A DNA stretch of 64,000 nucleotides from a virus (lineage: Duplodnaviria; Caudoviricetes). Position numbers and translations under genes: made by a program. The stretch is taken from IMG/VR virus record IMGVR_UViG_3300026442_000101, one strand, 5' to 3'. This document shows, piece by piece, positions 1 through 64,000 of the stretch (within the stretch, counting starts at the first letter, position 1; every line of letters starts with the position of its first letter). Below the pieces are notes generated by a model, which saw only the letters and a list, made by a program, of their open reading frames with translations, was not told the origin of the DNA and did not search any database.

Positions 1-471
1 AAGTTTGAAGAGCTGATCAGAGAAGCGGTCAAGGCCTACGACGACATCCCGGTGCCGATGGCCAAGATGACTCCCGTCAAGGTGATCGGCAGTGTCGAGG
101 TCTACTTCGACAAGAACGACCGCTGGATGTTTGGCGGTAACGTTGAGGGTAAGGAAACTGAGGTCAAGTCCCCTGCCCGCATTCCGGCACTCGATCGCAA
201 CGGCTTTATCGCTGCGGTTAAGATCATCCGCGAGTGCTTGAAGATGCGCGAAAGCAGTGACTTCTATCAGTCATGGCTGGACTTCGAAGATGGTAGTGAT
301 TTCTCGAATGTAATCCATGAGTACGACGAAATGCTGTACATGGATTACTACGATCAATACTACCACCAGACCGTAGGGCAAGCCATCGTCGAAGGGTTCC
401 CTGATTCTTCCTCTGTTGGTGGTGATGTCATCATTGCGTTGATGGCCTGGATGGAACGCAGTATCAAGTAA
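1..471 (+). CDS. hypothetical protein, 5'-truncated by window edge (probably part of virion gene operon)
   Basis: Frame is open from base 1 to the stop at 471; followed by hairpin 475-495. Confidence 0.75.
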   Translation, partial: KFEELIREAVKAYDDIPVPMAKMTPVKVIGSVEVYFDKNDRWMFGGNVEGKETEVKSPARIPALDRNGFIAAVKIIRECLKMRESSDFYQSWLDFEDGSDFSNVIHEYDEMLYMDYYDQYYHQTVGQAIVEGFPDSSSVGGDVIIALMAWMERSIK

Positions 472-520
472 TATAGGGGCGGACTACGGTCCGCCAACCT
501 TAACAACAGCGAGTATCAAC

Positions 521-1600
521 ATGCAAACTCTCCTGAGCGATATCCTGAATACCTACGGCGTCGAGTCGGGTCTGATCACTCCAGAACCCGCCGTTGTCGA
601 GATCCCGCCTGATGACAACGACACCATCGACGGCGACCTGTCTCAGCTGATCGAGCACAGCGCTAACGAGATCGATCGCGGCGTGGCGCTGGTGCAGTCG
701 CTCGACTCGATGTCCGAGCGAGTGGAAGCTGGCGACATCACCGAAGCTGCGATGGAAAGCTATCGCTTCAACTTGGAATGTTTGCTGCGCTCCAGCGGCC
801 TGGGTATCCCGGTTGACCTGATTGCCCCTTCGTTCGAAGCGGCGGAAGCCGACAAGAAGACCGTGGGTCAGAAAGTCAAAGGCGCCATCGACGCTGCCAT
901 CAAATGGATCCGCGAAAAGGTCAAGGCGCTGCTTGCCCTGTTCACTCGCGGTAGCGCCAAGACCAAAGCCAAGGCCGAAGAAGCGAAGAAGGCCGAGGAA
1001 GACGCAAAAGCGTACGCGAAGAAGTACTCCGACGATGGCATCAAGCGCCTGGCTTCTGACGGCTTCGCCGAGAAGTACAAATCGCAGGAAGGTTCGGGCG
1101 TCAAGGTCAAGTCGATGAAGCGCCTGCCGGGCTGGATGGTCAAAGGCGACCAGATCAACTGGGGTGAGCTGGACAAGATCATCGCCGTTTGCAATGGCAC
1201 TCAGGTCAAGAACCTGATGCAGGGCGAAGTGAAGGGCGGTACTCCTGATCACTTCCGGACCGAGATCGGCCACATCATGGCCTCGTTCCCAGCCAACGGC
1301 AATGGCGACGACAACAAGCAAGAGTACGAAGTGGATATTCCGAAAATCGCGGAGTACATCGGCAAGTTCACCGCGTGCATCGTCAGCATCCACGGCCAGT
1401 CCGAAGACCTGCAAGGTACCATCAAAGGGATGGAGAAACGCATCGCGCGCTTCGAGTCCCAAGGTCGCGAGATGAAGCCTGAGGAGAAGAAGCAAATCCT
1501 GGACGACATCCAGGTATTCAGCATGGCAGTTGCTGCCGCTGACCGCATCATCATGCGCCCAGCGTTGGTACTGAAATGGCTGAAGGGCATCCTCGCCTAA
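521..1600 (+). CDS. phiKZ-like inner head (ejection) protein paralog with acidic propeptide
   Basis: Acidic N-terminus, PSFE|A cleavage-type motif, then amphipathic KWIREKVKALL helix as in the paralogs at 57.7-64 kb. Confidence 0.75.
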   Translation: MQTLLSDILNTYGVESGLITPEPAVVEIPPDDNDTIDGDLSQLIEHSANEIDRGVALVQSLDSMSERVEAGDITEAAMESYRFNLECLLRSSGLGIPVDLIAPSFEAAEADKKTVGQKVKGAIDAAIKWIREKVKALLALFTRGSAKTKAKAEEAKKAEEDAKAYAKKYSDDGIKRLASDGFAEKYKSQEGSGVKVKSMKRLPGWMVKGDQINWGELDKIIAVCNGTQVKNLMQGEVKGGTPDHFRTEIGHIMASFPANGNGDDNKQEYEVDIPKIAEYIGKFTACIVSIHGQSEDLQGTIKGMEKRIARFESQGREMKPEEKKQILDDIQVFSMAVAAADRIIMRPALVLKWLKGILA

Positions 1601-1608
1601 AAAAAACA

Positions 1609-1642
1609 GCATAAGGCCCCGGCAAACGCCGGGGCTCTATGT
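1609..1642. terminator. bidirectional hairpin terminator between convergent genes
   Basis: GCCCCGG-CAAACG-CCGGGGC stem, CATA/TATG flanks, upstream A-run. Confidence 0.75.
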
Positions 1643-1644
1643 CG

Positions 1645-1935
1645 TCAATTCAGAAGTAACCAACTAGGCCGATCCTTCCGGAACTTACGTTCTTCTTTCT
1701 TCGCCTCACTCACATCTACGGCAGGGTAGAACCTCACCTTGATGTCCTCCCTCGGCCCATAGACGCGCTGCAACCTAGGACAGTTCATCTTGCCGTCTTC
1801 CAGATCACGCTTGATCTTGAGTAAGGCGGTTTGCATCTGAGTGGACGTACCGGTGTAGACCTTTCCGGTATCGACCATCTCGATAACGAAGAAGCCCGGC
1901 ACATCCATGTCTGTCTTTAGGTGCAGCTTTCTCAT
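1645..1935 (-). CDS. small GIY-YIG nuclease-like protein
   Basis: GFFVI...GKVYTG resembles the GIY-YIG hairpin motif. Confidence 0.55.
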   Translation of the reverse strand: MRKLHLKTDMDVPGFFVIEMVDTGKVYTGTSTQMQTALLKIKRDLEDGKMNCPRLQRVYGPREDIKVRFYPAVDVSEAKKEERKFRKDRPSWLLLN

Positions 1936-1945
1936 CTAATCCTCT

Positions 1946-2368
1946 CTATACAGCAAACTTCTCAGAGGTGGTCGAGAAGTTACGTTTGGCGAAGAGGCGA
2001 ACACCGGCGTAGAAGATCCATGCCCGCCATTTAGCGATACCCTCAGCCCGTAGAGCGCGATAGAAGATCTGATCACACTCCTTACGGGTTGGGTAATAGA
2101 ACCGACCAGGCTCCACCTCAATCCCGTACCCGCTATACAGCCAGTCGTGGATGGTGGCGCTCTTGTCCCCGTAACTCATGAGCAGAGCGTAGAACAAGAA
2201 CGTGAGGATGTTGTACAGGGCATCGATCGAAGCGTAGTCGGTAACGAAACCTTTCCTCGCAGTGATGAGACCCAGACCACTCTGGTCGTTGAAGCTGAAG
2301 TCATCGAGGAGCAGATTTTCCTGACGACTCAGTTGACGTGTGTCGAAGTTACTGAACAGCTTAGCCAT
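1946..2368 (-). CDS. DUF1353-family protein
   Basis: GFVTDYASI, HDWLY, RKECDQIF motifs. Confidence 0.75.
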   Translation of the reverse strand: MAKLFSNFDTRQLSRQENLLLDDFSFNDQSGLGLITARKGFVTDYASIDALYNILTFLFYALLMSYGDKSATIHDWLYSGYGIEVEPGRFYYPTRKECDQIFYRALRAEGIAKWRAWIFYAGVRLFAKRNFSTTSEKFAV

Positions 2369-2408
2369 GGTGATGATCCGTCAATGCCCTATAGTGGGCA
2401 TACGAATA

Positions 2409-2870
2409 TCACCGGAAGTCAGGATGTGGGGTGTTTTCCTTCTTCCGGTCCATGACCCAACAGAACCAAAGGAACCCGACGAGAACGGTACAGATCGCCG
2501 AAACTATAACGGCTACAAACCACCATGGGGTACTGGTGACGTTAGGGTCGAACTTATAGCGCACTACGTTGATGTCGTAAACGATCCCACGTTTACCTGA
2601 CTTGTACGTCTGATAGACACCGCCGCTTATCGGATGTTCGAAGCCCGCTTTGGTCTTCTTATCGACGAAGTAGCCCATCCAGTTTTCTTCTAGATGACTC
2701 TTGGAACCGCTCAAGTAGCTCCACGCTTGAGTCAGTTCCGCGGAGCGCACAACCCGTTCGGTCGGATAACTTGATTTACCGTCGGCGTAATTAGTCAGCC
2801 AGATGAACCCAACGAGCAGAATCGCATAAATGCAGTCCACCCAATACATCTTTTTATTCTTCCCAAGCAT
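2409..2870 (-). CDS. hypothetical membrane protein (2 TM)
   Basis: Two hydrophobic segments; GGAG SD. Confidence 0.75.
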   Translation of the reverse strand: MLGKNKKMYWVDCIYAILLVGFIWLTNYADGKSSYPTERVVRSAELTQAWSYLSGSKSHLEENWMGYFVDKKTKAGFEHPISGGVYQTYKSGKRGIVYDINVVRYKFDPNVTSTPWWFVAVIVSAICTVLVGFLWFCWVMDRKKENTPHPDFR

Positions 2871-2911
2871 GGTAGTCTCCTTGTAGTTATAGCACAGGGC
2901 GGTTTTGTAAC

Positions 2912-2940
2912 AAAAAAAAAGAGGGCGGTTTCCCGCCCCT
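2912..2940 (-). terminator. rho-independent terminator
   Basis: GAGGGCGG-TTTC-CCGCCCCT plus A9 (U-tail on minus strand). Confidence 0.75.
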
Positions 2941-2971
2941 AAAGGGGATGTCCAGTCTGACCTTTCGGTCG

Positions 2972-3226
2972 CTAAAGTACTTGGCCTTGACGGCCGAGTT
3001 CATTCACTACGAATTTGTAGATGTCACCCTGCATACCCAACAGCTCCTTACGGCGCATGTCGATGTAGTCGACTTGAACGTGCGGACTCGTGCCGAAACG
3101 TTTCAACGCATCGGCTTTATAGCTCAACTCCTGTGCCTCTTCGAGCAAGTTGTTGAAGAACTCGTCCGGGTCCTCGTCATCTACGTCACCTCGGTAGTGA
3201 CTTATCTTGAATAACTCTGCCATCAC
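2972..3226 (-). CDS. hypothetical protein
   Basis: Acidic 84-aa ORF in operon. Confidence 0.7.
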   Translation of the reverse strand: MMAELFKISHYRGDVDDEDPDEFFNNLLEEAQELSYKADALKRFGTSPHVQVDYIDMRRKELLGMQGDIYKFVVNELGRQGQVL

Positions 3227-3234
3227 ATTTTCCT

Positions 3235-3414
3235 TTATGCTGCCAAGGCGGCTTCGGCCTCATCGATCTTTGCAGACCAGTGGTTAGCTTCGTCAGAGTT
3301 AACGCCGTGGTTACGCATGGCGCGTTCGAACAGCTTCTCAGCCATCCGCTTTTCCCTCAGGAGGGAATCGGTGACTTCGTTGCTGCGGGTGTTACCAAAC
3401 AGGAAATTAAGCAT
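3235..3414 (-). CDS. hypothetical protein (start reassigned to MLNF)
   Basis: AGGAGG SD precedes ATG at 3414. Confidence 0.7.
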   Translation of the reverse strand: MLNFLFGNTRSNEVTDSLLREKRMAEKLFERAMRNHGVNSDEANHWSAKIDEAEAALAA

Positions 3415-3485
3415 CGCGATTACCTCCTTCGGTGTTATGCGATTGGTGTTCCTTGAGCCGTCATGTTGCACAACTCACGCTGAGT

Positions 3486-3494
3486 ATGTATGAC
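3486..3494 (-). promoter_or_regulatory. putative phage promoter motif (variant)
   Basis: GTCATACAT on minus strand after an AT-rich tract, at head of operon. Confidence 0.45.
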
Positions 3495-3516
3495 TGAAAT
3501 TCTTTTTAATGCGATT

Positions 3517-3810
3517 TCAGGCACGCTGCCGATGCTGGCAAGTATTGAGATGGACTAACTGTTTCTCGAGCAGTATATCGATGGAGTCAGAAATCTCGCG
3601 CATCTTACCCATGACCTCGCGGATACGATCGGTAATCTCGGTCGTATCTTCGTGGCGCATTTGCATTTCCTGACGTTCAGTCGACAACTGCCCGTATTTA
3701 GCATCCAGAGCCAAACGACGACTACGCAGGTCCGCTACGGCACGGCCGTAGTCTACGCTTTGTTGTACGAAGTCTTCGTCGTAGCTGACTACCTGGTTAA
3801 CATGTGACAT
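3517..3810 (-). CDS. hypothetical coiled-coil protein
   Basis: 97-aa helical ORF. Confidence 0.7.
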   Translation of the reverse strand: MSHVNQVVSYDEDFVQQSVDYGRAVADLRSRRLALDAKYGQLSTERQEMQMRHEDTTEITDRIREVMGKMREISDSIDILLEKQLVHLNTCQHRQRA

Positions 3811-4238
3811 AGATAAAGCTCACTCTCATCTGTAGTGGTTTGGTTAAGTGCGAATTCCAGATTGTGCTCAAAGTAGGCGTGTTCAGGAATCGCATCTGCG
3901 ATGCAGCTGTACTTAAAGCACAGCCTGTCCTCTAATCGGACGATCTTGATTTGCTCGCTGTCTCCAGCCTTGCGGAAGTAGTACCAGCGTCTGAAGCGTT
4001 GTGCAGCAGTGATGCACTTCGCGATAGCGAGAGCGTCAACATCCAGCAGCTTCATCAGAAGGACGCCTTCTGAAACGGTTGTTGGCTTTCCAGCGACTTG
4101 GGGCTCGAGCACTTTGTCGCTTACAGTCCAATGACCGCACCGCCAAATGAAACAATTATCTTCCTTGTCCGCATACTTCGGCAAAGGTCCTAGGCTCTCT
4201 GCAGCGGCGGCATTATGTGTTATCACATGGTAGAACAT
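3789..4238 (-). CDS. hypothetical protein
   Basis: ORF overlapping the downstream gene; start taken at MFYH. Confidence 0.7.
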   Translation of the reverse strand: MFYHVITHNAAAAESLGPLPKYADKEDNCFIWRCGHWTVSDKVLEPQVAGKPTTVSEGVLLMKLLDVDALAIAKCITAAQRFRRWYYFRKAGDSEQIKIVRLEDRLCFKYSCIADAIPEHAYFEHNLEFALNQTTTDESELYLCHMLTR

Positions 4239-4271
4239 AGGGCCACCTATTATCACGGTTCATCCTGTCGA

Positions 4272-4283
4272 TTATGTATGACC
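4272..4283 (-). promoter_or_regulatory. putative phage promoter motif (variant)
   Basis: GGTCATACATAA on minus strand upstream of 3789..4238. Confidence 0.45.
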
Positions 4284-4298
4284 GAATAAACTTTAACA

Positions 4299-4331
4299 GC
4301 ATATAGGCCGGGGATTACCCGGCCTATATGT
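4299..4331. terminator. hairpin terminator with CATA/TATG flanks
   Basis: CATATAGGCCGGG-GATTA-CCCGGCCTATATG. Confidence 0.7.
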
Positions 4332-4663
4332 CATTTGCAAACGCCTTCCTTACAGGTGAGGATGTTGACCTCATCTTTCTTGAGGGCGTTGTAGTTGCGC
4401 GTATTATCCAAGCGGATGTTGCACGCACCCACCAGACCGATCTGTTTGATGTACAGACCGCTCCAGAAGTCCACCTGCTCCTGGAGAGACATCTGACGGT
4501 ATTCATCAGGTTCTGCCGGAGAGAGTACCGGACAGTCTTTCAACCACCGATCGTCGATGACAGCGTACTTGGTGACGGTACGCTCTACGATGACCTCTTT
4601 GACCTTGGGAGCACAACCTGTGATCAAGATCGAGAAACACGCTACGGACAGAATCCTGAACAC
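4331..4663 (-). CDS. o-spanin-like lipoprotein (Rz1-like)
   Basis: Signal peptide with lipobox LITG|C; directly downstream of TM plus coiled-coil gene. Confidence 0.7.
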   Translation of the reverse strand: MFRILSVACFSILITGCAPKVKEVIVERTVTKYAVIDDRWLKDCPVLSPAEPDEYRQMSLQEQVDFWSGLYIKQIGLVGACNIRLDNTRNYNALKKDEVNILTCKEGVCK

Positions 4664-4666
4664 TTG

Positions 4667-5122
4667 CTACTTCTCCTTAGGCTCACACCGCGGGTCGGAT
4701 GGAGCTACCTTGCAGTAAGCCTGCCATGTGATTTCGATCTCTACCGGGATACCCCTGAAGGTATTCGGATTCGATCCGTTGGACTGATCAGCCAGTTTGC
4801 TTTCCAGTTTCTTCCGTTCAGCCACCGCTTTGGCTAGCTTGACGCCTAACTCATCAACCGAGCCCAGCAGATCAGTGGTTTGCTGATCGATTGCTTCCTC
4901 GGTCTTCCTGCGGTCCTCATCGTCCTTGACGCGTCTGATGAGTTCCTGGTTGACACTGGCGTTGATCTCGAGCAAGTTGGCGACCTTCGCCTTTTCCTCA
5001 GCCAACTCCGTGGTCATGTTGCGGTAGGTATCCACCGCATAGCCGATGCCGAAATAGGCACCGCCCAGTACCGCCGCAAGTAAGAGTAGCCAGACCCACT
5101 TGGGAATCAGTTCCAACTTCAT
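4667..5122 (-). CDS. i-spanin-like protein (Rz-like)
   Basis: N-terminal TM, long coiled coil, C-terminal Cys pair. Confidence 0.7.
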   Translation of the reverse strand: MKLELIPKWVWLLLLAAVLGGAYFGIGYAVDTYRNMTTELAEEKAKVANLLEINASVNQELIRRVKDDEDRRKTEEAIDQQTTDLLGSVDELGVKLAKAVAERKKLESKLADQSNGSNPNTFRGIPVEIEITWQAYCKVAPSDPRCEPKEK

Positions 5123-5131
5123 GACGTTACC

Positions 5132-5809
5132 TCACTGTTCGATGACGAGCTTACCGTACTGTTCGCATACCAGCCTGTGGCCTTGCGAATCCAGCAGAGG
5201 GTGGACAAACGTGTTGCCCCGCAGCTGGTAATCGAGAGCAGCCATTTCAGCGATCAGAGACGGTGGTACGTCCCATGGCGCTTTCATGGCTTTAATCTGC
5301 TCTTCAGTAGGTTCGAGGTGAACGTCGATGCGATGGTTCAGTTCCAGTGGTCCTGCCTTGTACAAGCGGCAGAGGATCATTGGCGGCTGTGGTTCGAACA
5401 TCTTGTCGCTGTCGATCCGAATACTAAACAGATAACCATCGATCTCACGAACGACCTCAGCCACCACCGCCAGTACGTGCTTCGACCGGAACTGTCGTGG
5501 CGCCTGGTTGAAGGTGACGTTGCCGATCCACGGCAGGTCGGAGTAATGGACGTCTTCAAGATCTGGGATATCCTCTAAGCTACCTGCTGCCGTCTTCTTC
5601 TCTTGCCTGACTACACGAATGCGGCGGCGCATCACGTCGGACTTATTGTCGGGCAGACCCCAGTAAGAAATCTCTGCAGACTTCTTCTTGCGCAGCACTT
5701 CGAACACACTGCTGTTCGCGATGGCGATTTCACGGTGACCGGCGGTTTCCTCTACGGGAATATAGATCACCTTGATCGCTGTTTTCTTTGCTGCCTGCAA
5801 CATATTCAT
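5132..5809 (-). CDS. hypothetical protein
   Basis: 225-aa ORF with GGAG SD. Confidence 0.75.
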   Translation of the reverse strand: MNMLQAAKKTAIKVIYIPVEETAGHREIAIANSSVFEVLRKKKSAEISYWGLPDNKSDVMRRRIRVVRQEKKTAAGSLEDIPDLEDVHYSDLPWIGNVTFNQAPRQFRSKHVLAVVAEVVREIDGYLFSIRIDSDKMFEPQPPMILCRLYKAGPLELNHRIDVHLEPTEEQIKAMKAPWDVPPSLIAEMAALDYQLRGNTFVHPLLDSQGHRLVCEQYGKLVIEQ

Positions 5810-5831
5810 GCCCCATACTCCTAAAGCAGCC

Positions 5832-6449
5832 TTAAGTCAGGCTGCTGTTGTAATGTTCCGCAATAGCGGTTGGTGAAAATTCTGTTCCCCACGCCTTGAA
5901 GATGACGAGCACTGTGTCGTCGGTGGCGGTCTCGATGGTCACGATCCTACACTCAAGCTTGAAGGCGATTTCTTGCAGCAGTTGCAACAGACCCGCGGAG
6001 GGTCCGCCGAACAGACTATTAGTGTTCGGAATCGGAGCTACTGGAAAGAACATGGCGACATGTGGATCGCCATAGAACTCGTAGCCGTCGACATGCGTGA
6101 CTTCGATCGTACGAACGCTGAGTCCGCCTTGGAAGTCCATCGAGTTGTTGCTGACCTTCCACTCTAGATTCGGCTTGTTGAGCAAGTCCCGGATCATCGT
6201 GTAGACAGGCTCTGACAGATGGTTGAAAGTACCCTTACTCCAGCCGTAAGCCAGGAACTGAGGAGAGGTTTCTTGCTCCTCCCCATCGATACCTATCCGT
6301 GCCATAATCAGCGGGCGCTGTACCCGCTTGATTGCAGGTTCAGGTTCTGGTTCCGGAGGTACGGTTGGGAGAAACGTCACAGTGGCTCGGAACAATGGAC
6401 GGTTAAGGAGCCTGGTCGCGGTAGCCCAGATGTCTTTCAATGCTTTCAT
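5832..6449 (-). CDS. hypothetical protein
   Basis: 205-aa ORF, PEPEPE linker. Confidence 0.75.
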   Translation of the reverse strand: MKALKDIWATATRLLNRPLFRATVTFLPTVPPEPEPEPAIKRVQRPLIMARIGIDGEEQETSPQFLAYGWSKGTFNHLSEPVYTMIRDLLNKPNLEWKVSNNSMDFQGGLSVRTIEVTHVDGYEFYGDPHVAMFFPVAPIPNTNSLFGGPSAGLLQLLQEIAFKLECRIVTIETATDDTVLVIFKAWGTEFSPTAIAEHYNSSLT

Positions 6450-6475
6450 AGCGATGTGCCACCTTACAGTAGAGA

Positions 6476-6685
6476 TCAGTCGAAGCCGTCGAACGCATCG
6501 CCCAGACCATCCATCGCTTCGCCAACGCCGCCCGGTGCGTAAGCGATGACGGCGATGATGATATCAATCACGATCATGATGGTAATCGCGATCCACGACC
6601 ATTCGCGGATGTGGTGCGTGCCGAGGATGAACCCTTCGACCAGGAAGACGATTGCCCAGGCGAACAATACGCTTAACAGTTTCAT
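6476..6685 (-). CDS. small membrane protein
   Basis: Two TM segments, acidic tail; overlaps upstream gene stop. Confidence 0.7.
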   Translation of the reverse strand: MKLLSVLFAWAIVFLVEGFILGTHHIREWSWIAITIMIVIDIIIAVIAYAPGGVGEAMDGLGDAFDGFD

Positions 6686-6972
6686 TTGTGCTCCTTACGG
6701 ATAGGCACTACCTTTCCAGGCGCTGGCGACACTGACTTGAGGTGTTTGTTCTCACGCTTCAGGCGCTGAAACTCGTTGTAATCGTCGATCGACTGTTGGC
6801 GACGATGGTCGAAGAAGACGAACGCCAAGCCAATCACCCAGAGTAGGGCGAGCGTCATCTTCCCGAACCCATCCCACTGACTGATGTCGGGAGTGGCTGC
6901 GACAAACATGCCGATCACGTAGGTGATCGCAGTGACCGATAAAGCGTAGATGAAATGTTTCATAGCTAACAC
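6682..6972 (-). CDS. small membrane protein
   Basis: Two TM segments. Confidence 0.7.
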   Translation of the reverse strand: MLAMKHFIYALSVTAITYVIGMFVAATPDISQWDGFGKMTLALLWVIGLAFVFFDHRRQQSIDDYNEFQRLKRENKHLKSVSPAPGKVVPIRKEHK

Positions 6973-7283
6973 GCCAAGGCTTGTTGGTTTAATTGTGCCA
7001 TCGCAGCGACATAGCGCTGCGATTGGTCGAGGGTCATGGCCACCGTATCCAGATTGATCGTAACCATAAACTCTCGAGTTATAGGCGAATACTCGACTAA
7101 GACCTTGCGCATACCGCAGTAACGCTTGACGGCATTGCGCAGTTGGTCAGTGACGCGTTTGAAGCACAGAGAATCAGCACCCAGCCTGAACTTGCGTTCT
7201 ACCTGACCTGTCTTACTGCACAGGTTGATCGATACGTCAATGCAAGCGTTGATTTCACTGTCGAGTCGTTCAGTGTGGGACAT
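6966..7283 (-). CDS. hypothetical protein
   Basis: 105-aa ORF in operon. Confidence 0.7.
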   Translation of the reverse strand: MSHTERLDSEINACIDVSINLCSKTGQVERKFRLGADSLCFKRVTDQLRNAVKRYCGMRKVLVEYSPITREFMVTINLDTVAMTLDQSQRYVAAMAQLNQQALAC

Positions 7284-7292
7284 TCCTTTACC

Positions 7293-7463
7293 TCACAGAG
7301 AGGTCTCGTAAATCTGCCATTCACCGACAGTCATCTTGAAGATGGCTAGGCGCGGGATATCCGAGACGGGTAAGTTGACGAGTTTGGCGAGGGCTTCTTC
7401 GCCCTCTACCTTAGACCACTGGTTAGTGGTCTTGTTGTAGACCTTGAACTTACGTGGACGCAT
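7293..7463 (-). CDS. hypothetical protein, 56 aa (not in ORF track)
   Basis: MRPRKFKVYNKTTNQWSKVEG...; fills the gap exactly, abuts dcd stop. Confidence 0.6.
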   Translation of the reverse strand: MRPRKFKVYNKTTNQWSKVEGEEALAKLVNLPVSDIPRLAIFKMTVGEWQIYETSL

Positions 7464-7464
7464 G

Positions 7465-8208
7465 TCAAGTCCTTGCGAGTGTGGTTCCGCGCTGCCCTTG
7501 GTATTTACCGCCTTTGTCTTTGTAGCTGATTCTGCAGACTTCAGAGACAGTGTGGAACAGCAGCTGAGCGATACCGCAGCCGAGGTACACGCGGGTTGGG
7601 CTGTTGGTCATCGAAGCGATCTCGAGAACCAGCTCGCCTTCCCATTCCGGCTCCAGCGGGGTAACTAGCTGAGACAGGCCAACGCGGGCATAGGTGGACT
7701 TGCCAAGGCAGGTCACCAGCAGGTCACGCGGAATAACGAAGTATTCGACGGTGTGGGCCAGCGCCAGACTGTTAGGCGGCAGGATGAAGTAGTGCAGACC
7801 GAACTCTTCATCGAAGTGGATCACCGGGTCCATGAGCTGGTCGCCATACGGCCGCATCGGATCGACGATCTCACCGGTGAGGTTGGTGAACAGCTTGATA
7901 CCGTCGGCCTTGATGCGAATGTCGTAGCCGTAGGAGCTGGTGCCCCAGCTGATGATCTTGGTACCCTTCTCGTTGAAGCGGTTAGCCTCTGGAGAGAACG
8001 GCCAGATCATGGGCCGCCAACCGAAGCGGGAGCAGTCCTCGTCATCCTTTGGAGTCTCCAACCCCATCCAGCGACGCTTCTCCATATTCGCCACGATCTC
8101 TGGCGTATGGGTGACGCCCGGAATGATCGGTTCCCAGAAACCATCGCGACGCATGAAGTGGTTAGGGCGCATGCAACGCGCCTGAATTTGACGATCGGAC
8201 AGCAGCAT
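7465..8208 (-). CDS. dcd: dCTP deaminase
   Basis: ISWGTSSYGYDIR, GKSTYARVG, TPLEPEWEGELVLE, YQGQ motifs; ~50-aa N-terminal insertion. Confidence 0.95.
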   Translation of the reverse strand: MLLSDRQIQARCMRPNHFMRRDGFWEPIIPGVTHTPEIVANMEKRRWMGLETPKDDEDCSRFGWRPMIWPFSPEANRFNEKGTKIISWGTSSYGYDIRIKADGIKLFTNLTGEIVDPMRPYGDQLMDPVIHFDEEFGLHYFILPPNSLALAHTVEYFVIPRDLLVTCLGKSTYARVGLSQLVTPLEPEWEGELVLEIASMTNSPTRVYLGCGIAQLLFHTVSEVCRISYKDKGGKYQGQRGTTLART

Positions 8209-8217
8209 CGGTTATCC

Positions 8218-8700
8218 TTAAGGTTTTCTATGCCGTTTATTGGGATTGATCTTCGCAAACATGTTTGCGATATGCTCGTTCCAATGACGGACGTGTCTGA
8301 ATATTTTGACCAGCTCTTTCGCATCGGTCATTGTGATTACGTGCTTGGTAGCAATGTTCTTGAGCTTGAAATAAGCCTCAGTGGACATAACAACCTGATT
8401 AGGATTGTAGTTCCGGTTACGGCGGCGATAGGATACAACGATACCATCACAACCAATGTGGCGAACTAGCGCTGCCAGATTGGGGACGCTATCGACAGCC
8501 TCGTTTAACCGCCTGGCGACTTTGACAGGGTAGTCACCGTCCAGCACTTCCAGCGTGCCGCAGACGTGCATCATGGCAGCCATGAAATGCTGGTCTTCCA
8601 TCTTCTCCATCTGTTCGCCGGACGGATGCTTAACCAGTCGGGTGATTTTCAGGCCGATGGACTTATGATACAGTTCGATCTGAACGTCGTAAGTTTCCAT
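8218..8700 (-). CDS. hypothetical protein (start reassigned to METY)
   Basis: Upstream in-frame part crosses a terminator. Confidence 0.7.
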   Translation of the reverse strand: METYDVQIELYHKSIGLKITRLVKHPSGEQMEKMEDQHFMAAMMHVCGTLEVLDGDYPVKVARRLNEAVDSVPNLAALVRHIGCDGIVVSYRRRNRNYNPNQVVMSTEAYFKLKNIATKHVITMTDAKELVKIFRHVRHWNEHIANMFAKINPNKRHRKP

Positions 8701-8730
8701 ACTTTCATTGCTCTTGGTATTTAAGTACAC

Positions 8731-8758
8731 AAAAAAGAAAGGGTCGGTTTCCCGACCC
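8731..8758 (-). terminator. rho-independent terminator
   Basis: GGGTCGG-TTTC-CCGACCC plus A-run. Confidence 0.7.
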
Positions 8759-8764
8759 AATCGT

Positions 8765-9664
8765 TTACATCTCAGCCAGACGATGGATAGCGTCTTCCAT
8801 CTCCATGTCGGGGTTCTCATCGAGAAGCTGGCGCATCTGATCCGTTACGGGAGTCTTGCTGATCGGAATCCGAATCACCTCACCGCCGGTGACGGTACGC
8901 TCGACAGGCGCAGTGAGTTGTTTGACTTCTTGCGGTGCGGAGGAGGTGTGCTCCGATTCCACTGCCTGTCGCCACTTGTTGCGGTTACGCTCCTTGAGAT
9001 CTTCGCAGCGTTTGGCGATGGACTCGTGATGTTCTTCCAGAGTCTTGTGCGTCTTCAGCTTGAAGCGGAACTTCTCCACTTCACGCGTCATGCACGGCTC
9101 GCAACGCCCGCACGCTGTAGCGCCCTTACGGGCATTGGTAGTCGGTAGTTCACAGACCCAGGTAGCAGCGTAGATCTCTGGTGGGAGATCGCGCATCATG
9201 GCGAACTTGGTAGTGTGTCGCAACGGGAACTTCAAGGGGACGACATCACCTTTCTTGGTGAAACGCCACATGGCATTCCACGCCTCGATCATCGAGTGCA
9301 TCTCTTGCAGCGTGTCATCGTCAGCGCAATAGCCGATGTTGACCGAGGTGTGGACATCGGGATCGACCATCTCGATTGCAGCTACCATCCAAGGTAGCGC
9401 TTGACGCCACTTGGCTTTAGGCGTCGCCGACAGATTGACCTTCGACAACACACGCCCGCCGCCATGCGGATACCAGCCTGGCCAATACTCTTTGATCAGG
9501 CTGATGATCTCCCCGCGGGAGTCCTCTTCGACGGAAGACTTATTGCGACCCTGGGCGCCGTCAGCGTAGATGTAGTCGACCTGAGTTCCTGCCTCTGCCA
9601 TTTCCCACATGAGGTAAGTGGAGTCCATCCCACCAGAGAAGAGGACGAGTGCACGCTTAGCCAT
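8765..9664 (-). CDS. QueC-like PP-loop ATPase (7-cyano-7-deazaguanine synthase family)
   Basis: LVLFSGGMDS PP-loop; C..CGRCEPC Zn motif. Confidence 0.75.
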   Translation of the reverse strand: MAKRALVLFSGGMDSTYLMWEMAEAGTQVDYIYADGAQGRNKSSVEEDSRGEIISLIKEYWPGWYPHGGGRVLSKVNLSATPKAKWRQALPWMVAAIEMVDPDVHTSVNIGYCADDDTLQEMHSMIEAWNAMWRFTKKGDVVPLKFPLRHTTKFAMMRDLPPEIYAATWVCELPTTNARKGATACGRCEPCMTREVEKFRFKLKTHKTLEEHHESIAKRCEDLKERNRNKWRQAVESEHTSSAPQEVKQLTAPVERTVTGGEVIRIPISKTPVTDQMRQLLDENPDMEMEDAIHRLAEM

Positions 9665-10074
9665 TACAGACCACCCTGACCGATGAATACTTCGAAGGAG
9701 TGAATGTCGCCTTCAGGCGTACGCTTCATGGTCTTGAGCCAGCCATTGAGAACGGTCAAGCCGCTCAGAGCGACGCTCTGCACCAGGGAGGCGTAAACGT
9801 CATCGCCTTCGAGCTTAATGACTGCATTGCTCAGGCCCACGCCGCTGCTTTCGAACACGCCAGGCATGCGCGGGTTAGCAGCTTCGAAATCAGGAGTCCA
9901 GCATTCCATACGGCATGCCTTGGTAGGGCAAGTCGCGTTACCGAGTTGATCAGTTGGCAGGAACAGTTTGATGTTAGGGTTCTTGAACGCACCTACGAAC
10001 TTCTTGCGGGGATCGATCAGGACGCGTTTCTTCTGGAAGTTTGCTTCGGTAACTTGTGGACGGTAGGACATCAT
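9664..10074 (-). CDS. hypothetical protein
   Basis: 136-aa ORF coupled to the queC-like gene. Confidence 0.7.
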   Translation of the reverse strand: MMSYRPQVTEANFQKKRVLIDPRKKFVGAFKNPNIKLFLPTDQLGNATCPTKACRMECWTPDFEAANPRMPGVFESSGVGLSNAVIKLEGDDVYASLVQSVALSGLTVLNGWLKTMKRTPEGDIHSFEVFIGQGGL

Positions 10075-10136
10075 GTCACTCCTAATTAGTTAGTGGCGGT
10101 GAGACTCTCACCGCCGGGGTTTTGTATTGCTGGGAA

Positions 10137-10709
10137 TTACTTGCTTTCGAAACGGACGTCGACGCCGTAGTAGTTGATGTGGAACGCCATGCCTTCCAGA
10201 CCGCGGTAGGCGCGGTTTCTGGTAACGGTGAGAGTGATCTCATCAGTTTCCGGCAAGAGGTCCACCCAAGCCAGCATCTTCTCGAGCTGACCATTGTCGG
10301 CATTCAGCGCCAGTAACTTGATGCCTTCGCGAACTTTGGCAACGCCGGAGTATTGATAACACTCCACCTCGGCTGTCGGATTCTCAACGACCGGTAGACG
10401 CCGAATGGCCGTGAGGTATTCCAGAGCTTTCGGTAGACTCCAGGCGTGAACCATGTGATCGCTCTTGGTGACATCATCGTCAGTGACGCTGCCGCGACGG
10501 GAAGTCTTCGACCAATCAATCGAGATGACGCGCTTCCGCCAGCCGATGCGGATCTGGCCCTCTTCAGTGCTGACGAGATACCACGGATACTGCTTACGCA
10601 TGTCGTCGTAGTTCGGATGGTCGGGCCAGTAATCGTTCTCGATCTTCTGGAACTCAGTGGGCTCGTAACCTGCGAGGTTGAACAGGGCCGCTACTTCTAC
10701 TACTTGCAT
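10137..10709 (-). CDS. hypothetical protein (start reassigned to MQVV)
   Basis: GGAG SD before ATG at 10709. Confidence 0.7.
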   Translation of the reverse strand: MQVVEVAALFNLAGYEPTEFQKIENDYWPDHPNYDDMRKQYPWYLVSTEEGQIRIGWRKRVISIDWSKTSRRGSVTDDDVTKSDHMVHAWSLPKALEYLTAIRRLPVVENPTAEVECYQYSGVAKVREGIKLLALNADNGQLEKMLAWVDLLPETDEITLTVTRNRAYRGLEGMAFHINYYGVDVRFESK

Positions 10710-10719
10710 GCAACTCTCC

Positions 10720-10974
10720 TTAGTGAATATAGATGGTGACTTCGAGCATTTTGTTGTGGGCAGCCTGGGCCTTATAGTTGATGGTGGTGCCTTCAACTTC
10801 TACATCTGCGAACTCGTTCTCTTCGCAAACGAGCTTCTCGTCGATTTCGATTTCGACATCTTCGTTGAAGTGGCCAGTCGCAACCAGATGGGCTTTGACG
10901 TCGATGGAACCTTCATGACCAACTGGGAAACTGATAGTCATGCTGGTTACTTTGAATGCTTGTTGCAGTGTCAT
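10720..10974 (-). CDS. hypothetical acidic protein
   Basis: 84-aa ORF with SD. Confidence 0.7.
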   Translation of the reverse strand: MTLQQAFKVTSMTISFPVGHEGSIDVKAHLVATGHFNEDVEIEIDEKLVCEENEFADVEVEGTTINYKAQAAHNKMLEVTIYIH

Positions 10975-10984
10975 GATGCTCTCC

Positions 10985-11335
10985 TTAGTGCAGGGTTGTC
11001 TTTTCTTCTGGGACGATGATCAGTTCGACCCGAATTGGATACATTCCAGCCTCACCTTCGCCGACCTTAAGGCCCAAGTCGTAGCGAGGTCCCATGTCGT
11101 CGAATGCTTGGTGGTACTTTCCTGAGAATAGGCCGAACTGTTTACCGAACTGTAGTTTGAACTCATCGCGCAGCACGCGCACGAATTGTTCTTCCTGCTC
11201 GCTGAACTGATCTGCCGTGCTCATTCCCAATGTGACGAGTGTATTGACAATCCTCGGAACCAGCTTCTCCGAGAATACCTTCAACTTCTCCTCATCAGGC
11301 ACGATCAGTTCAATCCGAAATGTCTCTTTAATCAT
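10985..11335 (-). CDS. hypothetical protein
   Basis: 116-aa ORF. Confidence 0.7.
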   Translation of the reverse strand: MIKETFRIELIVPDEEKLKVFSEKLVPRIVNTLVTLGMSTADQFSEQEEQFVRVLRDEFKLQFGKQFGLFSGKYHQAFDDMGPRYDLGLKVGEGEAGMYPIRVELIIVPEEKTTLH

Positions 11336-11386
11336 CCTAAATCCTTATTCAGGTGCGGCATAAAGGCGGGATTACTCCCGCCCAAT

Positions 11387-11923
11387 TTACCAGGTCAGCA
11401 TCTTGGACTCAGTGGATAGACCCACCTTAGTCCCAGACTTACTCAAAATTCTTGCGAGGTTCTTCTCACGCTGCTCATCAGTAAATGCGGTGTTCGAATC
11501 CCACGCCCATTGCAGCAGGCCTTGTCTCTGCACAGGCCGGCAGTTCTTATCGGCCAGCGTACAGTTAGCTTTGATCTGCCCCATGTGCCTGGCTACAAAG
11601 CTATTCCATCGACCGATCTGCCAATCGTCTTCCTTACCTAGGCGACGACCCATGAAGTAATGGCAGTACCATTCGAACCAACCAGACTTATCGGTCTTGA
11701 TCCAACCGTTAGCGCGCCAGACAGAAAGAGGTTGTCTGGATTTGACGCCGTAGAAGTTCAGGCTTATGTCCGGACTATCTTTGGGACCTAATACTCTCGG
11801 ATATTTCTTCCAAGCCTCAGGTACCCCTTTGACGCTATTGATGTATTTGCCTTCGAAGACGCCCTTCTCGAGCATCTCTTGCGGCGTAAAACTTGGTGTA
11901 AACTTAGGGTTCCATGACGCCAT
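11387..11923 (-). CDS. conserved hypothetical protein (FTPxxTPxEML / GWFEWYC / QRQxLLQWA family)
   Basis: Recognisable motif set shared by phage and cellular uncharacterised proteins. Confidence 0.8.
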   Translation of the reverse strand: MASWNPKFTPSFTPQEMLEKGVFEGKYINSVKGVPEAWKKYPRVLGPKDSPDISLNFYGVKSRQPLSVWRANGWIKTDKSGWFEWYCHYFMGRRLGKEDDWQIGRWNSFVARHMGQIKANCTLADKNCRPVQRQGLLQWAWDSNTAFTDEQREKNLARILSKSGTKVGLSTESKMLTW

Positions 11924-12257
11924 GACGAGAGTCCTTTGAATTAGGTTTCATGTTATTGGCGGCATAGAGGTAGAAACGTGCCACCTCCTATTCTGAAACC
12001 CGCTCTGGCGGTCCCACTATCCTTGATCAAGGAATAGCGGCGATCCCAGTTACGCCTTCATATTTAGGAGGTGACGGTGCTTCTATACTCGACGGTCTGT
12101 GAGCGCAAGCCAGAGTGTTGCTTCATCTCCCGCTACCCAACAGATTGTCGCCGTGGTATCGCGGCATCACACAGACGCCTAATTTGAGCGGTCATCCCGT
12201 CTCTTGGTTGACTATCTACGCTTATCAGTGGGGTGGGTGATTAAAGTCCCAAAGGCG

Positions 12258-12521
12258 TCAGGGAGTCTGGGCCATGCCAAACCGAGTCCAGATCTCGGCG
12301 GCGTGACTGTGGGTGCCAAGGAATCGCCCCGATGATTGCCACGACCACGAACATCCGCCGATCATGCGGAGAACGTATTCGAGGTAATCGTCATCTTCCT
12401 CCCCGTCAGTGCAGCAATCCTCTTCCTCGTAGGTGGGTATCTGGAGGTAGCGGTTGAAGCGTTTGACGGAGAGTTCGAGGAGCCGGAATGCGAGACCTAA
12501 GGCGCTGAAGGATCCGAACAT
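12258..12521 (-). CDS. hypothetical acidic protein
   Basis: 87-aa ORF with EEEDCCTDGEEDDD tract. Confidence 0.5.
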   Translation of the reverse strand: MFGSFSALGLAFRLLELSVKRFNRYLQIPTYEEEDCCTDGEEDDDYLEYVLRMIGGCSWSWQSSGRFLGTHSHAAEIWTRFGMAQTP

Positions 12522-12585
12522 CCAAACCCTTAATGCGGCGGCAGTGCTTTACATATAAGGCAATGTGCCAGTAAAAAGTTACGGA

Positions 12586-13023
12586 CTACCCTACCTTAGT
12601 TCCCCAACCGATGTTGTTGATCACATGTCGGGAAGATGCTTCCGGCTCTGTGTTATCCAACCACCACCATTTGGTGTCGCCTGTCGCGATATGTACGACA
12701 ACCGCAGCTTCGTACCACCGACCGCCCGCTTCGAAGCGCTTCCTGCCGTAGCAGAACTCGCCATCGCTTTTGAGAGGGATCTTCACATTAGGGTGGATTA
12801 CCGAGTTATCCCCAACCTTCATGCCTTTCGGTACGATCGCTGAGATCCCGGCGACGTAGCCGAATTGGGAAGCCAGTTGTCGATGCGCACCCAGCATCCG
12901 CCCTAATGCGGCGTCAAACATATTCTGCTTGTCTTCCCAGCTCGTTAATGCTGGCGGAGGTGGTGGGGTCACCTCGAATGTCGCCGAGGGGTAATAAGGA
13001 CCACCACCATCGTCACTAAACAT
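12586..13023 (-). CDS. hypothetical protein
   Basis: 145-aa ORF, Pro tract; ATGA overlap with upstream gene. Confidence 0.7.
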   Translation of the reverse strand: MFSDDGGGPYYPSATFEVTPPPPPALTSWEDKQNMFDAALGRMLGAHRQLASQFGYVAGISAIVPKGMKVGDNSVIHPNVKIPLKSDGEFCYGRKRFEAGGRWYEAAVVVHIATGDTKWWWLDNTEPEASSRHVINNIGWGTKVG

Positions 13024-13139
13024 CAGCAGCTCCTTAACCAGGCAAAGCCTACGATGACTGCGACGATGCCAAAGGCGATCAATGCGCCCTTGGCTTCAGT
13101 CCAGTCGATACAGTTACAAGTCTTCCCACACCGACACAT
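13023..13139 (-). CDS. 38-aa Cys-rich membrane microprotein (not in ORF track)
   Basis: MCRCGKTCNCIDWTEAKGALIAFGIVAVIVGFAWLRSC; stop/start overlaps at both ends. Confidence 0.65.
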   Translation of the reverse strand: MCRCGKTCNCIDWTEAKGALIAFGIVAVIVGFAWLRSC

Positions 13140-13519
13140 CAGGCCATATTCCTGATCGTCTTCCATTCATCCACGGTGAACGTCAGAGAGATCTTAACGT
13201 TATCGCCGCGCTTGTACTGACCAGGGTGAAGCTGGTGCATGTTCTGACTCAGCCACTGTGACATCAGCATCCTGGTGATGCGTTCATGTCGAGTGCGGGA
13301 CATGGCTTCGAGCTTGTCGCTGAAGCGTTGGATGCACTTGCCGATCGGGAACGCAATGGCGGCGCTGTAGACAGCGATATAGAACATGGCCGTGGCCGGG
13401 AACTCTGGGATCGCGAGCATGATGGTGTCATTGATCACACCCATGGCGAACAACATCGCACCCAGAAGAACAAACACTAGAACGCCGATGCTGAATTTGT
13501 AGCGGAATGGAATGATCAT
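13139..13519 (-). CDS. membrane protein (2 TM)
   Basis: Hydrophobic N-terminal half. Confidence 0.75.
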   Translation of the reverse strand: MIIPFRYKFSIGVLVFVLLGAMLFAMGVINDTIMLAIPEFPATAMFYIAVYSAAIAFPIGKCIQRFSDKLEAMSRTRHERITRMLMSQWLSQNMHQLHPGQYKRGDNVKISLTFTVDEWKTIRNMA

Positions 13520-13520
13520 G

Positions 13521-13736
13521 TTAGTCCCTTAATAGATCGAAGACGACGTAGAAGAATTTGCAGACGCACCAGATGATGCCGCAGAAGAGGTAGATCGGCC
13601 AGAGTACGGCGCACCCGAACGGAATCCAGGCTTCCGCATAGCGGGGATCCTTCAGGAGGTTTCCCCACATGACGGTGATTACGCCGCCGACTAGGTAAAT
13701 GAGGAGCCAGAGCTCCCCATAGGTCAGAGTGATCAA
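13521..13736 (-). CDS. small membrane protein
   Basis: Two TM segments; overlaps upstream gene stop. Confidence 0.7.
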   Translation of the reverse strand: MITLTYGELWLLIYLVGGVITVMWGNLLKDPRYAEAWIPFGCAVLWPIYLFCGIIWCVCKFFYVVFDLLRD

Positions 13737-14050
13737 CGAAGACCCTCCAACAGATGTAGAGGCGCCAACTCCTCAAGCGGATGGCTGGAGTATTGGAGGA
13801 TGCGTTTCTCGAAGTTAGGGTCAGTGCCCTCGATCCACGCATAGCCTTCGAAGGTCTTCACCTCGATGGCCCAGTCAGCGGGGCCGTAATTGCTGCCCAT
13901 GATGACGCGGAACGGCGTATCGCCCAGAGCAGCGGCGGTCACGGTACGGACCTCAGCCTCAAGGAGATTGTACGCTTGGCGCAGCTGGTAACCCAGCGCA
14001 CGCTTGGTGAGCTTGCGGTTACCGCCGAAGTAGTGCTTAAGCTTGCGCAC
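13733..14050 (-). CDS. hypothetical protein
   Basis: 105-aa ORF in operon. Confidence 0.7.
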   Translation of the reverse strand: MRKLKHYFGGNRKLTKRALGYQLRQAYNLLEAEVRTVTAAALGDTPFRVIMGSNYGPADWAIEVKTFEGYAWIEGTDPNFEKRILQYSSHPLEELAPLHLLEGLR

Positions 14051-14723
14051 GGATAGGCTCCAAGGTAGCGAGGTCGTAGAAGGTGAAGTAACCCTTCTTC
14101 CAACCCTCGGTGTCGATGTGGTGGATGTTCGCTACGATCAGCGGCTCTGCTACTTTGCAGTGACCGACCACCAAGGCGCGGATATCGCGCACTGGGCGCT
14201 CATCACGGATCTGGTAGCGGTTGCGAGAACCCTGCACGGCGTTACGCACAAGCCATGCGATGCGGTGATCCTTCGAGTGGAGGTACTCCTTGAAGGTTTC
14301 CCAGGTATCGAACATCACGTCAGCGTGGACGATGCAGACCAGACCTTCTTCAGTCTCGATCTCCATCCCGATGGGCAGCTTGCCGAACGCGGCAGCCCAT
14401 TCATCTTTGTGCTCTTCTTTGAAGTTCTGGAACCACGAACCACCTTCAGAGACCCACTTGTCTACAGGGCGTTGACGCCAGTCGACGACGTACTGATCAT
14501 GGTTGCCGCGTACAGCGAAGAACCATGGCTGAGACAACCACCAGAGCGATTGGCTGCTCTGGGGTCCACGGTCTACCAGGTCGCCGACGCTGAACAGACG
14601 ATCGTACTGCTTATCGAAGCCGATCTCTTCGAGTCCCCGCTCGACACGGTCCCAGCAACCGTGGATATCGCCGATCGCAATATCGCGACCAAACTTATTT
14701 CTACCGAAGTGACGAATCAACAT
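14037..14723 (-). CDS. metallophosphoesterase / Ser-Thr protein phosphatase (PphA/NinI-like)
   Basis: GDIHG, GDLVDRG, RGNHD, VGH motifs. Confidence 0.9.
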   Translation of the reverse strand: MLIRHFGRNKFGRDIAIGDIHGCWDRVERGLEEIGFDKQYDRLFSVGDLVDRGPQSSQSLWWLSQPWFFAVRGNHDQYVVDWRQRPVDKWVSEGGSWFQNFKEEHKDEWAAAFGKLPIGMEIETEEGLVCIVHADVMFDTWETFKEYLHSKDHRIAWLVRNAVQGSRNRYQIRDERPVRDIRALVVGHCKVAEPLIVANIHHIDTEGWKKGYFTFYDLATLEPIRAQA

Positions 14724-14735
14724 CCGTATCCCCTA

Positions 14736-15311
14736 TTAGAAGTAGTAGTTCGACTTACCGATGCGTTTGTTGAATTTCCCTGCGACACCACGTTCTACCT
14801 CGATGCTTTGACGAGTGCCTGAGAAGCCCCTGGTCTTGAACAGGACGACTTCGCATGCAACTCGCTCTATGTTAAGGAAGTTCATCAGAGCGTGAGCGGC
14901 GGCTGCCACCATCTCATGCTCGTTTGCAATTATCCACGCCCTGTCCTCGACGACGTCCTTGCGGTAGTGTTCGACGGGATGCTTGTTACCATCCTGTTCT
15001 CGCATTACCTTAGGGTCCCGCAGCTGTATGTCCAGAGGGATAGCTTCGCCCTCATAGATCACAAAGCCAGGTCGCCCCATCTTCGAGATCTCGGTCGAGC
15101 ATTCATACAGATCGAGCAGGCCGTCGGCAAGGAAATAGACCATCTCTTTACGGCCAGGGGCGTCGATGACTTTATTGACCATCGCTTCCTGGACAGAGCG
15201 GGTGCAGCGTTTGGATAACTTGATGAGTTTCTTCTTCTGTTCCTTCTTATCTTTTACGTATTCGACTATCAGCGCCATGCGCAGTAACGCGTCGAGTGGA
15301 TCGTAAGCCAT
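14736..15311 (-). CDS. hypothetical protein (start reassigned to MAYD)
   Basis: ATG at 15311; promoter motif overlaps the longer start. Confidence 0.7.
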   Translation of the reverse strand: MAYDPLDALLRMALIVEYVKDKKEQKKKLIKLSKRCTRSVQEAMVNKVIDAPGRKEMVYFLADGLLDLYECSTEISKMGRPGFVIYEGEAIPLDIQLRDPKVMREQDGNKHPVEHYRKDVVEDRAWIIANEHEMVAAAAHALMNFLNIERVACEVVLFKTRGFSGTRQSIEVERGVAGKFNKRIGKSNYYF

Positions 15312-15342
15312 GACACGAATTCCTAAGTTGACATCTATTCTA

Positions 15343-15352
15343 TAATGTGTCA
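15343..15352 (-). promoter_or_regulatory. putative phage promoter motif CACATTA
   Basis: TGACACATTA on minus strand at operon head. Confidence 0.55.
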
Positions 15353-15360
15353 CTGTAACA

Positions 15361-15410
15361 AAATAAAAGAGATCAAAATGCCGGGGCGATTAAGCCCCGG
15401 CATCTATGCT
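15361..15410 (-). terminator. hairpin terminator
   Basis: ATGCCGGGGC-GATTAA-GCCCCGGCAT with adjacent A-rich tract. Confidence 0.7.
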
Positions 15411-15411
15411 G

Positions 15412-15507
15412 TTAGCCCTTGTCGTTATTACCGTATTTATCGTACAGGGCTTTGAGTCCGTAAAGACCCAGTCCAATGATTACAACCCAGCCTACAAATG
15501 TAGCCAT
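15412..15507 (-). CDS. 31-aa membrane microprotein (not in ORF track)
   Basis: MATFVGWVVIIGLGLYGLKALYDKYGNNDKG; AGGAG SD. Confidence 0.6.
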   Translation of the reverse strand: MATFVGWVVIIGLGLYGLKALYDKYGNNDKG

Positions 15508-15516
15508 GGTGTACTC

Positions 15517-15855
15517 CTATTCCAAACTGCTGATGTCGATAGCGTGAGCCTGGGCGATACCCACTGCTGGGACCTCCGAGGCTGCCCGCTGATAGGTACT
15601 GATGATTTCACCCGCGGTTTCAGCACCGAGGATGTGGAGCATGAACGAGTAGATCGAGATATCGATCCAAGCGTTCTCGCTGTCATGCTTGCTGATCAGT
15701 TCAGCAATCTCGCCCATCAGGTAGCGCGCAAGCACTTCCTGGTTAGCTTCATCACGAAACAGATCCAGCGGAACCTTCTGCTTCTCAGTGAGGTATTTGA
15801 AACGTTCCAGCAACTCACCGCTGAACTTCGCAGAGAGGAATTCGAGAATATCCAC
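15517..15855 (-). CDS. hypothetical protein
   Basis: 112-aa ORF with SD. Confidence 0.75.
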   Translation of the reverse strand: MDILEFLSAKFSGELLERFKYLTEKQKVPLDLFRDEANQEVLARYLMGEIAELISKHDSENAWIDISIYSFMLHILGAETAGEIISTYQRAASEVPAVGIAQAHAIDISSLE

Positions 15856-15864
15856 GAGGACTCC

Positions 15865-16068
15865 TTAGAAGAAGCCGAGGTCTATGCCGCCGGCCTTGAT
15901 GTTGATTATTGGACTGCCGTTAAAATAGGTGAGGATCATCTCCACATCTGGCGTGGCGATAATGATCGATTCGGCGTCCGTGAACTGATCAGGGGTGATC
16001 GCCTGTTCCTCGAGCAACTCGAGGAGACGATCATTGATCTGCTTAGCCCCACGAATTACTTCAGACAT
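15865..16068 (-). CDS. hypothetical protein
   Basis: 67-aa ORF with GAGG SD. Confidence 0.7.
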   Translation of the reverse strand: MSEVIRGAKQINDRLLELLEEQAITPDQFTDAESIIIATPDVEMILTYFNGSPIINIKAGGIDLGFF

Positions 16069-16080
16069 AGCGATTACCTC

Positions 16081-16614
16081 CTACTTACAGAATTCGCGAT
16101 CGGTGAATACCGTTCGCTTATTACCGACCATGATTACATACTGATCGGCGTGTTCGATAGGGAGATTACCGAACTCTCCCTTACTTGCATTCTTCCACCA
16201 CCATGACCCATCTTTCATCAGACCGATGACTTCGGTATCATCGCCTGTGAGTTTGATAGTGGTCTTCTCGGTAGTCTCCAGCTTGTTCATGTGACGGTAC
16301 GCGCCGTAGAAGTCGATGAAGGGCTGACCGAATGTTCTGGTGCCGTTGACGGTGGCGTCATTCTTGGTAATCTTGCAGTCCACTGGGTACGACAGATAAC
16401 CAGTCTTCTTGGTATCCCAGCCGATCCAGCCGATAGCGCCAATCATGATGATCCCAGCAATGGTGACCATCAGGTAGACACGCAACATGAAGAGTCTGGC
16501 GTTCTGTAGAACATCGCGATGCTTCTGCACCATCTTGTCGCGTGAGGCGATTCCCGCATCGAGTACGACTACGTGGGAATCTTCGTTATTGCTTGGGAGG
16601 GCTTCTGTGGACAT
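16081..16614 (-). CDS. membrane-anchored hypothetical protein
   Basis: Single TM then periplasmic-type domain. Confidence 0.75.
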   Translation of the reverse strand: MSTEALPSNNEDSHVVVLDAGIASRDKMVQKHRDVLQNARLFMLRVYLMVTIAGIIMIGAIGWIGWDTKKTGYLSYPVDCKITKNDATVNGTRTFGQPFIDFYGAYRHMNKLETTEKTTIKLTGDDTEVIGLMKDGSWWWKNASKGEFGNLPIEHADQYVIMVGNKRTVFTDREFCK

Positions 16615-16618
16615 CGTG

Positions 16619-17119
16619 TCACTCCTGGGTGATTCGTAAGCTATCGCTTACCGGTTGGGCTGGTAGACGTCCTTCGCTGAAGACGCAGGTCATCAAGTCA
16701 GGTACTTGCTCAAAGATACCCGGCAGGTATTTATTGAAACTGACGCAGTGGAGCAGGCGGAGCTTCTCATAAGCAGCTTTCGCCCTAGGCGGCTGACACA
16801 GTTTGAACTCGGTGACCGCTTTGTCTAATTCACAGATATCTATCCATCCCCTGGTAAACATCTTATCGACGTTTTGAACCAAGTTAGTCAGGCGCTGGAC
16901 TTCCCAAACGTCATTATGGTCGTTCGGTTCCGGGAAGACAATCTGGTCGGTAATGCGCGCACGGCCGATTGTCCTTACCCGCCGATGCTGACCCGGTTCA
17001 GGTGCTGCGATACGGCCCATGGCCTGTAACGCTTGGAAGACATCGGCCACGGTTGTATCTTTATCTAGGGGCGGTTCTTTCTTTGCCCAGTTGATTTCGA
17101 TGAGTCCGAAGAGCTTCAC
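16619..17119 (-). CDS. hypothetical protein
   Basis: 166-aa ORF with GGAG SD. Confidence 0.75.
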   Translation of the reverse strand: MKLFGLIEINWAKKEPPLDKDTTVADVFQALQAMGRIAAPEPGQHRRVRTIGRARITDQIVFPEPNDHNDVWEVQRLTNLVQNVDKMFTRGWIDICELDKAVTEFKLCQPPRAKAAYEKLRLLHCVSFNKYLPGIFEQVPDLMTCVFSEGRLPAQPVSDSLRITQE

Positions 17120-17138
17120 GGTAATCTCCTGTTTGCGG

Positions 17139-17168
17139 AATAAAGGCCGGGTGGTTTCCCACCCGGCT
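17139..17168 (-). terminator. hairpin terminator
   Basis: GCCGGGTGG-TTTC-CCACCCGGC. Confidence 0.7.
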
Positions 17169-17174
17169 CAGGCA

Positions 17175-18836
17175 TCACTCTGGACGGTCGATGATGTAAT
17201 CGGCTTTACCGAATTCAGTCTCGACACGGATGATGAACGGTGCGCCTTGTGCAGGGCGCAGGCCGATGGCCGGACGCTCTACGTCAAGTTCCAGCGAACC
17301 GCCGTCAGAGAACGCGCTGATCACACGCTCCACTTCCTTGAACTCGCGACGCAGCAGTTCGTTGAAGAGGCAGAGCTTGCGGGGGTTGCGTTCTTTCAGG
17401 CCTTCCAGCACGATGATGTCACCGGCGTACTTCGCAGCAGCCTCACCGCCAGTCCAGGTACCAGGGATCGGCAGGACGCCAGCCACGTCATGGAACACGT
17501 TAGGAGCCATGTTGTACTGACGCATGTCGACCATTTCGGAGCTGGTGTACCAGCAGAACGGGTTGCGGTTGTCCTCGTGGTCGTAGAAGAAGATACGACC
17601 AGAGTCTTCCTTCACCGGCGCGGTAACGCAGAAGAAGTTACCTTGGACGATGGCGGGACGAGCCTGCATGGTGCGAGCGTTAGGCAGAACCTTCTCGCAG
17701 AACTTCTCCCAGGTCATGGTCACCGCCGGAGCGATGTGTTCCTTGATCTGCGGCTTGGCTTCTTCCTGCTTGGTGGTCAGGCTGCCGAACAGCTTCTTCT
17801 CAGGCTGCTTGACTTCGATCGGGTTTGGCGACCAGGTGAAACGATTGGCCACTTCGTCGATCTTCGCCAGGCGGCGCAGCAGGTCTTCTTCGCCCAGGCC
17901 CAGCTCTTCGAAGATCTGACGAGCACGCTCGACGTTACCTTCGGAAGGAGCAGCGGTCTGCTGACGGTAGTTGACCGGATCGATCTGCTTGATGAACGCA
18001 CGCTTGGCCATCTCGGTGGAGCGACCGTTGACGATCGGATCCAGGAGCATGGAAGCCACGACGTTGGTGCCGACGCGCGGGAAGGTTGGGTTGATGGCCA
18101 TGCCTTCAGCCACTGCACGCCAGATGTAGTTGCGCAGCAGGGTGTCCTTCAGACCCAGGTCGTCTTTCGCCTTGACCACGCCGTGGAACCACTTCAACAG
18201 TTCGGTGTGCTTGAGAGCGATCTGACCGCAGGATTCGGAGATCACGACCGCGGCAGCGATAGCTTTCAGCGGGTAGTTCTTGATCGCGTTTTCCAGCAGG
18301 GTGAAGTTCTCAGCGTAACGGCCGATGTTCTCGGCAACGTTGCTTTCGGAACACACCTGACGCACCAGATCTTTCGGCAGGAAGTAGTGCGACCACTTCA
18401 CCGCTTCGCCGTTCTGCTGACCGTCGGTCAGTTCTTCGCCCCAGCTGGCGTGCTCGGTCCAGAAGTAACCGGCAACGCCCTGACGACGTACGAAGGTTTC
18501 CACAGCCTTGGTCGAGGCGCGGTATTCTTCAGGCACGGCGTTGGAGTCCCAGAATGCCGGAACGGTACGGCCTTCCGGAGTGATGAAGACCAGGTGGCCG
18601 AAGCGTTCGAAGAACAGACGGCAGCTGGTGCACTTGTTGTGCTTCTGGAGCTCTTCCGGGAAGGCCTGACGGTAGACAGTCGACAGACCTTTGCCGCGGG
18701 TGGAGTACAGATGCGGGCCGAAGCTTGCGAAGTTTTCCTTGAAGGTCTGGATCGCCAGAGCTTGGGCCTTGTGGAAATCAGCACCGGAGGCCGACAGAAC
18801 CTCGGCTACGGAGTTACCAACTACTTCTTGAGTCAT
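17175..18836 (-). CDS. conserved hypothetical protein with CxxC motif
   Basis: 553 aa, strong codon bias, HNKCTSCRLF motif. Confidence 0.85.
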   Translation of the reverse strand: MTQEVVGNSVAEVLSASGADFHKAQALAIQTFKENFASFGPHLYSTRGKGLSTVYRQAFPEELQKHNKCTSCRLFFERFGHLVFITPEGRTVPAFWDSNAVPEEYRASTKAVETFVRRQGVAGYFWTEHASWGEELTDGQQNGEAVKWSHYFLPKDLVRQVCSESNVAENIGRYAENFTLLENAIKNYPLKAIAAAVVISESCGQIALKHTELLKWFHGVVKAKDDLGLKDTLLRNYIWRAVAEGMAINPTFPRVGTNVVASMLLDPIVNGRSTEMAKRAFIKQIDPVNYRQQTAAPSEGNVERARQIFEELGLGEEDLLRRLAKIDEVANRFTWSPNPIEVKQPEKKLFGSLTTKQEEAKPQIKEHIAPAVTMTWEKFCEKVLPNARTMQARPAIVQGNFFCVTAPVKEDSGRIFFYDHEDNRNPFCWYTSSEMVDMRQYNMAPNVFHDVAGVLPIPGTWTGGEAAAKYAGDIIVLEGLKERNPRKLCLFNELLRREFKEVERVISAFSDGGSLELDVERPAIGLRPAQGAPFIIRVETEFGKADYIIDRPE

Positions 18837-18895
18837 TATTACAGTCCTTGTTTGCGGGATTTACATCTAATGGTCTTGCTGCTTATCTTTTTACA

Positions 18896-19465
18896 TCAAT
18901 TGCCGATCAGGTCTTTGATGGCCTTCAGGCGTTCAATCACAGCTTCCTGTCCGGGGAAGTCGTGGTTTGGCAGATCGCGAGCCCAGTAGTAGCTCAGGCG
19001 CGGGTCTGCCAGAGCTGCAATATGGACCATGACACCGCCGATGTTGGTGTACAGGAGTTCATCGCCGAGAGACTTACTGTCCTTGAACTCGACGTCACGC
19101 GCTCTCCAGTAAAGCTGGAACCCCCCGGTATCACAGCTGTGGAGAATCGCGTTGAGCTGCTGCTCTACGGTATCGAACTCAGACTCGATAGGCACCAGCA
19201 TGCGGCGGGTAGGCTTAGCCAGACCAAGGCGCAGGATCAGCTGCTGGCCGGTGTGTTGGTTCACCAGGTACAGGTGGTCCATGACCGGGAAGTCTTTGTT
19301 GGACGGATCACGGAACAGCGCATGCCAGCCGTGGGCAAGGTTGCTCTGCACGTAACCATCGCCGGTGAACTCAGGGATGGTGCCTGGAGTCATCGCTACG
19401 CCTTCAGCGACGCGTACGTCAACGAAGTCAGTATTCTTTTGCTCGTGGTGCAATCGATCGATCAT
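18896..19465 (-). CDS. hypothetical protein
   Basis: 189-aa ORF with SD. Confidence 0.75.
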   Translation of the reverse strand: MIDRLHHEQKNTDFVDVRVAEGVAMTPGTIPEFTGDGYVQSNLAHGWHALFRDPSNKDFPVMDHLYLVNQHTGQQLILRLGLAKPTRRMLVPIESEFDTVEQQLNAILHSCDTGGFQLYWRARDVEFKDSKSLGDELLYTNIGGVMVHIAALADPRLSYYWARDLPNHDFPGQEAVIERLKAIKDLIGN

Positions 19466-19491
19466 GTAACTCTCCTAATGTGGAATGTCAA

Positions 19492-19995
19492 TTAATAGCC
19501 GCGACGTCTAACGCGCGGATCGTGGGCTTTAGCAGAACCCTTCTTGGCATGAGCTTTACGCTCGCTACCGGTTTCTCCAGTCAACAATGTACGACCAGAA
19601 TTCCGTTTACTGGGAATGCCGAGTACGAATTGCTTCGAGTCCGGGTTGATGGAATCGATGAGTTGCTTGAAGCCTTCCATCGGATCCCTGGTCAGCCCGT
19701 CCAGCGCATCTATCATGTCGTCGACGTCAGGTGGAGCGATCAGGCCAGGATACTTCCGCCCGCGATGCAGAGCTAGGATCTGCTGCATGTTCACCATGGC
19801 GTCGAGGTGCTTCTCTTCCTCGACTACGATCACGATGTCTTGGACTGACTTACTTTCGAGCGCCAACTCATCGAGGATAGTGTTCGCGATGTAGCGACGA
19901 CCCTCAGCGCCCGGACCTGTCAGGATGATTCGACAACTTCCGCTAGAGGTGAGGGCTTTGATCAGTTCCTGAATCTTTGCTGCATTCATAACCAC
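19492..19995 (-). CDS. hypothetical protein with degenerate P-loop-like motif
   Basis: IILTGPGAEGRR; IVIVVEE. Confidence 0.7.
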   Translation of the reverse strand: MVMNAAKIQELIKALTSSGSCRIILTGPGAEGRRYIANTILDELALESKSVQDIVIVVEEEKHLDAMVNMQQILALHRGRKYPGLIAPPDVDDMIDALDGLTRDPMEGFKQLIDSINPDSKQFVLGIPSKRNSGRTLLTGETGSERKAHAKKGSAKAHDPRVRRRGY

Positions 19996-20001
19996 CTCGA
20001 C

Positions 20002-20034
20002 AAAATAAAAAACCTGCCCGGTTACCCAGGCAGG
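20002..20034 (-). terminator. rho-independent terminator
   Basis: CCTGCC...GGCAGG hairpin plus A-run. Confidence 0.6.
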
Positions 20035-20046
20035 GATACAAATCGT

Positions 20047-20775
20047 TTATTGCTCAGGTGGAGTTTCACCTTTGGTTTTCGGCCAGTATACGTCACCTAG
20101 TTCCTGAGCCACTTGGTAGACATCTGCGCCAGTGCCGATCCAGAAAACTCGCGCGCATTTGCGACGTTCTGGACGCATCGGTCGGAACCGCCACGACAGA
20201 GCACAGACGATGCCGAGTCTGTATTCATGCTCGGCATCGGGTAGACGCTCTGCAACGTATTGAATGGCCGCAGCGAGGAACCGAGCTTTAGAATCAGGAA
20301 CAGAAGCAAATGCACCGAACCAGCCAAAGTTATCCCACGACTTTACTTCATCGAAGAATGGCGTCAGTAGCTCCTTCGCCCGCGCAAGTCGCTTCAAACG
20401 TTCGGCTGTGATTTCATCAGCCAGAACACCTGGGTCTTTACGGCCGAAGTTACGATTGGCGATGAAATCAGGATCTGAGTTGAAGGCAGCAGCTTCCTGC
20501 CTGTCCTTATAACCCATCGCCTGATAGATCATCAATGATGCTCTCATGTATTTGATCTTGCGTTCAGACAGATCGCGGATCTTTCGAGCAGCCTCGTTGA
20601 TAACCCTCTCAGAGACCTTTTCCAGTAAGACGATCTGAGCGATGATACCGCTTACGTCACCATCTACTTCGGGCGGAGGTTCTACCTCGTACCCATTGCG
20701 GGACTTGAACGCCTCCTCATGTTCCTTAAGGTTTCTGGAGAGGTTCTTAGCGGTCAATACTTCCCGGCGCATCAC
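20047..20775 (-). CDS. hypothetical protein
   Basis: 242-aa ORF with GGAGG SD. Confidence 0.75.
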   Translation of the reverse strand: MMRREVLTAKNLSRNLKEHEEAFKSRNGYEVEPPPEVDGDVSGIIAQIVLLEKVSERVINEAARKIRDLSERKIKYMRASLMIYQAMGYKDRQEAAAFNSDPDFIANRNFGRKDPGVLADEITAERLKRLARAKELLTPFFDEVKSWDNFGWFGAFASVPDSKARFLAAAIQYVAERLPDAEHEYRLGIVCALSWRFRPMRPERRKCARVFWIGTGADVYQVAQELGDVYWPKTKGETPPEQ

Positions 20776-21238
20776 GCACCTCCTTCAATTCGGTTTCAAG
20801 CATTTTGCCGCCTTTGTAAAACAATGCAGCGAAACACCTGGATGTCTCAAGGTGGATGGTCACGACGATTTTATAATCGGCTCGACGCAGCATAGCGATG
20901 GTCACACTTTCGCAATATCCATCGGACTGTCGTCCTACGATCATGTAAGCATTGCCTAAGGCGAGGACTTGGTCATTGAAATCACGTAACACGTAATGCC
21001 AAGGACCGCCATTAACTTCGACGACGGTCAGCTTGATCCCGAAGTTCATGGCAACGGCAGCGTCAACATTACCGCTGAACTGTCGGCGGGCTTTAGGTCT
21101 GGTCACTTCAGGAGCTTCTCGGAACGCCTTCTCGAGACGGTCCATTCGTAACTGGGTTGCGCTGATGTGATGCTTCAGCACTGATAGAGCTGTTTGCCAA
21201 TCCAACTCCAACTCCATTTGTTGTTCAGCCATCATCAT
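20747..21238 (-). CDS. hypothetical protein (start at MMMAEQ)
   Basis: ORF in operon. Confidence 0.7.
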   Translation of the reverse strand: MMMAEQQMELELDWQTALSVLKHHISATQLRMDRLEKAFREAPEVTRPKARRQFSGNVDAAVAMNFGIKLTVVEVNGGPWHYVLRDFNDQVLALGNAYMIVGRQSDGYCESVTIAMLRRADYKIVVTIHLETSRCFAALFYKGGKMLETELKEVRDAPGSIDR

Positions 21239-21242
21239 CCCC

Positions 21243-21374
21243 TTAATTCGTACGCTTGATGATCTGCTCAGCAATCCGGTCGCCGAGCGGTTCCTGTTTG
21301 CCTAATTCGGAGATACCGTACAGGCCAGCTACCAGGCAGAGAGTGAGAAACAGTCGACGAACCAGATTGTTCAT
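21243..21374 (-). CDS. 43-aa microprotein with N-terminal hydrophobic segment (not in ORF track)
   Basis: MNNLVRRLFLTLCLVAGLYGISELGKQEPLGDRIAEQIIKRTN; AAGGA SD. Confidence 0.6.
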   Translation of the reverse strand: MNNLVRRLFLTLCLVAGLYGISELGKQEPLGDRIAEQIIKRTN

Positions 21375-21386
21375 GTGCAAATTCCT

Positions 21387-21908
21387 TTATGCGATAGTAG
21401 ACATTAGTGTTTCGTGATCAGCGCCTTCCACCTTCCATTCAAGGAGCGTGATGAGACGCGAGTAATCGAGTTGCTTGACTTTCTCGATGTCGCCTTCGTG
21501 ACCTTCGCAGATGATGCCGATGATGGCGCCACGCTTGACGCCGCTACCGAGGAACATCGGCAGGCCCATGTCGATGACGCGAGCATTACCGCCAGAGAGA
21601 TGCTGTACTTTACTTACCAGCGCGTCTCGATATTCCGGCTGTAGCTGCTTGGCTTGCAGTAACGCCGCATAGCCAGCCGCCTTGACCAGGTACTTCATTT
21701 CTTCTTCAGTACCGGTGTAAACGGTGTCGTCGATGCAGCCCAATACCTTGACGCGATTGACCAGCCGGGTTTCGGTGAGTTCGAGGATTTCGCTATTCCA
21801 GCCGATATCGCATTCGAGCAACTGACTCAACGCACCCCAAGGCTGATCGGTCTTCTTCGACTTGTAGGTCTCACCGTCTTTCGTACGGATCAGATCAATG
21901 GCGATCAT
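21387..21908 (-). CDS. hypothetical protein
   Basis: 173-aa ORF. Confidence 0.75.
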   Translation of the reverse strand: MIAIDLIRTKDGETYKSKKTDQPWGALSQLLECDIGWNSEILELTETRLVNRVKVLGCIDDTVYTGTEEEMKYLVKAAGYAALLQAKQLQPEYRDALVSKVQHLSGGNARVIDMGLPMFLGSGVKRGAIIGIICEGHEGDIEKVKQLDYSRLITLLEWKVEGADHETLMSTIA

Positions 21909-22324
21909 GCAGACTCACCCAACTTGATGATGCGGTTAGGGAGAGTTTCGTCTTCGGTCGGGTTCTTTGGTGCGAAGGCAAGGCCGCCCAACACTTCGTT
22001 GATTTTCTGAAGACGCTTACCTTCTCGACGAGTCGAATAGACCTGGAAGTTCCAGCTGCCGAATTGGACTTCTTTCGGCATTGGGTGGCAGTAAGGCGTG
22101 CTCTCGACCACGTTCTCCAGAACACCGAAGATAGCGCGTGTTTCCTTGTCTTCGTTCCAGAGCTTCTTCAGCACCTTTGGACTGACCGGCTTGTCAGTGC
22201 TGAAGTTGAAGATGATGGTGACGTCGTCAGCGCCTTTGGTGTAGATGCACTTACCCTTCGGATTGAAGGAGTCAGTGAACACGGTAATGTTGATGTCGCC
22301 AAGTTTCTTTTCGTAGTTGCTCAT
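21905..22324 (-). CDS. hypothetical protein (start reassigned to MSNY)
   Basis: AAGGA SD before 22324. Confidence 0.7.
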   Translation of the reverse strand: MSNYEKKLGDINITVFTDSFNPKGKCIYTKGADDVTIIFNFSTDKPVSPKVLKKLWNEDKETRAIFGVLENVVESTPYCHPMPKEVQFGSWNFQVYSTRREGKRLQKINEVLGGLAFAPKNPTEDETLPNRIIKLGESA

Positions 22325-22334
22325 GATTGTTTCC

Positions 22335-22628
22335 TTATACGTCGAGGTGGGAGAATGGTGGTTTGCCGTCATCGCTGAACGCGAGATGTACGCGGCCGAG
22401 TTCGAGATAGTCTTTGACCAGAGGACCGTAGCGGTCATCGGCCTTTACGCGGGCAGCCCACTCGGCAGCGGTTTCGCCGACCTTAGGGGTGACTACGATG
22501 CTCAGATGCTGCGGACGTTTGGTCAGCGCCTCTGGCGACAGGGACGTAACCGCGACAGGGAATACGTCGAAGAAGCCAGCTACGAAGTTAACGCCCTTAG
22601 TGTTAACGGATACGATGAGAGTTTTCAT
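22335..22628 (-). CDS. hypothetical protein
   Basis: 97-aa ORF. Confidence 0.7.
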   Translation of the reverse strand: MKTLIVSVNTKGVNFVAGFFDVFPVAVTSLSPEALTKRPQHLSIVVTPKVGETAAEWAARVKADDRYGPLVKDYLELGRVHLAFSDDGKPPFSHLDV

Positions 22629-22661
22629 GCGAGTTCCTTCTTTAAGAAAAAGTGCTGCTTA

Positions 22662-22702
22662 CAAAAAATAAAAGGCGGGGGATTTCTCCCCCGCTTTATG
22701 CC
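22662..22702. terminator. hairpin terminator
   Basis: AAAGGCGGGG-GATTTCT-CCCCGCTTT with A-run and TATG. Confidence 0.7.
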
Positions 22703-22705
22703 GTG

Positions 22706-23596
22706 TTACTGAACGCGCTGTTGACGCACGTTTTGCACGATGGCCTTATCCAGCGACTTGCGCAGGAGGCGAACATCTTTCTTGTCCAGACCGTCGAACA
22801 GCTCGTTGTTGTAGACGATCTGAGCATTGACGCAGTAGGTATCGGGCTTCAGACGGGTGGAGGTCTTCAGGCCGTTGGTCTGCTTGTCGGTCAGTTCACA
22901 GGTGGAGTACAGCTGACCACCGATGGCGTCTTTCACGCCCTTGAAGCTCGAGACATCGATCTCGCCGATGGTCAGGTCTTCTTTGAACTCGCCAGTGATT
23001 TCAGAGCTGATGTTGCCAGGGCGACCAATGTAGACCATGCCAGCGATTGGGATGTCGTTCTTGGCACGACGCACCTTGCCGTCAGCAGCAGCCTTCGCAG
23101 CCGAGAACCAGTCGTCGAAGACGATGATGTTCAGGTCTTTGAAGTCCTTGTCGACGTTACCGAAGTTACGCAGGGTCACTTCAGCACCGGAACCTTCAAC
23201 AACGGCGATGCCTTTGTTCTTGTGTTCCTTGTCGGACATGTCACCGAAGTCGCTCACGCCACCCTTACCGAACAGCCAGTAGATGGCTTCCTTGTGGGCG
23301 TCGCTGACGGCGATGTCAGACGGCAGGGGACGGGAGATCACGGCGTCAGCTTGCAGAATGGCGACATCGCAGTCGCCGTCCTTCAGCATCTGGGCCGAGG
23401 ACACCGAGCCTTCAGTCGACAGCACCTCAACCTGGACCTTGGCTGCTTTGGCGACATCATTGGCGATCTGCTTGGCAAACGACTCGTAGAAGCCGCCTTC
23501 TGCACCGCCGCAGAAGTTGAGGGTTTTGCCTTCGATAGCGAGGGCGTTGAACGACATGGCCATCATGGCCAGTGCGGCGACGAGCATCTTCTTCAT
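22706..23596 (-). CDS. TAXI-family (TRAP-type) periplasmic solute-binding-like protein
   Basis: Signal peptide; GGAEGGFY, STEGSVSSAQML, DVAILQAD motifs. Confidence 0.75.
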   Translation of the reverse strand: MKKMLVAALAMMAMSFNALAIEGKTLNFCGGAEGGFYESFAKQIANDVAKAAKVQVEVLSTEGSVSSAQMLKDGDCDVAILQADAVISRPLPSDIAVSDAHKEAIYWLFGKGGVSDFGDMSDKEHKNKGIAVVEGSGAEVTLRNFGNVDKDFKDLNIIVFDDWFSAAKAAADGKVRRAKNDIPIAGMVYIGRPGNISSEITGEFKEDLTIGEIDVSSFKGVKDAIGGQLYSTCELTDKQTNGLKTSTRLKPDTYCVNAQIVYNNELFDGLDKKDVRLLRKSLDKAIVQNVRQQRVQ

Positions 23597-23626
23597 GTTT
23601 TACTCTCGAGTGGTACTGCGGGTGGG

Positions 23627-23764
23627 TTAATTGAAAAGCTTGTAAGCGCCGTACACCGCCAAGCAGACGATGACTAGGCCAGCGGTGAAAAGCCAGCCTT
23701 GCAAAACGCATTGGCACGGCTGGCGTTTACATTCGCAGCAGTAGACGTGATCACGACGAGACAT
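23627..23764 (-). CDS. 45-aa Cys-rich membrane microprotein
   Basis: MSRRDHVYCCECKRQPCQC followed by a TM segment; GGAGGA SD. Confidence 0.65.
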   Translation of the reverse strand: MSRRDHVYCCECKRQPCQCVLQGWLFTAGLVIVCLAVYGAYKLFN

Positions 23765-24359
23765 CGCAATCCTCCACCAGTGCGTTGATATCGAACTGCA
23801 CGTCGATGAGCAAGTCTCGCCCTTTGACGTACCCCTGGATGTCGAACATGCCCCCGCCCTCTTCGACGTCGACGTAGACAACATCGAGTTCGTTCTCGAT
23901 GAACAGTCTGACACTGCTCTCGATGAACATCGCCACGGCCGGATTGAGCCGTCCGTAGTCTTCGAGCAGATCGGCCAGCAGCTCTTCCAGCATGCTGTAA
24001 TCCGGCATGGCTTCGACGTCATCTGGACGATTCTGACGGGTGGCTTGAAGCGCCATGAAGCAATCGTGCTCTGGACGAACTTTAGTACGCCACAGAACAG
24101 CTACGCTTTCGCCGACGTTCTCCAACTTGCCGGTAGTATCCGAATCACGGGAGATTATTGCGGTATAGATCGCATGCTGCTCACGATACTTCCCATCAGC
24201 AAACTCGCGCTGAATCTTGCCGGCGATCGACCAAAGCGGATTATCCGGGAACAACTCAACTGCTTCTTCAAAAGCGACCGCATAGTCGAGCTGCGTTTTA
24301 CCGGCTGTGTCGACTTCGCGTTTCTTCTGGAAGCGATCCGTGCTAGCGATTACTGTCAC
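23751..24359 (-). CDS. hypothetical protein
   Basis: 202 aa, acidic C-terminal half. Confidence 0.75.
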   Translation of the reverse strand: MTVIASTDRFQKKREVDTAGKTQLDYAVAFEEAVELFPDNPLWSIAGKIQREFADGKYREQHAIYTAIISRDSDTTGKLENVGESVAVLWRTKVRPEHDCFMALQATRQNRPDDVEAMPDYSMLEELLADLLEDYGRLNPAVAMFIESSVRLFIENELDVVYVDVEEGGGMFDIQGYVKGRDLLIDVQFDINALVEDCDVSS

Positions 24360-24597
24360 GGGTGTTTCTCCTGAAATGACTACGACTTGCCAAGATCACC
24401 CCATACCCGACAAGCATCATCAGGAAGAACGACAGGAGGATTGCAGCCATAGCCTCGCTGGTGTCAAACTTCGGATGATGCTTATCAACACAACCGTCCC
24501 ACGCAGGTCGTTGGATCGACGTTACGTACTTAGGGCTGTACGGGATACAGCATGCGGCTTCGAGGCATTGCTTGAATGCCTCGTCACCTTTACTCAC
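24343..24597 (-). CDS. small membrane protein
   Basis: 84 aa, one TM; overlaps upstream gene stop. Confidence 0.6.
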   Translation of the reverse strand: MSKGDEAFKQCLEAACCIPYSPKYVTSIQRPAWDGCVDKHHPKFDTSEAMAAILLSFFLMMLVGYGVILASRSHFRRNTRDSNR

Positions 24598-24953
24598 GAC
24601 AGGGTTTCTTCGCCGCGTGCGATGCGAGCGATCTGAGCGTCATCACGCTCCTGCTTGAAGGCGTGTTGCTCTTCTTCAGTAGCGATGACGATCTTGCTGC
24701 CATTGACGAACACGTCGGCACCGTTCTCGATCGCTTCGACAGCAGCGTTGAGAGCGATGTCCAGGTTGTTGTCCATCAGGGAACTGATGGTCTGGCCGGT
24801 AGTGATGACGTCGCCCTCGCACTGGCTGGTTTGACCGCCGATGATCACCTTGGTGATGACCTTCTTGCCGTTGTCCACGATATCGTGAGTAACAGCGGTA
24901 GCCAGAGCCAGCAGGCAGTCGACGGAATAGACTTTGGTTTCGGCGTTGCTCAT
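24594..24953 (-). CDS. hypothetical protein
   Basis: 119 aa, codon-biased. Confidence 0.75.
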   Translation of the reverse strand: MSNAETKVYSVDCLLALATAVTHDIVDNGKKVITKVIIGGQTSQCEGDVITTGQTISSLMDNNLDIALNAAVEAIENGADVFVNGSKIVIATEEEQHAFKQERDDAQIARIARGEETLS

Positions 24954-25222
24954 GGGGACTTTCTCCGTTTGGGGTGTCGTACGTCACGTACGACTAGGGT
25001 GATGAAACCGATGATTATTGCGATGACGATCAAGTACAGCCAGGCGCGTTCATGGAACTCCCTGTTGGCTATCTCGATGTCACGACAATAGTTGTATTGC
25101 TTGATGTCAGCGATGCTGGTGCTCGTCGTTGGCACTTTCTTCAAGACGGGCTCGCAGTCGATAGACGGTTCACGAGGCTTATCGTCACCGCCGAGGACAA
25201 AGTACCAGACGACGATGCTCAT
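24950..25222 (-). CDS. membrane protein (2 TM)
   Basis: TM-loop with Cys pair-TM. Confidence 0.7.
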   Translation of the reverse strand: MSIVVWYFVLGGDDKPREPSIDCEPVLKKVPTTSTSIADIKQYNYCRDIEIANREFHERAWLYLIVIAIIIGFITLVVRDVRHPKRRKSP

Positions 25223-25488
25223 CAGCTGATTCCTTCTTTAGGGACGGGAGCGAAGCGAGTTTCGTCCTCGATCTCCGCCTGGCCGCGTTGCCAGAGTGGG
25301 TTCTCGTCATCGACCGGCAGACCAGGCTTGGCGTAGCCATAGGCCCATTCACCGGTTTGTTCGAGTCGGACATGATGCAGTTCAGGAGTAGTAACGATCA
25401 CGTACTCCTGTCCTTTGTAGTGTTTGAGAATCTGCCCGGGAGTATACTTACAAGCTGGCATGATGAATCTCCTGATTGGGTTGCCCAT
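25222..25488 (-). CDS. DUF1653-like small beta-barrel protein
   Basis: KHYKGQEYVIV motif. Confidence 0.6.
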   Translation of the reverse strand: MGNPIRRFIMPACKYTPGQILKHYKGQEYVIVTTPELHHVRLEQTGEWAYGYAKPGLPVDDENPLWQRGQAEIEDETRFAPVPKEGIS

Positions 25489-25518
25489 ACCAAGTAAATG
25501 CCCAGTAAAGAAACACGA

Positions 25519-25890
25519 CTACTTCTGGTACGGCATATCGAAGCCGATGTAGAGCACGCAGTCCGCGTAGTCACTTTCACCCACCACTTCGGCTTTGGCA
25601 GCCGCTGGCGAGTTGAAGATCTTGGTCACGTTGGCGATAGCCATCGGTACCATTGCGCGGTAGCCGTCATCTTGCAGATGTTCGGGCTTCATCAAACCCA
25701 GCAGCACCGAGTCCATACCTGCGTTCTCAGCACGAGCAGCTACTGCGCCCTTACTGATGTCAGCCACCATCTTACAATCCTCAGTGGTGACTCTGTGGTA
25801 TTCGAATTCCGGAAGGCTATCGTCATAGTGCGGCATGGCGTTAGCGATAACAGCGGTCAGCATCAATGCCGAAAAGATTGCAACTTTCAT
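25519..25890 (-). CDS. secreted hypothetical protein
   Basis: Signal peptide; Cys pair. Confidence 0.75.
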   Translation of the reverse strand: MKVAIFSALMLTAVIANAMPHYDDSLPEFEYHRVTTEDCKMVADISKGAVAARAENAGMDSVLLGLMKPEHLQDDGYRAMVPMAIANVTKIFNSPAAAKAEVVGESDYADCVLYIGFDMPYQK

Positions 25891-25932
25891 GTAGTCCTGA
25901 TCCTAGTGGTTGGTTTGGTTATTCACTTCCAA

Positions 25933-25942
25933 AATGTGTGAC
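25933..25942 (-). promoter_or_regulatory. putative phage promoter motif
   Basis: GTCACACATT on minus strand at operon head. Confidence 0.55.
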
Positions 25943-25962
25943 TATCTAATTCTTAGATAGGC

Positions 25963-25992
25963 AAAAAAAAAGAAGCGGGGCAAGAGCCCCGC
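25963..25992 (-). terminator. rho-independent terminator
   Basis: GCGGGGC-AAGA-GCCCCGC plus A9. Confidence 0.75.
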
Positions 25993-25997
25993 ATCAA

Positions 25998-26699
25998 TTA
26001 CTTCTCGGCCGGGGCTTCGTCAGCACGGATGAACGAAAGTGGGATCGCCATCCCGTTAGGGAACCTGTACGCTACCAACGCTCTACATACGGCCACCGAA
26101 TACGATTGGCAGTTTTCAGCAAAGCGAGTTTCATCGTCGATCCAAGCCCGCGTGTACTGGCCTTCCGGATCCCGGCGAGTGCGGAACTGCGTGTTGATGT
26201 TGTTATTGATGGCGATGTGTGCCGCCATGTTCACACTGCGGGATGGATTGAAGCCGTAGGTGTGGTTGAACTCAAGTTCTTCCTCATCCGGGTCCGGCGC
26301 ATCGTAGGAGATGAACGGAGGTTCACCTTCGCGATCCTCATGTAGACGAATCGTACCCCGGCCGTAATACGGCTCGGTCCAATTCAGCGCTACGGCCACC
26401 GCATAGTCCAGCGCTTTACCGCCCAGACCGTTTGGGAGAACCCAGACCAGCGGGTCTTTCAACGGCTCGACCACCAGCGAAGTAATCGTGACGATCTGAC
26501 GGCGTTCGCCACGACGGCGAGCATCGGCGAATTCGGTAGAGAAATCGAACACCAGCCTATCGATTGAATCGTAAGCCAGCGGTCCAGCATTATTGAACTG
26601 GAAACGCAACATCGCGTCGCGACGCTCGATATTACCATCGCTGTATTGCACCATCAGGCGCGGCAGCTTGTCTGGCGTATCAAACAGTTCTGCAATCAT
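25998..26699 (-). CDS. hypothetical protein
   Basis: 233-aa ORF. Confidence 0.75.
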   Translation of the reverse strand: MIAELFDTPDKLPRLMVQYSDGNIERRDAMLRFQFNNAGPLAYDSIDRLVFDFSTEFADARRRGERRQIVTITSLVVEPLKDPLVWVLPNGLGGKALDYAVAVALNWTEPYYGRGTIRLHEDREGEPPFISYDAPDPDEEELEFNHTYGFNPSRSVNMAAHIAINNNINTQFRTRRDPEGQYTRAWIDDETRFAENCQSYSVAVCRALVAYRFPNGMAIPLSFIRADEAPAEK

Positions 26700-27862
26700 T
26701 TACCACCTCCTTTAAAACGACGATGCTGACCGGGCGGTGGAGCGCCCCATGGATCGTTTGGGTCACTGTGCAGGTGCGGTTCATCATCGTCATGACGGTA
26801 ACGCTTCATCTTCGACGAATTGGTTGCGCGCTGTTTATACGGCGACAGATTGCGATTGACCTTGATGGTGATGGTTGGGCTGATCACCACACGCCATTCG
26901 CTTTCATCAGCGGCAGTCTCGACCTTGGAGGCCGTGAGCCATTCGAACTTACCACTGTCGACGATCTCGTTGGACTTCGGATCGCGCAGTTCGAGAACGA
27001 TAGTGCCATCATCCTCATGCACGAAACGACTGTCGCCTTTGAACGCCTCACCGTTGTGCAGGATCTCACGCAGGTTGTAGTTCGCGTACACTTCGTCAGG
27101 TACGTTGTGGATCTTGAGCTCTTGCTTGAAGGCCTTCAGATCCTTGGCGCCGGTGGCCACCTTCGCTACCACTCGCAGCATGTCAAAGCTGATGCGGTGA
27201 CACTTGCAGTAGTCGAGGATGTATGCCAGGATAGCCGGCTTGAGCTGAAGCTCTTCGATCACTTCGAGGATGGCATCTTCCTGCATGCCTTCGTAGTTGA
27301 TCTTGTACAGGAAGCGGCCAGGGCGGTGGATCATGTAGTCGCTGAGCTCGTGGACATGGTTGGAGGTAACGATGAACATCACCCCTTCCAGATCCGAGTC
27401 GCTGAACAACGTCAGCATCTTATCGCGAGCTTCTTCTTCGTAGTACTTACCGAACTCATCGAAGTAGACGACGCACTTACCCATCGCCAGGATCAGGCGC
27501 TTGATCACCGAGGCCGGGATGGCGCTGGTAATCATGAGACACGGCCGCTTGAACTTCTCGATCACCGAGTTGATGGTGTCTTCAGCCAGCAACGACTTAC
27601 CCGCACCTTTCAGACCGGTCAGCAAGATACCGGTGGTGCCCTTGGCCTCACCGTAGGTTCTGATGAAGCTGGTCTTGTAAGCATCGTGCTGACCATAGCG
27701 CTTGGTCGGAACCTTGAACTTTTCGCGGTCCTTGATCAGGATGACTTCTTCATCCTTGGTCCCTACACGGTAGACCATTGGAGCGACTGCGTCGATCTTG
27801 TTGTGCAGGTTGATATTGCTGAGCGTTACGTATGGGCCTTCATCGGCCAGAATGGTTGGCAT
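26696..27862 (-). CDS. AAA+ ATPase
   Basis: Walker A GLKGAGKS, Walker B VVYFDE, HRPGRF arginine finger. Confidence 0.9.
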   Translation of the reverse strand: MPTILADEGPYVTLSNINLHNKIDAVAPMVYRVGTKDEEVILIKDREKFKVPTKRYGQHDAYKTSFIRTYGEAKGTTGILLTGLKGAGKSLLAEDTINSVIEKFKRPCLMITSAIPASVIKRLILAMGKCVVYFDEFGKYYEEEARDKMLTLFSDSDLEGVMFIVTSNHVHELSDYMIHRPGRFLYKINYEGMQEDAILEVIEELQLKPAILAYILDYCKCHRISFDMLRVVAKVATGAKDLKAFKQELKIHNVPDEVYANYNLREILHNGEAFKGDSRFVHEDDGTIVLELRDPKSNEIVDSGKFEWLTASKVETAADESEWRVVISPTITIKVNRNLSPYKQRATNSSKMKRYRHDDDEPHLHSDPNDPWGAPPPGQHRRFKGGGK

Positions 27863-27871
27863 CTTGTTTCC

Positions 27872-28714
27872 TTACACGAGTTCGACGATATCGAGATGAT
27901 CGATGCGGTTACGCTTGAAGCTTGCCGCGTTAGTGTGACCGCCGCCGCCGTGTTGTTCGGCAATGGTGGCGACGTTAACGTCAGAGCTCTTGAGCGAACG
28001 CAGACGGTAGTAACGGAACTTGGCGTCTTCGTACCAAGTGATCGAGAACGGCGAGTTGTACTTCTTGATCAACTCTTCACCGACGCGGCTGCCGTTGTAG
28101 CGCGGCACGTTCGACATCGGAATGTTCTCATAGCCAGCGAAGCTGACCAGGAAGCTTTCTTCCAGATGTCGGCCGATCTGCTGATCTTCCATCGCCACCA
28201 GCGGCTGCCCTACATCAATCAGATGTTCGGTATACGCATGAGCGTAAGTCACCGAATCGATTTCGATAGGCAAGGTGGCAAAGCCTGCGATGAAAGCTCG
28301 GGTATCAGGCAGCTTGTAGTTCCACAGGTCGTGGTCTTCCACAAGGTCGACAATCGTCGGCCGCGGCTGATTGGGGAAGATGATGTCCCACGCCAGACCT
28401 GCACCAGACCGGGTCATGTCAAGACGCAGGTCGAGGTTGTTCGGATAGCCCGCCTTCTCGAAGTATTCGTCGATACGTTCGATGGCCGTCTCGTGATGAT
28501 CGAGCACAGTGACCATCTTCGCCTTATCGCACATCTCAGCGAGGACGTTCGGCGGATAGGAGAAGTCGAGGATGATGACCGTACGGTCGGTAACGTCGGG
28601 TGGGTTATCACCATAAGCTGCGGCGATGTAGTCGGCATCATCACCGTACTTGTTGCGAGCTGCCCATGCGGCAACGACGCCGTCGAAACAGTCAGCGTGG
28701 TAGATTACAAGCAT
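27872..28714 (-). CDS. DHH/DHHA1 phosphoesterase
   Basis: HADCFDG, ILDFS, LDHH, GGGGHTNAASF. Confidence 0.9.
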   Translation of the reverse strand: MLVIYHADCFDGVVAAWAARNKYGDDADYIAAAYGDNPPDVTDRTVIILDFSYPPNVLAEMCDKAKMVTVLDHHETAIERIDEYFEKAGYPNNLDLRLDMTRSGAGLAWDIIFPNQPRPTIVDLVEDHDLWNYKLPDTRAFIAGFATLPIEIDSVTYAHAYTEHLIDVGQPLVAMEDQQIGRHLEESFLVSFAGYENIPMSNVPRYNGSRVGEELIKKYNSPFSITWYEDAKFRYYRLRSLKSSDVNVATIAEQHGGGGHTNAASFKRNRIDHLDIVELV

Positions 28715-28764
28715 TACAGTCTCCAGTTTGCCTTATGTCAGAACATAAGGCATTGGGTTAGATT

Positions 28765-29403
28765 TTAACCGTTATCGGTCGCTTGGTTCATGGGTTCCGC
28801 GTAACCCATGCTCTCATCAACTTCAGATTGCAACCGATCGGTCATGCGTTCGCGCCTTTCTTCGGTAGTGATCTTGCGGATGGGAGGCTTGAGGTTGTGG
28901 TCCTCCGTGAAACCTTTGGCATGCAGCAGCGCCAAGATATCTTCGACCTTCCAGATCTCGTAAGGCGGTAAGCCGCCGAGCGAACACTTGCGCAGCAGTT
29001 GACCCGCTTCGTCAAGGCTCTTTGTGATGTGAACAGCCATGGTCATCTGTTCTTCAAGCTTACTGGCAGCTCCGCGGACGTAGGTAACGCCTTGCCCGTA
29101 ATGTACGCGGCGGCGCAGCATGTACGTCTTGTGTTCTTCGCTTTTGTTGGGTACGCGGAACTCGTAGAGCTTTCCGCTAGGCGTCAGGATATTGCAGACG
29201 TTGGCGACTTCAGCCTGGCGGATCTCATCGATAGTGCCATCGAAGTAATCGTAGATCACCGGCCAGTTGCATTCCAGCGGGATGATTAACCCGTACTTGG
29301 TAATCAGCGAATCGATCGACACCTTGGTGTATAGATCGTTAGGTTTCAAGATGCCGGTCTGGAGGAAGATCTCGTTGTCTTTGAATACAGTTACGTTTGC
29401 CAT
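28765..29403 (-). CDS. hypothetical protein
   Basis: 212-aa ORF. Confidence 0.75.
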   Translation of the reverse strand: MANVTVFKDNEIFLQTGILKPNDLYTKVSIDSLITKYGLIIPLECNWPVIYDYFDGTIDEIRQAEVANVCNILTPSGKLYEFRVPNKSEEHKTYMLRRRVHYGQGVTYVRGAASKLEEQMTMAVHITKSLDEAGQLLRKCSLGGLPPYEIWKVEDILALLHAKGFTEDHNLKPPIRKITTEERRERMTDRLQSEVDESMGYAEPMNQATDNG

Positions 29404-29993
29404 TACTTAGCGATCCTTGGGACTCGAGGCTTACGGGCACGTTTACGGGTAGGCGCTACTTCTACCGGCGCTGGCTTCGCAGGTGGAGTGATCAGCGGCA
29501 ACAGGTCGCTCTGGCCGATGACATCAACCACCGTACCTACCTCAGGGTTGAGCTCACCTACTGAGATGATCGTGTCTGTGACTGACAGGCCGTGGGCCAA
29601 GCCGACGTATCCCATCCATGCACCGTTACCTCGACATTGGGTGGTTTCGTTCAGATGGGTCCAGCGGTAACCATCAACGCACCACGCGTCAGTGGTGGTC
29701 ATTACGAAATAAGTGCGGTCGCCCAGGAATGCTTCCCGCTGTTCCTCGGTGAACTCAGGGCCGACGTTCTTCTCAGCCGCTTCCCAGCCCATCAGTACGA
29801 TGCTGAATATATCCATCGCAATCTGAACGCTTTCAGGATGGATGTTGTCCCCACAGAAAGCTACAGCCATGCGCTTGGTCTTGCAGACGTACAGCTTCCG
29901 CATTTCCTGAAGGTTGGAATAGGTGGTGTAAGGCTGGACAACACCACAGCGATCAGCGCCGAGGACTCCATCCTTGTAAATGATCAACGACAC
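29403..29993 (-). CDS. Ntn-hydrolase (HslV/proteasome-beta-like) protein, Ser at N-terminus
   Basis: MSLIIYKDGVLGADR pattern parallels MTTVVFDGVTLAADS at 42044. Confidence 0.55.
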   Translation of the reverse strand: MSLIIYKDGVLGADRCGVVQPYTTYSNLQEMRKLYVCKTKRMAVAFCGDNIHPESVQIAMDIFSIVLMGWEAAEKNVGPEFTEEQREAFLGDRTYFVMTTTDAWCVDGYRWTHLNETTQCRGNGAWMGYVGLAHGLSVTDTIISVGELNPEVGTVVDVIGQSDLLPLITPPAKPAPVEVAPTRKRARKPRVPRIAK

Positions 29994-30018
29994 ATCTATC
30001 TCCTTACAAAATAAAACG

Positions 30019-30052
30019 ACATAAAGAGCAGGGTCTTTCGACCCTGCTCTCG
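30019..30052 (-). terminator. hairpin terminator
   Basis: GAGCAGGGTC-TTTC-GACCCTGCTC, CATAAA flank. Confidence 0.7.
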
Positions 30053-30062
30053 CTTGTGCTGC

Positions 30063-30350
30063 TTAAAGGTCCGGGCGCAGTGCCGTCGAACCTTGACCCT
30101 GCTTCGGAGCCGGTGCCTTGTAGGTCGGTGCGGTGCTGCGGGTCACTTTGCCGTCGGTGCCGAAGTAGATACGGGTGCCGATGGTTTCGGTGATGGCGGT
30201 ATCGCCGACCAGGACCGATTCCATGGAATTGTCACCGAATACCAGGCTGGCGCCTTGGTCGCTCAGATGCGCCAGAGTAGCGTAGGTTTCGCCGTTCTCG
30301 GTGGATAGCTTGGCGATTTGTTCAGCGGTCAGTTGCATGTGAAGCTCCAT
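30063..30350 (-). CDS. hypothetical protein
   Basis: 95 aa, codon-biased. Confidence 0.75.
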   Translation of the reverse strand: MELHMQLTAEQIAKLSTENGETYATLAHLSDQGASLVFGDNSMESVLVGDTAITETIGTRIYFGTDGKVTRSTAPTYKAPAPKQGQGSTALRPDL

Positions 30351-30379
30351 TGCAGTTGGGTTGGTGTTGCTCTATACGG

Positions 30380-30388
30380 TAATGTGTG
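30380..30388 (-). promoter_or_regulatory. putative phage promoter motif
   Basis: CACACATTA on minus strand. Confidence 0.55.
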
Positions 30389-30405
30389 GTTGTGATTAGT
30401 TACAG

Positions 30406-30933
30406 TCAGTTGACCCGAAGGATCACTTGATCACGACCACCGCGTTGAGCCAGCCATTCGTAGAACTGCGTATACTTCATATTGCAGAAGAAGTAACTGG
30501 CATCGTCGACGATGATGAGCTTTGCTGGGGGAATAGGATCGGGCAGACCTTTCTTCCGATGCAGGATCGAGCGCTTTACTTCGTATGGCGTACACACACG
30601 AACGCTTTCTAATTCTGCACGGGGATACCCGATGAAATCAGGGTTCTCGTTCGCACAGTTCTGGATCAGCATCTTCTTGATCCTGAGGTTCGGTACGATG
30701 TAGAGCGCCTCACCTACCAGGTTGAAGATCTGAGCCAAAGCTCTGGTACGGCCGGTCTGACGTGGGACGAAGAACCCCACAGTCTTCCAGTCACGCAACC
30801 AGATGTCGTCTGGAGGAGCTGCCCTTCTGTACTGTTCCTCGAACCACTCCTGTTCGGCGTGGAATGGCGCCAGCAGGCTCTGTACCATCTCCTTCGGATT
30901 GAAGGGAGGTTGTGAGACCGTTTTCTTACTCAT
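30406..30933 (-). CDS. small P-loop NTPase-like protein
   Basis: PRQTGRT Walker A-like and IIVDDA Walker B-like. Confidence 0.6.
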   Translation of the reverse strand: MSKKTVSQPPFNPKEMVQSLLAPFHAEQEWFEEQYRRAAPPDDIWLRDWKTVGFFVPRQTGRTRALAQIFNLVGEALYIVPNLRIKKMLIQNCANENPDFIGYPRAELESVRVCTPYEVKRSILHRKKGLPDPIPPAKLIIVDDASYFFCNMKYTQFYEWLAQRGGRDQVILRVN

Positions 30934-31349
30934 CTTGTAATCTCGCCTTTATATTCAAACGGTAAGTTCGCCTTCTCAGCGATCTTCCGTAAAACGTTTA
31001 TGCTTAAGTGTCGGTGACAGAACTTACCGGGACTACAATAGCACGCAATGGCCACCTCACTGTCTCGTCCCAATTCGAGCAGATCGTAGAAAGACCGACG
31101 CCAACTACCGTACCGATCGCGTAATAGCGCTAGGTATTGTTCGGTATACATCTCGTCGGTTATGAGCTCGCCCTTGTGGTTCATGACCATCGTCCAAGTG
31201 GGTGCGAGAAACTCGTACTCCACAGCTGACTTTACCGTGGTATCGGCCAGGATGATTCCCCTATCCTGCACCAGTCTCCACTGGCTAATCTGCGCTGTCC
31301 AAAAGGCCATGCTAAGCTCCGGTATTCTCTGACATACATTTGCCAGCAT
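30930..31349 (-). CDS. DUF488-like protein
   Basis: ACYCSPGKFCHRHL motif. Confidence 0.6.
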   Translation of the reverse strand: MLANVCQRIPELSMAFWTAQISQWRLVQDRGIILADTTVKSAVEYEFLAPTWTMVMNHKGELITDEMYTEQYLALLRDRYGSWRRSFYDLLELGRDSEVAIACYCSPGKFCHRHLSINVLRKIAEKANLPFEYKGEITR

Positions 31350-31364
31350 AAATGAAAGTTTACG

Positions 31365-31396
31365 GCATAAAGCCGGGATCTATCCCGGCAGTATGT
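31365..31396 (-). terminator. hairpin terminator closing the RNA locus
   Basis: GCCGGGA-TCTA-TCCCGGC with CATA/TATG flanks. Confidence 0.7.
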
Positions 31397-31397
31397 T

Positions 31398-31530
31398 TAG
31401 GCCCCGAGCGGGAGATTTGAACTCCCCACCAACTAATAAACGACGGACACGGGAAAGTGCGTCAGGCATGAAACCCTTTCCAGTATATCGTATCGCAGTT
31501 CGCCGGAGTAGCGCCAGCCGCTAGCCAGGG
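31398..31530 (-). ncRNA. tRNA-scaffold RNA NC1 (133 nt): acceptor, D-like hairpin, long insert, T arm, G-CCTA end
   Basis: Acceptor CCCTGGC/GCTCGGG; T arm GGGAG-TTCAAAT-CTCCC. Confidence 0.55.
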
Positions 31531-31537
31531 ATGATCG

Positions 31538-31726
31538 TTACAGGAACTTGGGCTTTTCCTTAGTCAGGCAAGCCGCCGGGAAGCCGGTAGCGCGAACTTC
31601 ACCATCGGCCATCCAACGAACCACCGTGTGCTCGTCTTCCTCATCATAACGCTCGACGGTCAGTTCCGGAGAACCGCTTTTGAGGTAGACGACATCACCT
31701 GGTTCGAACTTGGTAGCTTCGCTCAT
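31538..31726 (-). CDS. YodC/DUF2158-family protein
   Basis: FEPGDVVYLKSGSPELTV...VRW...FPAACL. Confidence 0.75.
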   Translation of the reverse strand: MSEATKFEPGDVVYLKSGSPELTVERYDEEDEHTVVRWMADGEVRATGFPAACLTKEKPKFL

Positions 31727-31744
31727 GCCGGTATCCTGTATTGT

Positions 31745-31948
31745 TTAGAAATCGGAGAAGGTGCGCATGAAGATGGACTCAGCAATGGTCCAGATCTTCC
31801 CTGCCGGTGCATCATGGGTAGGCTCCACATTTGTGTAGACCACCATCGGCCAAGAGCAATCTTGCCCATGTTGCGCCTTATACAGGACTTTGAATCGCAG
31901 TCCGCTAGGAGACTTGTAATCCACTCCTTCTTCATACGACTCAAGCAT
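31745..31948 (-). CDS. DUF1653-like protein
   Basis: FKVLYKAQH...MVVY...IWT...F pattern. Confidence 0.6.
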   Translation of the reverse strand: MLESYEEGVDYKSPSGLRFKVLYKAQHGQDCSWPMVVYTNVEPTHDAPAGKIWTIAESIFMRTFSDF

Positions 31949-31963
31949 TGCACTCTCTCCTAA

Positions 31964-32115
31964 TAGGTCTCCAACATACCCAGTGTATCGCCTATTGTAT
32001 TGTTGAGCGGTCGCAGTTAGGATTTCGGGTCGTACCTAAATTTTCCCCATTGCTGGGCGATGTCCTGATGTAGCGTTTTGGACGATTGCGACACTTTAGC
32101 GATACCACGTTGGAA
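31964..32115 (-). ncRNA. structured RNA NC7 (152 nt) closed by an acceptor-like stem, ending A-CCTA
   Basis: TTCCAACGT/ATGTTGGAG, GTATCGC/GCGATAC, GTCGCA/TGCGAC, CCCA-GCAA-TGGG, TTAGG/CCTAA. Confidence 0.55.
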
Positions 32116-32117
32116 AA

Positions 32118-32245
32118 TAGGTCTCCACCCGTGTTTTCGAGACACGGACCTCACTCATGTACCTGATCCACGCCGAACCCCGAAGGGATGGGCATGTTCG
32201 GAATCGAACCGAAAGAGTGCGCTCTACCATCTGAGCTAGGCGGAG
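32118..32245 (-). ncRNA. tRNA-scaffold RNA NC2 (128 nt) with permuted mini-tRNA in the anticodon arm
   Basis: Acceptor CTCCGCC/GGTGGAG, D arm, stem CACTC/GAGTG around 58-nt insert holding a second T arm. Confidence 0.7.
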
Positions 32246-32252
32246 ATAAAAC

Positions 32253-32978
32253 TTACGCGCAGCGGTAGTTCGGGTTCTCGAGAACAACCTCGAGGTCGAA
32301 GAACAGCTCGGTCTTGATGCTGGACGGCACGGTGATGGAAAGCAAGGCGCGCTCAGGATCTACCTTCAGGTAGATGTCTTCAGCACCAGGGATGCTGAGG
32401 GTGTAGTTCTGAGTACGCTGACCTTCGATCTGCTTGATAGCAGAGAGGTCATGGGACAGCTTGATACCATCGGCCGTGCGGACGTTGTTGAAGCGGATAG
32501 CGCCGACGCTGTCGGTCAGATCCAACACGCTGGGATCGCCGAAGCCGAACACGTTGAACTTACCATCGACCAACGGCAGGTTCTTGGCTTCGAGGCGACG
32601 CTCGGTAGCGCGGCCAATGCGACGACGCAGGACAGTGGAGTACTTGTCCATGAACGCGCCTTGCTGCATCATCATGTCTACATCGAGATCGGAAAGACCT
32701 TCAGGCTTGGCGCCCTGACCCACGTTGTAGAGGAACGAGCACAGACCTTTGTGACGCGCGGTCAGTTGCGCTTGCTCGATAATCATGCGCTGGACATGCG
32801 CCGGGCGGCTGTCGATGTGACCGAGCGGCAAGTGATCTTTCAGGAACTGCTCTTCCGATTGCCAGGTTACGTTGCCGGCTTCGTCTTTGACGTTGTAGCC
32901 AGGCTTACCATCTTCGCCGGATTGAGACGACCAGGCGAGGACAGTAACGTTCTTGTTCACCAGATAGTTCTGAGTCAT
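32253..32978 (-). CDS. multidomain hypothetical protein with crAss001_48-like helical hairpin
   Basis: QRMIIEQAQLTARHKGLCSFL...QQGAFMDKYSTVLRRRI pattern. Confidence 0.7.
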   Translation of the reverse strand: MTQNYLVNKNVTVLAWSSQSGEDGKPGYNVKDEAGNVTWQSEEQFLKDHLPLGHIDSRPAHVQRMIIEQAQLTARHKGLCSFLYNVGQGAKPEGLSDLDVDMMMQQGAFMDKYSTVLRRRIGRATERRLEAKNLPLVDGKFNVFGFGDPSVLDLTDSVGAIRFNNVRTADGIKLSHDLSAIKQIEGQRTQNYTLSIPGAEDIYLKVDPERALLSITVPSSIKTELFFDLEVVLENPNYRCA

Positions 32979-33006
32979 GAAAGATCTCTGCGGGTGGTTG
33001 GATGAA

Positions 33007-33095
33007 TAGGGCGTTCCTCGTGGATTTGAACCACGGACCTTCGGCGTGTCTTTTAGCTAAGGGGCCGACGCTCTAACCAGCTGAGCTAAGGAACG
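33007..33095 (-). ncRNA. tRNA-scaffold RNA NC3 (89 nt) with 18-nt anticodon loop
   Basis: All four tRNA stems perfect; loop CCCTTAGCTAAAAGACAC; ends C-CCTA. Confidence 0.75.
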
Positions 33096-33099
33096 AGAA

Positions 33100-33213
33100 T
33101 AGGGGCTTCCTCGAAGAATCGAACTTCGGACTTCCGCCAGGTATGGTGAGCCTGCCCCATTTAAGGGGCCAGGAGGCTCGAAGACGGCACTCTACCAACT
33201 GAGTTAAGGAAGC
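33100..33213 (-). ncRNA. tRNA-scaffold RNA NC4 (114 nt) with 44-nt hairpin insert replacing the anticodon loop
   Basis: GCTTCCT/AGGAAGC, CCGTC/GGCGG, CGAAG-TTCGATT-CTTCG; ends C-CCTA. Confidence 0.75.
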
Positions 33214-33220
33214 ATGTAGC

Positions 33221-33496
33221 TTAAAGCAAACCTTCCGAGATCATGAACTGTTCGAGGTCATCAAAGAAACCATCGTACAGGATTTCGGTACCGGCAAAAC
33301 CTTTCCAGCGCCACCACTTAGGTTCTTTACCCATAGCGGTGATGCTTTCTTCGGTTTGCTTTCTGAAGAAATTACCGACCTTATCGAACGCAACGAGGTC
33401 GGTGGTGTAGAGATCCCCGTGGACGTGCAGCAGCCTGATTATCTTGGCTTCCAGTTCTGGACTAACCTCGAGTTCTTTCAGTTGCTTATTGCGCAT
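33221..33496 (-). CDS. hypothetical protein, 91 aa (start reassigned to MRNK)
   Basis: The longer start overlaps the NC5 RNA. Confidence 0.7.
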   Translation of the reverse strand: MRNKQLKELEVSPELEAKIIRLLHVHGDLYTTDLVAFDKVGNFFRKQTEESITAMGKEPKWWRWKGFAGTEILYDGFFDDLEQFMISEGLL

Positions 33497-33512
33497 CACA
33501 AGTTTCTCTGAA

Positions 33513-33664
33513 TAGGGAGCACTGACTGGAATTGAACCAGTGACCTTCGTCAAGTTGGCCTTACGCTCTAACCAACTGAGCTAATCACCCATACGGGCGA
33601 TGCCGGACTCGAACCGGCGACCTTAAGGGAGGGACGACGCTCTACCAAACTGAGCTACAGTGCT
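33513..33664 (-). ncRNA. nested double tRNA NC5 (152 nt): outer tRNA containing a complete circularly permuted tRNA
   Basis: Outer AGCACTG/CAGTGCT and TCGTC/GACGA; inner GGGTGAT/ATCGCCC and TAAGG/CCTTA; two D arms, two T arms; ends C-CCTA. Confidence 0.85.
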
Positions 33665-33670
33665 ATTGAA

Positions 33671-33821
33671 TAGGTAACTCTAGCAGGGAATCGAACCCGC
33701 TGCCTTCCTCATGTTTGCGTCTACCAATTCCGCCATTGGCCGATAGTGCCGGCCAAGCAGGACTCGAACCTGCAATCCTTTTCAGGAAGGTGAGGACGCT
33801 CTACCAATGAGCTACAGAGTT
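33671..33821 (-). ncRNA. nested double tRNA NC6 (151 nt): outer tRNA containing a permuted Leu-type tRNA lacking its anticodon arm
   Basis: Outer AACTCTG/TAGAGTT and TCCTC/GAGGA; inner CGGCCAA/TTGGCCG, D arm TGGCGGAATTGGTAGACGC; ends A-CCTA. Confidence 0.8.
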
Positions 33822-33823
33822 AG

Positions 33824-34122
33824 AATAAGCGCCTGGGGAGGACATTCCCCAGGTCTTGCCACTAATTACCCTAGTGGCCAAGGTGCCTTCATATCGCTTC
33901 AGGCAGGTTTGCGCGGTACTAGCTAGTGTCTGACCATGCTAGAACAGTGCTCGGCATGTGCGGCGCTGGCGCTTCCCTGATAACTCAAAGCCAACAGACT
34001 GGCTCCTCGTCGTCGTAGGGTCTAATGTAACTACAAAGCCTTACGTGCAGCTATAGCGCCTCGGGTAGGGAGGGCACGGGGCTAGGATCTTAGGCTTGGC
34101 ATAGGAGTACCGAGCTTCTGAT
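33824..34122 (-). ncRNA. candidate ~300-nt structured ncRNA
   Basis: No credible ORF; hairpins GCCACTAG/TTAGTGGC, CCTGGGG/CCCCAGG; flanked by tRNA-Gln and NC6. Confidence 0.4.
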
Positions 34123-34123
34123 T

Positions 34124-34201
34124 TGGCAGGGGTAATTGGATTCGAACCAATGATCGCGGCGTCAAAGGCCGCTGCTTTAGGCCAGGCTAAGCTATACCCC
34201 G
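34124..34201 (-). tRNA. trnQ: tRNA-Gln(UUG)
   Basis: GCGGC-CTTTGAC-GCCGC anticodon arm, TTCGAAT T loop, encoded CCA. Confidence 0.9.
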
Positions 34202-34209
34202 ATTGAAAA

Positions 34210-34285
34210 TGGCTCCACGACCTGGACTCGAACCAGGGACAGGCGAATTAACAGTCCGCTACTCTACCGACTGAGTTATCGTGGA
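34210..34285 (-). tRNA. trnN: tRNA-Asn(GUU)
   Basis: GCGGA-CTGTTAA-TTCGC, acceptor TCCACGA/TCGTGGA, CCA. Confidence 0.92.
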
Positions 34286-34361
34286 ACAAAGGGTGACCCT
34301 CCAGCCGATCTACGGCTAGTTAAGCGCGCTGCGTAATACGCTGCCTGGCAAGGGTCGTAAA

Positions 34362-34445
34362 TGGTGGATGGGGAAGGATTCGAACCTTCGAAAAATTAAT
34401 GGCGGCTTTACAGGCCGCTCCCTTTGACCTCTCGTGAACTCATCC
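34362..34445 (-). tRNA. trnY: tRNA-Tyr(GUA)
   Basis: GCGGC-CTGTAAA-GCCGC, long variable arm, CCA. Confidence 0.9.
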
Positions 34446-34454
34446 AGATGCAAG

Positions 34455-34530
34455 TGGTAGTACCGAGTGGGATGGAACCACCGACCTTATCCTTATCAGG
34501 GGTGCGCTCTACCAGCTGAGCTACGGCACT
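34455..34530 (-). tRNA. trnI: tRNA-Ile(GAU), possibly degenerate
   Basis: CTGATAA loop, CCA; anticodon stem CACCC/GGATA has 2 mismatches and T loop is TTCCATC. Confidence 0.7.
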
Positions 34531-34576
34531 ATCTTTCTTACATCTTATCTACACGTTCCGTAAAAATGTACGGAAA

Positions 34577-34885
34577 TCAATGAGATCCCTTCGAGCAACT
34601 CCGGCAACCTTTACAGCCAGGACGAGGAGTACCGGCCTTGATGTTGATGTCGGTCTTCCAGGTATGCGTTGCCCGCTCTACAGGAGATGCGGTGATAGCG
34701 ATCTTCACCTCGACATCTTCAGGATCCAGACCGAGCAGCACCCAGATGATCTCATGAACCTTAGGCTGCATGAGCTCGGTAAGTTCGGCCAGACCTACCT
34801 CAGTGAACGGAAGGTTATTCTCTGCGGCCACGTCTTTGATGACGTTCTCGATACGTTGACGGAAGTCCATGGTTTCTCGGGTCAT
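34577..34885 (-). CDS. hypothetical protein
   Basis: 102 aa, C-terminal CxxCxxC. Confidence 0.7.
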   Translation of the reverse strand: MTRETMDFRQRIENVIKDVAAENNLPFTEVGLAELTELMQPKVHEIIWVLLGLDPEDVEVKIAITASPVERATHTWKTDINIKAGTPRPGCKGCRSCSKGSH

Positions 34886-34899
34886 TTTGATTTCTCGAC

Positions 34900-34932
34900 A
34901 AAAAAAAAGAACGCGGGGTGGTTAGCCCCGCG
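34900..34932 (-). terminator. rho-independent terminator
   Basis: CGCGGGG...CCCCGCG plus A9. Confidence 0.7.
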
Positions 34933-34941
34933 GCTTGTGGA

Positions 34942-35052
34942 TCAACGCATCAACATGGAGATCGCCATGGTAACTGCCATGATGATCTTCAATCGACACA
35001 TTGCTTTCTTCTGCTTAGCCGTGAATGGCTTGAGCGGAGGTTTATGTTTCAT
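34942..35052 (-). CDS. 36-aa microprotein (not in ORF track)
   Basis: MKHKPPLKPFTAKQKKAMCRLKIIMAVTMAISMLMR; GAGGA SD. Confidence 0.5.
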   Translation of the reverse strand: MKHKPPLKPFTAKQKKAMCRLKIIMAVTMAISMLMR

Positions 35053-35061
35053 AGCTCGTCC

Positions 35062-35280
35062 TCAGATGAGTTCGAGTTTCAACCCATGCTCTTCCAGAGT
35101 GGCGATCAGATCCATCACGTCACGGCGCTGTATCCGACCGAGGCGTTCGTAAGACCCGAGCGCTTCTTCCAGTAGGTCAATCACGCGTTCGGAGTCAGTC
35201 TCTTCAGCGTTCTTGGCCAACATCCACTCAGGGAGTGGTTCATCGGGATTGAGCTCGATGTTTACGTTCATGCCTTCCAT
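35062..35280 (-). CDS. hypothetical protein
   Basis: 72-aa acidic ORF. Confidence 0.7.
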   Translation of the reverse strand: MEGMNVNIELNPDEPLPEWMLAKNAEETDSERVIDLLEEALGSYERLGRIQRRDVMDLIATLEEHGLKLELI

Positions 35281-36203
35281 TAGGTCGGGTTCTCTTCATT
35301 GAGGAGGTATTGGCGAATGCGCGCGACTGGGATGTTGAAGCCGAGGTTATTGATGATCGAGATCTCGCGATCACGAGCCAGCGGACTACGCGCCGCCAGG
35401 TGGCGAATCAGGAACTGCTGTTCATCGACGCGCAGTTCCTTGTAGCCGGTAATGTGCCAGCAGACCTCTTGGGATACTTCGTAGTAGGTCTTCCCACCCT
35501 CTCCAGGAATTCTGAGTCCGGCAAACCTGGAACGGAGATGATGCAAGTTGGACGGCAGGGTCATTGGGAGATCGGCAGATCTATTGAGGACCAGCGAGAT
35601 GAATTCCTCAAGCTCATCCATCCCGCATCTCGAAAACCGAGATTTGATGAACTCACGTTCGCACTCCTTGAGGAGATTGAAGTAAGGGATTTCCGCCAAC
35701 TCGGAGTCGGTAGGGGCAGCTGCGTTTTTCGAGTAACCGCTTGGAGGTCTTTGAAGCCGGCCAGAGTCTGCGATGTGGTACTCCTCGAACACCGATGGTC
35801 CGTTGAGCTTTTCGAAGTAAGCGTAGCAGCGCAGTTGCAGATACCCTGCGATAGATGCCCTGACATTCTTCGGGGCGCAGAATAGTGCGCCGCTGGTGTA
35901 GGCCTTGGCTTCTTCAGCCCCCACTTCTTCCAGCAGATTCCAGAATCCAGAACCGGGCAGTCCGGCGTTGGTGCCCGACTTACGTACGACGAGCGAGGTC
36001 AGGTGCGGCCAGTTCTTCTCGATGCAGAAGTGGAAGATGTGGGTGAGCAGACCGCCGATGGTCTTGGCCATCTGGTTGCCCCTGTTAGGGATGCCCACGA
36101 GACCTGCGAGCTCTTCGTAGGTAGTGGTTCTTCTCTCCATTGCCAGAACGATCAGTCTGGCCGAGATTGTCGAAGTTGCGCTGTGAATGTTATTGCTAGC
36201 CAT
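35280..36203 (-). CDS. protein with N-terminal winged-helix-like domain
   Basis: TTYEELAGLVG...PHLTSLVVRK...LPGSGFW pattern. Confidence 0.7.
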   Translation of the reverse strand: MASNNIHSATSTISARLIVLAMERRTTTYEELAGLVGIPNRGNQMAKTIGGLLTHIFHFCIEKNWPHLTSLVVRKSGTNAGLPGSGFWNLLEEVGAEEAKAYTSGALFCAPKNVRASIAGYLQLRCYAYFEKLNGPSVFEEYHIADSGRLQRPPSGYSKNAAAPTDSELAEIPYFNLLKECEREFIKSRFSRCGMDELEEFISLVLNRSADLPMTLPSNLHHLRSRFAGLRIPGEGGKTYYEVSQEVCWHITGYKELRVDEQQFLIRHLAARSPLARDREISIINNLGFNIPVARIRQYLLNEENPT

Positions 36204-36251
36204 GTGGCTCTCCTAAACACCGTGTGGTGTCGGTATTGTTAATGCGTAGGC

Positions 36252-36662
36252 TTAGAGTGCCGTACGCAGAGAAAACTCCGTGACGACGTGATTGACGTCA
36301 CAGGAGGTGGTGCTCTTTACGAACTCATCGAACTGGGCGTTATGCTTCATGCGATGCTCGACGATTGCTCGACGTATTGCGAGACTGGCGTCTGCGAAGC
36401 CGATGATGTTCTTTACGCATTCATCATGGCAACGGGTGGACTTGTCTTCTTGACGGACGTAGTAGGCGTCCATCTTGGCCCGGGATTCGGTGAAGCTATC
36501 TACGCAGAACTGATCGCGCTTGAGCTTCACCTTATCACGTTTGACTTCCACCACGTATACGCTTAGGGTTGCGTGTGACCCTTTACGCTTGGTAGTGTAG
36601 GTATCGCCCACGTAGATGGGTTTATAGACTGGAGCGGGTTGAGTTTGCTTGCGTAGCGGCAT
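36252..36662 (-). CDS. hypothetical protein
   Basis: 136-aa ORF. Confidence 0.7.
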   Translation of the reverse strand: MPLRKQTQPAPVYKPIYVGDTYTTKRKGSHATLSVYVVEVKRDKVKLKRDQFCVDSFTESRAKMDAYYVRQEDKSTRCHDECVKNIIGFADASLAIRRAIVEHRMKHNAQFDEFVKSTTSCDVNHVVTEFSLRTAL

Positions 36663-36673
36663 TTCACTTATCC

Positions 36674-37234
36674 TCAGAACCAGGAATGTAGTCTCTCGTT
36701 ATTGATGAGACTTTGGTATTTGTTTTCGATGAGTCGGCAACCCGGCTCAAGGAACGTGCACATCTTGTCGAACGTTTGCTGCGGGTTGAAGTTAGGCGAG
36801 GTGCGGCGGTTGGTGTGGAGACGATAGATGCTATCGAACCACTGCATGACAGCTTCGAGGCTAAAGCCTGCGCACATGCAGCGAACCATCAAGTTCATTG
36901 CCGTCTTCGACATCTCCACCAGGCCCTCGACCTGACGGTCGTGGAACACGTACTGCGGAGACACGAACATGTTGGTGTCCTTACAGTCGTGGGAAACCTC
37001 GATAGCGACGTTGCCATATTCCCCATGAATCATCACGCCGAGGCCGAAGCTATTCTCGTACGTGTAAACGCCGCCGCGAGTACCTAGACCTTGGGCCGAC
37101 ATGTGCGCTTTGGTGATCGCGAAGACTTCGTTAAATGCCATGAAGCGCAAGTGCGGGAAGCCTCGATCTTTCTTGATCATCTTGCCGATGGCGGTGTAGA
37201 TGCGGGAGCGTTCGACGCTATTGAAAGCCAACAT
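36674..37234 (-). CDS. hypothetical protein
   Basis: 186-aa ORF with SD. Confidence 0.75.
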   Translation of the reverse strand: MLAFNSVERSRIYTAIGKMIKKDRGFPHLRFMAFNEVFAITKAHMSAQGLGTRGGVYTYENSFGLGVMIHGEYGNVAIEVSHDCKDTNMFVSPQYVFHDRQVEGLVEMSKTAMNLMVRCMCAGFSLEAVMQWFDSIYRLHTNRRTSPNFNPQQTFDKMCTFLEPGCRLIENKYQSLINNERLHSWF

Positions 37235-37270
37235 GTTGCTGTCCTTATTAATGGTGGTTATCCAGGGCAG

Positions 37271-37280
37271 TAATGTGTTA
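37271..37280 (-). promoter_or_regulatory. putative phage promoter motif
   Basis: TAACACATTA on minus strand. Confidence 0.55.
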
Positions 37281-37301
37281 CCCTAATTTCTTTAACTGAG
37301 C

Positions 37302-37336
37302 AAAAAAAAGACGGCGGGTTTCCCCGCCGCTTATGT
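37302..37336. terminator. hairpin terminator
   Basis: GGCGGG-TTTC-CCCGCC with A-run and TTATG. Confidence 0.7.
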
Positions 37337-37338
37337 CG

Positions 37339-38184
37339 TTAGTTCAACGTCGCGCCGAACCGCAGATCGGAGAAGATGTCGCGCAGGGTAGCTTCGACTT
37401 CTTCATCGGTCATTGCATTGCCGACCATGGACTGATCGAGAGCGCCGTCTTCGATGACGCGTTCGATATAGTTCTTGAGCGGGACGGAGAACGTCGAGCG
37501 AGGTTGTTCGTCGCTGGTCAGGTAGTGGATGATCTCGTCGCGCATCAGTGCAGGAACGGCTTCCAGCGCACGCTCGACCGCCACGATTGGCGACATATGT
37601 ACGCGAATGGAGCGTGCACGCAACAGCGGATACAGGACTGCCAACTGGAGGTTACGCAACAGGCCGGCAGAGTGCTGGTTGACGTTCGGATCTTTCAGGA
37701 CCAGGTTGGCGCTGGTGAGTTCTTCGATGTAGCGAGATTCCATCACCAGGCAACGGACGCGCGCTGCGGCGATGGCCGCTACGTTCTTCGCCGTGCGCTC
37801 CAGGAAGGTGGCGTAGGTCACGTCTTCCACAAACGGGCTATTCGCCCAGAGGTCTTGAGCGAGGTCGATACCGTAGTGGAGAGTTTCCGGGTAGGTGAAC
37901 TCGAGCGGCTTACCGCCCTTCTCGATGTTACGGAAGTGGTCGAGAATCTCGTAGCCAATCACCTGGATTTTCAGATCACCTTCTTCATAGGTGATTTCGA
38001 TCTTGTCGGCACTTGGGCGCGACAGACCCTGATACTTGCCCGGCGGGTGGGCGTAGAGGAACTGCACCAGATGGTGGTTCTTGATGCCGTAATCGGTCGA
38101 ATGGACCGCGGCCTTGATCGGCATTACACCGCGGTTATTACAGGCTACGTAGATACCTTCAAATACAGGGAATGGGACGTTCAT
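37339..38184 (-). CDS. hypothetical protein
   Basis: 281 aa, codon-biased. Confidence 0.8.
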   Translation of the reverse strand: MNVPFPVFEGIYVACNNRGVMPIKAAVHSTDYGIKNHHLVQFLYAHPPGKYQGLSRPSADKIEITYEEGDLKIQVIGYEILDHFRNIEKGGKPLEFTYPETLHYGIDLAQDLWANSPFVEDVTYATFLERTAKNVAAIAAARVRCLVMESRYIEELTSANLVLKDPNVNQHSAGLLRNLQLAVLYPLLRARSIRVHMSPIVAVERALEAVPALMRDEIIHYLTSDEQPRSTFSVPLKNYIERVIEDGALDQSMVGNAMTDEEVEATLRDIFSDLRFGATLN

Positions 38185-38187
38185 GCC

Positions 38188-38784
38188 TTACTCCGTTGCT
38201 TCGATTCGCTCGAAGGTGTAGTAGGTGTGGGACGGAGTCTGGAACTCCGGCGCTTTGGGGTTTGATTCTTTCACGTCACGCAGATGCTGCCGCACCCACT
38301 TATCTTGAGGGAGGCGGAAGTTCTTGATGACAGTATCGTACTTCGGTGCTGTCTTGTGGACCAGCGTCAGGAACACAGTACCGACGATGTCGAGGGCTTC
38401 TTCGTAGATGCTGGCGCCACCGACAAAGAAGATCCACTCGGTGTCGAACGTACGGGCCAGTTCCAGAGCTTCATCGACACTGGACACGCCATAGATTTCG
38501 TTCTCTGGATCATGCACCTCGGAAGCGTATTCCGGCGAGCGGGTGACGACGATACGCTTACGACCGACCATGACAGCCGGCATCGATTCGTGAGTACTAC
38601 GCCCGGAGATGATGACGTTACCCGTGGTCAGGTCTTTGAACCGGGGAAGATCACCTTCGAGTTTCCATGGGATGGTGCCCTTGTAACCTATCTCGCCGTT
38701 TGCAGTAGCTGCGACGATCATGGCGAGTTTCCCTTTGACGGGATCAGCCATTTCCAGTTGGAATCGCGAAAGATCGAGAGACAT
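38188..38784 (-). CDS. folA: dihydrofolate reductase
   Basis: IVAATANGEIGYKGTIPW, DLPRFKDLT, GRSTHES, VGGASIY. Confidence 0.95.
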   Translation of the reverse strand: MSLDLSRFQLEMADPVKGKLAMIVAATANGEIGYKGTIPWKLEGDLPRFKDLTTGNVIISGRSTHESMPAVMVGRKRIVVTRSPEYASEVHDPENEIYGVSSVDEALELARTFDTEWIFFVGGASIYEEALDIVGTVFLTLVHKTAPKYDTVIKNFRLPQDKWVRQHLRDVKESNPKAPEFQTPSHTYYTFERIEATE

Positions 38785-38861
38785 AGGAATCCAAAATAAA
38801 AAAGTTGGCAGGGGGAAGAAGTCCCACGCTAGGACATAGCCTAGCGCGGGTATGTGAAACG

Positions 38862-40316
38862 TTACTCGAACACGAACCGGAAGGTGGCGTTCTCGAGGCT
38901 GATGGTGACGCCCTCACAAGGCTCGAAGACCTCGTTGTGCAGCTTAGGACCTACTTGGCTTTCCAAGGCCTCGTAGTCGATGTCGGTGATCTTCTGCACC
39001 AGCGCCGAGTCAGGGTAGTGACCAGGGTTGGCGTACAGGGTGATCGTCACGCCAGGCCAGAGCGTGTTGATTGCCGCCTTGATGCCGGAATGACGATTGG
39101 TGCTGAACGCCCACGGGCCGATGTCGACACTGATCTCGCGCGAAATCTCATCGACGTCAACGTTGACCACGTTTTCGTGCTTGGTGATGTCGTTGATGGT
39201 AGTCAGGCTGAACGTAGTGATGGCGTCGCTCAGTTCGACTTCCTTACCAGCGGCAGTCATCACCATGGTAGGCTTGCGCTTGAAGTCCATCTTCCGCAAC
39301 ACGGAGCTCAACGAGTCGACCGAGTGGTCCAAGACACTGGCGCCGAGTATACCAAACGGCGTCGAGAGCTCAAATCCGGTGAGTTCGCGGCGCGCAGAAC
39401 CCAGAGCGCCGACACGGTCCGCAGTCTTGTAGGCGAGCCAGTCGGTATAGTCCAGCGCTTTGAGCAGCTCGATGGCCAGCAGGTTGATCTGCTTGTTCAG
39501 CAAGGCATGGTTGACGACAACGCCATGGCGAGAGGTGAACGAGAAGTCCTGCTCAACACGGAAGTAGAACTTACGAGTGAGTGGCTTGGTACCGTGGGTG
39601 AGGCTGACGTAGTGCGTAGGACGCAGATCAGCTGGAGAGCCGATAGCTGTCCATGCATGCAGGTCGATGAGGGTAATGGTACCCCAATCATGGATCTGCA
39701 TTTCGCCTTCTTCAACCACGTATTTATCGCGCTCTTTGATCATGGCTTCTGCAGTCATGTTGTCAGTCTCAGGATTGATTTCGCGCAGCTTGGTGACTTC
39801 GCCACGCATTACGAGGCTGTAGAACTCAATGAGCGCTTCTGCCTTTTCGCCGACCAGGTCTTCGTACAACTTGTCGTCGAACACTTCACAGAAGTGACAA
39901 TTGTCGGTTTCGAAGACTTTGATCGGGACGCCGTAGCGGTCCTTCTCGAGCTTACGCGTCGACGGCATTTCGAAGTCTGGGAACAGTTGACGGTAATTAT
40001 CGCGCATCTCGTTACATCTGGCCTTGATGTGCGCGCGTGGATCGGCAACATCAGGAGTAACGCTGAGCTTGGTGTACTTACCGTCCACAATGGCTTTGAA
40101 CACCTTTGGCCACCAGGCAGACCGCTGGCTGTCGATGAGACGCTCAGCGACTTCTTGAATGGCGCGTACCTCGAAGCTACCGTTCAAGTATTGGTAAACG
40201 ACGAAGCGCTCGCCCGCTGGCAGTTCTTCGGGTTTGGCAACGGCGACATCTACGGTGTCGAGGGTCGGGTATTTAGCCAGGAATTCTTCGCGGGCAGTTT
40301 GTTTCTTTGCAGTCAT
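38862..40316 (-). CDS. hypothetical protein
   Basis: 484 aa, codon-biased. Confidence 0.8.
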   Translation of the reverse strand: MTAKKQTAREEFLAKYPTLDTVDVAVAKPEELPAGERFVVYQYLNGSFEVRAIQEVAERLIDSQRSAWWPKVFKAIVDGKYTKLSVTPDVADPRAHIKARCNEMRDNYRQLFPDFEMPSTRKLEKDRYGVPIKVFETDNCHFCEVFDDKLYEDLVGEKAEALIEFYSLVMRGEVTKLREINPETDNMTAEAMIKERDKYVVEEGEMQIHDWGTITLIDLHAWTAIGSPADLRPTHYVSLTHGTKPLTRKFYFRVEQDFSFTSRHGVVVNHALLNKQINLLAIELLKALDYTDWLAYKTADRVGALGSARRELTGFELSTPFGILGASVLDHSVDSLSSVLRKMDFKRKPTMVMTAAGKEVELSDAITTFSLTTINDITKHENVVNVDVDEISREISVDIGPWAFSTNRHSGIKAAINTLWPGVTITLYANPGHYPDSALVQKITDIDYEALESQVGPKLHNEVFEPCEGVTISLENATFRFVFE

Positions 40317-41089
40317 TATACAGCTTCCTTGTCCATAGTTGGGATAATGCGGTGAGTTGGAGTGCGGTTGTTTTCGACAGCACAGTGCGCGTCGCCGAGC
40401 TCGAATTCATTCGTCGGCGGCTTGCAGCCGGGGTACATCAAGGCGTAACGCTCCTCGAACGTCAACTCCTCGGTATTGGTTCTGTCCTCAGGACAGAACA
40501 CATAGCCGGGGTAGCGATTGTCGAGAAGATGTTTGGGGATGTAACGAACCATGCCTGCATCGCGCAAGATCTCCACGACCTTGTGCCCGGCTTTGCGGTT
40601 CTTGTGGAACATCTCAACCAGAGGGTCTTTCTTACCGCGATGCTCCCAGAACATCTTCATGCGGAAGAACAACTCACGGTCCATACCGCCAGCGCTGCCG
40701 ATGCAGCCAGGGTGGTCAGTGGCCATGTAGTAAGGTTCGACATCAGGAGCCGCGTCCTCTTCCTCGTAGATGAACTCGAGGATGTACTCGATGAACTGAG
40801 CCACCGCCGGAGAGCGGATACGGCCTTCGCCACAATGGACGATGATCTCCTTACGAGACTCTGACGCTACCAACGCGAAGTCGATGATCGAGAGGATGTG
40901 CTCGTCGGTGATTTGACCTTCCGGCTTGACCTTCGACATGTTCATCGGATCGAACTTCAGCTGCAAGAGCTGAATGTGGTTAGCGTGGTAAACGGCTGGC
41001 GAGTCGTAACTACCGCGCAGGCCGATCAGTCGCGTCGGCTTAGTCAGCGCGACAGCAGCTTCCTTACTGATGAAATGAATCTTTGGCAT
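40316..41089 (-). CDS. protein-tyrosine/dual-specificity phosphatase-like protein
   Basis: IIVHCGEGRIRS = HCx5R active-site loop. Confidence 0.75.
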   Translation of the reverse strand: MPKIHFISKEAAVALTKPTRLIGLRGSYDSPAVYHANHIQLLQLKFDPMNMSKVKPEGQITDEHILSIIDFALVASESRKEIIVHCGEGRIRSPAVAQFIEYILEFIYEEEDAAPDVEPYYMATDHPGCIGSAGGMDRELFFRMKMFWEHRGKKDPLVEMFHKNRKAGHKVVEILRDAGMVRYIPKHLLDNRYPGYVFCPEDRTNTEELTFEERYALMYPGCKPPTNEFELGDAHCAVENNRTPTHRIIPTMDKEAV

Positions 41090-41098
41090 GGGGTTTCC

Positions 41099-41383
41099 TT
41101 ACTTGAAGAACGCTACGTAGGCTACGCAGCCGATGATGGAACCGAAGACCAGGATATCGCGAATGACCCTCCCGGCTTTCCTTTTGAATGTTGCCAATTG
41201 CTCGCGCTTCCTTTGCTGATGTAATTCCGCGAGGCCGTGTTGGAAGCCCTTACGGTAAGACCACATGGCTGCGTTCTTGAACACCCCATGGCGTGGCCTT
41301 CGTTTGAGCTTCCATTTACCAGATAGTGCGTCGCGTTTACCTTCCTCGTACCAGAGCTTGGCACGCTGAGAGTTCTTACTCAT
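41099..41383 (-). CDS. small basic protein with C-terminal TM, Rmf-like motif
   Basis: YEEGKRDALSGK...YRKGFQHG; hydrophobic C-terminus. Confidence 0.65.
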   Translation of the reverse strand: MSKNSQRAKLWYEEGKRDALSGKWKLKRRPRHGVFKNAAMWSYRKGFQHGLAELHQQRKREQLATFKRKAGRVIRDILVFGSIIGCVAYVAFFK

Positions 41384-41838
41384 TCGCCGTAGACCAAATC
41401 GAATGTGATGATGCGATCGATTTCTTTGTGCGTGCTGACTGTCGGTTTTAGAAGTGACCGCATCGCCATACGCGCTTTGCCCGGTTCTGCGAACATGTCT
41501 TTGGCGATCTGACCTTTAGGTCCAGCAAACCGAAGTTGGCCGAGCAGGAAAGCTTGATCGTCTTCGTACCGCATATGCACGTTACGCACCAGAGCACAAA
41601 TGTCATCCATCTCGATATTCTGAAATGCAATGATCGCATCTTCCGATGTGGCGTGCGCACGTCGAGTCGGTCCGCCTAAGGTGCAATAGAGTGTCCGCAT
41701 TTTGTTGAGTCGGGCAATCTCCTTGTGGAGATTACTGTTGATCTCGTACGTGAAGCCGGTATGCGGGGACGGCGTATGGAAATTCCCGAGCAGCACTACG
41801 TAATACTCACCTTCCTTGTGGAGGTTGTTACGTTCCAT
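41380..41838 (-). CDS. prohead-protease-fold paralog, probably inactive
   Basis: LYCTLGGP / IEMDDICA / FAGPKG / AMRSL echo the GExGHP...GPxG...SxR pattern of T4 gp21/phiKZ gp175-type proteases. Confidence 0.5.
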   Translation of the reverse strand: MERNNLHKEGEYYVVLLGNFHTPSPHTGFTYEINSNLHKEIARLNKMRTLYCTLGGPTRRAHATSEDAIIAFQNIEMDDICALVRNVHMRYEDDQAFLLGQLRFAGPKGQIAKDMFAEPGKARMAMRSLLKPTVSTHKEIDRIITFDLVYGE

Positions 41839-42047
41839 TATCTCTCCAATCGTTCTAACGCATCAGCGTATTCGTTAAGTTCACGAACCTTCTTTATCAG
41901 TTCGCGACGTTCTCTGCTGTAATGGCTTAGATCCCTGAGGTCCACTTCAAACGCAGCAGCCCTTAGTCGTAGACTCTCAGGGTCCGAGCATTCGCCGTAG
42001 ACCTTTGCGTAGACCCTAGCCCTTAACGCTGCTAGGGTCCTGGTCAT
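41838..42047 (-). CDS. hypothetical protein
   Basis: 69 aa; overlaps neighbouring genes at start and stop. Confidence 0.65.
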   Translation of the reverse strand: MTRTLAALRARVYAKVYGECSDPESLRLRAAAFEVDLRDLSHYSRERRELIKKVRELNEYADALERLER

Positions 42048-42643
42048 TCGCCGCGAGAATGATTCGTTTCGATCATGCGATCGACAGGGATTGTCTTGAC
42101 TTTGCCCTTACGGGCGATGTAGCGGACTTCACCGCCGGTAGCCTTGTCGTACTGGCGGGCCAACTGAACCGCCTTAGCCGCGCTGAGGCCGAGCATGTCC
42201 ATGCCGCAACGAGCCACGTCAGCACCAGATCCAGCGAAGTACGGGAACTTGGTGATCTTCTTGACGGTGAACTTGTGCTTGATGCCCATCTTGAGTTCGA
42301 AGAAACTCTCCTTGGTGAGAACCAGCACGGTACCGGTGGGCAGAGTCTGATTTTCTGTCGTGGTGGCTTTCAGGAGTTCAATAGCCGCATCAAGATCCAT
42401 CCCGGTGAATATGGCGTGGACGAGGCCTTGGGTGAGATTCACCGTACCGGCAGTGGCGACAGCGACGACACGTTCGCCTTGGAAGGACACCGCCTTCTTA
42501 GGTACTTGAAGCTTCTCAACGAACGACGCAGTTGCGTTGATCGATTCCTTACAATGGACGCAATGACGATCGCCCGAGCCCATGCCGCGGCTACGCTGAG
42601 AGTCGGCTGCCAGAGTGACGCCATCGAATACTACAGTCGTCAT
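42044..42643 (-). CDS. HslV/proteasome-beta-like Ntn peptidase
   Basis: N-terminal Thr (MTT), AADSQ, GSG, DxxTGG motifs; CxxC insert. Confidence 0.75.
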   Translation of the reverse strand: MTTVVFDGVTLAADSQRSRGMGSGDRHCVHCKESINATASFVEKLQVPKKAVSFQGERVVAVATAGTVNLTQGLVHAIFTGMDLDAAIELLKATTTENQTLPTGTVLVLTKESFFELKMGIKHKFTVKKITKFPYFAGSGADVARCGMDMLGLSAAKAVQLARQYDKATGGEVRYIARKGKVKTIPVDRMIETNHSRGE

Positions 42644-42915
42644 TAAACCATGCCCCCGTGATAGCTACCGGAATGAAAGCGCTTACTGATGCCGATACGA
42701 CGCTCCAGCGCCGTTTCGTAACCTTTTGACTCAAGCGCTTGAGACGCCATGCCGAACGTCGAGTTCATGTTGATCTTGAGCTGCTGGATCTCAGCCCAAC
42801 GGCGGATCTGCAGCAAGAAGTAGTTCTTGAGAACCGACGGCATCTTCTTGAGTTTGTTGCGGCCGAACTTGTCGATGCCTTTGTTACGACCGATGTAAAT
42901 CTTGGACTTGCGCAT
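42643..42915 (-). CDS. basic hypothetical protein
   Basis: 90-aa ORF. Confidence 0.65.
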   Translation of the reverse strand: MRKSKIYIGRNKGIDKFGRNKLKKMPSVLKNYFLLQIRRWAEIQQLKINMNSTFGMASQALESKGYETALERRIGISKRFHSGSYHGGMV

Positions 42916-43136
42916 TACTTAGCTCCCTTGCGTTTACCTACGAGTTCTGCTTTATTCCAGCATTGGCGATAGATGAGGGCCTGATCCCCACCTTCATCAA
43001 GACACTTGCGCATGGCGACCACAATGGCATCACTGCCTTCCATTCGCTGCGGTTTGTCTAACTGACCGTTAGAGGCGGCGATTATCGCCAGACCTGTCAA
43101 GACCAAACCTACAGCTACGATTAAAGCACCACGCAT
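42915..43136 (-). CDS. small exported or membrane protein
   Basis: N-terminal hydrophobic segment, Cys pair. Confidence 0.7.
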   Translation of the reverse strand: MRGALIVAVGLVLTGLAIIAASNGQLDKPQRMEGSDAIVVAMRKCLDEGGDQALIYRQCWNKAELVGKRKGAK

Positions 43137-43170
43137 TTACCTTTCCCCAGGTTATGTTATCTCCATCCGA

Positions 43171-43179
43171 TAATGTGGT
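43171..43179 (-). promoter_or_regulatory. putative phage promoter motif
   Basis: ACCACATTA on minus strand. Confidence 0.5.
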
Positions 43180-43201
43180 ATCTTATTAATTTACACAGCA
43201 C

Positions 43202-43246
43202 AAAAAAAAAGAAAGCACCGACAGTACCTTTCGGTACTGTCGGCGT
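43202..43246 (-). terminator. rho-independent terminator
   Basis: CCGACAGTACC-TTTC-GGTACTGTCGG plus A9. Confidence 0.8.
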
Positions 43247-43249
43247 TCA

Positions 43250-43594
43250 TTACAGCAGATCCTCGGCGAGCGTCGCCAGTAATGCTTCTGCCATGACGTA
43301 GTATTGACCAGCCATCAGCCACTGGGTTTCGCTATCCATGCCCGGTACACCGATCGTGATCTTATCTTCGGAGGCCGAGTAATGGATGTACAGCTTCGAG
43401 GTGCTGCCGAACCGCATGGTCATACTCCCGCTCGGGAAATGGACCAGCTGGACGGTGAAGAGAACCCGATGGCTTACTCGGAACGCTCTGACGCAGTTCT
43501 CTTTCTTCCATTCGAACTTGTGCTTCTTGAACAGTTCGAGGAAGTCGGCTTCCAGTTCTTCACGGGTGCGTACATCGATCGGGAGTACCTTCAC
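43250..43594 (-). CDS. hypothetical protein
   Basis: 114 aa; GTGA overlap with upstream gene. Confidence 0.7.
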   Translation of the reverse strand: MKVLPIDVRTREELEADFLELFKKHKFEWKKENCVRAFRVSHRVLFTVQLVHFPSGSMTMRFGSTSKLYIHYSASEDKITIGVPGMDSETQWLMAGQYYVMAEALLATLAEDLL

Positions 43595-43740
43595 TTACGC
43601 CCCTCCAGATCTCTCCAGGCCTTGTCGAGTTTTGCTAGATGCTTATCCAGCTCATCGAACTTCTTGTCTTCCCACAGCTTGGCCGCATCGCTACCGCGCT
43701 GGATGGCTTGACCTTTATAGCGGATTACGTTGACGTACAT
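43591..43740 (-). CDS. 49-aa hypothetical protein (not in ORF track)
   Basis: MYVNVIRYKGQAIQRGSDAAKLWEDKKF...; AAGGA SD. Confidence 0.6.
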   Translation of the reverse strand: MYVNVIRYKGQAIQRGSDAAKLWEDKKFDELDKHLAKLDKAWRDLEGRK

Positions 43741-43749
43741 GGCTTTTCC

Positions 43750-44016
43750 TTAAGGACTTCCTACGAGATACCTGAACTGTTTGCAGCAGCGCAGGATCTC
43801 TTTGTGTTGGGGATGCTTCGGCTCCAGCTGTTCGAAGTACTGAGCTACTTTTACCTGGTAGATGCCCAGATCGATCGCCCGCTTACCGTCATCTGTCGCG
43901 ATGTGGGCGGTGCGGAAAATCCTGGTGGCGATCAGGGCTTTGAAACCATCGGCGGTGAAGTCGAAGGTAGCCCCATCTTCTTCATCTCGACCATCGTAGA
44001 ACAGGATCGTCAGCAT
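43750..44016 (-). CDS. hypothetical protein
   Basis: 88 aa with GGAG SD. Confidence 0.7.
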   Translation of the reverse strand: MLTILFYDGRDEEDGATFDFTADGFKALIATRIFRTAHIATDDGKRAIDLGIYQVKVAQYFEQLEPKHPQHKEILRCCKQFRYLVGSP

Positions 44017-44025
44017 GTCGTCTCC

Positions 44026-44256
44026 TTACAGAGTAAGTATCTTGAACCCCGCCATCTGAAGAGCTACAACCCAACCCGCAAGCATTACCGCAGGGTAGAT
44101 CAAGCCCCAAGCTTTGATGTGATCGACGATCTCACCAAAACCGCTGAGATGGATTTCCCATTTGCGAATGTCTTTGATAGACGCGCATACGCCGGCGATT
44201 TTGAAAGTGATGATTGCACAAAGTACCAACGCCGACAGGGCGATGCTAAGGTCCAC
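44026..44256 (-). CDS. small membrane protein
   Basis: Two TM segments. Confidence 0.7.
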   Translation of the reverse strand: MDLSIALSALVLCAIITFKIAGVCASIKDIRKWEIHLSGFGEIVDHIKAWGLIYPAVMLAGWVVALQMAGFKILTL

Positions 44257-44275
44257 TTACTTCAACTCCAATTAA

Positions 44276-44316
44276 CAAAAAGAAAGGCGGGGATTTCTCC
44301 CCGCCGATTTATGCCG
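44276..44316. terminator. hairpin terminator
   Basis: GGCGGGGA-TTTC-TCCCCGCC with A-run and TTATG. Confidence 0.7.
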
Positions 44317-44317
44317 C

Positions 44318-46381
44318 TTACGCGACTTTCGAATTGCCGTGCAGTTCGAACCACCGGTCAGTAGTTTCGGTGATGTGCTGATCGACCTTCGCACAGATGT
44401 CGGTGTGGTTAGGATCAACCACGAAACCGCCATCCATGAAGATCGGTTTCAGCAGACCAGACTTGACGTGGATCTCGGCGATCTTCATATCTTGCTCTTG
44501 GTTGAGCACGATACCTTCATCGCTGTCGATCAGCGCCAGCAGGCCTTTGGCCGACTTCTTCAGACCGTCACCGGTGGCTGGGTCTTTGTACAGCTCGACC
44601 ATCTCACCATTGACCATGGTCGCGGTAGCCTTAACGGCAATGCCGAAGGTATCGCGAGTCAGGTAGTTGTAGGTGTAGGAGCCGACGCCGAACACGACGT
44701 TGCACGATGCGAAACCTTTGATCGCCAGACGACGGCAGATTTCTTCAGCGCGGTGTACGGTGATGGAATCGCCGTAGATCAGGCCGATGCGTTCGTGCAG
44801 AACTTTGTAGCCGCGTTCGGTTTCGGTACCGCCGAAGGTTTCCCACAGCAGCTCGATGGCACCCTTCTCTTGCGCCGACAGCTCGACCTGTTCGATCTTG
44901 TAGCCGTTGCGGTAAGTGCCCTTACCCATGACCATGACTTCGACACCGCGCAGCTCGAGCAGGTCATGCAGCTCACGATACGCTTTGAAGCGGACCGGGT
45001 CGGTGCAATCGGCGCTGATCGGGAACGGGTAGTCGAACAGGGCGGCGGAGCCCATCACGTCGGTCATCAGTTCGTCGTAGTAGCTGTGATCAACCGCAGG
45101 CAGATCGGCCTTGACCTGACTGATGGTGCGGGAGATCGCTTTACCGGCGATACTGGTGGCTTTGTGAATCTTGCCTTCCGGATCTTTGAAGTAGACGAAC
45201 TCCGGCTTGTAGTTCACCATCTGAGCTTCGGCAGCAAGCTGGTCCAGGATTTCCACGCCGCAGATGATTTCTACAGGATCGCCCGAGTCAGGACGGATGA
45301 CCAGCTTGGCCATGCCGTTCTCGTCAGGCAGACGAGCCAGGATCTCTTCCTTCAGCGAAGGCAGGACCGAGGTCAGTACGCCAAAGAAGTCGAAGCTGTC
45401 GCACACCAGGCCCAGCATGCCGGTCTTGAACTTGACGGTCAACATTTCCTTGATGAAGCCACGCTCTGCTTCCAGGCGCATGCCTTTCAGTTCAGAGAGC
45501 AGCTCTTCTTCGGTAGCGCCTTCGGCTCGACGAGCCTTGACCATCTGACGCAGCCGACTCAGGATGTTCGCGGTTGCCACCGAGTGCTCAGTCGCAGGAA
45601 TGGTACCTGCGATCATCACCTTCTCGGCATCGCCGTTGTACATCTGCTCGATGTAGTCGATGGCCGGCATGGTATCACTGCCGGTGAACACGCGCAGGTG
45701 AGCCGCGCCGCAACGAGCGCCATCTTCCATACCCGACATGCCACGGTACGAGAAGTCGTGAGCCTGGAACTTGACGAAGTCGGTAGGCACGCCGGTGATC
45801 TTGGCCCACTTGGTCAGGACGCGACGGTACTCGAACGCAATGGTGCCGACGGTAACCTGTTTCCAGGTCATGTTCGACATGATGGTTTCGAGGAACTCGG
45901 CCAGCCAGAAGAACTCGGAGCCTTCATCGATGACATTACCGTTGCTGTCGTAGATGACGTACATAGGCACGCCAATCGGCAGACGGGTACCTTCTTCCAC
46001 GCCCAGGATACGCAGCGGCAGGTGACCGATATCGTGCAGGTTGGCAAGGGACTTGGCCGATACCTTGTCTTTGCCGATGTAGGTGTCGCAGCGGCGCTTG
46101 AACTTGTAGAGCACGTCGGACTTCGGCTTGCTGAAGAAGCTCTCTTCCCACATGCTGACGATTTCATGCAGCGCGGCTACGTGACCGGTGACCAGGATCT
46201 TACGGTCCCACATCGAACTACAACTCGGCGATCGAGCGAAGATCTTGTCGCTACGCGCGGTGCTGTTGGCGTAGAGGAACGACGAACCGTCGGGATACAT
46301 CGGACCATGGCCTTGTTTGTAGCCATCGGTACCGGTAGGGCCGAACATCTTGAAAGCTTTGAACAGTTTCTTGAGAGACAT
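44318..46381 (-). CDS. nadV: nicotinamide phosphoribosyltransferase-like (NAMPT/Namat) with insertions
   Basis: TDGYKQGH, HDFSYRG, IPATEHS, IRPDSGDP, LIYGDSIT, KKSAKG. Confidence 0.95.
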   Translation of the reverse strand: MSLKKLFKAFKMFGPTGTDGYKQGHGPMYPDGSSFLYANSTARSDKIFARSPSCSSMWDRKILVTGHVAALHEIVSMWEESFFSKPKSDVLYKFKRRCDTYIGKDKVSAKSLANLHDIGHLPLRILGVEEGTRLPIGVPMYVIYDSNGNVIDEGSEFFWLAEFLETIMSNMTWKQVTVGTIAFEYRRVLTKWAKITGVPTDFVKFQAHDFSYRGMSGMEDGARCGAAHLRVFTGSDTMPAIDYIEQMYNGDAEKVMIAGTIPATEHSVATANILSRLRQMVKARRAEGATEEELLSELKGMRLEAERGFIKEMLTVKFKTGMLGLVCDSFDFFGVLTSVLPSLKEEILARLPDENGMAKLVIRPDSGDPVEIICGVEILDQLAAEAQMVNYKPEFVYFKDPEGKIHKATSIAGKAISRTISQVKADLPAVDHSYYDELMTDVMGSAALFDYPFPISADCTDPVRFKAYRELHDLLELRGVEVMVMGKGTYRNGYKIEQVELSAQEKGAIELLWETFGGTETERGYKVLHERIGLIYGDSITVHRAEEICRRLAIKGFASCNVVFGVGSYTYNYLTRDTFGIAVKATATMVNGEMVELYKDPATGDGLKKSAKGLLALIDSDEGIVLNQEQDMKIAEIHVKSGLLKPIFMDGGFVVDPNHTDICAKVDQHITETTDRWFELHGNSKVA

Positions 46382-46408
46382 GTTACGTCCTTGCTTGCGG
46401 GTGGGTGT

Positions 46409-47266
46409 TTAAACTTCGAGCCAGTGGTAGCCTTCGCGCACTTCGCCGTCAGGGCAGAGCGGGCCACGTCCTTTACCGTGGAACGAGTTGGTGCTGTAGA
46501 TCGCATCGAAATACTTCGGCATTTCGTCGTAGCCGTGGCTGAAGATGCCGTGGGTTACGAACAGCGACATGTACTTAGCGCCTTTCTCACGCAGCTTCTT
46601 GGAAAGCTCCATGAAGGTACGGCCGCCATCACAGATGTCGTCGAAGATGATGACATTCTTGCCATCAACATCACCGTAGATCTCGGTGTGGGAGATCTTG
46701 CCGGTAGCTGGGTCACGGTGCTTACTGGCCACGATGACTTCAGACGCCTTGAGCTCTTTGGCGTACTGGTAGGTCTTCTTGAGCGCACCGGCATCAGGAG
46801 CGATCAACACCAGACCTTCGGGCAGGTGGAGCTTACCGATGTACTCCAGGGCGCTGACGTTGACACAGTTGTTGATACCGGTCATGGCGCCTTCGGAGTG
46901 AGCGTCCACGATGGTCACGGTTTCCGCATTGATCGAATTGATCATCTGCCCAACCACTGCCAGCGACAGAGCCTCGCCTTCGTTGCAGACGCGGTCCTGA
47001 CGAGCGTACGGCAGGTACGGGATGAACAGACGTACTGCACAGCCCGGCCAGCGGCGACGCACAGCGTCAGCGGTGAGCATGAGACCGATCAGCAGGTCGG
47101 AGCTGCTGAGGTGGGCTACGATGGTCACGTCAGGACGGATCATCGGTGCATCGCATGGATCGAGTTTGACATCGATCTCACCGCCCGGGAACTTGCCAAT
47201 CTTGACAGCGATGTCGCGGGACATTACGCCAGTGGCGAAGTTCATGGTGGCAATTACTTTGATCAT
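46409..47266 (-). CDS. prs: ribose-phosphate pyrophosphokinase-like (PRPS/Adps)
   Basis: FPGGE, PYLPYARQDR, APDAGA, DDICDGGRTF, THGIFS. Confidence 0.95.
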   Translation of the reverse strand: MIKVIATMNFATGVMSRDIAVKIGKFPGGEIDVKLDPCDAPMIRPDVTIVAHLSSSDLLIGLMLTADAVRRRWPGCAVRLFIPYLPYARQDRVCNEGEALSLAVVGQMINSINAETVTIVDAHSEGAMTGINNCVNVSALEYIGKLHLPEGLVLIAPDAGALKKTYQYAKELKASEVIVASKHRDPATGKISHTEIYGDVDGKNVIIFDDICDGGRTFMELSKKLREKGAKYMSLFVTHGIFSHGYDEMPKYFDAIYSTNSFHGKGRGPLCPDGEVREGYHWLEV

Positions 47267-47586
47267 TACTTTACTCCAAAGTGTTCCATCAGCATGTTCA
47301 GGTACAGTAGTTTGTGGGCTTTGATTTTACGGATGAACGCGAGTCGCTTCTGCTCGTCATGACAGACATCACCCTTCGCATTACCGCATTCGAAACACAC
47401 GACTTCTAAATTGTTCATGTCGAGCAGGAAGCCGTACCGTTTCGCCCGGCGACGAAGGATTCTCAAGTCAGCATTGTGTTCTTCGGCGATACGTCTGCCG
47501 CGACGGAGAACCCACCAGCATGCCAGGAAACTCCCGGCAAGAAGGCCTATGACAAAGGCCCCGATTACGAGGAGTGTTCCCAGCAT
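47266..47586 (-). CDS. membrane-anchored hypothetical protein
   Basis: N-terminal TM, CxxC...C. Confidence 0.7.
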   Translation of the reverse strand: MLGTLLVIGAFVIGLLAGSFLACWWVLRRGRRIAEEHNADLRILRRRAKRYGFLLDMNNLEVVCFECGNAKGDVCHDEQKRLAFIRKIKAHKLLYLNMLMEHFGVK

Positions 47587-47597
47587 GATTACTTTCC

Positions 47598-49418
47598 TTA
47601 TACAGCGACAGGGATGTCCATGAACGGACCGTGGGTATAGCCGGTGATCTCAACATCGCTGAACTTGATGTCGTCGATGTTGTCGAACTTACCGTTGATG
47701 ACCATGCGGGCATCGAAGTCACCGTCGGAGTCGCGCCAGATCAGCTCTTTGATCGCATCGACCTGGTTGAGGTAGATGTGAGCATTGACGCCGACCGTTA
47801 CGAGTTCCATCGGAGCGTGGTTGGTGACGTGAGCTACCATGTGCAGCAGGTAGGCGTACTGAGCTACGTTGAACACGGCTCCCAGCGGCAGGTCGCTGGA
47901 ACGCAACAGGACGAAGCAGTTCAGGCCACGACGCGGAATGTCTTGCTTGTCGAGATATTCATCGACGCTACCAGCACCGCCTTGGGGAAGCTCGACGTCA
48001 TCGCGATGTTTGTACTTCAGCAGCTTCACGCGTTGCGCCATGGTGAGCACTTGCGAGGTGAACTGGAAGTACAGGTGACATGGAGGAAGCGCTGCCTGCC
48101 AGGTACGGCCGGGGTTGTGAGCAGTCACGATGATCCGACGGTCATCCGGGTTGGTGCGTAGCGTATCGATACAGTTCTGCAACTGGTCGATGCTGCGGTG
48201 CATGACCGAGTGACCGAGAGTGGTGAACTCTGGCTGAATCTCGCCCCACTTCAAGTAGCCCTGCTTGATGTAGTCGGAGAAGCTAGGGACGGCATTGTCA
48301 GCATTGGACACTACTTGCCAATCCTGCCATTTGCGCCACTGTGCGCCGTAACCACCCGCACCGATGTCAGCTTCAAGCAGAGGCCACGCATTGATGCCGA
48401 AGAAGTCCAGCAGTTTCTCTACCCGTTCCACTTGGGCGTTGTTGAGGATATCGTCCTCGAACTTGCCGTTGCGGAACACGACCACCGGGACGGTCTTGGT
48501 TTCAGCAGGATCGTCCTCACCCATCATGATAGCGCCAATGATTCGGCTCCATTCATGTTCGCGGTTCTTCGACAGGCGCGCCAACCGACGCTTGAGCGAC
48601 AGGCGCTTCGGCACGTTACGGCGGCGTGGGATGCCGCTGTAGTCGAGGATGTGGTTGAAACCGTCGACCTGGTCGCGATCGAACCCGAAGTTACTGGCGA
48701 TGTTCGGATGCTTGAAGTCCAGGTACTCGTACGGCTCACGACCACCGCCCGGATGGAACCCATGGAGGAACGGCACCACCATGTAGACCTTCCCCGTCTG
48801 TATAGCCAGCTCGATACGTTCTTGGGTGGTGAGTGTGTCGCCTTCCACAGCGTCCCAGAACTCGTACACGCGAGCTACGCCAAACTGGTCAAGGAACTTG
48901 TGGATCTCATGGATGTCAGCATCGGCCAGATTGGAGTAAGTCACCTGCTTCGAGCTTCGCCCGGGCAGCAGCGAAAGTCTTTCGGGACCACCAATGCCGC
49001 TGATCTCGATGCGACGTTCGATGAACTTCTGGATCGCCTCGGTATTTTCGAGGGTGGTGCACGACAGGTCGATACGCTGCTGGCAAGTGCGGCGCCTGAT
49101 GCGCGGCTCATCGTACTTGTCGGTGCCCTTGATGAACCAGCTGTCCCAGATACCTACCTTGTTGTCGCGCAGGTACTTGATGTTGGTGTTACCGGAGACG
49201 AACCAATGCATCTCGTGCTGGAACTTCTCAGGTAGGATACCGCGCAGGCTGATGATCGGCATCTGACCGAACTGGCAGTCAAAGCGCATGACCGCTGCGT
49301 GAGTGGCGTAGGTACCCACCCCGGTGCGGTCCTCTTGGAACCAGCCGTGATCGAGGCAATGGCGATACTTGTCGACGAACTGAGCATCAACAAGGTTGTG
49401 GATTACTGGATCGGACAT
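47598..49418 (-). CDS. thyA: thymidylate synthase with large insertions
   Basis: DRTGVGT, EMHWF, YGAQWR, ALPPCH, RSSDLPLGAVFNVAQY. Confidence 0.95.
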   Translation of the reverse strand: MSDPVIHNLVDAQFVDKYRHCLDHGWFQEDRTGVGTYATHAAVMRFDCQFGQMPIISLRGILPEKFQHEMHWFVSGNTNIKYLRDNKVGIWDSWFIKGTDKYDEPRIRRRTCQQRIDLSCTTLENTEAIQKFIERRIEISGIGGPERLSLLPGRSSKQVTYSNLADADIHEIHKFLDQFGVARVYEFWDAVEGDTLTTQERIELAIQTGKVYMVVPFLHGFHPGGGREPYEYLDFKHPNIASNFGFDRDQVDGFNHILDYSGIPRRRNVPKRLSLKRRLARLSKNREHEWSRIIGAIMMGEDDPAETKTVPVVVFRNGKFEDDILNNAQVERVEKLLDFFGINAWPLLEADIGAGGYGAQWRKWQDWQVVSNADNAVPSFSDYIKQGYLKWGEIQPEFTTLGHSVMHRSIDQLQNCIDTLRTNPDDRRIIVTAHNPGRTWQAALPPCHLYFQFTSQVLTMAQRVKLLKYKHRDDVELPQGGAGSVDEYLDKQDIPRRGLNCFVLLRSSDLPLGAVFNVAQYAYLLHMVAHVTNHAPMELVTVGVNAHIYLNQVDAIKELIWRDSDGDFDARMVINGKFDNIDDIKFSDVEITGYTHGPFMDIPVAV

Positions 49419-49443
49419 CAGTTTGCTCCCAATGGTCTTCTAT

Positions 49444-49851
49444 CTAATTAGCCGGTTTTGTATGTTTTGATTTGAACAATCGCTCATGAGCCGCCATGGC
49501 CGCAATGCAACCAAATGACCCACCTATTCCAGAGGTCAGTAAGATTACCCAGCCGCCCATGACGATGAACGATACACTAGCCACAGCACACGTCGTTACC
49601 AGCCACGATGTCAACCAAGCCGACCAGTAATGGCCTGCCATGATGTTTCGCGACTGGAAGGCTTTGAGGAAGGCCTCAGTAAACGTGGTGAGCATGCTGC
49701 CAAGATACAGGATCGCCATTGCGATGTGGTGATAGTCTTCCTTGGTGAGTGCGTCCAGGAAAGGGAAGATGGCGAGAACATTATCCCGCCACCAGCCTTG
49801 CTGTAGCAGACCGAGCAGACCTGATTCCAGGAATGTGGTCATCGTACTCAT
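49444..49851 (-). CDS. multi-pass membrane protein
   Basis: 3-4 hydrophobic segments. Confidence 0.75.
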   Translation of the reverse strand: MSTMTTFLESGLLGLLQQGWWRDNVLAIFPFLDALTKEDYHHIAMAILYLGSMLTTFTEAFLKAFQSRNIMAGHYWSAWLTSWLVTTCAVASVSFIVMGGWVILLTSGIGGSFGCIAAMAAHERLFKSKHTKPAN

Positions 49852-50339
49852 CAGCGGATCACCACCGCCGACGACTGTTTAGGCTCATCACCAGGACCCC
49901 AAGCCGAACGGATGTTGCGATTATCGGCACTTCCGTACATCACCGACTTGAAGTCAAGCCCGAAGCGGGCAGCGTCAATGAACCAGACGCGCTTCAGTTC
50001 CACATTAGGGTCTTGTACGCTGTAGACCACTTCTTCGGCAATAAGCTTACTGAAGCGAACAACATCAAGAACTGCGAATTCACGTTTGTCCCAGTCGATA
50101 TCTGGAGCGAACTTGAAGAAGATCGCCCAGTCTTTCTCGCCCTTGTCGGTCTTCATGCGGATGTGCAGATAGCCGTCAGCATCAGGGAGTTTCACGAGGT
50201 CTTTTTCGTTACTGACGCAGATGCTCATGCCCGGGAAGAGATGGATAGGTTCAGCGAAATACGAATCCTCCCACGGTACCTGAGTGAAGTCATCGGAGGT
50301 CCAATCATTCATTGGGGACAGCATTGCTTCGTTGGCCAT
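49851..50339 (-). CDS. hypothetical protein
   Basis: 162-aa ORF. Confidence 0.75.
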   Translation of the reverse strand: MANEAMLSPMNDWTSDDFTQVPWEDSYFAEPIHLFPGMSICVSNEKDLVKLPDADGYLHIRMKTDKGEKDWAIFFKFAPDIDWDKREFAVLDVVRFSKLIAEEVVYSVQDPNVELKRVWFIDAARFGLDFKSVMYGSADNRNIRSAWGPGDEPKQSSAVVIR

Positions 50340-50365
50340 TTTTTTCTATTTCCTTACATTGAGGG

Positions 50366-50396
50366 ACATAAAGCCCCGCCATTGCTGGCGGGGCGT
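50366..50396 (-). terminator. hairpin terminator
   Basis: GCCCCGCC...GGCGGGGC, CATAAA flank. Confidence 0.65.
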
Positions 50397-50399
50397 GGA

Positions 50400-51128
50400 T
50401 CAACCTACCACCGGCGCAAGGTCTGCGCTGATGATGAACTGCGACCAGTTTTCGTAAACGTCGATGGTATCATCCAGCTCAAAGCCGGTTTGCCATTTGA
50501 CGTCTTCGATTGCATCTTCTTCGCCCGAAGTGACTTCAAGTACTGGCTGTACTTCAACATCGAAGTACACACCGAGGTGAGTCTTGCCGACGTCGTCCGT
50601 GGTGTCATAGATGAAACCTCGCGCTTCCACGCAGAAGTATTCAGGATCATCGGCAATGGTTACGAACTTGCCAAGACCTGGGTGGTAGAACCGCAGCTCT
50701 TCGTCTACCTCACGGATGAACGAAGCGCGCAGCGTCTGGTAGGCGTAGATCACGCCTTTCGGGCTACGGACGTAGTCGATGGAATCGACATGACCTGCAA
50801 ACCCTACCGAACGCTTGCCGGACAGACGCACTTCACCGTTGTTCTGGTCAGGGCGCTTGTACGACAGGGTGGACTTCTTATTACCTTCACCTGGCCACTT
50901 CGACACGGTGCCGTAGGGGATGAAGTGCAGCTCCGTACGAGACGCTTCCATCCGCTTACGGGTACGCGAGACGATGTCCCAGCGTGCGTCGTGGCAGAAC
51001 TTCTCGACGTCTTGCTTGATCACGCCCTGGCGCGGAGTGTTCAGCAGGACGATTGCCTGCATGATCTCCAGGCCGAAGATGCTCTCAAGCTGCTTCTCGT
51101 ACTTGTATTCTTCGTTGATCGGCGACAT
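50400..51128 (-). CDS. NUDIX-fold hydrolase
   Basis: GEVRLSGKRSVGFAGHV, REVDEEL, VGKTHLG. Confidence 0.75.
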   Translation of the reverse strand: MSPINEEYKYEKQLESIFGLEIMQAIVLLNTPRQGVIKQDVEKFCHDARWDIVSRTRKRMEASRTELHFIPYGTVSKWPGEGNKKSTLSYKRPDQNNGEVRLSGKRSVGFAGHVDSIDYVRSPKGVIYAYQTLRASFIREVDEELRFYHPGLGKFVTIADDPEYFCVEARGFIYDTTDDVGKTHLGVYFDVEVQPVLEVTSGEEDAIEDVKWQTGFELDDTIDVYENWSQFIISADLAPVVG

Positions 51129-51130
51129 GT

Positions 51131-52519
51131 TTATTCACCCTTCTCGTCAGCGACGAAACCACGGCTGCGCGGCAGCATGAATTCAGCGATAGATTGGACC
51201 GTGTCGTACGGACGCTGATCGTTGGCATCGATGACGACGTGCAGTTCGATACGACCATCGTTCAAGGTTCTGATCGATACCGAGCGGTCGATGCCTTCCA
51301 GACGCTGGAGAGGATGTTCGTCGATAGGTGTCGAGATCGCAGCGCAGCCGCGAACAGCTTCGCCGATGCGAGCCGGGATGATGGCGTCAAGGCTGCGCGA
51401 CGGCTCCGGGAGATCGAACCAACGTTCAGCCGGGTAGCGGCTACCTTTACGAAGATGGTGGGTGCCGAAGTTGGTTGCGAAGTTGTCGACCACGACCATG
51501 ACATCGACGAGGACATCAGGTTTGTTGGTCATTGCCATCAGCATGTTGCGGATGACATTCGCGCTGACTTCGGTATTCAGCGAATACAGTTGTGCGGTAT
51601 TCCAGGTGGTCTCGACCCAGAATGGCACAACGGCGTTCATGAAGTTCAGGCCTTCGGTGTACTCGACGAATAGATGGCCAGCAGGCGCACCTTCCTGAAT
51701 CGCAGTACCGACCTGAGGAGCAATGATGAAGCCTGGGAGGACTTCAACACCGCCGGCAAGCCAGAGGTCAGGGCAGTTTTCGGTCGGGATCGGCTTAACC
51801 GGATCCATTGCACGGCCTGGCTCGATATCTGCGTGAGCACCTTCGGCCATCAACGAGTCGATGGTCATGGTCGGACGCTTGCGCAGATCACGATCGATCT
51901 CACCCAGGGTTGGGAGGATCTGTGCGAACACTTGCTCGACGTCGACGTTAGCGTCAATGACGCGATAACGATCAGGCTCGCTGAGAGCGAGGTCCAGATA
52001 AGCCTGCTCGGCGCGGGCGTAGTAATCGGAACCCTTGAGCTCCATCGCATCGCGAGTGGAACCTTCAGCGCGCTGGAGTTTGGTGTTCACATCAGCGGTC
52101 AGCAGGAAGGTCATGTCAGGAACGACCTCACCCACGACATGTTTGTCGAGCATGTTGATCAGTTCGACAGGCGCACCGCCGCCGGCGATCTGGTAGGCAT
52201 AGCTCGAATCGACATAGCGATCGGTAATGACGATCCAGCCGTCAGCCAGCAGCGGCTTGATGAGCTGGTTGATGTGAATGTCGCGTGCTGCGAAGAACAA
52301 CAGGAGCTCGGCGATGTCGGAAATCTCCTGCCCGTCCTTCCTTTCGGCAAAAAGAAATTCACGCAGCTTTTCCCCTGCTGGGGTCCCACCTGGCTCGCGA
52401 GTGTAGTGCACTCGGAAACCAGCATCTTCGTAAAACTTGCCAATCTTGGCGCGTTGAGTACTCTTGCCTACCTTGTCGGTACCTTCAAGAGCAATCAGAT
52501 AACCTTTCTGTTGAGTCAT
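51131..52519 (-). CDS. tmk: thymidylate kinase with ~240-aa C-terminal extension
   Basis: EGTDKVGKST, TREPGGT, DRYVDSSYAYQ. Confidence 0.92.
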   Translation of the reverse strand: MTQQKGYLIALEGTDKVGKSTQRAKIGKFYEDAGFRVHYTREPGGTPAGEKLREFLFAERKDGQEISDIAELLLFFAARDIHINQLIKPLLADGWIVITDRYVDSSYAYQIAGGGAPVELINMLDKHVVGEVVPDMTFLLTADVNTKLQRAEGSTRDAMELKGSDYYARAEQAYLDLALSEPDRYRVIDANVDVEQVFAQILPTLGEIDRDLRKRPTMTIDSLMAEGAHADIEPGRAMDPVKPIPTENCPDLWLAGGVEVLPGFIIAPQVGTAIQEGAPAGHLFVEYTEGLNFMNAVVPFWVETTWNTAQLYSLNTEVSANVIRNMLMAMTNKPDVLVDVMVVVDNFATNFGTHHLRKGSRYPAERWFDLPEPSRSLDAIIPARIGEAVRGCAAISTPIDEHPLQRLEGIDRSVSIRTLNDGRIELHVVIDANDQRPYDTVQSIAEFMLPRSRGFVADEKGE

Positions 52520-52568
52520 TGGTTACAGCCTCCGGTTGTACTACATGATAACCGGAGGCTGTAATCTT

Positions 52569-52964
52569 TTACTTAACGAGGAACGGCATCAGATCGCCGA
52601 TTGGATTTTCGCCACCGCCTGCGTGGCCGGTGACGACTGCCATCAGCTTACCGCTCTTCTTATCAATGGTCAGCTTCTGGAGGATCAGCGGCTGGCCGCG
52701 GTATTCGCCTTTACGCATCGTTACCACCATGCCTGGAATCGGGCTCCACGCATCAGTAACGTCGATCACTGGGGTCGGTCCGGTTTCATCAACCAGATCG
52801 CCTTCAATCAGGGATCGTTCCAGACGTGCGATGATTTCAGAGTTCATCGAACGGTGATGTTCACGAGCTACTTCTGCGATACGCTCACGCATGCCATCAG
52901 GCAGACGAACAACGAATTTGTCAGCAGTGCGGGAGGAGTATACAGCTTGTTTCATTGGACGCAT
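52569..52964 (-). CDS. amrZ: AmrZ/AlgZ-like Arc-family (ribbon-helix-helix) transcription regulator
   Basis: [49 protein letters not shown] is nearly identical to the Pseudomonas AmrZ N-terminal domain as I recall it. Confidence 0.9.
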
Positions 52965-53020
52965 TTACAACTTCCTTTTAAGATAATGACCTTCACGGTC
53001 GGTATGGTATTGCAGGTCTA

Positions 53021-53031
53021 CAATGTGTGAC
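53021..53031 (-). promoter_or_regulatory. putative phage promoter motif upstream of amrZ
   Basis: GTCACACATTG on minus strand. Confidence 0.55.
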
Positions 53032-53047
53032 CGTAGTTAATTTAACT

Positions 53048-53081
53048 GCATAAAGCCCCGGTGTCAACCGGGGCGTTATGT
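53048..53081. terminator. hairpin terminator with CATA/TATG flanks
   Basis: GCCCCGG-TGTCAA-CCGGGGC. Confidence 0.7.
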
Positions 53082-54173
53082 TTATTTGACGGAGGCCGAG
53101 ATCAACTTGTCGAGCGCTTTGAGCGTTCTGACGAGCTGGTCGATCATTGGCTGGTCGTAATAGTAGTTGACGGGGTCGTAGGAGTTATCCACCAACTCAG
53201 TCACCGAGTAGAACGCGTTCTCGTTCTTCTCGTTCTTCTCGAACTTACCGTTGCGAGCAGCCCATTTGAAATCGTCCATCACGTCGGTGTACCACCACTC
53301 ATGACGACCGTACTGATCGTCAAGGATACCAAGGATCCTGAACATGAGCTTACCGGCTTTCTCCACACCGTTGACGGTAAGGGCTGGCCAGTAGCTTGGG
53401 CTGTTCTGAGGCTCTTGTACGATGGAGTGGTAGATGTCGCGTTTGACTTCGATCTTGAAGTTACCGAGTGTACCGCGCGGCACTTTCAGCGCATTCATTG
53501 GTCCTGCGATCTTGGCTTGCTCAGCCAGGAGCTTGACCTTTGCTTCGGTGTAGTCATCGGCTTTGAGGAATTCACCCCAGAGCGTTTCCATCTTGCCCAT
53601 GTACTTGGTCATTTCCCGACTGTAATCGATCAGGAACTTCTCGATCTCGTTGACGCCTTTCTCGATGCCGTCGAGCAGGTTCTGAGGCCAAGGCTTCAGG
53701 CGTAGCAGAGGACCAATGTCACCGAACGGGATCATGGCGTCGGTCACTTCGATCTGCGACAGCCATTCCTTGTTCGTGTAGGTGCCCTGCACCGTCTTCT
53801 CAGCTTTCTGGATGAAGGTCCACTTCGATTCGTAGATCTCGTTGCTGTCTTCATCTTTCTTCTTCGTGCCGCTGAAGAAGTTGGTCAAGCCGACCACGAT
53901 ATCCCACAGCAGGCCTTTAGCCTCCATGGATTCATCGCCCTTCTTGTCATCTTTCTTTTTGTCGCTCTTCTTTTCTTTCTTATCCTTCTTGTCGTCGTCT
54001 TCTGCTTTCTCCGGCAGATTCTCGTACCACTTAGGATCTTCCTTGCGTTTCTTCTTATCTTCGGCGTGCCACTCCCTGGCTTGTTCCTGGTTTATGTGGC
54101 GGGCCTCAGCGAAGTCCTTGTTGTAAGACGCGATCTCGAAAAGCTTGTACTGGGCCTTACTTTTGCTGGGCAT
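53082..54173 (-). CDS. probable virion head protein with charged propeptide (start reassigned to MPSKSKAQ)
   Basis: K/D-rich linker then ESME|A site and amphipathic LLWDIVVGLTNFF helix; longer start crosses a terminator. Confidence 0.75.
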   Translation of the reverse strand: MPSKSKAQYKLFEIASYNKDFAEARHINQEQAREWHAEDKKKRKEDPKWYENLPEKAEDDDKKDKKEKKSDKKKDDKKGDESMEAKGLLWDIVVGLTNFFSGTKKKDEDSNEIYESKWTFIQKAEKTVQGTYTNKEWLSQIEVTDAMIPFGDIGPLLRLKPWPQNLLDGIEKGVNEIEKFLIDYSREMTKYMGKMETLWGEFLKADDYTEAKVKLLAEQAKIAGPMNALKVPRGTLGNFKIEVKRDIYHSIVQEPQNSPSYWPALTVNGVEKAGKLMFRILGILDDQYGRHEWWYTDVMDDFKWAARNGKFEKNEKNENAFYSVTELVDNSYDPVNYYYDQPMIDQLVRTLKALDKLISASVK

Positions 54174-54191
54174 ACTTGCCACTCCGCTGAC

Positions 54192-54228
54192 AAAAAAAAA
54201 GAAAGGAATGAGGCGGCTGGGCCGCCTC
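54192..54228 (-). terminator. rho-independent terminator
   Basis: GAGGCGGC-TGG-GCCGCCTC plus A9. Confidence 0.65.
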
Positions 54229-54238
54229 TGACATATCC

Positions 54239-54526
54239 TTACTCGGCGCGTATGCAGCAGCCGATTGCGGTGTAGCCATAGACCATGAAGGTCGAGTATA
54301 CGGTGGCCCAGATGCTCCACGACATACCGAAGTAGTTGTAGGCGATCAAGAACAGCCCCAAACTCACGACGTCGATGCTGGCGGACCATTTACCCAGCGC
54401 ACGGTGGTAGCTGACCAAGTAACGCGCACCTTCCCTGAAACCAATCCCGTAGATCAGGATGCCGACACTGAAAGTGGCGCCGCCGACGGTAAGTATAGCG
54501 ATAACGATGTCGATGAAGTTAAGCAT
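54239..54526 (-). CDS. membrane protein (3 TM)
   Basis: Hydrophobic 95-aa ORF; GGAGG SD. Confidence 0.75.
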   Translation of the reverse strand: MLNFIDIVIAILTVGGATFSVGILIYGIGFREGARYLVSYHRALGKWSASIDVVSLGLFLIAYNYFGMSWSIWATVYSTFMVYGYTAIGCCIRAE

Positions 54527-54559
54527 TGGTTGACCTCCTCGGTCGATGGTTGAATCGAG

Positions 54560-54655
54560 TTACATGTACCCGCGTTTGTGGAGTTGGGAGATTACGATGT
54601 TGGCTACAACCACTACGGTTACGCCTACAGCTACACTGCGAAGAAAGTTAGCCAT
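54560..54655 (-). CDS. 31-aa membrane microprotein (not in ORF track)
   Basis: MANFLRSVAVGVTVVVVANIVISQLHKRGYM; GAGGAG SD. Confidence 0.6.
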   Translation of the reverse strand: MANFLRSVAVGVTVVVVANIVISQLHKRGYM

Positions 54656-54703
54656 GATGTTACTCCTCGGTTAGGGACAAAAGACAGCGCATGTCTATGC
54701 TGG

Positions 54704-54713
54704 TAATGTGTGC
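54704..54713 (-). promoter_or_regulatory. putative phage promoter motif
   Basis: GCACACATTA on minus strand. Confidence 0.55.
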
Positions 54714-54723
54714 CTTGGGAAAT

Positions 54724-55104
54724 TTAGAGTGCGATTCGCTGCGCACGCGCATACAGCAAGCGCGGCCAGATCGCACTCTTCTTTATGCCGTCCACAGTGG
54801 AGAGGTGTTGATAGATCTCTTCCAATTGATCGGCGCGGTTATCTCCGTAGAGCGGAGATGGCTTGTCATGACACTGGGCGAATGCGCACCAGTCACGATA
54901 CTTCAGATCGTCGATGATAGTGACGATCCTCACGTAGTGGTGCTTGCCGTCCACGGTCTTGCGCAGCATGGCTTGTTCAGCCAGATCCGCTTTGCGCAGC
55001 AGTGTGTAGTGCAGGCACTTCTGCCCATGGAACTCGTAGTGCTCAGGGAAGAACACTCGACCTTCAGCATCGTGGGTTACCTTTACTTGACCTTCCATGT
55101 TCAT
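54724..55104 (-). CDS. hypothetical protein
   Basis: 126 aa; ATGA overlap. Confidence 0.7.
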   Translation of the reverse strand: MNMEGQVKVTHDAEGRVFFPEHYEFHGQKCLHYTLLRKADLAEQAMLRKTVDGKHHYVRIVTIIDDLKYRDWCAFAQCHDKPSPLYGDNRADQLEEIYQHLSTVDGIKKSAIWPRLLYARAQRIAL

Positions 55105-55244
55105 TCTCCTTGCACCGATGCAAAAGCGGCGCGAGCGGCCTGGGCGTTGCCAGATTCGTTGAAGAAGTTGTTGGCAGTCATGCTAGCGAACAGTGCGCCA
55201 ATCATGATACCAGTCAGGGCCAGCTTAAAAGGTTTGTATTTCAT
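55101..55244 (-). CDS. 47-aa exported or membrane microprotein (not in ORF track)
   Basis: MKYKPFKLALTGIMIGALFASM...; GGAGG SD. Confidence 0.6.
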   Translation of the reverse strand: MKYKPFKLALTGIMIGALFASMTANNFFNESGNAQAARAAFASVQGE

Positions 55245-55308
55245 GTTGACCTCCGCGGTCGTTGTATGTTCGGGTTAGGGTAGTCACTATTGACTACCCT
55301 TCCTAGGT

Positions 55309-55761
55309 TTAGCGTGTGATCGAATCTACGGCATTGCTCAGCATTTCGCGAGCTACCATCGGGGTGATGTGTTCAACATCGACGATGGTCTCGAGAGTCC
55401 ACAACCAGATGATGTCATCCACCTCGTGCGGCATCTCGGTACGGTGCACGTTCAGCAGGGTGTTCTTAGCCACTGGGATGGTTACTTCCTCAGTGACTCG
55501 CTCCATGCCGAGGTTCATGCACCAGCGTTTGTACAGATCTTTCATCCGACGCTCGCCGGCTTCATCCGCGACGATGAAGCTGACGTAGAACCGGACCTTA
55601 CCTTCTTCTGGCGCGCCGATGCTGCTGGCGAGCGTGGCGACGGTTGGGATCTTGTTGATCTTTCGGCAGATGCTGTGCATGCCGTGATCAAGTTCCGTCG
55701 GGTGTACCTTGCTAAAGCGGGCCTTCGCTTTAGCCACTTCTTTTTCACTGGCGTAAAACAT
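55309..55761 (-). CDS. hypothetical protein (start at MFYA)
   Basis: GGAGG SD. Confidence 0.7.
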   Translation of the reverse strand: MFYASEKEVAKAKARFSKVHPTELDHGMHSICRKINKIPTVATLASSIGAPEEGKVRFYVSFIVADEAGERRMKDLYKRWCMNLGMERVTEEVTIPVAKNTLLNVHRTEMPHEVDDIIWLWTLETIVDVEHITPMVAREMLSNAVDSITR

Positions 55762-55801
55762 GGCGGACCTCCGAGGTCTCAAGGTGTGCTATCGCGCTGA
55801 C

Positions 55802-55811
55802 TATGTGTGAC
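55802..55811 (-). promoter_or_regulatory. putative phage promoter motif
   Basis: GTCACACATA on minus strand. Confidence 0.55.
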
Positions 55812-55838
55812 TGAAAACTTTTTAGATGCGATAAGATG

Positions 55839-55876
55839 CGGCATAAGCGGGCGGTTTCCCGCCCGCCGTCTATGCC
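55839..55876. terminator. hairpin terminator with CATA/TATG flanks
   Basis: GCGGGCGG-TTTC-CCGCCCGC. Confidence 0.7.
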
Positions 55877-55877
55877 G

Positions 55878-56333
55878 TTACCAGTCGTACACGTAGAGCG
55901 TATCGGTAACGTTGTTATCACCGAACCGTGCTTCGATCAAAGGCCTGACCTCGGTCCTGTAATCCAACGTCCCCGTCGTTTCGCCACATCCGATCCTCGG
56001 GATATGACACTCCGTGATTAGATTCTGCTCCATGTACTTATCGAGCCGCGCCAGCGTTACCTTGATGAGATCAGGAACGGATGGATCAGGCCAATGGTAC
56101 TTGGTAGGAAGGAACGCTAAGGTGAATGCATCAACCTCGTAAGTTACGAGTTCGCCCGTTGCGATCCGGCCTCGTCTACATGCCTTGACGTAGTGCTCGT
56201 GAGCTTTCTTCCAGCGCTCCCGCATGTAACAGGCAAGGCCTTTACCAGCCACGCCTACGGTGTTTACCGGAATGCCTACGAGCGAGCCTTTAGGGGCCAG
56301 CTTCAGCATGTCTCCTTTTATATCGACAAGCAT
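55878..56333 (-). CDS. DarG-like macrodomain (ADP-ribosylhydrolase fold)
   Basis: PVNTVGVAGKGLA, LPTKYHW, IPRIGCG..G.LD. Confidence 0.85.
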   Translation of the reverse strand: MLVDIKGDMLKLAPKGSLVGIPVNTVGVAGKGLACYMRERWKKAHEHYVKACRRGRIATGELVTYEVDAFTLAFLPTKYHWPDPSVPDLIKVTLARLDKYMEQNLITECHIPRIGCGETTGTLDYRTEVRPLIEARFGDNNVTDTLYVYDW

Positions 56334-56337
56334 AGTC

Positions 56338-57087
56338 CTACCTCAGAATATCGCGCATCTCTAGAAGGACCTCTCTACCGTGCATGCTCTCGTAATACTC
56401 CAGTAGACCCGGAGATCCGTGGACCTGCAACATCTCCGTAGGTCTGGTTTCCATCTTCTTCAGCAGAGAGTCGTAGTCGCCATGAGCACTGGTGACGTCC
56501 TTGGCTGCATTCTTCGACATCCCAGGAATCCCTAGTGCATAGAGATGATCGGAAAACTCGATGGCGTGAGGGTCGTCGAGCATGGTCATCCAGTCCAGTG
56601 CATCGCGCATCGACATACCCACCTCGACCAAATGATGACCGCGCAGGGAATAGAGATCAGGGATGCCGCGCACCAACCCTTTGTCGTAAAGGGCCTTCAC
56701 GGTTACTTGCTCGAGGGGAGCTTTCATCAGGTCGAGGTATCGCACGATCCTAGGGATTATCTGGTCACGGCAACTGTGAGACTTGGTGCACTTAAGAGAG
56801 GTCTTCCGAGGATAGGTCAGCAGTGCGCTGTTACACGACGGGCATTTGTCAGGTATGGCGGTTGGATGAGCATCGACTGGACGTTCGCATTTAATGACCG
56901 AAGTGATCTCACCGAACTTGTCGACCTCGATAGTGTCGCCTACCAATACCGCGTGATAACTGAGCAGGTGAACGTTACGCAGAACCACCTGACCTTTATC
57001 GTCGAGGACGATCACCGGCTTCACGTCACCAGTGCTCGCGGTCATGAACACGATGTCCGTGACCACGGCGCGTTTACCGTTTAGCAT
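56338..57087 (-). CDS. stand-alone C-terminal part of NAD-dependent DNA ligase (OB, Zn finger, HhH); no adenylation domain
   Basis: STGDVKPV, GDTIEV, IPDKCPSC...C...C, LVRGIPDLYSL, LYALGIPG. Confidence 0.75.
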   Translation of the reverse strand: MLNGKRAVVTDIVFMTASTGDVKPVIVLDDKGQVVLRNVHLLSYHAVLVGDTIEVDKFGEITSVIKCERPVDAHPTAIPDKCPSCNSALLTYPRKTSLKCTKSHSCRDQIIPRIVRYLDLMKAPLEQVTVKALYDKGLVRGIPDLYSLRGHHLVEVGMSMRDALDWMTMLDDPHAIEFSDHLYALGIPGMSKNAAKDVTSAHGDYDSLLKKMETRPTEMLQVHGSPGLLEYYESMHGREVLLEMRDILR

Positions 57088-57670
57088 TGTCTACCGCCCT
57101 TTGCATTAGTACCGAGCTGACGAAGTGATCGACTCGGTTAAATACATCTTCGTAATAGAGGTTGTACACCGGGATGAAATGCTCTACGGCAATCCGCACG
57201 GCAGTCGCCGTACCGCCTTTCACCCGACCTTGTTTACCGGACGGGATAGCCCAGGTGAGCACAAAGTCCACGTTGCTGCAAAGATCGTCTCCTAGGACCT
57301 GGTACGGGTTCCTGGAATGCAGCATGATCCCCTTCTCATAGAGGCCGTGCCAACTACCGCGCGCTAGCTCCGCAATGATCTTTGCTATGTCGTAGTTCTC
57401 AAACTTAGTAGCGTCGTAAAAACCGTTAGCTGGATCATGATGGAGATCAGCCATTCCATCCCATGCGAGATAGATGCGGTTCTTTGACTTATCGGAAGCT
57501 TTGTGGCCGTAAGCGCCCTTTAGCGCTGCGTAGTCCATCCCTTTAGGACAGCCTCCTGAATAAATGGCATAGCCTAGCTCTACGAGGATGTTTGTGAACC
57601 TCTTAGCGAGCAGGCATACATTGTCTGGGGTTTCCCTCGAGCCGATGACGGCAACTCGTTTGGTAGCCAC
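57074..57670 (-). CDS. SLOG/DprA-like Rossmann-fold protein
   Basis: VAVIGSRETP, SGGCPKGMD, KGGTATAVRIA. Confidence 0.8.
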   Translation of the reverse strand: MATKRVAVIGSRETPDNVCLLAKRFTNILVELGYAIYSGGCPKGMDYAALKGAYGHKASDKSKNRIYLAWDGMADLHHDPANGFYDATKFENYDIAKIIAELARGSWHGLYEKGIMLHSRNPYQVLGDDLCSNVDFVLTWAIPSGKQGRVKGGTATAVRIAVEHFIPVYNLYYEDVFNRVDHFVSSVLMQRAVDNAKR

Positions 57671-57751
57671 ATTGCCTCCAAAAGATCCTATGGGAGTGGG
57701 TCTGTTTGCTACGATCCACCGTTTCTATAATAGCTGTGGCGAGCGTGTAAA

Positions 57752-58918
57752 ATGACAGGTATTTTGAAGCAGCTATCGGCCAGTTGTATCGCTAATGTTG
57801 CCACGGATAACTACGAGGCCGAGGCTGCAAAGATCCTCCATCTGAACGACCAGATCGATCGAGCGACTCAGGCTCTCAACATCGTCAGCGGGTACGATCG
57901 TAAACTCGCCGATGGTTGGTTACCAACCACTCAGTTCGACCGCAGCAACTACCAGCAAAGCATGGAGAGCGCAAGTGCGCTCACTTATGACTTCATGCAG
58001 CTGGACGTCGGTTACAGCACTGAGGCCTCTGAAAAGTCTCCGGGTATGCTCAAGCGTATCTGGGAATGGATCAAAGCGGCCGTTTCCAACTTGATGAAGA
58101 TGATTCGCAAGTTCATGGGGCTGCAGAAGACCAAGCTCATCCGCGTTGAGGCCGACCTCAAGAAGATGCTGGAAGCCATCGGTCGTATCGCAAAGGATAA
58201 AGCCGAGCCATTCTCCGATAGTCGCCGTCCTAACGACCCGTACGTGATCAACGCCAGTGGCGCGTTTGTTGGTACGGGGAACATTCGTTCAGGTCTGGAC
58301 GCTTGTGCCAAAGCCACCAATACCATCGTCAGTAACATCGAGAAGTTGGTGAACTTCGACGCGACATCGGTAACTCCGGTCAAGAACAAAGTCGAGACCG
58401 GCGGTATGATCCGGAGCAAGTTAGGCCTTGAGTACAAATTCAATCTAATCGGCGAAATGAAGCTCGACATCGGCATCGCGACCGTTAACGTTGAGGGCCG
58501 TTCCGGTATGAAGCACCACACTTATACCGGCGCTGTACTCGCAGCCTCTGCCATGAAAGAGGCCTGCCAAACTTCCCTCAAAGCCATCGATGAACTAAGC
58601 AGTGGCGAAGCCGCTGCCGTCAAGTCGCTGAATAAGTTCGATCAGCGGATCGAGGCTATTCGTAAGAAGAATTACGAAGCGCTGGGCAATCGCCACTACG
58701 ATGCCATGAAGCAGAAGATGGAAGCAAACCGCCGGGGACCTCAGGTCGATTACGACAAGCTGGAACAAGACGCCAACGTATTCAACGCCTTGACCACCAT
58801 GATCGACTCTCACTGCCGTGCGATCAGTCAGACCTACTTCGCTGGGCTGACTTACCTCGGTTCGATCAAGCATTTCGTGCGCGCGAACCTCGAACAATAT
58901 CGAGAGCTAGCCGAGTAA
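57752..58918 (+). CDS. phiKZ-like inner head protein paralog
   Basis: YSTE|ASEKSPGMLKRIWEWIK. Confidence 0.8.
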   Translation: MTGILKQLSASCIANVATDNYEAEAAKILHLNDQIDRATQALNIVSGYDRKLADGWLPTTQFDRSNYQQSMESASALTYDFMQLDVGYSTEASEKSPGMLKRIWEWIKAAVSNLMKMIRKFMGLQKTKLIRVEADLKKMLEAIGRIAKDKAEPFSDSRRPNDPYVINASGAFVGTGNIRSGLDACAKATNTIVSNIEKLVNFDATSVTPVKNKVETGGMIRSKLGLEYKFNLIGEMKLDIGIATVNVEGRSGMKHHTYTGAVLAASAMKEACQTSLKAIDELSSGEAAAVKSLNKFDQRIEAIRKKNYEALGNRHYDAMKQKMEANRRGPQVDYDKLEQDANVFNALTTMIDSHCRAISQTYFAGLTYLGSIKHFVRANLEQYRELAE

Positions 58919-58961
58919 CCAAATTCTATAGCCATCCATTCCCCTGATCAGGAAGTGAAAC

Positions 58962-60377
58962 ATGAGCATCTTCAAGCAACTGGCTGGCGCCTCGATGGAA
59001 AGCCTCGCACCGAGCGAGGAAGTCATCGCAGCCCAAGCCCAAGCCGCAGCAGCCGAAGAAGAGCGTGAAGTAATCACCCTCTCCGACGAAATCGACTCCG
59101 ACATCGAAGTTATCGGTGCCATCGGTAACGACATCGAAAAATCCGCCGACGAAGTGTCCAAGGCTTCCGTAGCCTCCGGCGCTATCGAGAATCTGGTTGA
59201 CCAGACCATCGAAACCTACGGCGAAGACGGCATCACCGAACAAGGTGCAGCCATCCTGCAATCCTCGATGGAATCGGTGCTCAAGGCTGCTGGCCTCGAC
59301 ATCCCGGTGTCCATGCTCGTCCCATCGTTCGAAAGCGGTATGACTCGTACCGACTACTCGACCGAAGCCGAAGAGAAGAAGGGCGGCGTCATCAGCCGCA
59401 TCCTGAAGTGGCTGGCTGACGCCTACCACGCTGTGATCGACGGCATCAGCAACTTCTTCACCCGCTTCTTCGTTACTGCTGGTCGTGTCCAGAAGTACGT
59501 CGACAAGGTCAAAGACAAAGTCAACGCCCAGAAGGGTGATGGCGGCGCTGGTGAGATCAGCCTGGGTGGCGAGATCCTCTTCATCGATGGCGGCAACCCT
59601 TCGGCCAGCCTGAACAAGAACGTTCAGGTCTTCCAGAAGTTCGTTCAGCGCTGGACCAGCACCTTCGGCCCTATCGCCGATATCAAGGTCGGTGGTCTGC
59701 AGGAAACCTTCAGCTCCGCTACCAACGCGATGAGCGGCATGATGGAATCCGGCGTTACCCACCTCAAGGGTCTCGAGATCGTTCCTGGCTATTCGGTCGA
59801 GGTGTCGAAAGGCGCCAACAACGAGTTCCCGATGATCGGCGCCAAGCTGAAAGTCGAAGGTAAGGAAAAGCCGAAGGACACCAAAGTCCGTGGCGTTTCG
59901 CTGTCTGATTGCAAGTCCGGTATCGAGGTGTGCGACAAGGCACTGAAAGTCCTGGATGGCATGAAGACCAAGGTCGATGAATGGCTGAAAGATGCCAAGC
60001 GTCTGCAGAAGTGGGCGTCCTCGAATGCCTTCAACCAAAGCATGCTGGCCAAGGTTGAGGATAACGTTCACATGAAGGCTCAGCAGCTTCGTCACCGCGA
60101 CATGCTGAAGTCCGTCGTCGGCGCTTCGCAGGTCATGGCTCAAGGCTGGGCACAGGCAGCTCCTCTGTTCCTGCGCTCCGTCAAGGCGCACGCCGCCTGG
60201 GTTGACCGCAGCTGCCGTGGTTCGGCTGGTCAGGACAAAGATGCTCCTGAGCTGAAGACCATCAAGCCTGATGACAACAAGGCCATCGGCTACGACGCTA
60301 CCGGCAAGAAGAGCACCTCCTACGGCAACGGTAAGGAGCCTGAGAAAGAAGGCACCACTTACCAGAAACGAAAGTAA
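58962..60377 (+). CDS. phiKZ-like inner head protein paralog
   Basis: ASME|, PSFE|, YSTE|AEEKKGGVISRILKWL; strong codon bias. Confidence 0.85.
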   Translation: MSIFKQLAGASMESLAPSEEVIAAQAQAAAAEEEREVITLSDEIDSDIEVIGAIGNDIEKSADEVSKASVASGAIENLVDQTIETYGEDGITEQGAAILQSSMESVLKAAGLDIPVSMLVPSFESGMTRTDYSTEAEEKKGGVISRILKWLADAYHAVIDGISNFFTRFFVTAGRVQKYVDKVKDKVNAQKGDGGAGEISLGGEILFIDGGNPSASLNKNVQVFQKFVQRWTSTFGPIADIKVGGLQETFSSATNAMSGMMESGVTHLKGLEIVPGYSVEVSKGANNEFPMIGAKLKVEGKEKPKDTKVRGVSLSDCKSGIEVCDKALKVLDGMKTKVDEWLKDAKRLQKWASSNAFNQSMLAKVEDNVHMKAQQLRHRDMLKSVVGASQVMAQGWAQAAPLFLRSVKAHAAWVDRSCRGSAGQDKDAPELKTIKPDDNKAIGYDATGKKSTSYGNGKEPEKEGTTYQKRK

Positions 60378-60388
60378 GGGGATGGTGA

Positions 60389-61630
60389 ATGGGCGCCTCG
60401 CTGCTTAAGCAATTGTCGGCAGTGTCGGCGCCACACAAACCTCAAGTTGATCACAGCCTCGAGAGCGCTATCGTCGAGGCTGCTGCCACCGCGGACGGCA
60501 ATATCGAAAGTTTGTCTGATATTGCCGCTACGGTTAATCAACATGTCGGGGAGATCTCGACTGGGATTTGCGTGGCGGACAGTCTGACCGACGTAGTCGA
60601 CAACACCATCGCTATTTATGGCGAAGGCGGTATCGACGAACAGGGTGCTGAGCTTCTCAGGATCTCTGTGGAATCCATCCTCAAGGTAGGTGGTATAAAC
60701 ATCCCTGCCGAGATGGTCGCTCCTTCCTTCGAATCTGTGACCGGTAATTACTCCGCCGAAGTGGCAACCCAGAAGGGTAATGTCATTTCCAGGATCATGA
60801 CCTGGCTGCACGCTGCTCTGCAATCGATCAGCGAATCGATGAAGTCCTTCTGGCTACGCCTCACCAACAGCAGTAAGTCGGTGGAGGAGTACGCTAAGAA
60901 GGTCGCCGAGAGAGTCAAGGCCGTGGATGGCGAGTTGAAGGATCCTGCTGCTACCATCAACGTAGGTGCTGATGCGCTCTGGTTGACTGGTCGTAGCGAT
61001 CATATCTCCAAGCCAGATCGCCATGTCGTGGAAACAGTGGCACGCTTCGAAGACTTCGTCGTCGAATGGCGTAACCTGTGGGGTAGCATCATCGACTTCC
61101 AGTTCCCGTCGCCGTTGAGCGATCCGAAGAACATGGAGGTGTTGAACAAGAAGCTGCATGATCTTGCCGTCTCCACCGTGAAGGGTACCAAGCCTGTCAA
61201 GATCGACATCACCGTGGGTCATGCTATCGACCTCAAGCCAGGTGCTGGCGAAGTCCCGATGCTGACTGCGACCACTAAGGTGGTTGTCAACGTGACGGTC
61301 AAAGACAAGACCGCTCCTGTGCTCACCAAGGATGAGATGAAACACGGTATCGATACCGTGCTCGAAGCCTTCGGTGTGCTGAAGAAGCTGGAGAAGGACA
61401 TGGACAAAGTGGGTCAGACCACTCTGCGTGTCTCCCGGCTGACCAAGAGCGTCTCGGTCAAAGACACCGGTGTCGAGATCAAAGAGAGTGAGCTGCGTCA
61501 AACGCTGAAGGCTCTCTCCAAGGCTTGCGGCTTCGCCTCTTGGGGCTGGACCAACGCCGTACCGTATTACCTCAAAACCCTCAAGGCTTGTGTCAAGTAC
61601 ATTGACGCATCGGCCAGCCGTTACTCTTGA
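60389..61630 (+). CDS. phiKZ-like inner head protein paralog
   Basis: HSLE|, PSFE|, YSAE|VATQKGNVISRIMTWL. Confidence 0.85.
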   Translation: MGASLLKQLSAVSAPHKPQVDHSLESAIVEAAATADGNIESLSDIAATVNQHVGEISTGICVADSLTDVVDNTIAIYGEGGIDEQGAELLRISVESILKVGGINIPAEMVAPSFESVTGNYSAEVATQKGNVISRIMTWLHAALQSISESMKSFWLRLTNSSKSVEEYAKKVAERVKAVDGELKDPAATINVGADALWLTGRSDHISKPDRHVVETVARFEDFVVEWRNLWGSIIDFQFPSPLSDPKNMEVLNKKLHDLAVSTVKGTKPVKIDITVGHAIDLKPGAGEVPMLTATTKVVVNVTVKDKTAPVLTKDEMKHGIDTVLEAFGVLKKLEKDMDKVGQTTLRVSRLTKSVSVKDTGVEIKESELRQTLKALSKACGFASWGWTNAVPYYLKTLKACVKYIDASASRYS

Positions 61631-61645
61631 TAGAGGATTCACCCA

Positions 61646-62932
61646 ATGTTCGTTCATGACGACGCACTGCAACAAGCCGCGGCCCAGGCGCAACTGGAAG
61701 AGAACCCGACCGCTCTGGTCGAGTGCATGGTCGAAGAAGCAGCCGGTGAGCTGAACAACGCCGTGATCGCCGCTGACGCTTCCGGTCAGGAAGTGGTCAA
61801 GATCGCTGAAGTGACCGAATCGCTCGAGTCCTTCATCCACGGCATCTTCGAGCAGGTTCCTGCTGCCGAGTGGAACGCCAAGGTTGCCCGTCAGTACCAG
61901 GTAGGTGTTGGCTCTATCTTCGCTGCCGCTGGCGTTCCGATGGATTCGCGGATCTACTCCGCCTCCTTCGAAGATGCTGGTAAAGAGCAGACCAACGAAG
62001 AGAACCGCGCCGAGTCCGAGACCAAGGGCAAGAACATCGTCAAGCGCATGTGGGAAGCCTTCCTGAAAGCCCTGGCGTCGCTGGCTAGCAACATCATGCT
62101 GTTCGCCGGTAAAGTCGGTAAGAGCGCCCTGGCCTGCCGTAAGGCCGGCGAGAACCTGTGGGCTCGTGCCAAGAAAGCCAAGGGCACTCCAAAGAAGGAT
62201 ACCTTCGACGGGGCTCCGGCTTGGGGCAAGTACCTGTACAAGAACGGCAGTCAGGGCAAGCCGGCCGCTGCTGTTGCTTCGGCGACCTACGAGCTGATGC
62301 ACGTAGCCGTTCCGACCATCGACGCTTACTCCAAGATGGCCGAAGTCTTCTCCAAGGCCGTTGCCGAAGGCGATGTGCTCGACGACGACAAGTTCTCGAA
62401 AGACCTGAAGGACATCGCCGATGAAGGTGGTGATCTCTTCGGTGGTCAGAAGCTCGAGATCGAAGTCTCCGAAGACAAGCTGGTCCCTGGTATCAAAGCC
62501 AAGATCACCAAGACTGCTCCGGCCGTCAAGGACATCAAAGTCCTGACCATCACCGAGATCAATGAACTCGGTACCGCTATCACCAACGTGGCGGACAGCA
62601 TGGAGAAAGTCGAAGGTGGCGTGAAGGCTGCGGTGAAGGGTCTCGAGAAGATTCGTCGCAACATCCACAGCGCCGCGAATAAAGCGACCCCGACCCGTCT
62701 TCGTTCTTCGCAGCTGTCGGACATGATCAGCAACATCACCTCGATGGCCAAGGTTATCCTGCCTTACTCGGCTAACCTGGTGCAGGACGCCTACAGCCAC
62801 GGCTCCGCTTCGCTGAAGATGTACAAAGGCGACTCGCCGGCTGTTGAAGACAGCAAGGGCGGTGACGAGAAGGAAGTGAAGAAGGAAGAACCGAAGGCTG
62901 GCGACAAAGAGGATGGGAAGAAGGATGACTGA
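61646..62932 (+). CDS. phiKZ-like inner head protein paralog
   Basis: ESLE|, ASFE|, KGKNIVKRMWEAF; charged C-tail. Confidence 0.85.
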   Translation: MFVHDDALQQAAAQAQLEENPTALVECMVEEAAGELNNAVIAADASGQEVVKIAEVTESLESFIHGIFEQVPAAEWNAKVARQYQVGVGSIFAAAGVPMDSRIYSASFEDAGKEQTNEENRAESETKGKNIVKRMWEAFLKALASLASNIMLFAGKVGKSALACRKAGENLWARAKKAKGTPKKDTFDGAPAWGKYLYKNGSQGKPAAAVASATYELMHVAVPTIDAYSKMAEVFSKAVAEGDVLDDDKFSKDLKDIADEGGDLFGGQKLEIEVSEDKLVPGIKAKITKTAPAVKDIKVLTITEINELGTAITNVADSMEKVEGGVKAAVKGLEKIRRNIHSAANKATPTRLRSSQLSDMISNITSMAKVILPYSANLVQDAYSHGSASLKMYKGDSPAVEDSKGGDEKEVKKEEPKAGDKEDGKKDD

Positions 62933-64000
62933 TACTAGCCTGTTTCCCGAAACCCCTGCTGAGGACCTTGGTCCTCTGACCGAAGCCGAAGTAGACGGAC
63001 CGATCTTCGATCCAGTTGACGACGTGCAGTTAGGCGAAAGCGTGGGCAACCTCGAGAAACTCGCTAGCATTACCGAGAGCCTGGAGTCGTACACTGCCAG
63101 GTTCTTGGATACCGTTCCTGCCGACAAGTGGACTGACAAGACCTCGGTGCAGTTTTATACCGGGGCTGGCCAGATCCTCTCGGCAGGGGGTATTGTCCTC
63201 GACACCCCACTCTTCGATCTATCCACCGAAGCGTCCGATAAGGCCGGTATCGGCGGGGCAATGAAATCGTTCTTGGCCCGCTTGTGGGAATCCTTCCGTG
63301 GGTTGCTGGCTATGGTGGTTGACAAAGTCACCCAGCTGGTCGTCAACTACGGGAAGACTTCCAAGGCGGTCAGAAAGATGATCATGGCGATGAATAACTT
63401 GCAAGACAAGTTTCCAGACGCCAACCCGCCTAACGGCATGTCGTTCGACATGGTTCCTTCGTGGTCTGACTACCTGATGTACAAGGGTAACCAAGTATCG
63501 GCGCGTGCTTCTCTTGAGGCCGCGATCGGTATCTTGCAGACCGAGGCTCTGAAGTGGATGGATGCCTTCATCGATCCGGCTGATGCTTGCATCAAGATGG
63601 CGTTGGGCGGTAAGCCAGTTACCATGGAGTACCTGAACACCATCGCAGCACCTCCTTCGAAGACCATCGAATGGCCTGGTGGTACGTCCATTGAATTTAC
63701 AGTGGACCTCACCAAGCCTGGTGGTTCGATCCTGAACACCTCAGTGAGTGTCGTGAAGAATCCTAAGCGACCTCACCGCGTAGATGTCCTGAGCGATGTC
63801 GAGATCAAACATGTGGCTGAACGCATGGAAGATCTGGCTCGCGCCATGAACCTTGTTGAGAAAGGCCTCAAGGCCCGTATCAGCACCATGCAGAGCATCC
63901 AACGCAGGATCGGGAAGGAAGCGCTGCCGGTAAGTCCTGCTGCGATCGCTTCGATGATCAAAAGCATGATTGCCGTGCCTCGCATCGTACTACCAACGTC
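62925..64000 (+). CDS. phiKZ-like inner head protein paralog, 3'-truncated (not in ORF track)
   Basis: ATG at 62925 (MTDTSLFPE...), ESLE| and LSTE|ASDKAGIGGAMKSFLARLWESF; open to window end. Confidence 0.8.
   Translation, partial: MTDTSLFPETPAEDLGPLTEAEVDGPIFDPVDDVQLGESVGNLEKLASITESLESYTARFLDTVPADKWTDKTSVQFYTGAGQILSAGGIVLDTPLFDLSTEASDKAGIGGAMKSFLARLWESFRGLLAMVVDKVTQLVVNYGKTSKAVRKMIMAMNNLQDKFPDANPPNGMSFDMVPSWSDYLMYKGNQVSARASLEAAIGILQTEALKWMDAFIDPADACIKMALGGKPVTMEYLNTIAAPPSKTIEWPGGTSIEFTVDLTKPGGSILNTSVSVVKNPKRPHRVDVLSDVEIKHVAERMEDLARAMNLVEKGLKARISTMQSIQRRIGKEALPVSPAAIASMIKSMIAVPRIVLPT

What the first reader, a model, noticed from the sequence alone, without database searches (positions are those of the whole stretch)
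33513..33664. Complete circularly permuted tRNA nested in the anticodon arm of another tRNA (152 nt, two tRNA lengths)
Minus strand reads: AGCACTG-D arm-TCGTC [CCTC] CCTTA-AGGTC-T arm(GCCGG TTCGAGT CCGGC)-ATCGCCC-G [TAT] GGGTGAT-D arm-TAAGG [CCAACTT] GACGA-AGGTC-T arm(ACTGG TTCAATT CCAGT)-CAGTGCT-C-CCTA. The order is 5'A, 3'B, 5'B, 3'A. Read as two tandem genes, neither acceptor nor anticodon stem pairs. Read as nested, all eight stems pair (only one G-U), and the two anticodon stems are joined head-to-head by a 4x7 internal loop. The inner start GGGTGATTAGCTCAG resembles bacterial tRNA-Val(UAC) as I recall it. Established: permuted tRNAs are known from some algae and archaea, where splicing endonuclease processes them; I do not know of them in phages. 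The 11 junction nucleotides are too few to rebuild two 7-nt anticodon loops.
Basis: seen in the sequence. Interest (0 to 1): 0.9.

Follow-up and report, generated by a model that had tools for sequence, protein, structure and literature searches.

The report
Conserved phage tRNA-inside-tRNA mimic RNA
A soil jumbo phage encodes conserved ~150-base RNAs that fold as one tRNA body whose anticodon loop is replaced by a second, inside-out tRNA body; they cannot read codons, look like two-headed tRNA mimics of a design not found in the literature or Rfam searched here, and their function is still unknown.

Summary
On the minus strand, 33517-33664 (plus a CCTATTC trailer) reads 5'A-3'B-linker-5'B-3'A. 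All eight stems pair only in the nested register: 24/24 long-range pairs, against 6/24 for the tandem register, and 0 of 200,000 shuffles reached 24.

Five related phage contigs carry orthologs. The nested model pairs 100% of cells, with 12 pairs changed on both sides. The tandem model fails (10-48% in the distinguishing helices). Independent assemblies from four runs cross the locus unchanged, so it is not a misassembly.

Two more nested units in the window (33675-33821 and 32122-32245) pass the same test. They belong to a family of anticodon-less tRNA-body RNAs that all end N73-CCU, next to four normal CCA-ending tRNAs in a phiKZ-like jumbo phage.

It is not a permuted tRNA gene of the algal/archaeal kind. 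There is no 7-nt anticodon loop, the junction is 4 x 7-9 nt, and there is no BHB motif. The closest known relative is the permuted tRNA-like module of YrlA Y RNAs, but the Ro-binding motif, a neighbouring rsr gene and the Rfam threshold are all missing.

My best reading is a non-decoding, two-elbow tRNA mimic that acts by binding tRNA-recognising proteins. The partner is unknown. This scan had already noted the same design on other jumbo-phage DNA.

The parts
33513..33664 (-). Nested unit 2 (the finding): outer tRNA body + inner permuted tRNA body + N73 C + CCTA
   Evidence: Sequence parse; 24/24 long-range pairs; 100% pairing and 12 covarying pairs in 6 orthologs; model R1 scores 170 bits here and 173-193 bits in orthologs
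33658..33664 (-). Unit 2 outer acceptor 5' strand (pairs with 33518-33524)
   Evidence: 4 of 7 pairs change on both sides among orthologs, e.g. AGTCCAT/ATGGACT in L008
33633..33637 (-). Unit 2 outer anticodon-stem 5' strand (pairs with 33547-33551)
   Evidence: 2 of 5 pairs covary: TCGTC/GACGA, ACGCC/GGCGT, TCGCC/GGCGA
33629..33632 (-). Junction loop J5 (CCTC; CCAC or ACTC in relatives)
   Evidence: Always 4 nt, with no G and no partner in J3
33595..33628 (-). Inner tRNA 3' half: anticodon-stem 3' strand CCTTA, variable loop AGGTC, T arm, acceptor 3' strand
   Evidence: Rfam YrlA model positions 23-85 match 33561-33626 at 37.7 bits; parse
33591..33594 (-). Linker closing the inner acceptor stem (G73-like + TAT; 9 nt in relatives)
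   Evidence: Length 4-9 nt and sequence not conserved
33559..33590 (-). Inner tRNA 5' half: acceptor 5' strand GGGTGAT, D arm, anticodon-stem 5' strand TAAGG
   Evidence: Inner acceptor has 3 covarying pairs; always 7 bp
33552..33558 (-). Junction loop J3 (CCAACTT; 8-9 nt in relatives)
   Evidence: Length varies from 7 to 9 nt, with no U33/R37 pattern
33517..33551 (-). Outer tRNA 3' half: anticodon-stem 3' strand, variable loop, T arm, acceptor 3' strand, N73 = C
   Evidence: Outer T stem has 3 covarying pairs. The 15:48 tertiary pair reads G:C in four sequences, A:U in L007 and C:A in L008
33510..33516 (-). Conserved trailer CCTATTC
   Evidence: Present after every anticodon-less unit in the window and in relatives; the normal tRNAs encode CCA
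33668..33821 (-). Nested unit 1: outer tRNA body enclosing a permuted tRNA-Leu-like body (T arm, closed 7-bp acceptor, Leu-type D arm; no inner anticodon stem in the window), N73 A + CCTATTC
   Evidence: 100% of 210 cells paired with 12 covarying pairs, 6 of 7 in the inner acceptor; tandem model 43-48%; R1 74-91 bits
32115..32245 (-). Nested unit 3 (reduced): outer tRNA body enclosing a T arm plus a 6-bp acceptor hairpin capped by an invariant CCC-TTCG-GGG, N73 A + CCTATTT
   Evidence: 100% of 192 cells paired, 13 covarying pairs
33104..33213 (-). tRNA body with a 44-nt hairpin insert in place of the anticodon loop, ends C-CCTATTC
   Evidence: Rfam tRNA 48 bits with 41 nt in place of 4; fold; orthologs
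33011..33095 (-). tRNA body with an 18-nt loop in place of the anticodon loop, ends C-CCTATTC
   Evidence: Rfam tRNA 54.7 bits; ARAGORN reports 'tRNA-???'
34124..34530 (-). Four ordinary decoding tRNAs of the same operon (Ile-GAT, Tyr-GTA, Asn-GTT, Gln-TTG), all with encoded CCA
   Evidence: ARAGORN and Rfam

Best explanation
The locus encodes a stable, non-decoding RNA of about 150 nt made of two complete L-shaped tRNA bodies joined head-to-head. The outer body has a normal open acceptor end. Its anticodon loop is replaced by a circularly permuted inner body whose acceptor stem is closed by a short linker. This is the layout of the tRNA-like module of YrlA Y RNAs, with a second tRNA body in place of the Ro-binding stem. 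The fold, its conservation under selection and the lack of any anticodon loop are shown. The rest is inferred. Host tRNA enzymes would mature the RNA: RNase P at the outer 5' end, then trimming of the CCU-AUUC trailer. RNase P may also cut at the 7-bp inner acceptor, followed by CCA addition, as happens with M. smegmatis YrlA. The RNA would then act by presenting two tRNA elbows and acceptor arms to a tRNA-recognising protein, either as a bivalent decoy (sponge) or as a tether. The setting is phage-host conflict: it is one of at least five paralogous anticodon-less tRNA-frame RNAs in an operon that lies among anti-defence genes. The partner protein is unknown.
For: Fold: 24/24 nested pairs against 6/24 tandem, with 0/200,000 shuffles reaching 24. 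Across six orthologs, 100% pairing and 12 covarying pairs in unit 2, 12 in unit 1 and 13 in unit 3. The tandem models fail. The outer 15:48 tertiary pair changes on both sides in two orthologs: A:U in L007, a canonical alternative, and C:A in L008, which is not. DNA order: contigs from four runs span the locus, and five related contigs have the same order. Non-decoding: the junction loops are 4 nt and 7-9 nt, vary in length and lack U33/R37. ARAGORN and Rfam tRNA at gathering threshold do not call it. YrlA-like inner module: RF02553 positions 23-85 match at 37.7 bits. Processing precedent: the 7-bp acceptor hairpin of M. smegmatis YrlA is cut by RNase P and gains CCA in vivo (PMC4201824); the inner acceptor here is 7 bp in all unit 1 and unit 2 orthologs. 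Family and setting: the anticodon-less units end N73-CCTA and the four decoding tRNAs end CCA. Neighbouring genes include Sequestin, an NAPRTase + Prs-like pair and a Macro domain.
Against: There is no expression or end-mapping data. The RNA-library runs are available only as contigs that assemble tens of kilobases of phage, so they cannot show transcription or processing. No partner protein was identified, and the flanking proteins are orphans. In unit 3 the inner acceptor is capped by an invariant UUCG hairpin, and in the window unit 2's linker is only 4 nt. Both argue that the closed, uncleaved form may be the functional one. The anti-defence role rests on neighbourhood only.
Confidence: 0.55

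Rival explanations
1. It is a Y RNA in the strict sense: the RNA binds a Ro60/Rsr protein of the phage or host and tethers it to another factor, as YrlA does.
For: The inner module matches the YrlA covariance model (37.7 bits). Some jumbo phages encode a TROVE protein with a tRNA-like partner (PMC7824862). Only 64 kb of a ~248-kb genome could be inspected.
Against: The GNCGAAN0-1G motif is absent from the 5' strand and occurs in only 3 of 12 units, always in the 3' part. No ORF of 300 aa or more in the window has a TROVE hit. TROVE is absent from the related contigs and from phage pPa_SNUABM_DT01, with a working positive control. The score is far below the 69-bit gathering threshold. According to PMC7824862, phiKZ-like (group 1) jumbo phages rarely carry RNA-repair modules.
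Confidence: 0.1
2. It is a two-piece, double-acceptor tRNA. [quoted passage not shown]
For: The inner acceptor keeps exactly 7 bp plus an unpaired N73-like base in all unit 1 and unit 2 orthologs despite heavy sequence turnover. M. smegmatis YrlA is a precedent. Both bodies keep the elbow nucleotides.
Against: No recognisable anticodon-independent identity set is present: there is no G3:U70, no long variable arm in unit 2, the Leu-like inner body has G73 rather than A73, and the outer body has C73 without G-1 (identity rules are from my general knowledge). The outer ends encode CCU, not CCA. Unit 3 is permanently capped.
Confidence: 0.1
3. The tRNA-like units are cis-acting punctuation: RNase P/Z cleavage sites and exonuclease blocks that cut and stabilise the small mRNAs interleaved with them. 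The nested inner bodies would have no function of their own.
For: Units abut genes tightly. Unit 3 starts 8 nt after the Sequestin stop codon, the 18-nt-loop tRNA ends about 35 nt before the Sequestin start, and unit 2 precedes a 91-aa ORF. The shared CCTATTC trailer could be a processing signal.
Against: This does not explain why inner bodies keep D, T and 7-bp acceptor stems through many compensatory changes, or why plain tRNAs would not serve. In relatives, units 1 and 2 and the insert tRNAs follow each other with no gene between them.
Confidence: 0.12
4. It is a split/permuted pre-tRNA in the algal/archaeal sense. Cleavage at the junction and ligation would release two decoding tRNAs, an intron-containing outer one and a permuted inner one.
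For: The gene order 3' half then 5' half is that of permuted tRNA genes, and phages can encode RNA ligases (PMC7824862).
Against: The 11-13 junction nucleotides cannot supply two 7-nt loops. The loops vary in length and lack U33/R37. The junction is a 4 x 7-9 internal loop, not a 3-4-3 bulge-helix-bulge. No ligase, RtcB or endonuclease family was found in the window. Sister units carry inserts (an 18-nt loop, a 44-nt hairpin, a capped minihelix) that cannot be read as tRNAs at all.
Confidence: 0.03
5. It is an accident: a recent half-swap recombination between two neighbouring tRNA genes, pseudogenes, or an assembly artefact.
For: Tandem tRNA genes share D- and T-arm sequences that could mediate recombination or confuse assemblers. 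Contigs of relatives often break inside this cluster.
Against: The same order appears in independent assemblies and in five diverged relatives whose neighbouring protein is 51-76% identical. Dozens of compensatory changes keep only the nested pairing.
Confidence: 0.02

Closest known systems
YrlA-type Y RNA-like RNAs of bacteria and phages (Rfam RF02553; Chen et al. 2014, PMC4201824)
   Same: Both have a circularly permuted tRNA-like module in the order (V)-T arm-closed acceptor hairpin-D arm, whose 'anticodon stem' continues into another helix. The elbow nucleotides are kept. With a 7-bp acceptor, the module is a substrate for RNase P and CCA addition in M. smegmatis. The module occurs in phages.
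   Different: Here the module sits on the anticodon stem of a second complete tRNA body instead of a Ro60-binding stem. There is no conserved GNCGAAN0-1G motif, no rsr gene nearby, and the score (37.7 bits) is far below the 69-bit gathering threshold. In a sample of viral contigs, all 8 closed-acceptor junctions were of the plain-stem YrlA layout and none was nested.
Circularly permuted tRNA genes of Cyanidioschyzon merolae, some green algae and Thermofilum pendens (Soma et al. 2007; Chan et al. 2011; from my own knowledge)
   Same: The 3' half is encoded upstream of the 5' half, with the acceptor strands joined by a short intervening sequence.
   Different: Those genes keep an intact anticodon loop, form a BHB motif cut by the splicing endonuclease, pass through a circular intermediate and yield decoding tRNAs. 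Here there is no anticodon loop, no BHB motif and a bacterial-virus setting.
Two-piece (permuted) tmRNA genes of alpha-proteobacteria and cyanobacteria (Keiler et al. 2000; from my own knowledge)
   Same: A permuted gene order places a T arm and acceptor 3' strand upstream of the acceptor 5' strand, and processing gives two base-paired pieces.
   Different: There is no tag reading frame, no pseudoknots and no G3:U70. ARAGORN, which finds permuted tmRNAs, reports none.
tRNA scaffolds carrying cargo in the anticodon arm (the engineered Ponchon-Dardel scaffold; natural tRNA-linked viral RNAs such as the MHV68 tRNA-miRNA units; from my own knowledge)
   Same: A tRNA frame provides processing and stability while the anticodon position or flank carries another structured RNA. 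The sister units here carry a 44-nt hairpin or an 18-nt loop at that position.
   Different: The scaffolds are artificial or eukaryotic-viral. Here the cargo is itself a tRNA body, and the whole family is conserved in a phage operon.
Phage T4 stable RNAs species 1 and 2 (rnaC, rnaD) in the T4 tRNA cluster
   Same: They are non-tRNA stable RNAs of unknown function encoded inside a phage tRNA operon, and rnaC ends with a T arm.
   Different: Neither folds as two tRNA bodies.

Membership tests
YrlA / Y RNA-like (RF02553) | tRNA-like module in the order T arm - acceptor-like hairpin - D arm | tested here: met
   cmscan matches model positions 23-85 at 33561-33626, 37.7 bits, E 3e-6; the stems covary
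YrlA / Y RNA-like (RF02553) | Score at or above the Rfam gathering threshold (69 bits) over the full model, including the Ro-binding stem | tested here: not met
   37.7 bits, and only positions 23-85 of 114 are matched
YrlA / Y RNA-like (RF02553) | GNCGAAN0-1G Ro60-binding motif near the 5' end (PMC4201824) | tested here: not met
   The motif occurs in only 3 of 12 units, at positions 114-119, i.e. in the 3' part (outer anticodon-stem 3' strand plus variable loop); it is absent from the 5' strand
YrlA / Y RNA-like (RF02553) | Encoded within ~4 kb of a Ro60/Rsr (TROVE) gene on the same strand | tested here: not met
   No TROVE hit in any flanking ORF or in any ORF of 300 aa or more in the 64-kb window; none in three related contigs. 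The rest of the ~248-kb genome could not be searched.
Circularly permuted tRNA genes (algal/archaeal type) | 3' half encoded upstream of the 5' half, with the acceptor strands facing each other | tested here: met
   Parse of the inner unit
Circularly permuted tRNA genes (algal/archaeal type) | Intact 7-nt anticodon loop (U33, purine 37) recoverable after processing | tested here: not met
   The junction loops are 4 nt and 7-9 nt, variable in length, with C33-type sequence
Circularly permuted tRNA genes (algal/archaeal type) | Bulge-helix-bulge motif at the processing junction for the splicing endonuclease | tested here: not met
   By inspection, the junction is an asymmetric internal loop between two 5-bp stems
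Canonical decoding tRNA (RF00005) | Single cloverleaf at or above the 29-bit gathering score, with an anticodon | tested here: not met
   Only partial hits of 25-27 bits covering the D to T arms without acceptor or anticodon stems; ARAGORN makes no call
Two-piece tmRNA | tRNA-Ala-like acceptor (G3:U70) plus a tag reading frame | tested here: not met
   ARAGORN finds no tmRNA; the acceptor pairs at position 3:70 are C:G or G:C
Group I intron in a tRNA anticodon loop | Intron of 200 nt or more with a group I core | tested here: not met
   The insert is about 81 nt and there is no Rfam intron hit at E<=10

The most novel reading that the evidence does not exclude
The phage makes a family of bivalent tRNA decoys. 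Each nested RNA presents two tRNA bodies at a fixed spacing and, lacking any anticodon loop to cut, traps a dimeric tRNA-targeting immune effector (an anticodon nuclease or an acceptor-end-modifying toxin) or another two-tRNA-binding machine. This would be an RNA-based anti-defence principle not described so far.
Probability: 0.2. Interest if true: 0.92.

Novelty: new variant of a known kind. Interest (0 to 1): 0.8.

Why it matters
tRNA detectors miss these genes, and a genome annotator would leave them blank or call them broken tRNAs. Yet three paralogous tRNA-in-tRNA RNAs are kept under strong structural selection in a jumbo-phage lineage. They extend the repertoire of natural tRNA mimicry from one permuted tRNA-like module on a stem (YrlA) to two complete tRNA bodies fused through their anticodon stems. 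They also show that phages use the tRNA frame as a scaffold for different cargos at the anticodon position. If the RNA turns out to be a decoy or tether for tRNA-recognising proteins, it would be a new RNA-based player in phage-host conflict. If it is opened and charged, it would be a new kind of two-piece tRNA. In either case the covariance model built here makes the class searchable.

Tried and rejected
(1) No whole genome is held for this window, so Ro60, RtcB, RNA ligase and CCA-enzyme genes outside the 64 kb could not be searched.

(2) The metagenome scan with the neighbouring protein returned only the contig already known.

(3) The invariant unit 2 motif gave two hits in bacterial genomes; both are chance matches inside coding sequence.

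(4) The unit 1 junction pattern gave six further viral contigs. Five are ordinary tandem tRNA genes with CCA, mostly tRNA-Leu; L016 is odd and was not followed up.

(5) Model R1 gave a 156-nt hit in Pseudomonas phage pPa_SNUABM_DT01 and ~150-nt hits in L012, L014, L016, L027, L056 and L132. All are ordinary tandem tRNAs.

(6) T4 rnaC and rnaD, suspected from their ~140-nt size, are not double tRNAs.

(7) Laying public runs on the locus: all runs are kept as contigs, and the RNA libraries assemble 20-40 kb of phage, so nothing can be said about transcription, ends or joints of the RNA. No joint was seen.

(8) The TROVE search of three related contig fragments and one distant cultured phage was negative, but these are fragments or distant relatives.

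(9) PHROGs and protein-atlas searches of the flanking orphan proteins gave nothing usable.

(10) Protein searches for a close cultured relative found none better than about 30% identity.

(11) Comparing the inner 5' half with E. coli tRNAs gave generic Lys/Val/Ile matches. The outer 5' half gave none.

(12) A resemblance of CCAACUUGAC to the Y RNA 3'-strand motif, and of CCUCCCUUA to the 16S 3' end, was considered and dropped because relatives do not keep either.

(13) Pairing of J3 with the inner D loop, seen in the single-sequence MFE fold, is not conserved in relatives.

Full report
**What is there**

On the minus strand the window carries a tRNA operon from about 34530 down to 32115. It starts with four ordinary tRNAs: Ile-GAT, Tyr-GTA, Asn-GTT and Gln-TTG, all with encoded CCA. 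A conserved ~270-nt unassigned RNA follows. After that come RNAs that ARAGORN and the Rfam tRNA model at gathering threshold either miss or call oddly.

In order, the parts are:
- outer acceptor 5' strand, outer D arm, outer anticodon-stem 5' strand TCGTC;
- four nucleotides, CCTC;
- inner anticodon-stem 3' strand CCTTA, inner variable loop, inner T arm, inner acceptor 3' strand;
- a G+TAT linker;
- inner acceptor 5' strand, inner D arm, inner anticodon-stem 5' strand TAAGG;
- seven nucleotides, CCAACTT;
- outer anticodon-stem 3' strand GACGA, outer variable loop, outer T arm, outer acceptor 3' strand, N73 = C, then CCTATTC.

**Is it more than chance, and is it real DNA?**

In the window sequence alone, the four long-range helices pair 24/24 in the nested register and 6/24 in the tandem register. 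None of 200,000 shuffles of those strands reached 24 (mean 9.5, maximum 19). The single-sequence MFE fold recovers the outer acceptor, both T arms, the inner acceptor hairpin and the outer D arm.

Contigs from three RNA-library runs and one DNA run of soil samples cross the whole locus with no difference or joint in the nested units. Five related contigs have the same order. Misassembly is therefore excluded for practical purposes.

**Conservation and covariation**

I found relatives through the downstream protein (32253-32978). They are L001/L002, L003, L007, L008 and L009, with that protein 76 to 51% identical.

On an alignment of six unit 2 orthologs, the nested model pairs 252 of 252 cells. 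Twelve pairs change on both sides: four in the outer acceptor, two in the outer anticodon stem, three in the inner acceptor and three in the outer T stem (0/500 shuffles). The rival model of two independent cloverleaves pairs only 10-48% of cells in its four distinguishing helices.

The outer 15:48 tertiary pair reads G:C in four sequences, A:U in L007 and C:A in L008. The L007 change is a canonical alternative and supports a true L-shaped fold of a body whose D arm and variable loop lie about 90 nt apart in the sequence.

**It is a family**

The stretch just upstream (33675-33821) is a second nested unit. Its inner body is tRNA-Leu-like, with the D arm TGGCGGAATTGGTAGACGC. It gives 100% of 210 cells paired and 12 covarying pairs, six of seven in the inner acceptor; the tandem model gives 43-48%.

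A third, reduced unit lies after the next gene (32122-32245). Its outer tRNA body encloses a T arm and a 6-bp acceptor hairpin capped by an invariant CCC-UUCG-GGG. It gives 100% of 192 cells paired and 13 covarying pairs.

Two further units are tRNA bodies with a 44-nt hairpin (33104-33213) or an 18-nt loop (33011-33095) at the anticodon position.

All five units end N73-CCTA, usually CCTATTC, in the window and in relatives. All decoding tRNAs end CCA. First-stage notes of this scan on the same window list the same family and two more degenerate candidates that I did not verify.

**What it is not**

- *Not a decoding tRNA or a precursor of two.* The junction strands are 4 nt (CCTC, CCAC, ACTC) and 7-9 nt (CCAACTT, CTACACTT, CCAAACTT, CCACAACTC). 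They contain no G, cannot pair with each other, vary in length, and lack the U33/purine-37 pattern.
- *No splicing junction.* The junction is an asymmetric internal loop between two 5-bp stems, not a bulge-helix-bulge.
- *No RNA-repair enzymes found.* No RNA ligase, RtcB, CCA enzyme or TROVE protein was found in any flanking ORF or in any ORF of 300 aa or more in the window.
- *Not a tmRNA* *and not a group I intron*.

**What it resembles**

In E-value mode, Rfam aligns positions 23-85 of the YrlA model (Y RNA-like, RF02553) to 33561-33626 at 37.7 bits. That stretch is the inner T arm, closed acceptor hairpin and D arm.

Chen et al. 2014 (PMC4201824) define YrlA by this module plus two other features: a 5' GNCGAAN0-1G Ro60-binding motif and an rsr gene within about 4 kb. 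They also warn that dimeric tRNAs can be false positives.

Here the acceptor strands of the module do pair and covary, so it is not a tandem-tRNA artefact. But the Ro motif is not conserved: it occurs in 3 of 12 units, always in the 3' part. No rsr gene is nearby, related contigs lack TROVE (positive control working), and the score is well below the 69-bit threshold. So it works like a YrlA tRNA-like module but is not a member of that family.

Of 141 junctions, 8 have 7/7 complementary acceptor strands, against about 0.15 expected by chance. All eight fold as the classical YrlA layout on a plain long stem, and none sits inside a second tRNA body.

A covariance model of unit 2 (R1) scores unit 2 orthologs at 170-193 bits and unit 1 at 74-91 bits. 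Its other hits of about 150 nt are ordinary tandem tRNAs, including one in the closest cultured phage, pPa_SNUABM_DT01.

Full-text searches for permuted tRNA with phage, YrlA with tRNA-like, tRNA-like with jumbo phage, and tRNA mimic with decoy found no description of a tRNA nested in a tRNA.

This scan's earlier reports describe the same design in other jumbo phages. I did not re-test those.

**Context**

The window belongs to a phiKZ-like jumbo phage. It has four phiKZ internal-head-protein paralogs and an S80 prohead protease, and its own protein lies on a 248-kb contig. It comes from soil.

The operon lies among nucleotide-metabolism genes and genes with an anti-defence flavour:
- Sequestin (PF21825), described as a sponge for immune signalling nucleotides in bioRxiv 10.1101/2025.07.12.664507;
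- an NAPRTase-family plus Prs-like pair, which from my own knowledge resembles the NARP1 NAD-reconstitution pathway;
- a Macro domain.

The decoding tRNAs of the operon and its relatives include Tyr, Asn, Asp and His. From my own knowledge, these are the GUN-anticodon set attacked by colicin-E5-type anticodon nucleases.

**How it most likely works**

Shown:
- a conserved RNA fold with two complete tRNA bodies joined through their anticodon stems by a C/U/A-rich internal loop;
- one open (outer) and one closed (inner) acceptor end;
- no anticodon.

Inferred:
- The outer 5' end is made by RNase P, and the CCU-AUUC trailer is removed by host 3' processing.
- The inner acceptor is kept at exactly 7 bp with an unpaired N73-like base in units 1 and 2, so it is a plausible second RNase P/CCA-enzyme site, as in M. 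smegmatis YrlA. That would give a two-piece RNA held together by the two anticodon stems and the outer acceptor.
- Against this, the UUCG cap of unit 3 and the 4-nt linker of unit 2 in the window favour a closed form.

Either way the molecule can only act through recognition of its tRNA-like surfaces. I therefore read it as a bivalent tRNA mimic that sequesters or tethers a tRNA-recognising protein, probably in phage-host conflict. Confidence is about 0.55 for the mimic-by-binding reading and near certainty for the fold. The rivals are a strict Y RNA, a chargeable two-piece tRNA, cis-acting punctuation, a spliced permuted pre-tRNA, and an accident. Each is listed in Rival explanations with its evidence.

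**Verdict**

The RNA is a new variant of a known kind, a YrlA-type permuted tRNA-like module fused to a second tRNA body. It is conserved, under clear selection and invisible to standard annotation. Its function is unproven, and no expression data could be obtained.

Noticed in passing
window 33830-34100 (-); orthologs L001:4900-5190, L007:215-490, L009:690-960: A conserved ~270-nt RNA-like stretch lies between tRNA-Gln and nested unit 1. It has no Rfam match, is predicted to be highly structured, and ends in a GC-rich hairpin followed by GCGCTTATTC, which resembles the CCTATTC trailers. It varies too little for covariation support (2 covarying pairs).
   Followed up: partly
window 44318-47266 (-): An NAPRTase-family protein (687 aa) sits next to a Prs-like phosphoribosyltransferase (285 aa). 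From my own knowledge this pair resembles the phage NARP1 NAD+ reconstitution pathway. Sequestin (32253-32978), a Macro domain (55878-56333) and DUF488-N3a (30930-31349) are nearby.
   Followed up: partly
IMG/VR loci L128, L117, L086, L069, L067, L060, L054, L043: In a truncated sample of viral contigs, 8 of 141 short T-arm-to-D-arm junctions have perfectly complementary acceptor strands. All fold as YrlA-like permuted tRNA modules on a plain long stem, so such modules are common in uncultured phages.
   Followed up: partly
window 33221-33496 (-): A 91-aa orphan ORF sits between nested unit 2 and the 44-nt-insert tRNA in this phage only. In L001, L003, L007 and L009 the two RNAs are adjacent, so the ORF looks like a lineage-specific insertion into the RNA operon.
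   Followed up: no
window 31398-31530 and 31964-32115 (-): First-stage notes list two further degenerate acceptor-closed elements ending in CCTA-like trailers. I read the sequence but did not test them. No Rfam or R1 hit supports them.
   Followed up: partly
L016:10023-10079 (-) (IMGVR_UViG_640196209_000005): A T arm, a 6/7-complementary closed stem and a Leu-type D arm lie next to two normal tRNAs, followed by sequence that is not tRNA-like. This may be another permuted tRNA-like module.
   Followed up: no
L001:5286-5416, L007:578-708, L009:1043-1173, L003:53-183, L008:617-759: Relatives carry an extra tRNA body with an insert of about 60 nt at the anticodon position, plus an extra tRNA-His(GTG). 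The window phage lacks both, so the content of the anticodon-less family varies between relatives.
   Followed up: partly
L007, L008 contig ends: Contigs of two relatives break inside the tRNA-like cluster, about 1.2 kb upstream of the Sequestin gene. The repeated tRNA-body sequences probably confuse short-read assemblers.
   Followed up: no

What the first reader, a model, noticed from the sequence alone, without database searches (positions are those of the whole stretch)
33671..33821. Second nested tRNA-in-tRNA with a permuted Leu-type inner tRNA
Outer: AACTCTG/TAGAGTT acceptor, D arm, anticodon stem TCCTC/GAGGA enclosing 81 nt. Inner, in permuted order: variable-arm-like hairpin TCCT-GAAA-AGGA, T arm GCAGG-TTCGAGT-CCTGC, acceptor 3' TTGGCCG-G, linker CACTAT, acceptor 5' CGGCCAA, Leu-type D arm TGGCGGAATTGGTAGACGC. 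The inner anticodon arm is absent. The inner tRNA is a different class (type II) from that in the neighbouring element, yet total length is nearly the same (151 vs 152 nt). This points to repeated independent formation of the same architecture.
Basis: partly seen in the sequence, partly recalled or inferred. Interest (0 to 1): 0.85.

Follow-up and report, generated by a model that had tools for sequence, protein, structure and literature searches.

The report
Double-headed tRNA mimic in jumbo phage
A giant soil phage carries a conserved ~150-base RNA gene that folds into two tRNA-shaped bodies joined where the anticodons should be, so it cannot read codons and most likely acts as a tRNA look-alike rather than as a tRNA.

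Summary
On the minus strand, 33821-33671 folds as an outer type-I tRNA body. Its anticodon stem opens into a circularly permuted, tRNA-Leu-derived head: variable hairpin, T arm, closed 7-bp acceptor hairpin, Leu D arm.

Five diverged relatives keep the nested order. Three were found through a neighbouring protein, not through the RNA. All 210 pair cells form standard pairs. Twelve pairs changed on both sides, including 6 of the 7 inner-acceptor pairs. No shuffle out of 500 reaches this, and RNAalifold predicts the same fold unaided.

No 7-nt anticodon loop can be rebuilt, so it is not a decoding tRNA or an intron-bearing precursor. The inner head has the topology of the tRNA-like module of YrlA-type Y RNAs. 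It fails YrlA membership: no Rfam hit, no Ro-binding stem, no Ro60 gene in the window.

It keeps the LeuRS hinge elements but has G73 in all six sequences, an anti-determinant for LeuRS. Similar permuted Leu-type heads sit on plain stems in four unrelated large-phage contig lineages.

Best reading: a non-decoding, double-headed tRNA mimic that tRNA-maturation enzymes cut out of the array. Its target is unknown. "Repeated independent formation" is not shown. Other first-stage notes on this same window describe the element and its neighbours.

The parts
33815..33821 (-). Outer acceptor stem, 5' strand (AACTCTG)
   Evidence: Pairs 7/7 with 33676-33682. 3 of 7 pairs changed on both sides across relatives (helix 1).
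33798..33812 (-). Outer D arm (GCTC-ATTGGTA-GAGC), type-I, with G18G19
   Evidence: (helix 2, 100% paired).
33792..33796 (-). Shared stem, 5' strand (TCCTC). This is the outer anticodon stem and the stalk of the inner head.
   Evidence: Pairs with 33706-33710. TCCTC/GAGGA, TTCTC/GAGAA and TCTTC/GAAGA occur in relatives, giving 2 compensatory pairs (helix 3).
33776..33787 (-). Variable-arm-like hairpin TCCT-GAAA-AGGA of the inner head
   Evidence: The same position holds TTCCT/AGGAA in L125 and GCCC/GGGC in L124 and L126. It is absent in L001-L003.
33757..33773 (-). Inner T arm GCAGG-TTCGAGT-CCTGC
   Evidence: Invariant in all six sequences (helix 4). Identical to the T arm of bona fide tRNA-Leu genes in L086 and L114.
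33736..33756 (-). Inner acceptor hairpin: 3' strand TTGGCCG, discriminator G, linker CACTAT, 5' strand CGGCCAA. The predicted RNase P site lies between 33743 and 33742.
   Evidence: 6 of 7 pairs changed on both sides (helix 5). Three versions occur: TTGGCCG/CGGCCAA, TACGCCC/GGGCGTA and CTGGGTC/GACTCAG. The linker is 4-6 nt, of variable sequence, with no encoded CCA. The cleavage site is inferred by analogy with M. smegmatis YrlA (PMC4201824).
33717..33735 (-). U8-G9 plus the inner Leu-type D arm (TG GCGG-AATTGGTAGA-CGC), carrying A14, A15, G18G19 and A20a
   Evidence: Invariant in all relatives. The window hit to model R1 scores 80.4 bits.
33706..33716 (-). Junction AAACAT plus the shared stem 3' strand (GAGGA)
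   Evidence: In L001-L003, L124 and L126 the junction forms a 4-bp inner stem (AAAC/GTTT or AGAA/TTTT) with a 2-3 nt bulge.
33683..33705 (-). Outer variable region AGGCA and outer T arm GCGGG-TTCGATT-CCC(T)GC
   Evidence: One compensatory pair (C-G to G-C). L125 lacks the bulged U (helix 7).
33671..33682 (-). Outer acceptor 3' strand TAGAGTT, discriminator A, then CCTA (no CCA)
   Evidence: The N-CC(U/C)A trailer is conserved in relatives and shared with the neighbouring anticodon-less elements.

Best explanation
SHOWN. This is a real RNA gene under purifying selection in the minus-strand tRNA array of an uncultured soil jumbo phage. The genome is at least 248 kb, and the nearest cultured relatives by NAPRTase are phiKZ-like Pseudomonas and Ralstonia phages. 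The RNA forms two tRNA-type bodies joined through one helix at the position of both anticodon stems. One is an outer type-I body that carries the RNA's 5' and 3' ends. The other is an inner, circularly permuted head derived from tRNA-Leu, whose 7-bp acceptor stem is closed by a 5-7 nt loop. There is no anticodon loop, so the RNA cannot decode.

INFERRED mechanism. The outer body works as a natural tRNA scaffold. RNase P and the 3'-end tRNA-processing enzymes excise the element precisely from the polycistronic array transcript, and the tRNA fold stabilises it. The inner head is the functional cargo. It is a YrlA-like tRNA mimic that presents an authentic tRNA-Leu elbow (D and T arms invariant) while being unable to decode. 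With G73 and a closed end, it is also unlikely to be leucylated. It would bind and titrate, or recruit, a factor that recognises the tRNA(-Leu) body rather than the anticodon. Candidates are a tRNA-targeting host defence or toxin, LeuRS, or a processing or modification enzyme. Because the inner acceptor stem has exactly 7 bp, RNase P may also nick the linker, as it does in M. smegmatis YrlA. That would give a two-piece RNA.

The length of the connecting helix varies: about 5-6 bp in the window and L125, and 9 bp plus a bulge in other relatives. The two heads are therefore probably modular and not held in a fixed geometry.
For: Structure and conservation: MFE fold; 35 pairs, 100% paired, 12 compensatory, 0 of 500 shuffles; independent RNAalifold consensus. 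L124, L125 and L126 were found through the neighbouring protein at 51-68% identity, not through the RNA.

RNA-level selection on the minus strand: the wobble pairs are G-U in the tRNA sense and would be C-A on the other strand.

Non-decoding: the sequences flanking the shared stem differ between relatives, and none gives a U33-NNN-R37 loop.

Leu origin: the D arm and T arm are identical to genuine tRNA-Leu genes.

YrlA-like topology: YrlA is described as a circularly permuted tRNA-like domain with a closed acceptor stem. The 7-bp M. smegmatis version is cut by RNase P and receives CCA (PMC4201824; 10.1101/312249). The neighbour's inner head hits Rfam YrlA at 37.7 bits.

Recurrence: permuted Leu-type heads on plain stems occur in L051, L076, L070/L078/L113 and L073, where 7/7 acceptor complementarity is far above chance.

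Anti-defence neighbourhood: a PF21825 'Sequestin' sponge gene lies next to the array, and NAPRTase plus PRPP synthetase are in the window.
Against: There is no expression or processing data. The soil 'RNA' runs hold the whole phage genome as long contigs of flat depth and say nothing about transcripts. No binding partner is identified. The window has no Ro60, RtcB, RNA ligase or CCA-adding enzyme. The scaffold-plus-cargo division is an inference, since the outer elbow is also highly conserved and could be the active part. The anti-defence role rests only on gene neighbourhood and analogy. Only six sequences from one phage lineage carry the full double-headed form.
Confidence: 0.5

Rival explanations
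1. Two-piece aminoacyl carrier. RNase P opens the inner acceptor hairpin, exonucleases trim the 4-6 nt linker, and the CCA-adding enzyme repairs both 3' ends. The inner or outer end is then aminoacylated. The anticodon-less aminoacyl-RNA would feed a non-ribosomal aminoacyl-transfer reaction, or would soak up a synthetase or EF-Tu.
For: The inner stem is exactly 7 bp in all relatives and in the independent modules. That is the feature that makes M. smegmatis YrlA an RNase P substrate which then receives CCA in vivo (PMC4201824). E. coli tRNA-Leu variants lacking the anticodon and variable arms are still charged (PMC9976931). The hinge determinants A15:U48, G18G19 and A20a are all present.
Against: The discriminator is G in 6 of 6 sequences. 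A73 is essential for E. coli LeuRS, and G73 is an anti-determinant (PMC9976931). The discriminator is C, A, C and C in the independent modules, so no single identity is conserved. No CCA is encoded at either end.
Confidence: 0.2
2. Bona fide Ro60-associated Y RNA. The element is a YrlA family member that tethers a host- or phage-encoded Ro60/Rsr to an effector, and the outer tRNA body substitutes for the Ro-binding stem.
For: The module order is the same as in YrlA (T arm, closed acceptor, D arm). The neighbour's inner head gives a sub-threshold YrlA hit. L076 has a full-length 37.5-bit YrlA hit about 110 nt from its permuted Leu module. Some jumbo phages encode TROVE proteins (PMC7824862).
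Against: The target gives no YrlA hit at E<=10. The 5' and 3' ends form a tRNA acceptor stem, not the Ro-binding helix with its conserved motif. No TROVE protein is found among 83 window ORFs. None is found in two complete genomes (350 kb and 183 kb) that carry independent permuted Leu modules.
Confidence: 0.12
3. Decaying or neutral tandem tRNA pair: two pseudogenised tRNA genes whose halves happen to pair in trans, with no function.
For: Each half is tRNA-sized (66-78 and 67-72 nt) with a short spacer. In L126 the cis acceptor pairing is 5-6 of 7, which recalls a tandem-duplicate ancestor. Tandem tRNA-Leu pairs are common in phage arrays (L086, L092, L114).
Against: Trans pairing is 7/7 in every sequence, while cis pairing is 2-3 of 7 in four of five. 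Twelve compensatory pairs maintain only the nested fold. The elbows are invariant across relatives whose neighbouring protein is only 51% identical. Three double-headed elements and several other anticodon-less scaffolds are kept in the same array.
Confidence: 0.05
4. Precursor of one or two decoding tRNAs. The 81-nt insert would be an intron, or the inner part a permuted tRNA gene, matured by cleavage and ligation.
For: The gene order 3' half, linker, 5' half is that of the permuted tRNA genes of Cyanidioschyzon. Jumbo phages often carry RNA ligases (PMC7824862).
Against: No conserved 7-nt loop can be reconstituted on either side, because the junction has only 4+6 nt in the window and 0+2 nt beyond the stems in L001. 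There is no bulge-helix-bulge motif. No splicing endonuclease or ligase is in the window. The contigs laid on the stretch show no spliced or joined form, although contigs cannot exclude one.
Confidence: 0.03

Closest known systems
YrlA-type bacterial and phage Y RNAs (Rfam RF02553; Chen et al. 2014, PMC4201824; Wang et al. 2018, 10.1101/312249)
   Same: The tRNA-like module has the T arm 5' of the D arm and an acceptor-like stem closed by a loop. The anticodon-position stem leads to the rest of the RNA. The elbow is conserved while the acceptor varies freely. The 7-bp version (M. smegmatis) is an RNase P substrate that receives CCA.
   Different: Here the stalk ends in a second complete tRNA body instead of a Ro60-binding helix. 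The D arm is the long tRNA-Leu type. The element scores below the Rfam threshold. No Ro60 gene is found in the window or in complete genomes carrying similar modules.
Dimeric (tandem) tRNA transcripts, the proposed ancestor of YrlA (model cited in 10.1101/312249)
   Same: There are two tRNA-sized halves separated by a 4-6 nt spacer. The inner T arm comes from the first half and the inner D arm from the second, exactly as in the model.
   Different: The acceptor and anticodon-stem strands pair only in trans, between halves. The leftover parts still form a whole second tRNA body. It looks like a domain-swapped dimer, a possible intermediate that the model did not describe.
Circularly permuted tRNA genes of Cyanidioschyzon merolae and some other algae and archaea
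   Same: Gene order is 3' half, linker, 5' half, with the acceptor stem initially closed.
   Different: Those mature through a bulge-helix-bulge splice and a circular intermediate into decoding tRNAs. Here there is no such motif, no anticodon loop, and the context is a bacterial virus.
Engineered tRNA scaffolds and herpesvirus MHV68 tRNA-miRNA (TMER) transcripts (from my own knowledge, not checked here)
   Same: A tRNA body is used as a processing and stability chassis, with a cargo RNA attached. The anticodon loop is replaced, or the tRNA-like part is not aminoacylated.
   Different: The cargo here is itself a permuted tRNA head. The system is natural and phage-encoded.
Two-piece (permuted) tmRNA
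   Same: The gene is permuted, and its tRNA-like domain is assembled from two strands after processing.
   Different: tmRNA has an Ala-type acceptor, a reduced D arm and a tag reading frame. None of these is present here, and ARAGORN reports no tmRNA.

Membership tests
YrlA Y RNA (RF02553) | T arm, then closed acceptor-like stem, then D arm, forming a tRNA-like module | tested here: met
YrlA Y RNA (RF02553) | Score at or above the Rfam gathering threshold (69 bits) | tested here: not met
   No hit on the target's inner head at E<=10. The neighbouring element reaches 37.7 bits.
YrlA Y RNA (RF02553) | 5' and 3' ends pair into a Ro60-binding helix with the conserved motif | tested here: not met
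   The ends form a covarying 7-bp tRNA acceptor stem next to D and T arms.
YrlA Y RNA (RF02553) | Encoded near a Ro60/Rsr (TROVE) gene | tested here: not met
   No TROVE among 83 window ORFs. None in five contigs with permuted Leu modules, two of them complete genomes. The rest of this phage's genome could not be searched.
tRNA-Leu (bacterial type II) | Leu-type D arm with A14, A15, G18G19 and A20a, plus U48 and a standard T loop | tested here: met
   Read from the sequence. Identical to genuine tRNA-Leu genes in L086 and L114. Determinants as listed in PMC9976931.
tRNA-Leu (bacterial type II) | Discriminator A73 | tested here: not met
   G in all six sequences.
tRNA-Leu (bacterial type II) | Anticodon arm with a 7-nt loop, and a free 3' end | tested here: not met
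   The stalk runs into the outer body. The acceptor is closed by the linker.
tRNA-Leu (bacterial type II) | Long variable arm | tested here: inconclusive
   A hairpin is present in the window, L124, L125 and L126 with different sequences. It is absent in L001-L003.
Circularly permuted tRNA gene (Cyanidioschyzon type) | Termini form a bulge-helix-bulge motif, and joining them restores an anticodon loop | tested here: not met
   The junction has too few nucleotides, they are not conserved, and no such motif is present.
Intron-containing tRNA (outer body) | Removing the insert leaves a conserved 7-nt anticodon loop | tested here: not met
   The sequences flanking the shared stem differ among relatives, and none gives U33-NNN-R37.
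Ordinary tandem tRNA genes | Each tRNA-sized unit pairs its own acceptor and anticodon strands | tested here: not met
   Cis acceptor pairing is 2-3 of 7 (5-6 of 7 only in L126) against 7 of 7 in trans. ARAGORN and Rfam at gathering threshold call no tRNA here.

The most novel reading that the evidence does not exclude
These elements are natural 'domain-swapped tRNA dimers', a surviving intermediate on the proposed path from dimeric tRNA transcripts to YrlA-type Y RNAs. They would found an undescribed class of phage double-headed tRNA mimics. The unchargeable tRNA-Leu head (G73, no anticodon) would titrate a host factor specific for the tRNA-Leu body, such as LeuRS or a tRNA-targeting defence nuclease or toxin. 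The outer tRNA body would secure processing and stability.
Probability: 0.3. Interest if true: 0.85.

Novelty: new variant of a known kind. Interest (0 to 1): 0.74.

Why it matters
tRNA mimics such as tmRNA, viral tRNA-like structures and YrlA are few, and each has taught something about how cells recognise the tRNA shape. This one is a covariation-supported RNA in which two complete tRNA bodies share one stalk and neither can decode. Full-text searches of the held literature found no description of this architecture.

It gives a concrete, testable example for the hypothesis that Y RNAs arose from dimeric tRNAs. It also suggests that large phages use tRNA bodies as processing scaffolds for RNA cargo. 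Together with the permuted Leu-type heads in other huge phages, it points to an unknown interaction that reads the tRNA-Leu elbow. The predictions can be tested with a 151-nt transcript: RNase P cleavage, charging with and without G73A, and pull-downs.

Tried and rejected
(1) Expression and processing. The look-up of sequencing runs found 21 soil 'metatranscriptome' runs holding the stretch. When laid, they carry the whole phage genome as 3-40 kb contigs of flat depth. They give no information on transcript ends, nicks or joints.

(2) More relatives. IMG/VR and JGI metagenome scans with the neighbouring protein returned only the three contigs already found.

(3) Whole genome. No genome is held for this window, so Ro60, ligases and CCA-adding enzyme could be checked only in the 64-kb window.

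(4) Cultured phages. Model R1 gave 16-28 bit hits on Phabio, Viktualia, FLC4-3B and PA1C. All were ordinary tandem tRNAs, so no cultured carrier of the permuted head was found.

(5) L092 looked like a permuted module but is a tandem duplicate tRNA-Leu pair.

(6) Reading the junction as two anticodon loops that crosswise ligation could restore. There are too few nucleotides (11 in the neighbour, 10 in the window).

(7) The phage collection holds no close relative by DNA. Only generic tRNA-level matches appeared, and the 761-aa ORF had no match.

(8) The sigma-70 promoter scan found nothing in the array. This is expected for a phiKZ-like phage and is uninformative.

Full report
CONTEXT. The window carries a minus-strand tRNA array. 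ARAGORN and Rfam call canonical tRNA-Ile, Tyr, Asn and Gln at 34530-34127, plus two tRNA bodies with over-long anticodon loops at 33213-33011. The stretch 33821-33519 is left blank at gathering threshold.

The window encodes thymidylate synthase, thymidylate kinase, DHFR, dCTP deaminase, NAPRTase, PRPP synthetase, QueC, a phiKZ-type S80 protease and a PF21825 'Sequestin' protein. The Sequestin-type protein is described in the literature as a phage sponge for immune signals. The window's own copy of that protein lies on contigs of up to 248 kb. The NAPRTase is closest (48-53% identity) to Pseudomonas phages Phabio and Viktualia and to Ralstonia FLC phages. The source is therefore an uncultured soil jumbo phage. 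No whole genome is held.

THE OBSERVATION. The energy alone is only modestly better than shuffles (z = -2.0), so the case rests on comparison with relatives.

RELATIVES.
- A DNA pattern taken from the inner head found three IMG/VR contigs (L001-L003).
- Three more relatives came from the neighbouring 241-aa protein at 61%, 51% and 68% identity (L124, L125, L126), independently of the RNA sequence.
- All keep the order outer 5' half, inner 3' half, linker, inner 5' half, outer 3' half.

COVARIATION.
- On alignment A3, the 35 pairs I specified are standard pairs in 210 of 210 cells.
- Twelve pairs changed on both sides: 6 of 7 in the inner acceptor, 3 in the outer acceptor, 2 in the shared stem, 1 in the outer T stem.
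- No shuffle out of 500 reaches this, and sliding the partners by 1-3 columns leaves at most 2 such pairs.
- RNAalifold predicts the same nested structure without my input.
- The inner acceptor exists in three fully complementary versions. The discriminator is always G, and the linker is 4-6 nt of unconserved sequence.
- Trans pairing of the acceptor strands is 7/7 everywhere. Cis (tandem-gene) pairing is 2-3 of 7, except in L126 where it is 5-6 of 7.
- The wobble pairs are G-U on the minus strand, so selection acts on an RNA of that sense.

CORRECTIONS TO THE DESCRIPTION.
- The outer T arm is intact but has one bulged U, which L125 lacks.
- The variable hairpin is not universal: TCCT/AGGA in the window, TTCCT/AGGAA in L125, GCCC/GGGC in L124 and L126, and none in L001-L003.
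- In L001-L003, L124 and L126 the shared stem continues through a 2-3 nt bulge into a 4-bp inner 'anticodon' stem. The window and L125 lack this.
- The stalk length between the two bodies therefore varies. This argues against a function that needs a fixed two-head geometry.

WHAT IT IS NOT.
- Not a decoding tRNA or a precursor of one. The nucleotides flanking the shared stem are few and not conserved, and no U33-NNN-R37 loop can be rebuilt for either body.
- There is no bulge-helix-bulge motif, and the window has no splicing endonuclease or ligase.
- Not an ordinary tandem pair, because the cis stems fail.
- Not neutral debris, because compensatory changes maintain only the nested fold.

WHAT IT RESEMBLES.
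- The inner head has the T arm first, then a closed acceptor stem, then the D arm. This is the topology of the tRNA-like module of YrlA-type Y RNAs, which the literature describes as resembling circularly permuted tRNAs.
- In M. smegmatis, where the stem has 7 bp, RNase P cuts it and CCA is added in vivo (PMC4201824; 10.1101/312249).
- The neighbouring nested element's inner head gives a sub-threshold Rfam YrlA hit of 37.7 bits. The target's Leu-type head gives none.
- Membership in the YrlA family fails on score, on the Ro-binding helix and on Ro60 linkage.
- The published model that YrlA arose from dimeric tRNA transcripts (T arm from the first tRNA, D arm from the second) fits well. Each half is tRNA-sized. 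Here the leftover halves still make a second complete tRNA body, so the element looks like a domain-swapped tRNA dimer.

LEU IDENTITY.
- The D arm and T arm are identical to those of genuine tRNA-Leu genes seen in other viral contigs (L086, L114).
- The hinge determinants A15:U48, G18G19 and A20a are present.
- The discriminator is G in all six sequences. In E. coli, A73 is essential and G73 is an anti-determinant for LeuRS, whereas the anticodon and variable arms are dispensable (PMC9976931).
- The head thus looks like tRNA-Leu to anything that reads the elbow, but it is probably not leucylated.

RECURRENCE ELSEWHERE.
- I scanned IMG/VR for a T loop followed within 18-42 nt by the Leu D arm. 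The scan returned 118 stretches, making 119 loci in all with those already held.
- The acceptor-complementarity score across them is bimodal, with nine at 7/7 against about 0.1 expected by chance.
- After removing the target family and one tandem duplicate (L092), four independent lineages remain: L051, L076, L070/L078/L113 and L073 (L073 at 6/7). Two of them come from complete genomes of 350 kb and 183 kb.
- They carry a permuted Leu-type head on a plain long stem, not on a tRNA body. The eight-sequence alignment is 99% paired. The independent examples were selected by complementarity, so that count is not an unbiased test.
- None of these contigs encodes a TROVE protein.
- Model R1 found only ordinary tandem tRNAs in four cultured jumbo phages.

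MECHANISM, AS FAR AS SUPPORTED. I commit to a non-decoding, double-headed tRNA mimic. The outer body provides RNase P and 3'-end processing and stability, as a natural tRNA scaffold. The inner tRNA-Leu-derived head is displayed as a YrlA-like module for a factor that reads the tRNA body. RNase P nicking of the 7-bp inner hairpin is plausible. The anti-defence neighbourhood makes a decoy role against a tRNA-directed host activity attractive, but that step is inference only. The shared N-CCUAUUC trailer, against encoded CCA in the four decoding tRNAs, fits a common origin of the scaffolds and perhaps a distinct 3'-end pathway. I could not test this.

ORIGIN CLAIM. 'Repeated independent formation' is not shown. 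The outer bodies and trailers of the neighbouring elements look paralogous, while the heads differ (type-I against Leu). Duplication of a scaffold followed by head exchange explains the data as well as two de novo events. The partial cis complementarity in L126 hints at recombination or gene conversion between halves.

LITERATURE. Six full-text searches found YrlA, permuted tRNA genes and recent tRNA-mimic families. None describes two tRNA bodies sharing an anticodon stalk, or permuted Leu-type heads in phages.

PRIOR NOTES. Other first-stage notes on this same window describe this element, its neighbour and the wider family. None had been followed up.

Noticed in passing
window:33830-34126 (minus strand): An ORF-free RNA-like segment of about 290 nt lies between tRNA-Gln and the target. 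It is conserved at ~82% in L124 (221-523) and L126 (652-988). It ends in a strong hairpin followed by GCTTATTC. It has no Rfam match at E<=10.
   Followed up: partly
window:33519-33664 (minus strand): The neighbouring nested element has compensatory changes in the outer acceptor, the outer anticodon stem (TCGTC/GACGA to ACGCC/GGCGT), the inner acceptor (CGCCC/GGGTG to GGGTC/GACCC) and the outer T stem across L001-L003. Its second half is exactly collinear with a 74-nt tRNA, and the two stalks are joined by a 4x7 internal loop.
   Followed up: partly
L051:11903-11964(-), L076:7923-7983(-), L070:8835-8894(+), L073:6962-7020(+): Independent permuted tRNA-Leu-type heads (T arm, closed 7-bp acceptor, Leu D arm) are held on plain long stems in unrelated large viral contigs. 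No TROVE gene is present in any of them. L076 also has a 37.5-bit full-length YrlA hit at 7704-7815.
   Followed up: partly
L139:6815-6915 (minus strand; Ralstonia phage FLC4-3B, LC819007.1 about 128314-128414): An unannotated tRNA-like body with a ~45-nt hairpin in place of the anticodon loop follows directly after tRNA-Tyr in a cultured jumbo phage. It resembles the window's 33213-33104 element. Its acceptor has two mismatches, and it ends in A-CCA.
   Followed up: partly
L124:500-705 and L126:965-1165: Relatives carry two extra genes upstream of the target homologue that the window lacks. One is a tRNA with a GTG (His) anticodon. The other is a tRNA body with a ~70-nt structured insert, ending in C-CCTAG.
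   Followed up: no
window:33007-33821, 32118-32245 and relatives: All anticodon-less elements end in N-CC(U/C)A, mostly CCUAUUC. The four decoding tRNAs encode CCA. The trailer is conserved in relatives whose neighbouring protein is only 51% identical.
   Followed up: partly
L126:1177-1340: In this relative the inner acceptor (GACTCAG/CTGGGTC) resembles the outer one (AACTCTG/CGGAGTT). The tandem (cis) reading therefore pairs 5-6 of 7. This may be a trace of gene conversion or of a tandem-duplicate ancestry.
   Followed up: partly
window:31000-36000 in runs X1, X8, X13, X21: Soil libraries labelled metatranscriptomic, from 24 listed studies, hold this phage's whole genome as long contigs at flat word depth of up to ~7300. 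This suggests DNA carry-over, one campaign filed as many studies, or a bloom. It is not evidence of transcription.
   Followed up: partly
window:32253-32978 (minus strand) and 44318-46381 (minus strand): A PF21825 'Sequestin'-type sponge gene lies directly downstream of the tRNA-like array. NAPRTase plus PRPP synthetase (NAD salvage) are nearby. This looks like a counter-defence neighbourhood.
   Followed up: no
window:33221-33553 (minus strand): The small ORF inside the array, between the neighbouring nested element and the 44-nt-insert scaffold, is absent from L124 and L126. In those contigs the two RNA elements are adjacent.
   Followed up: no
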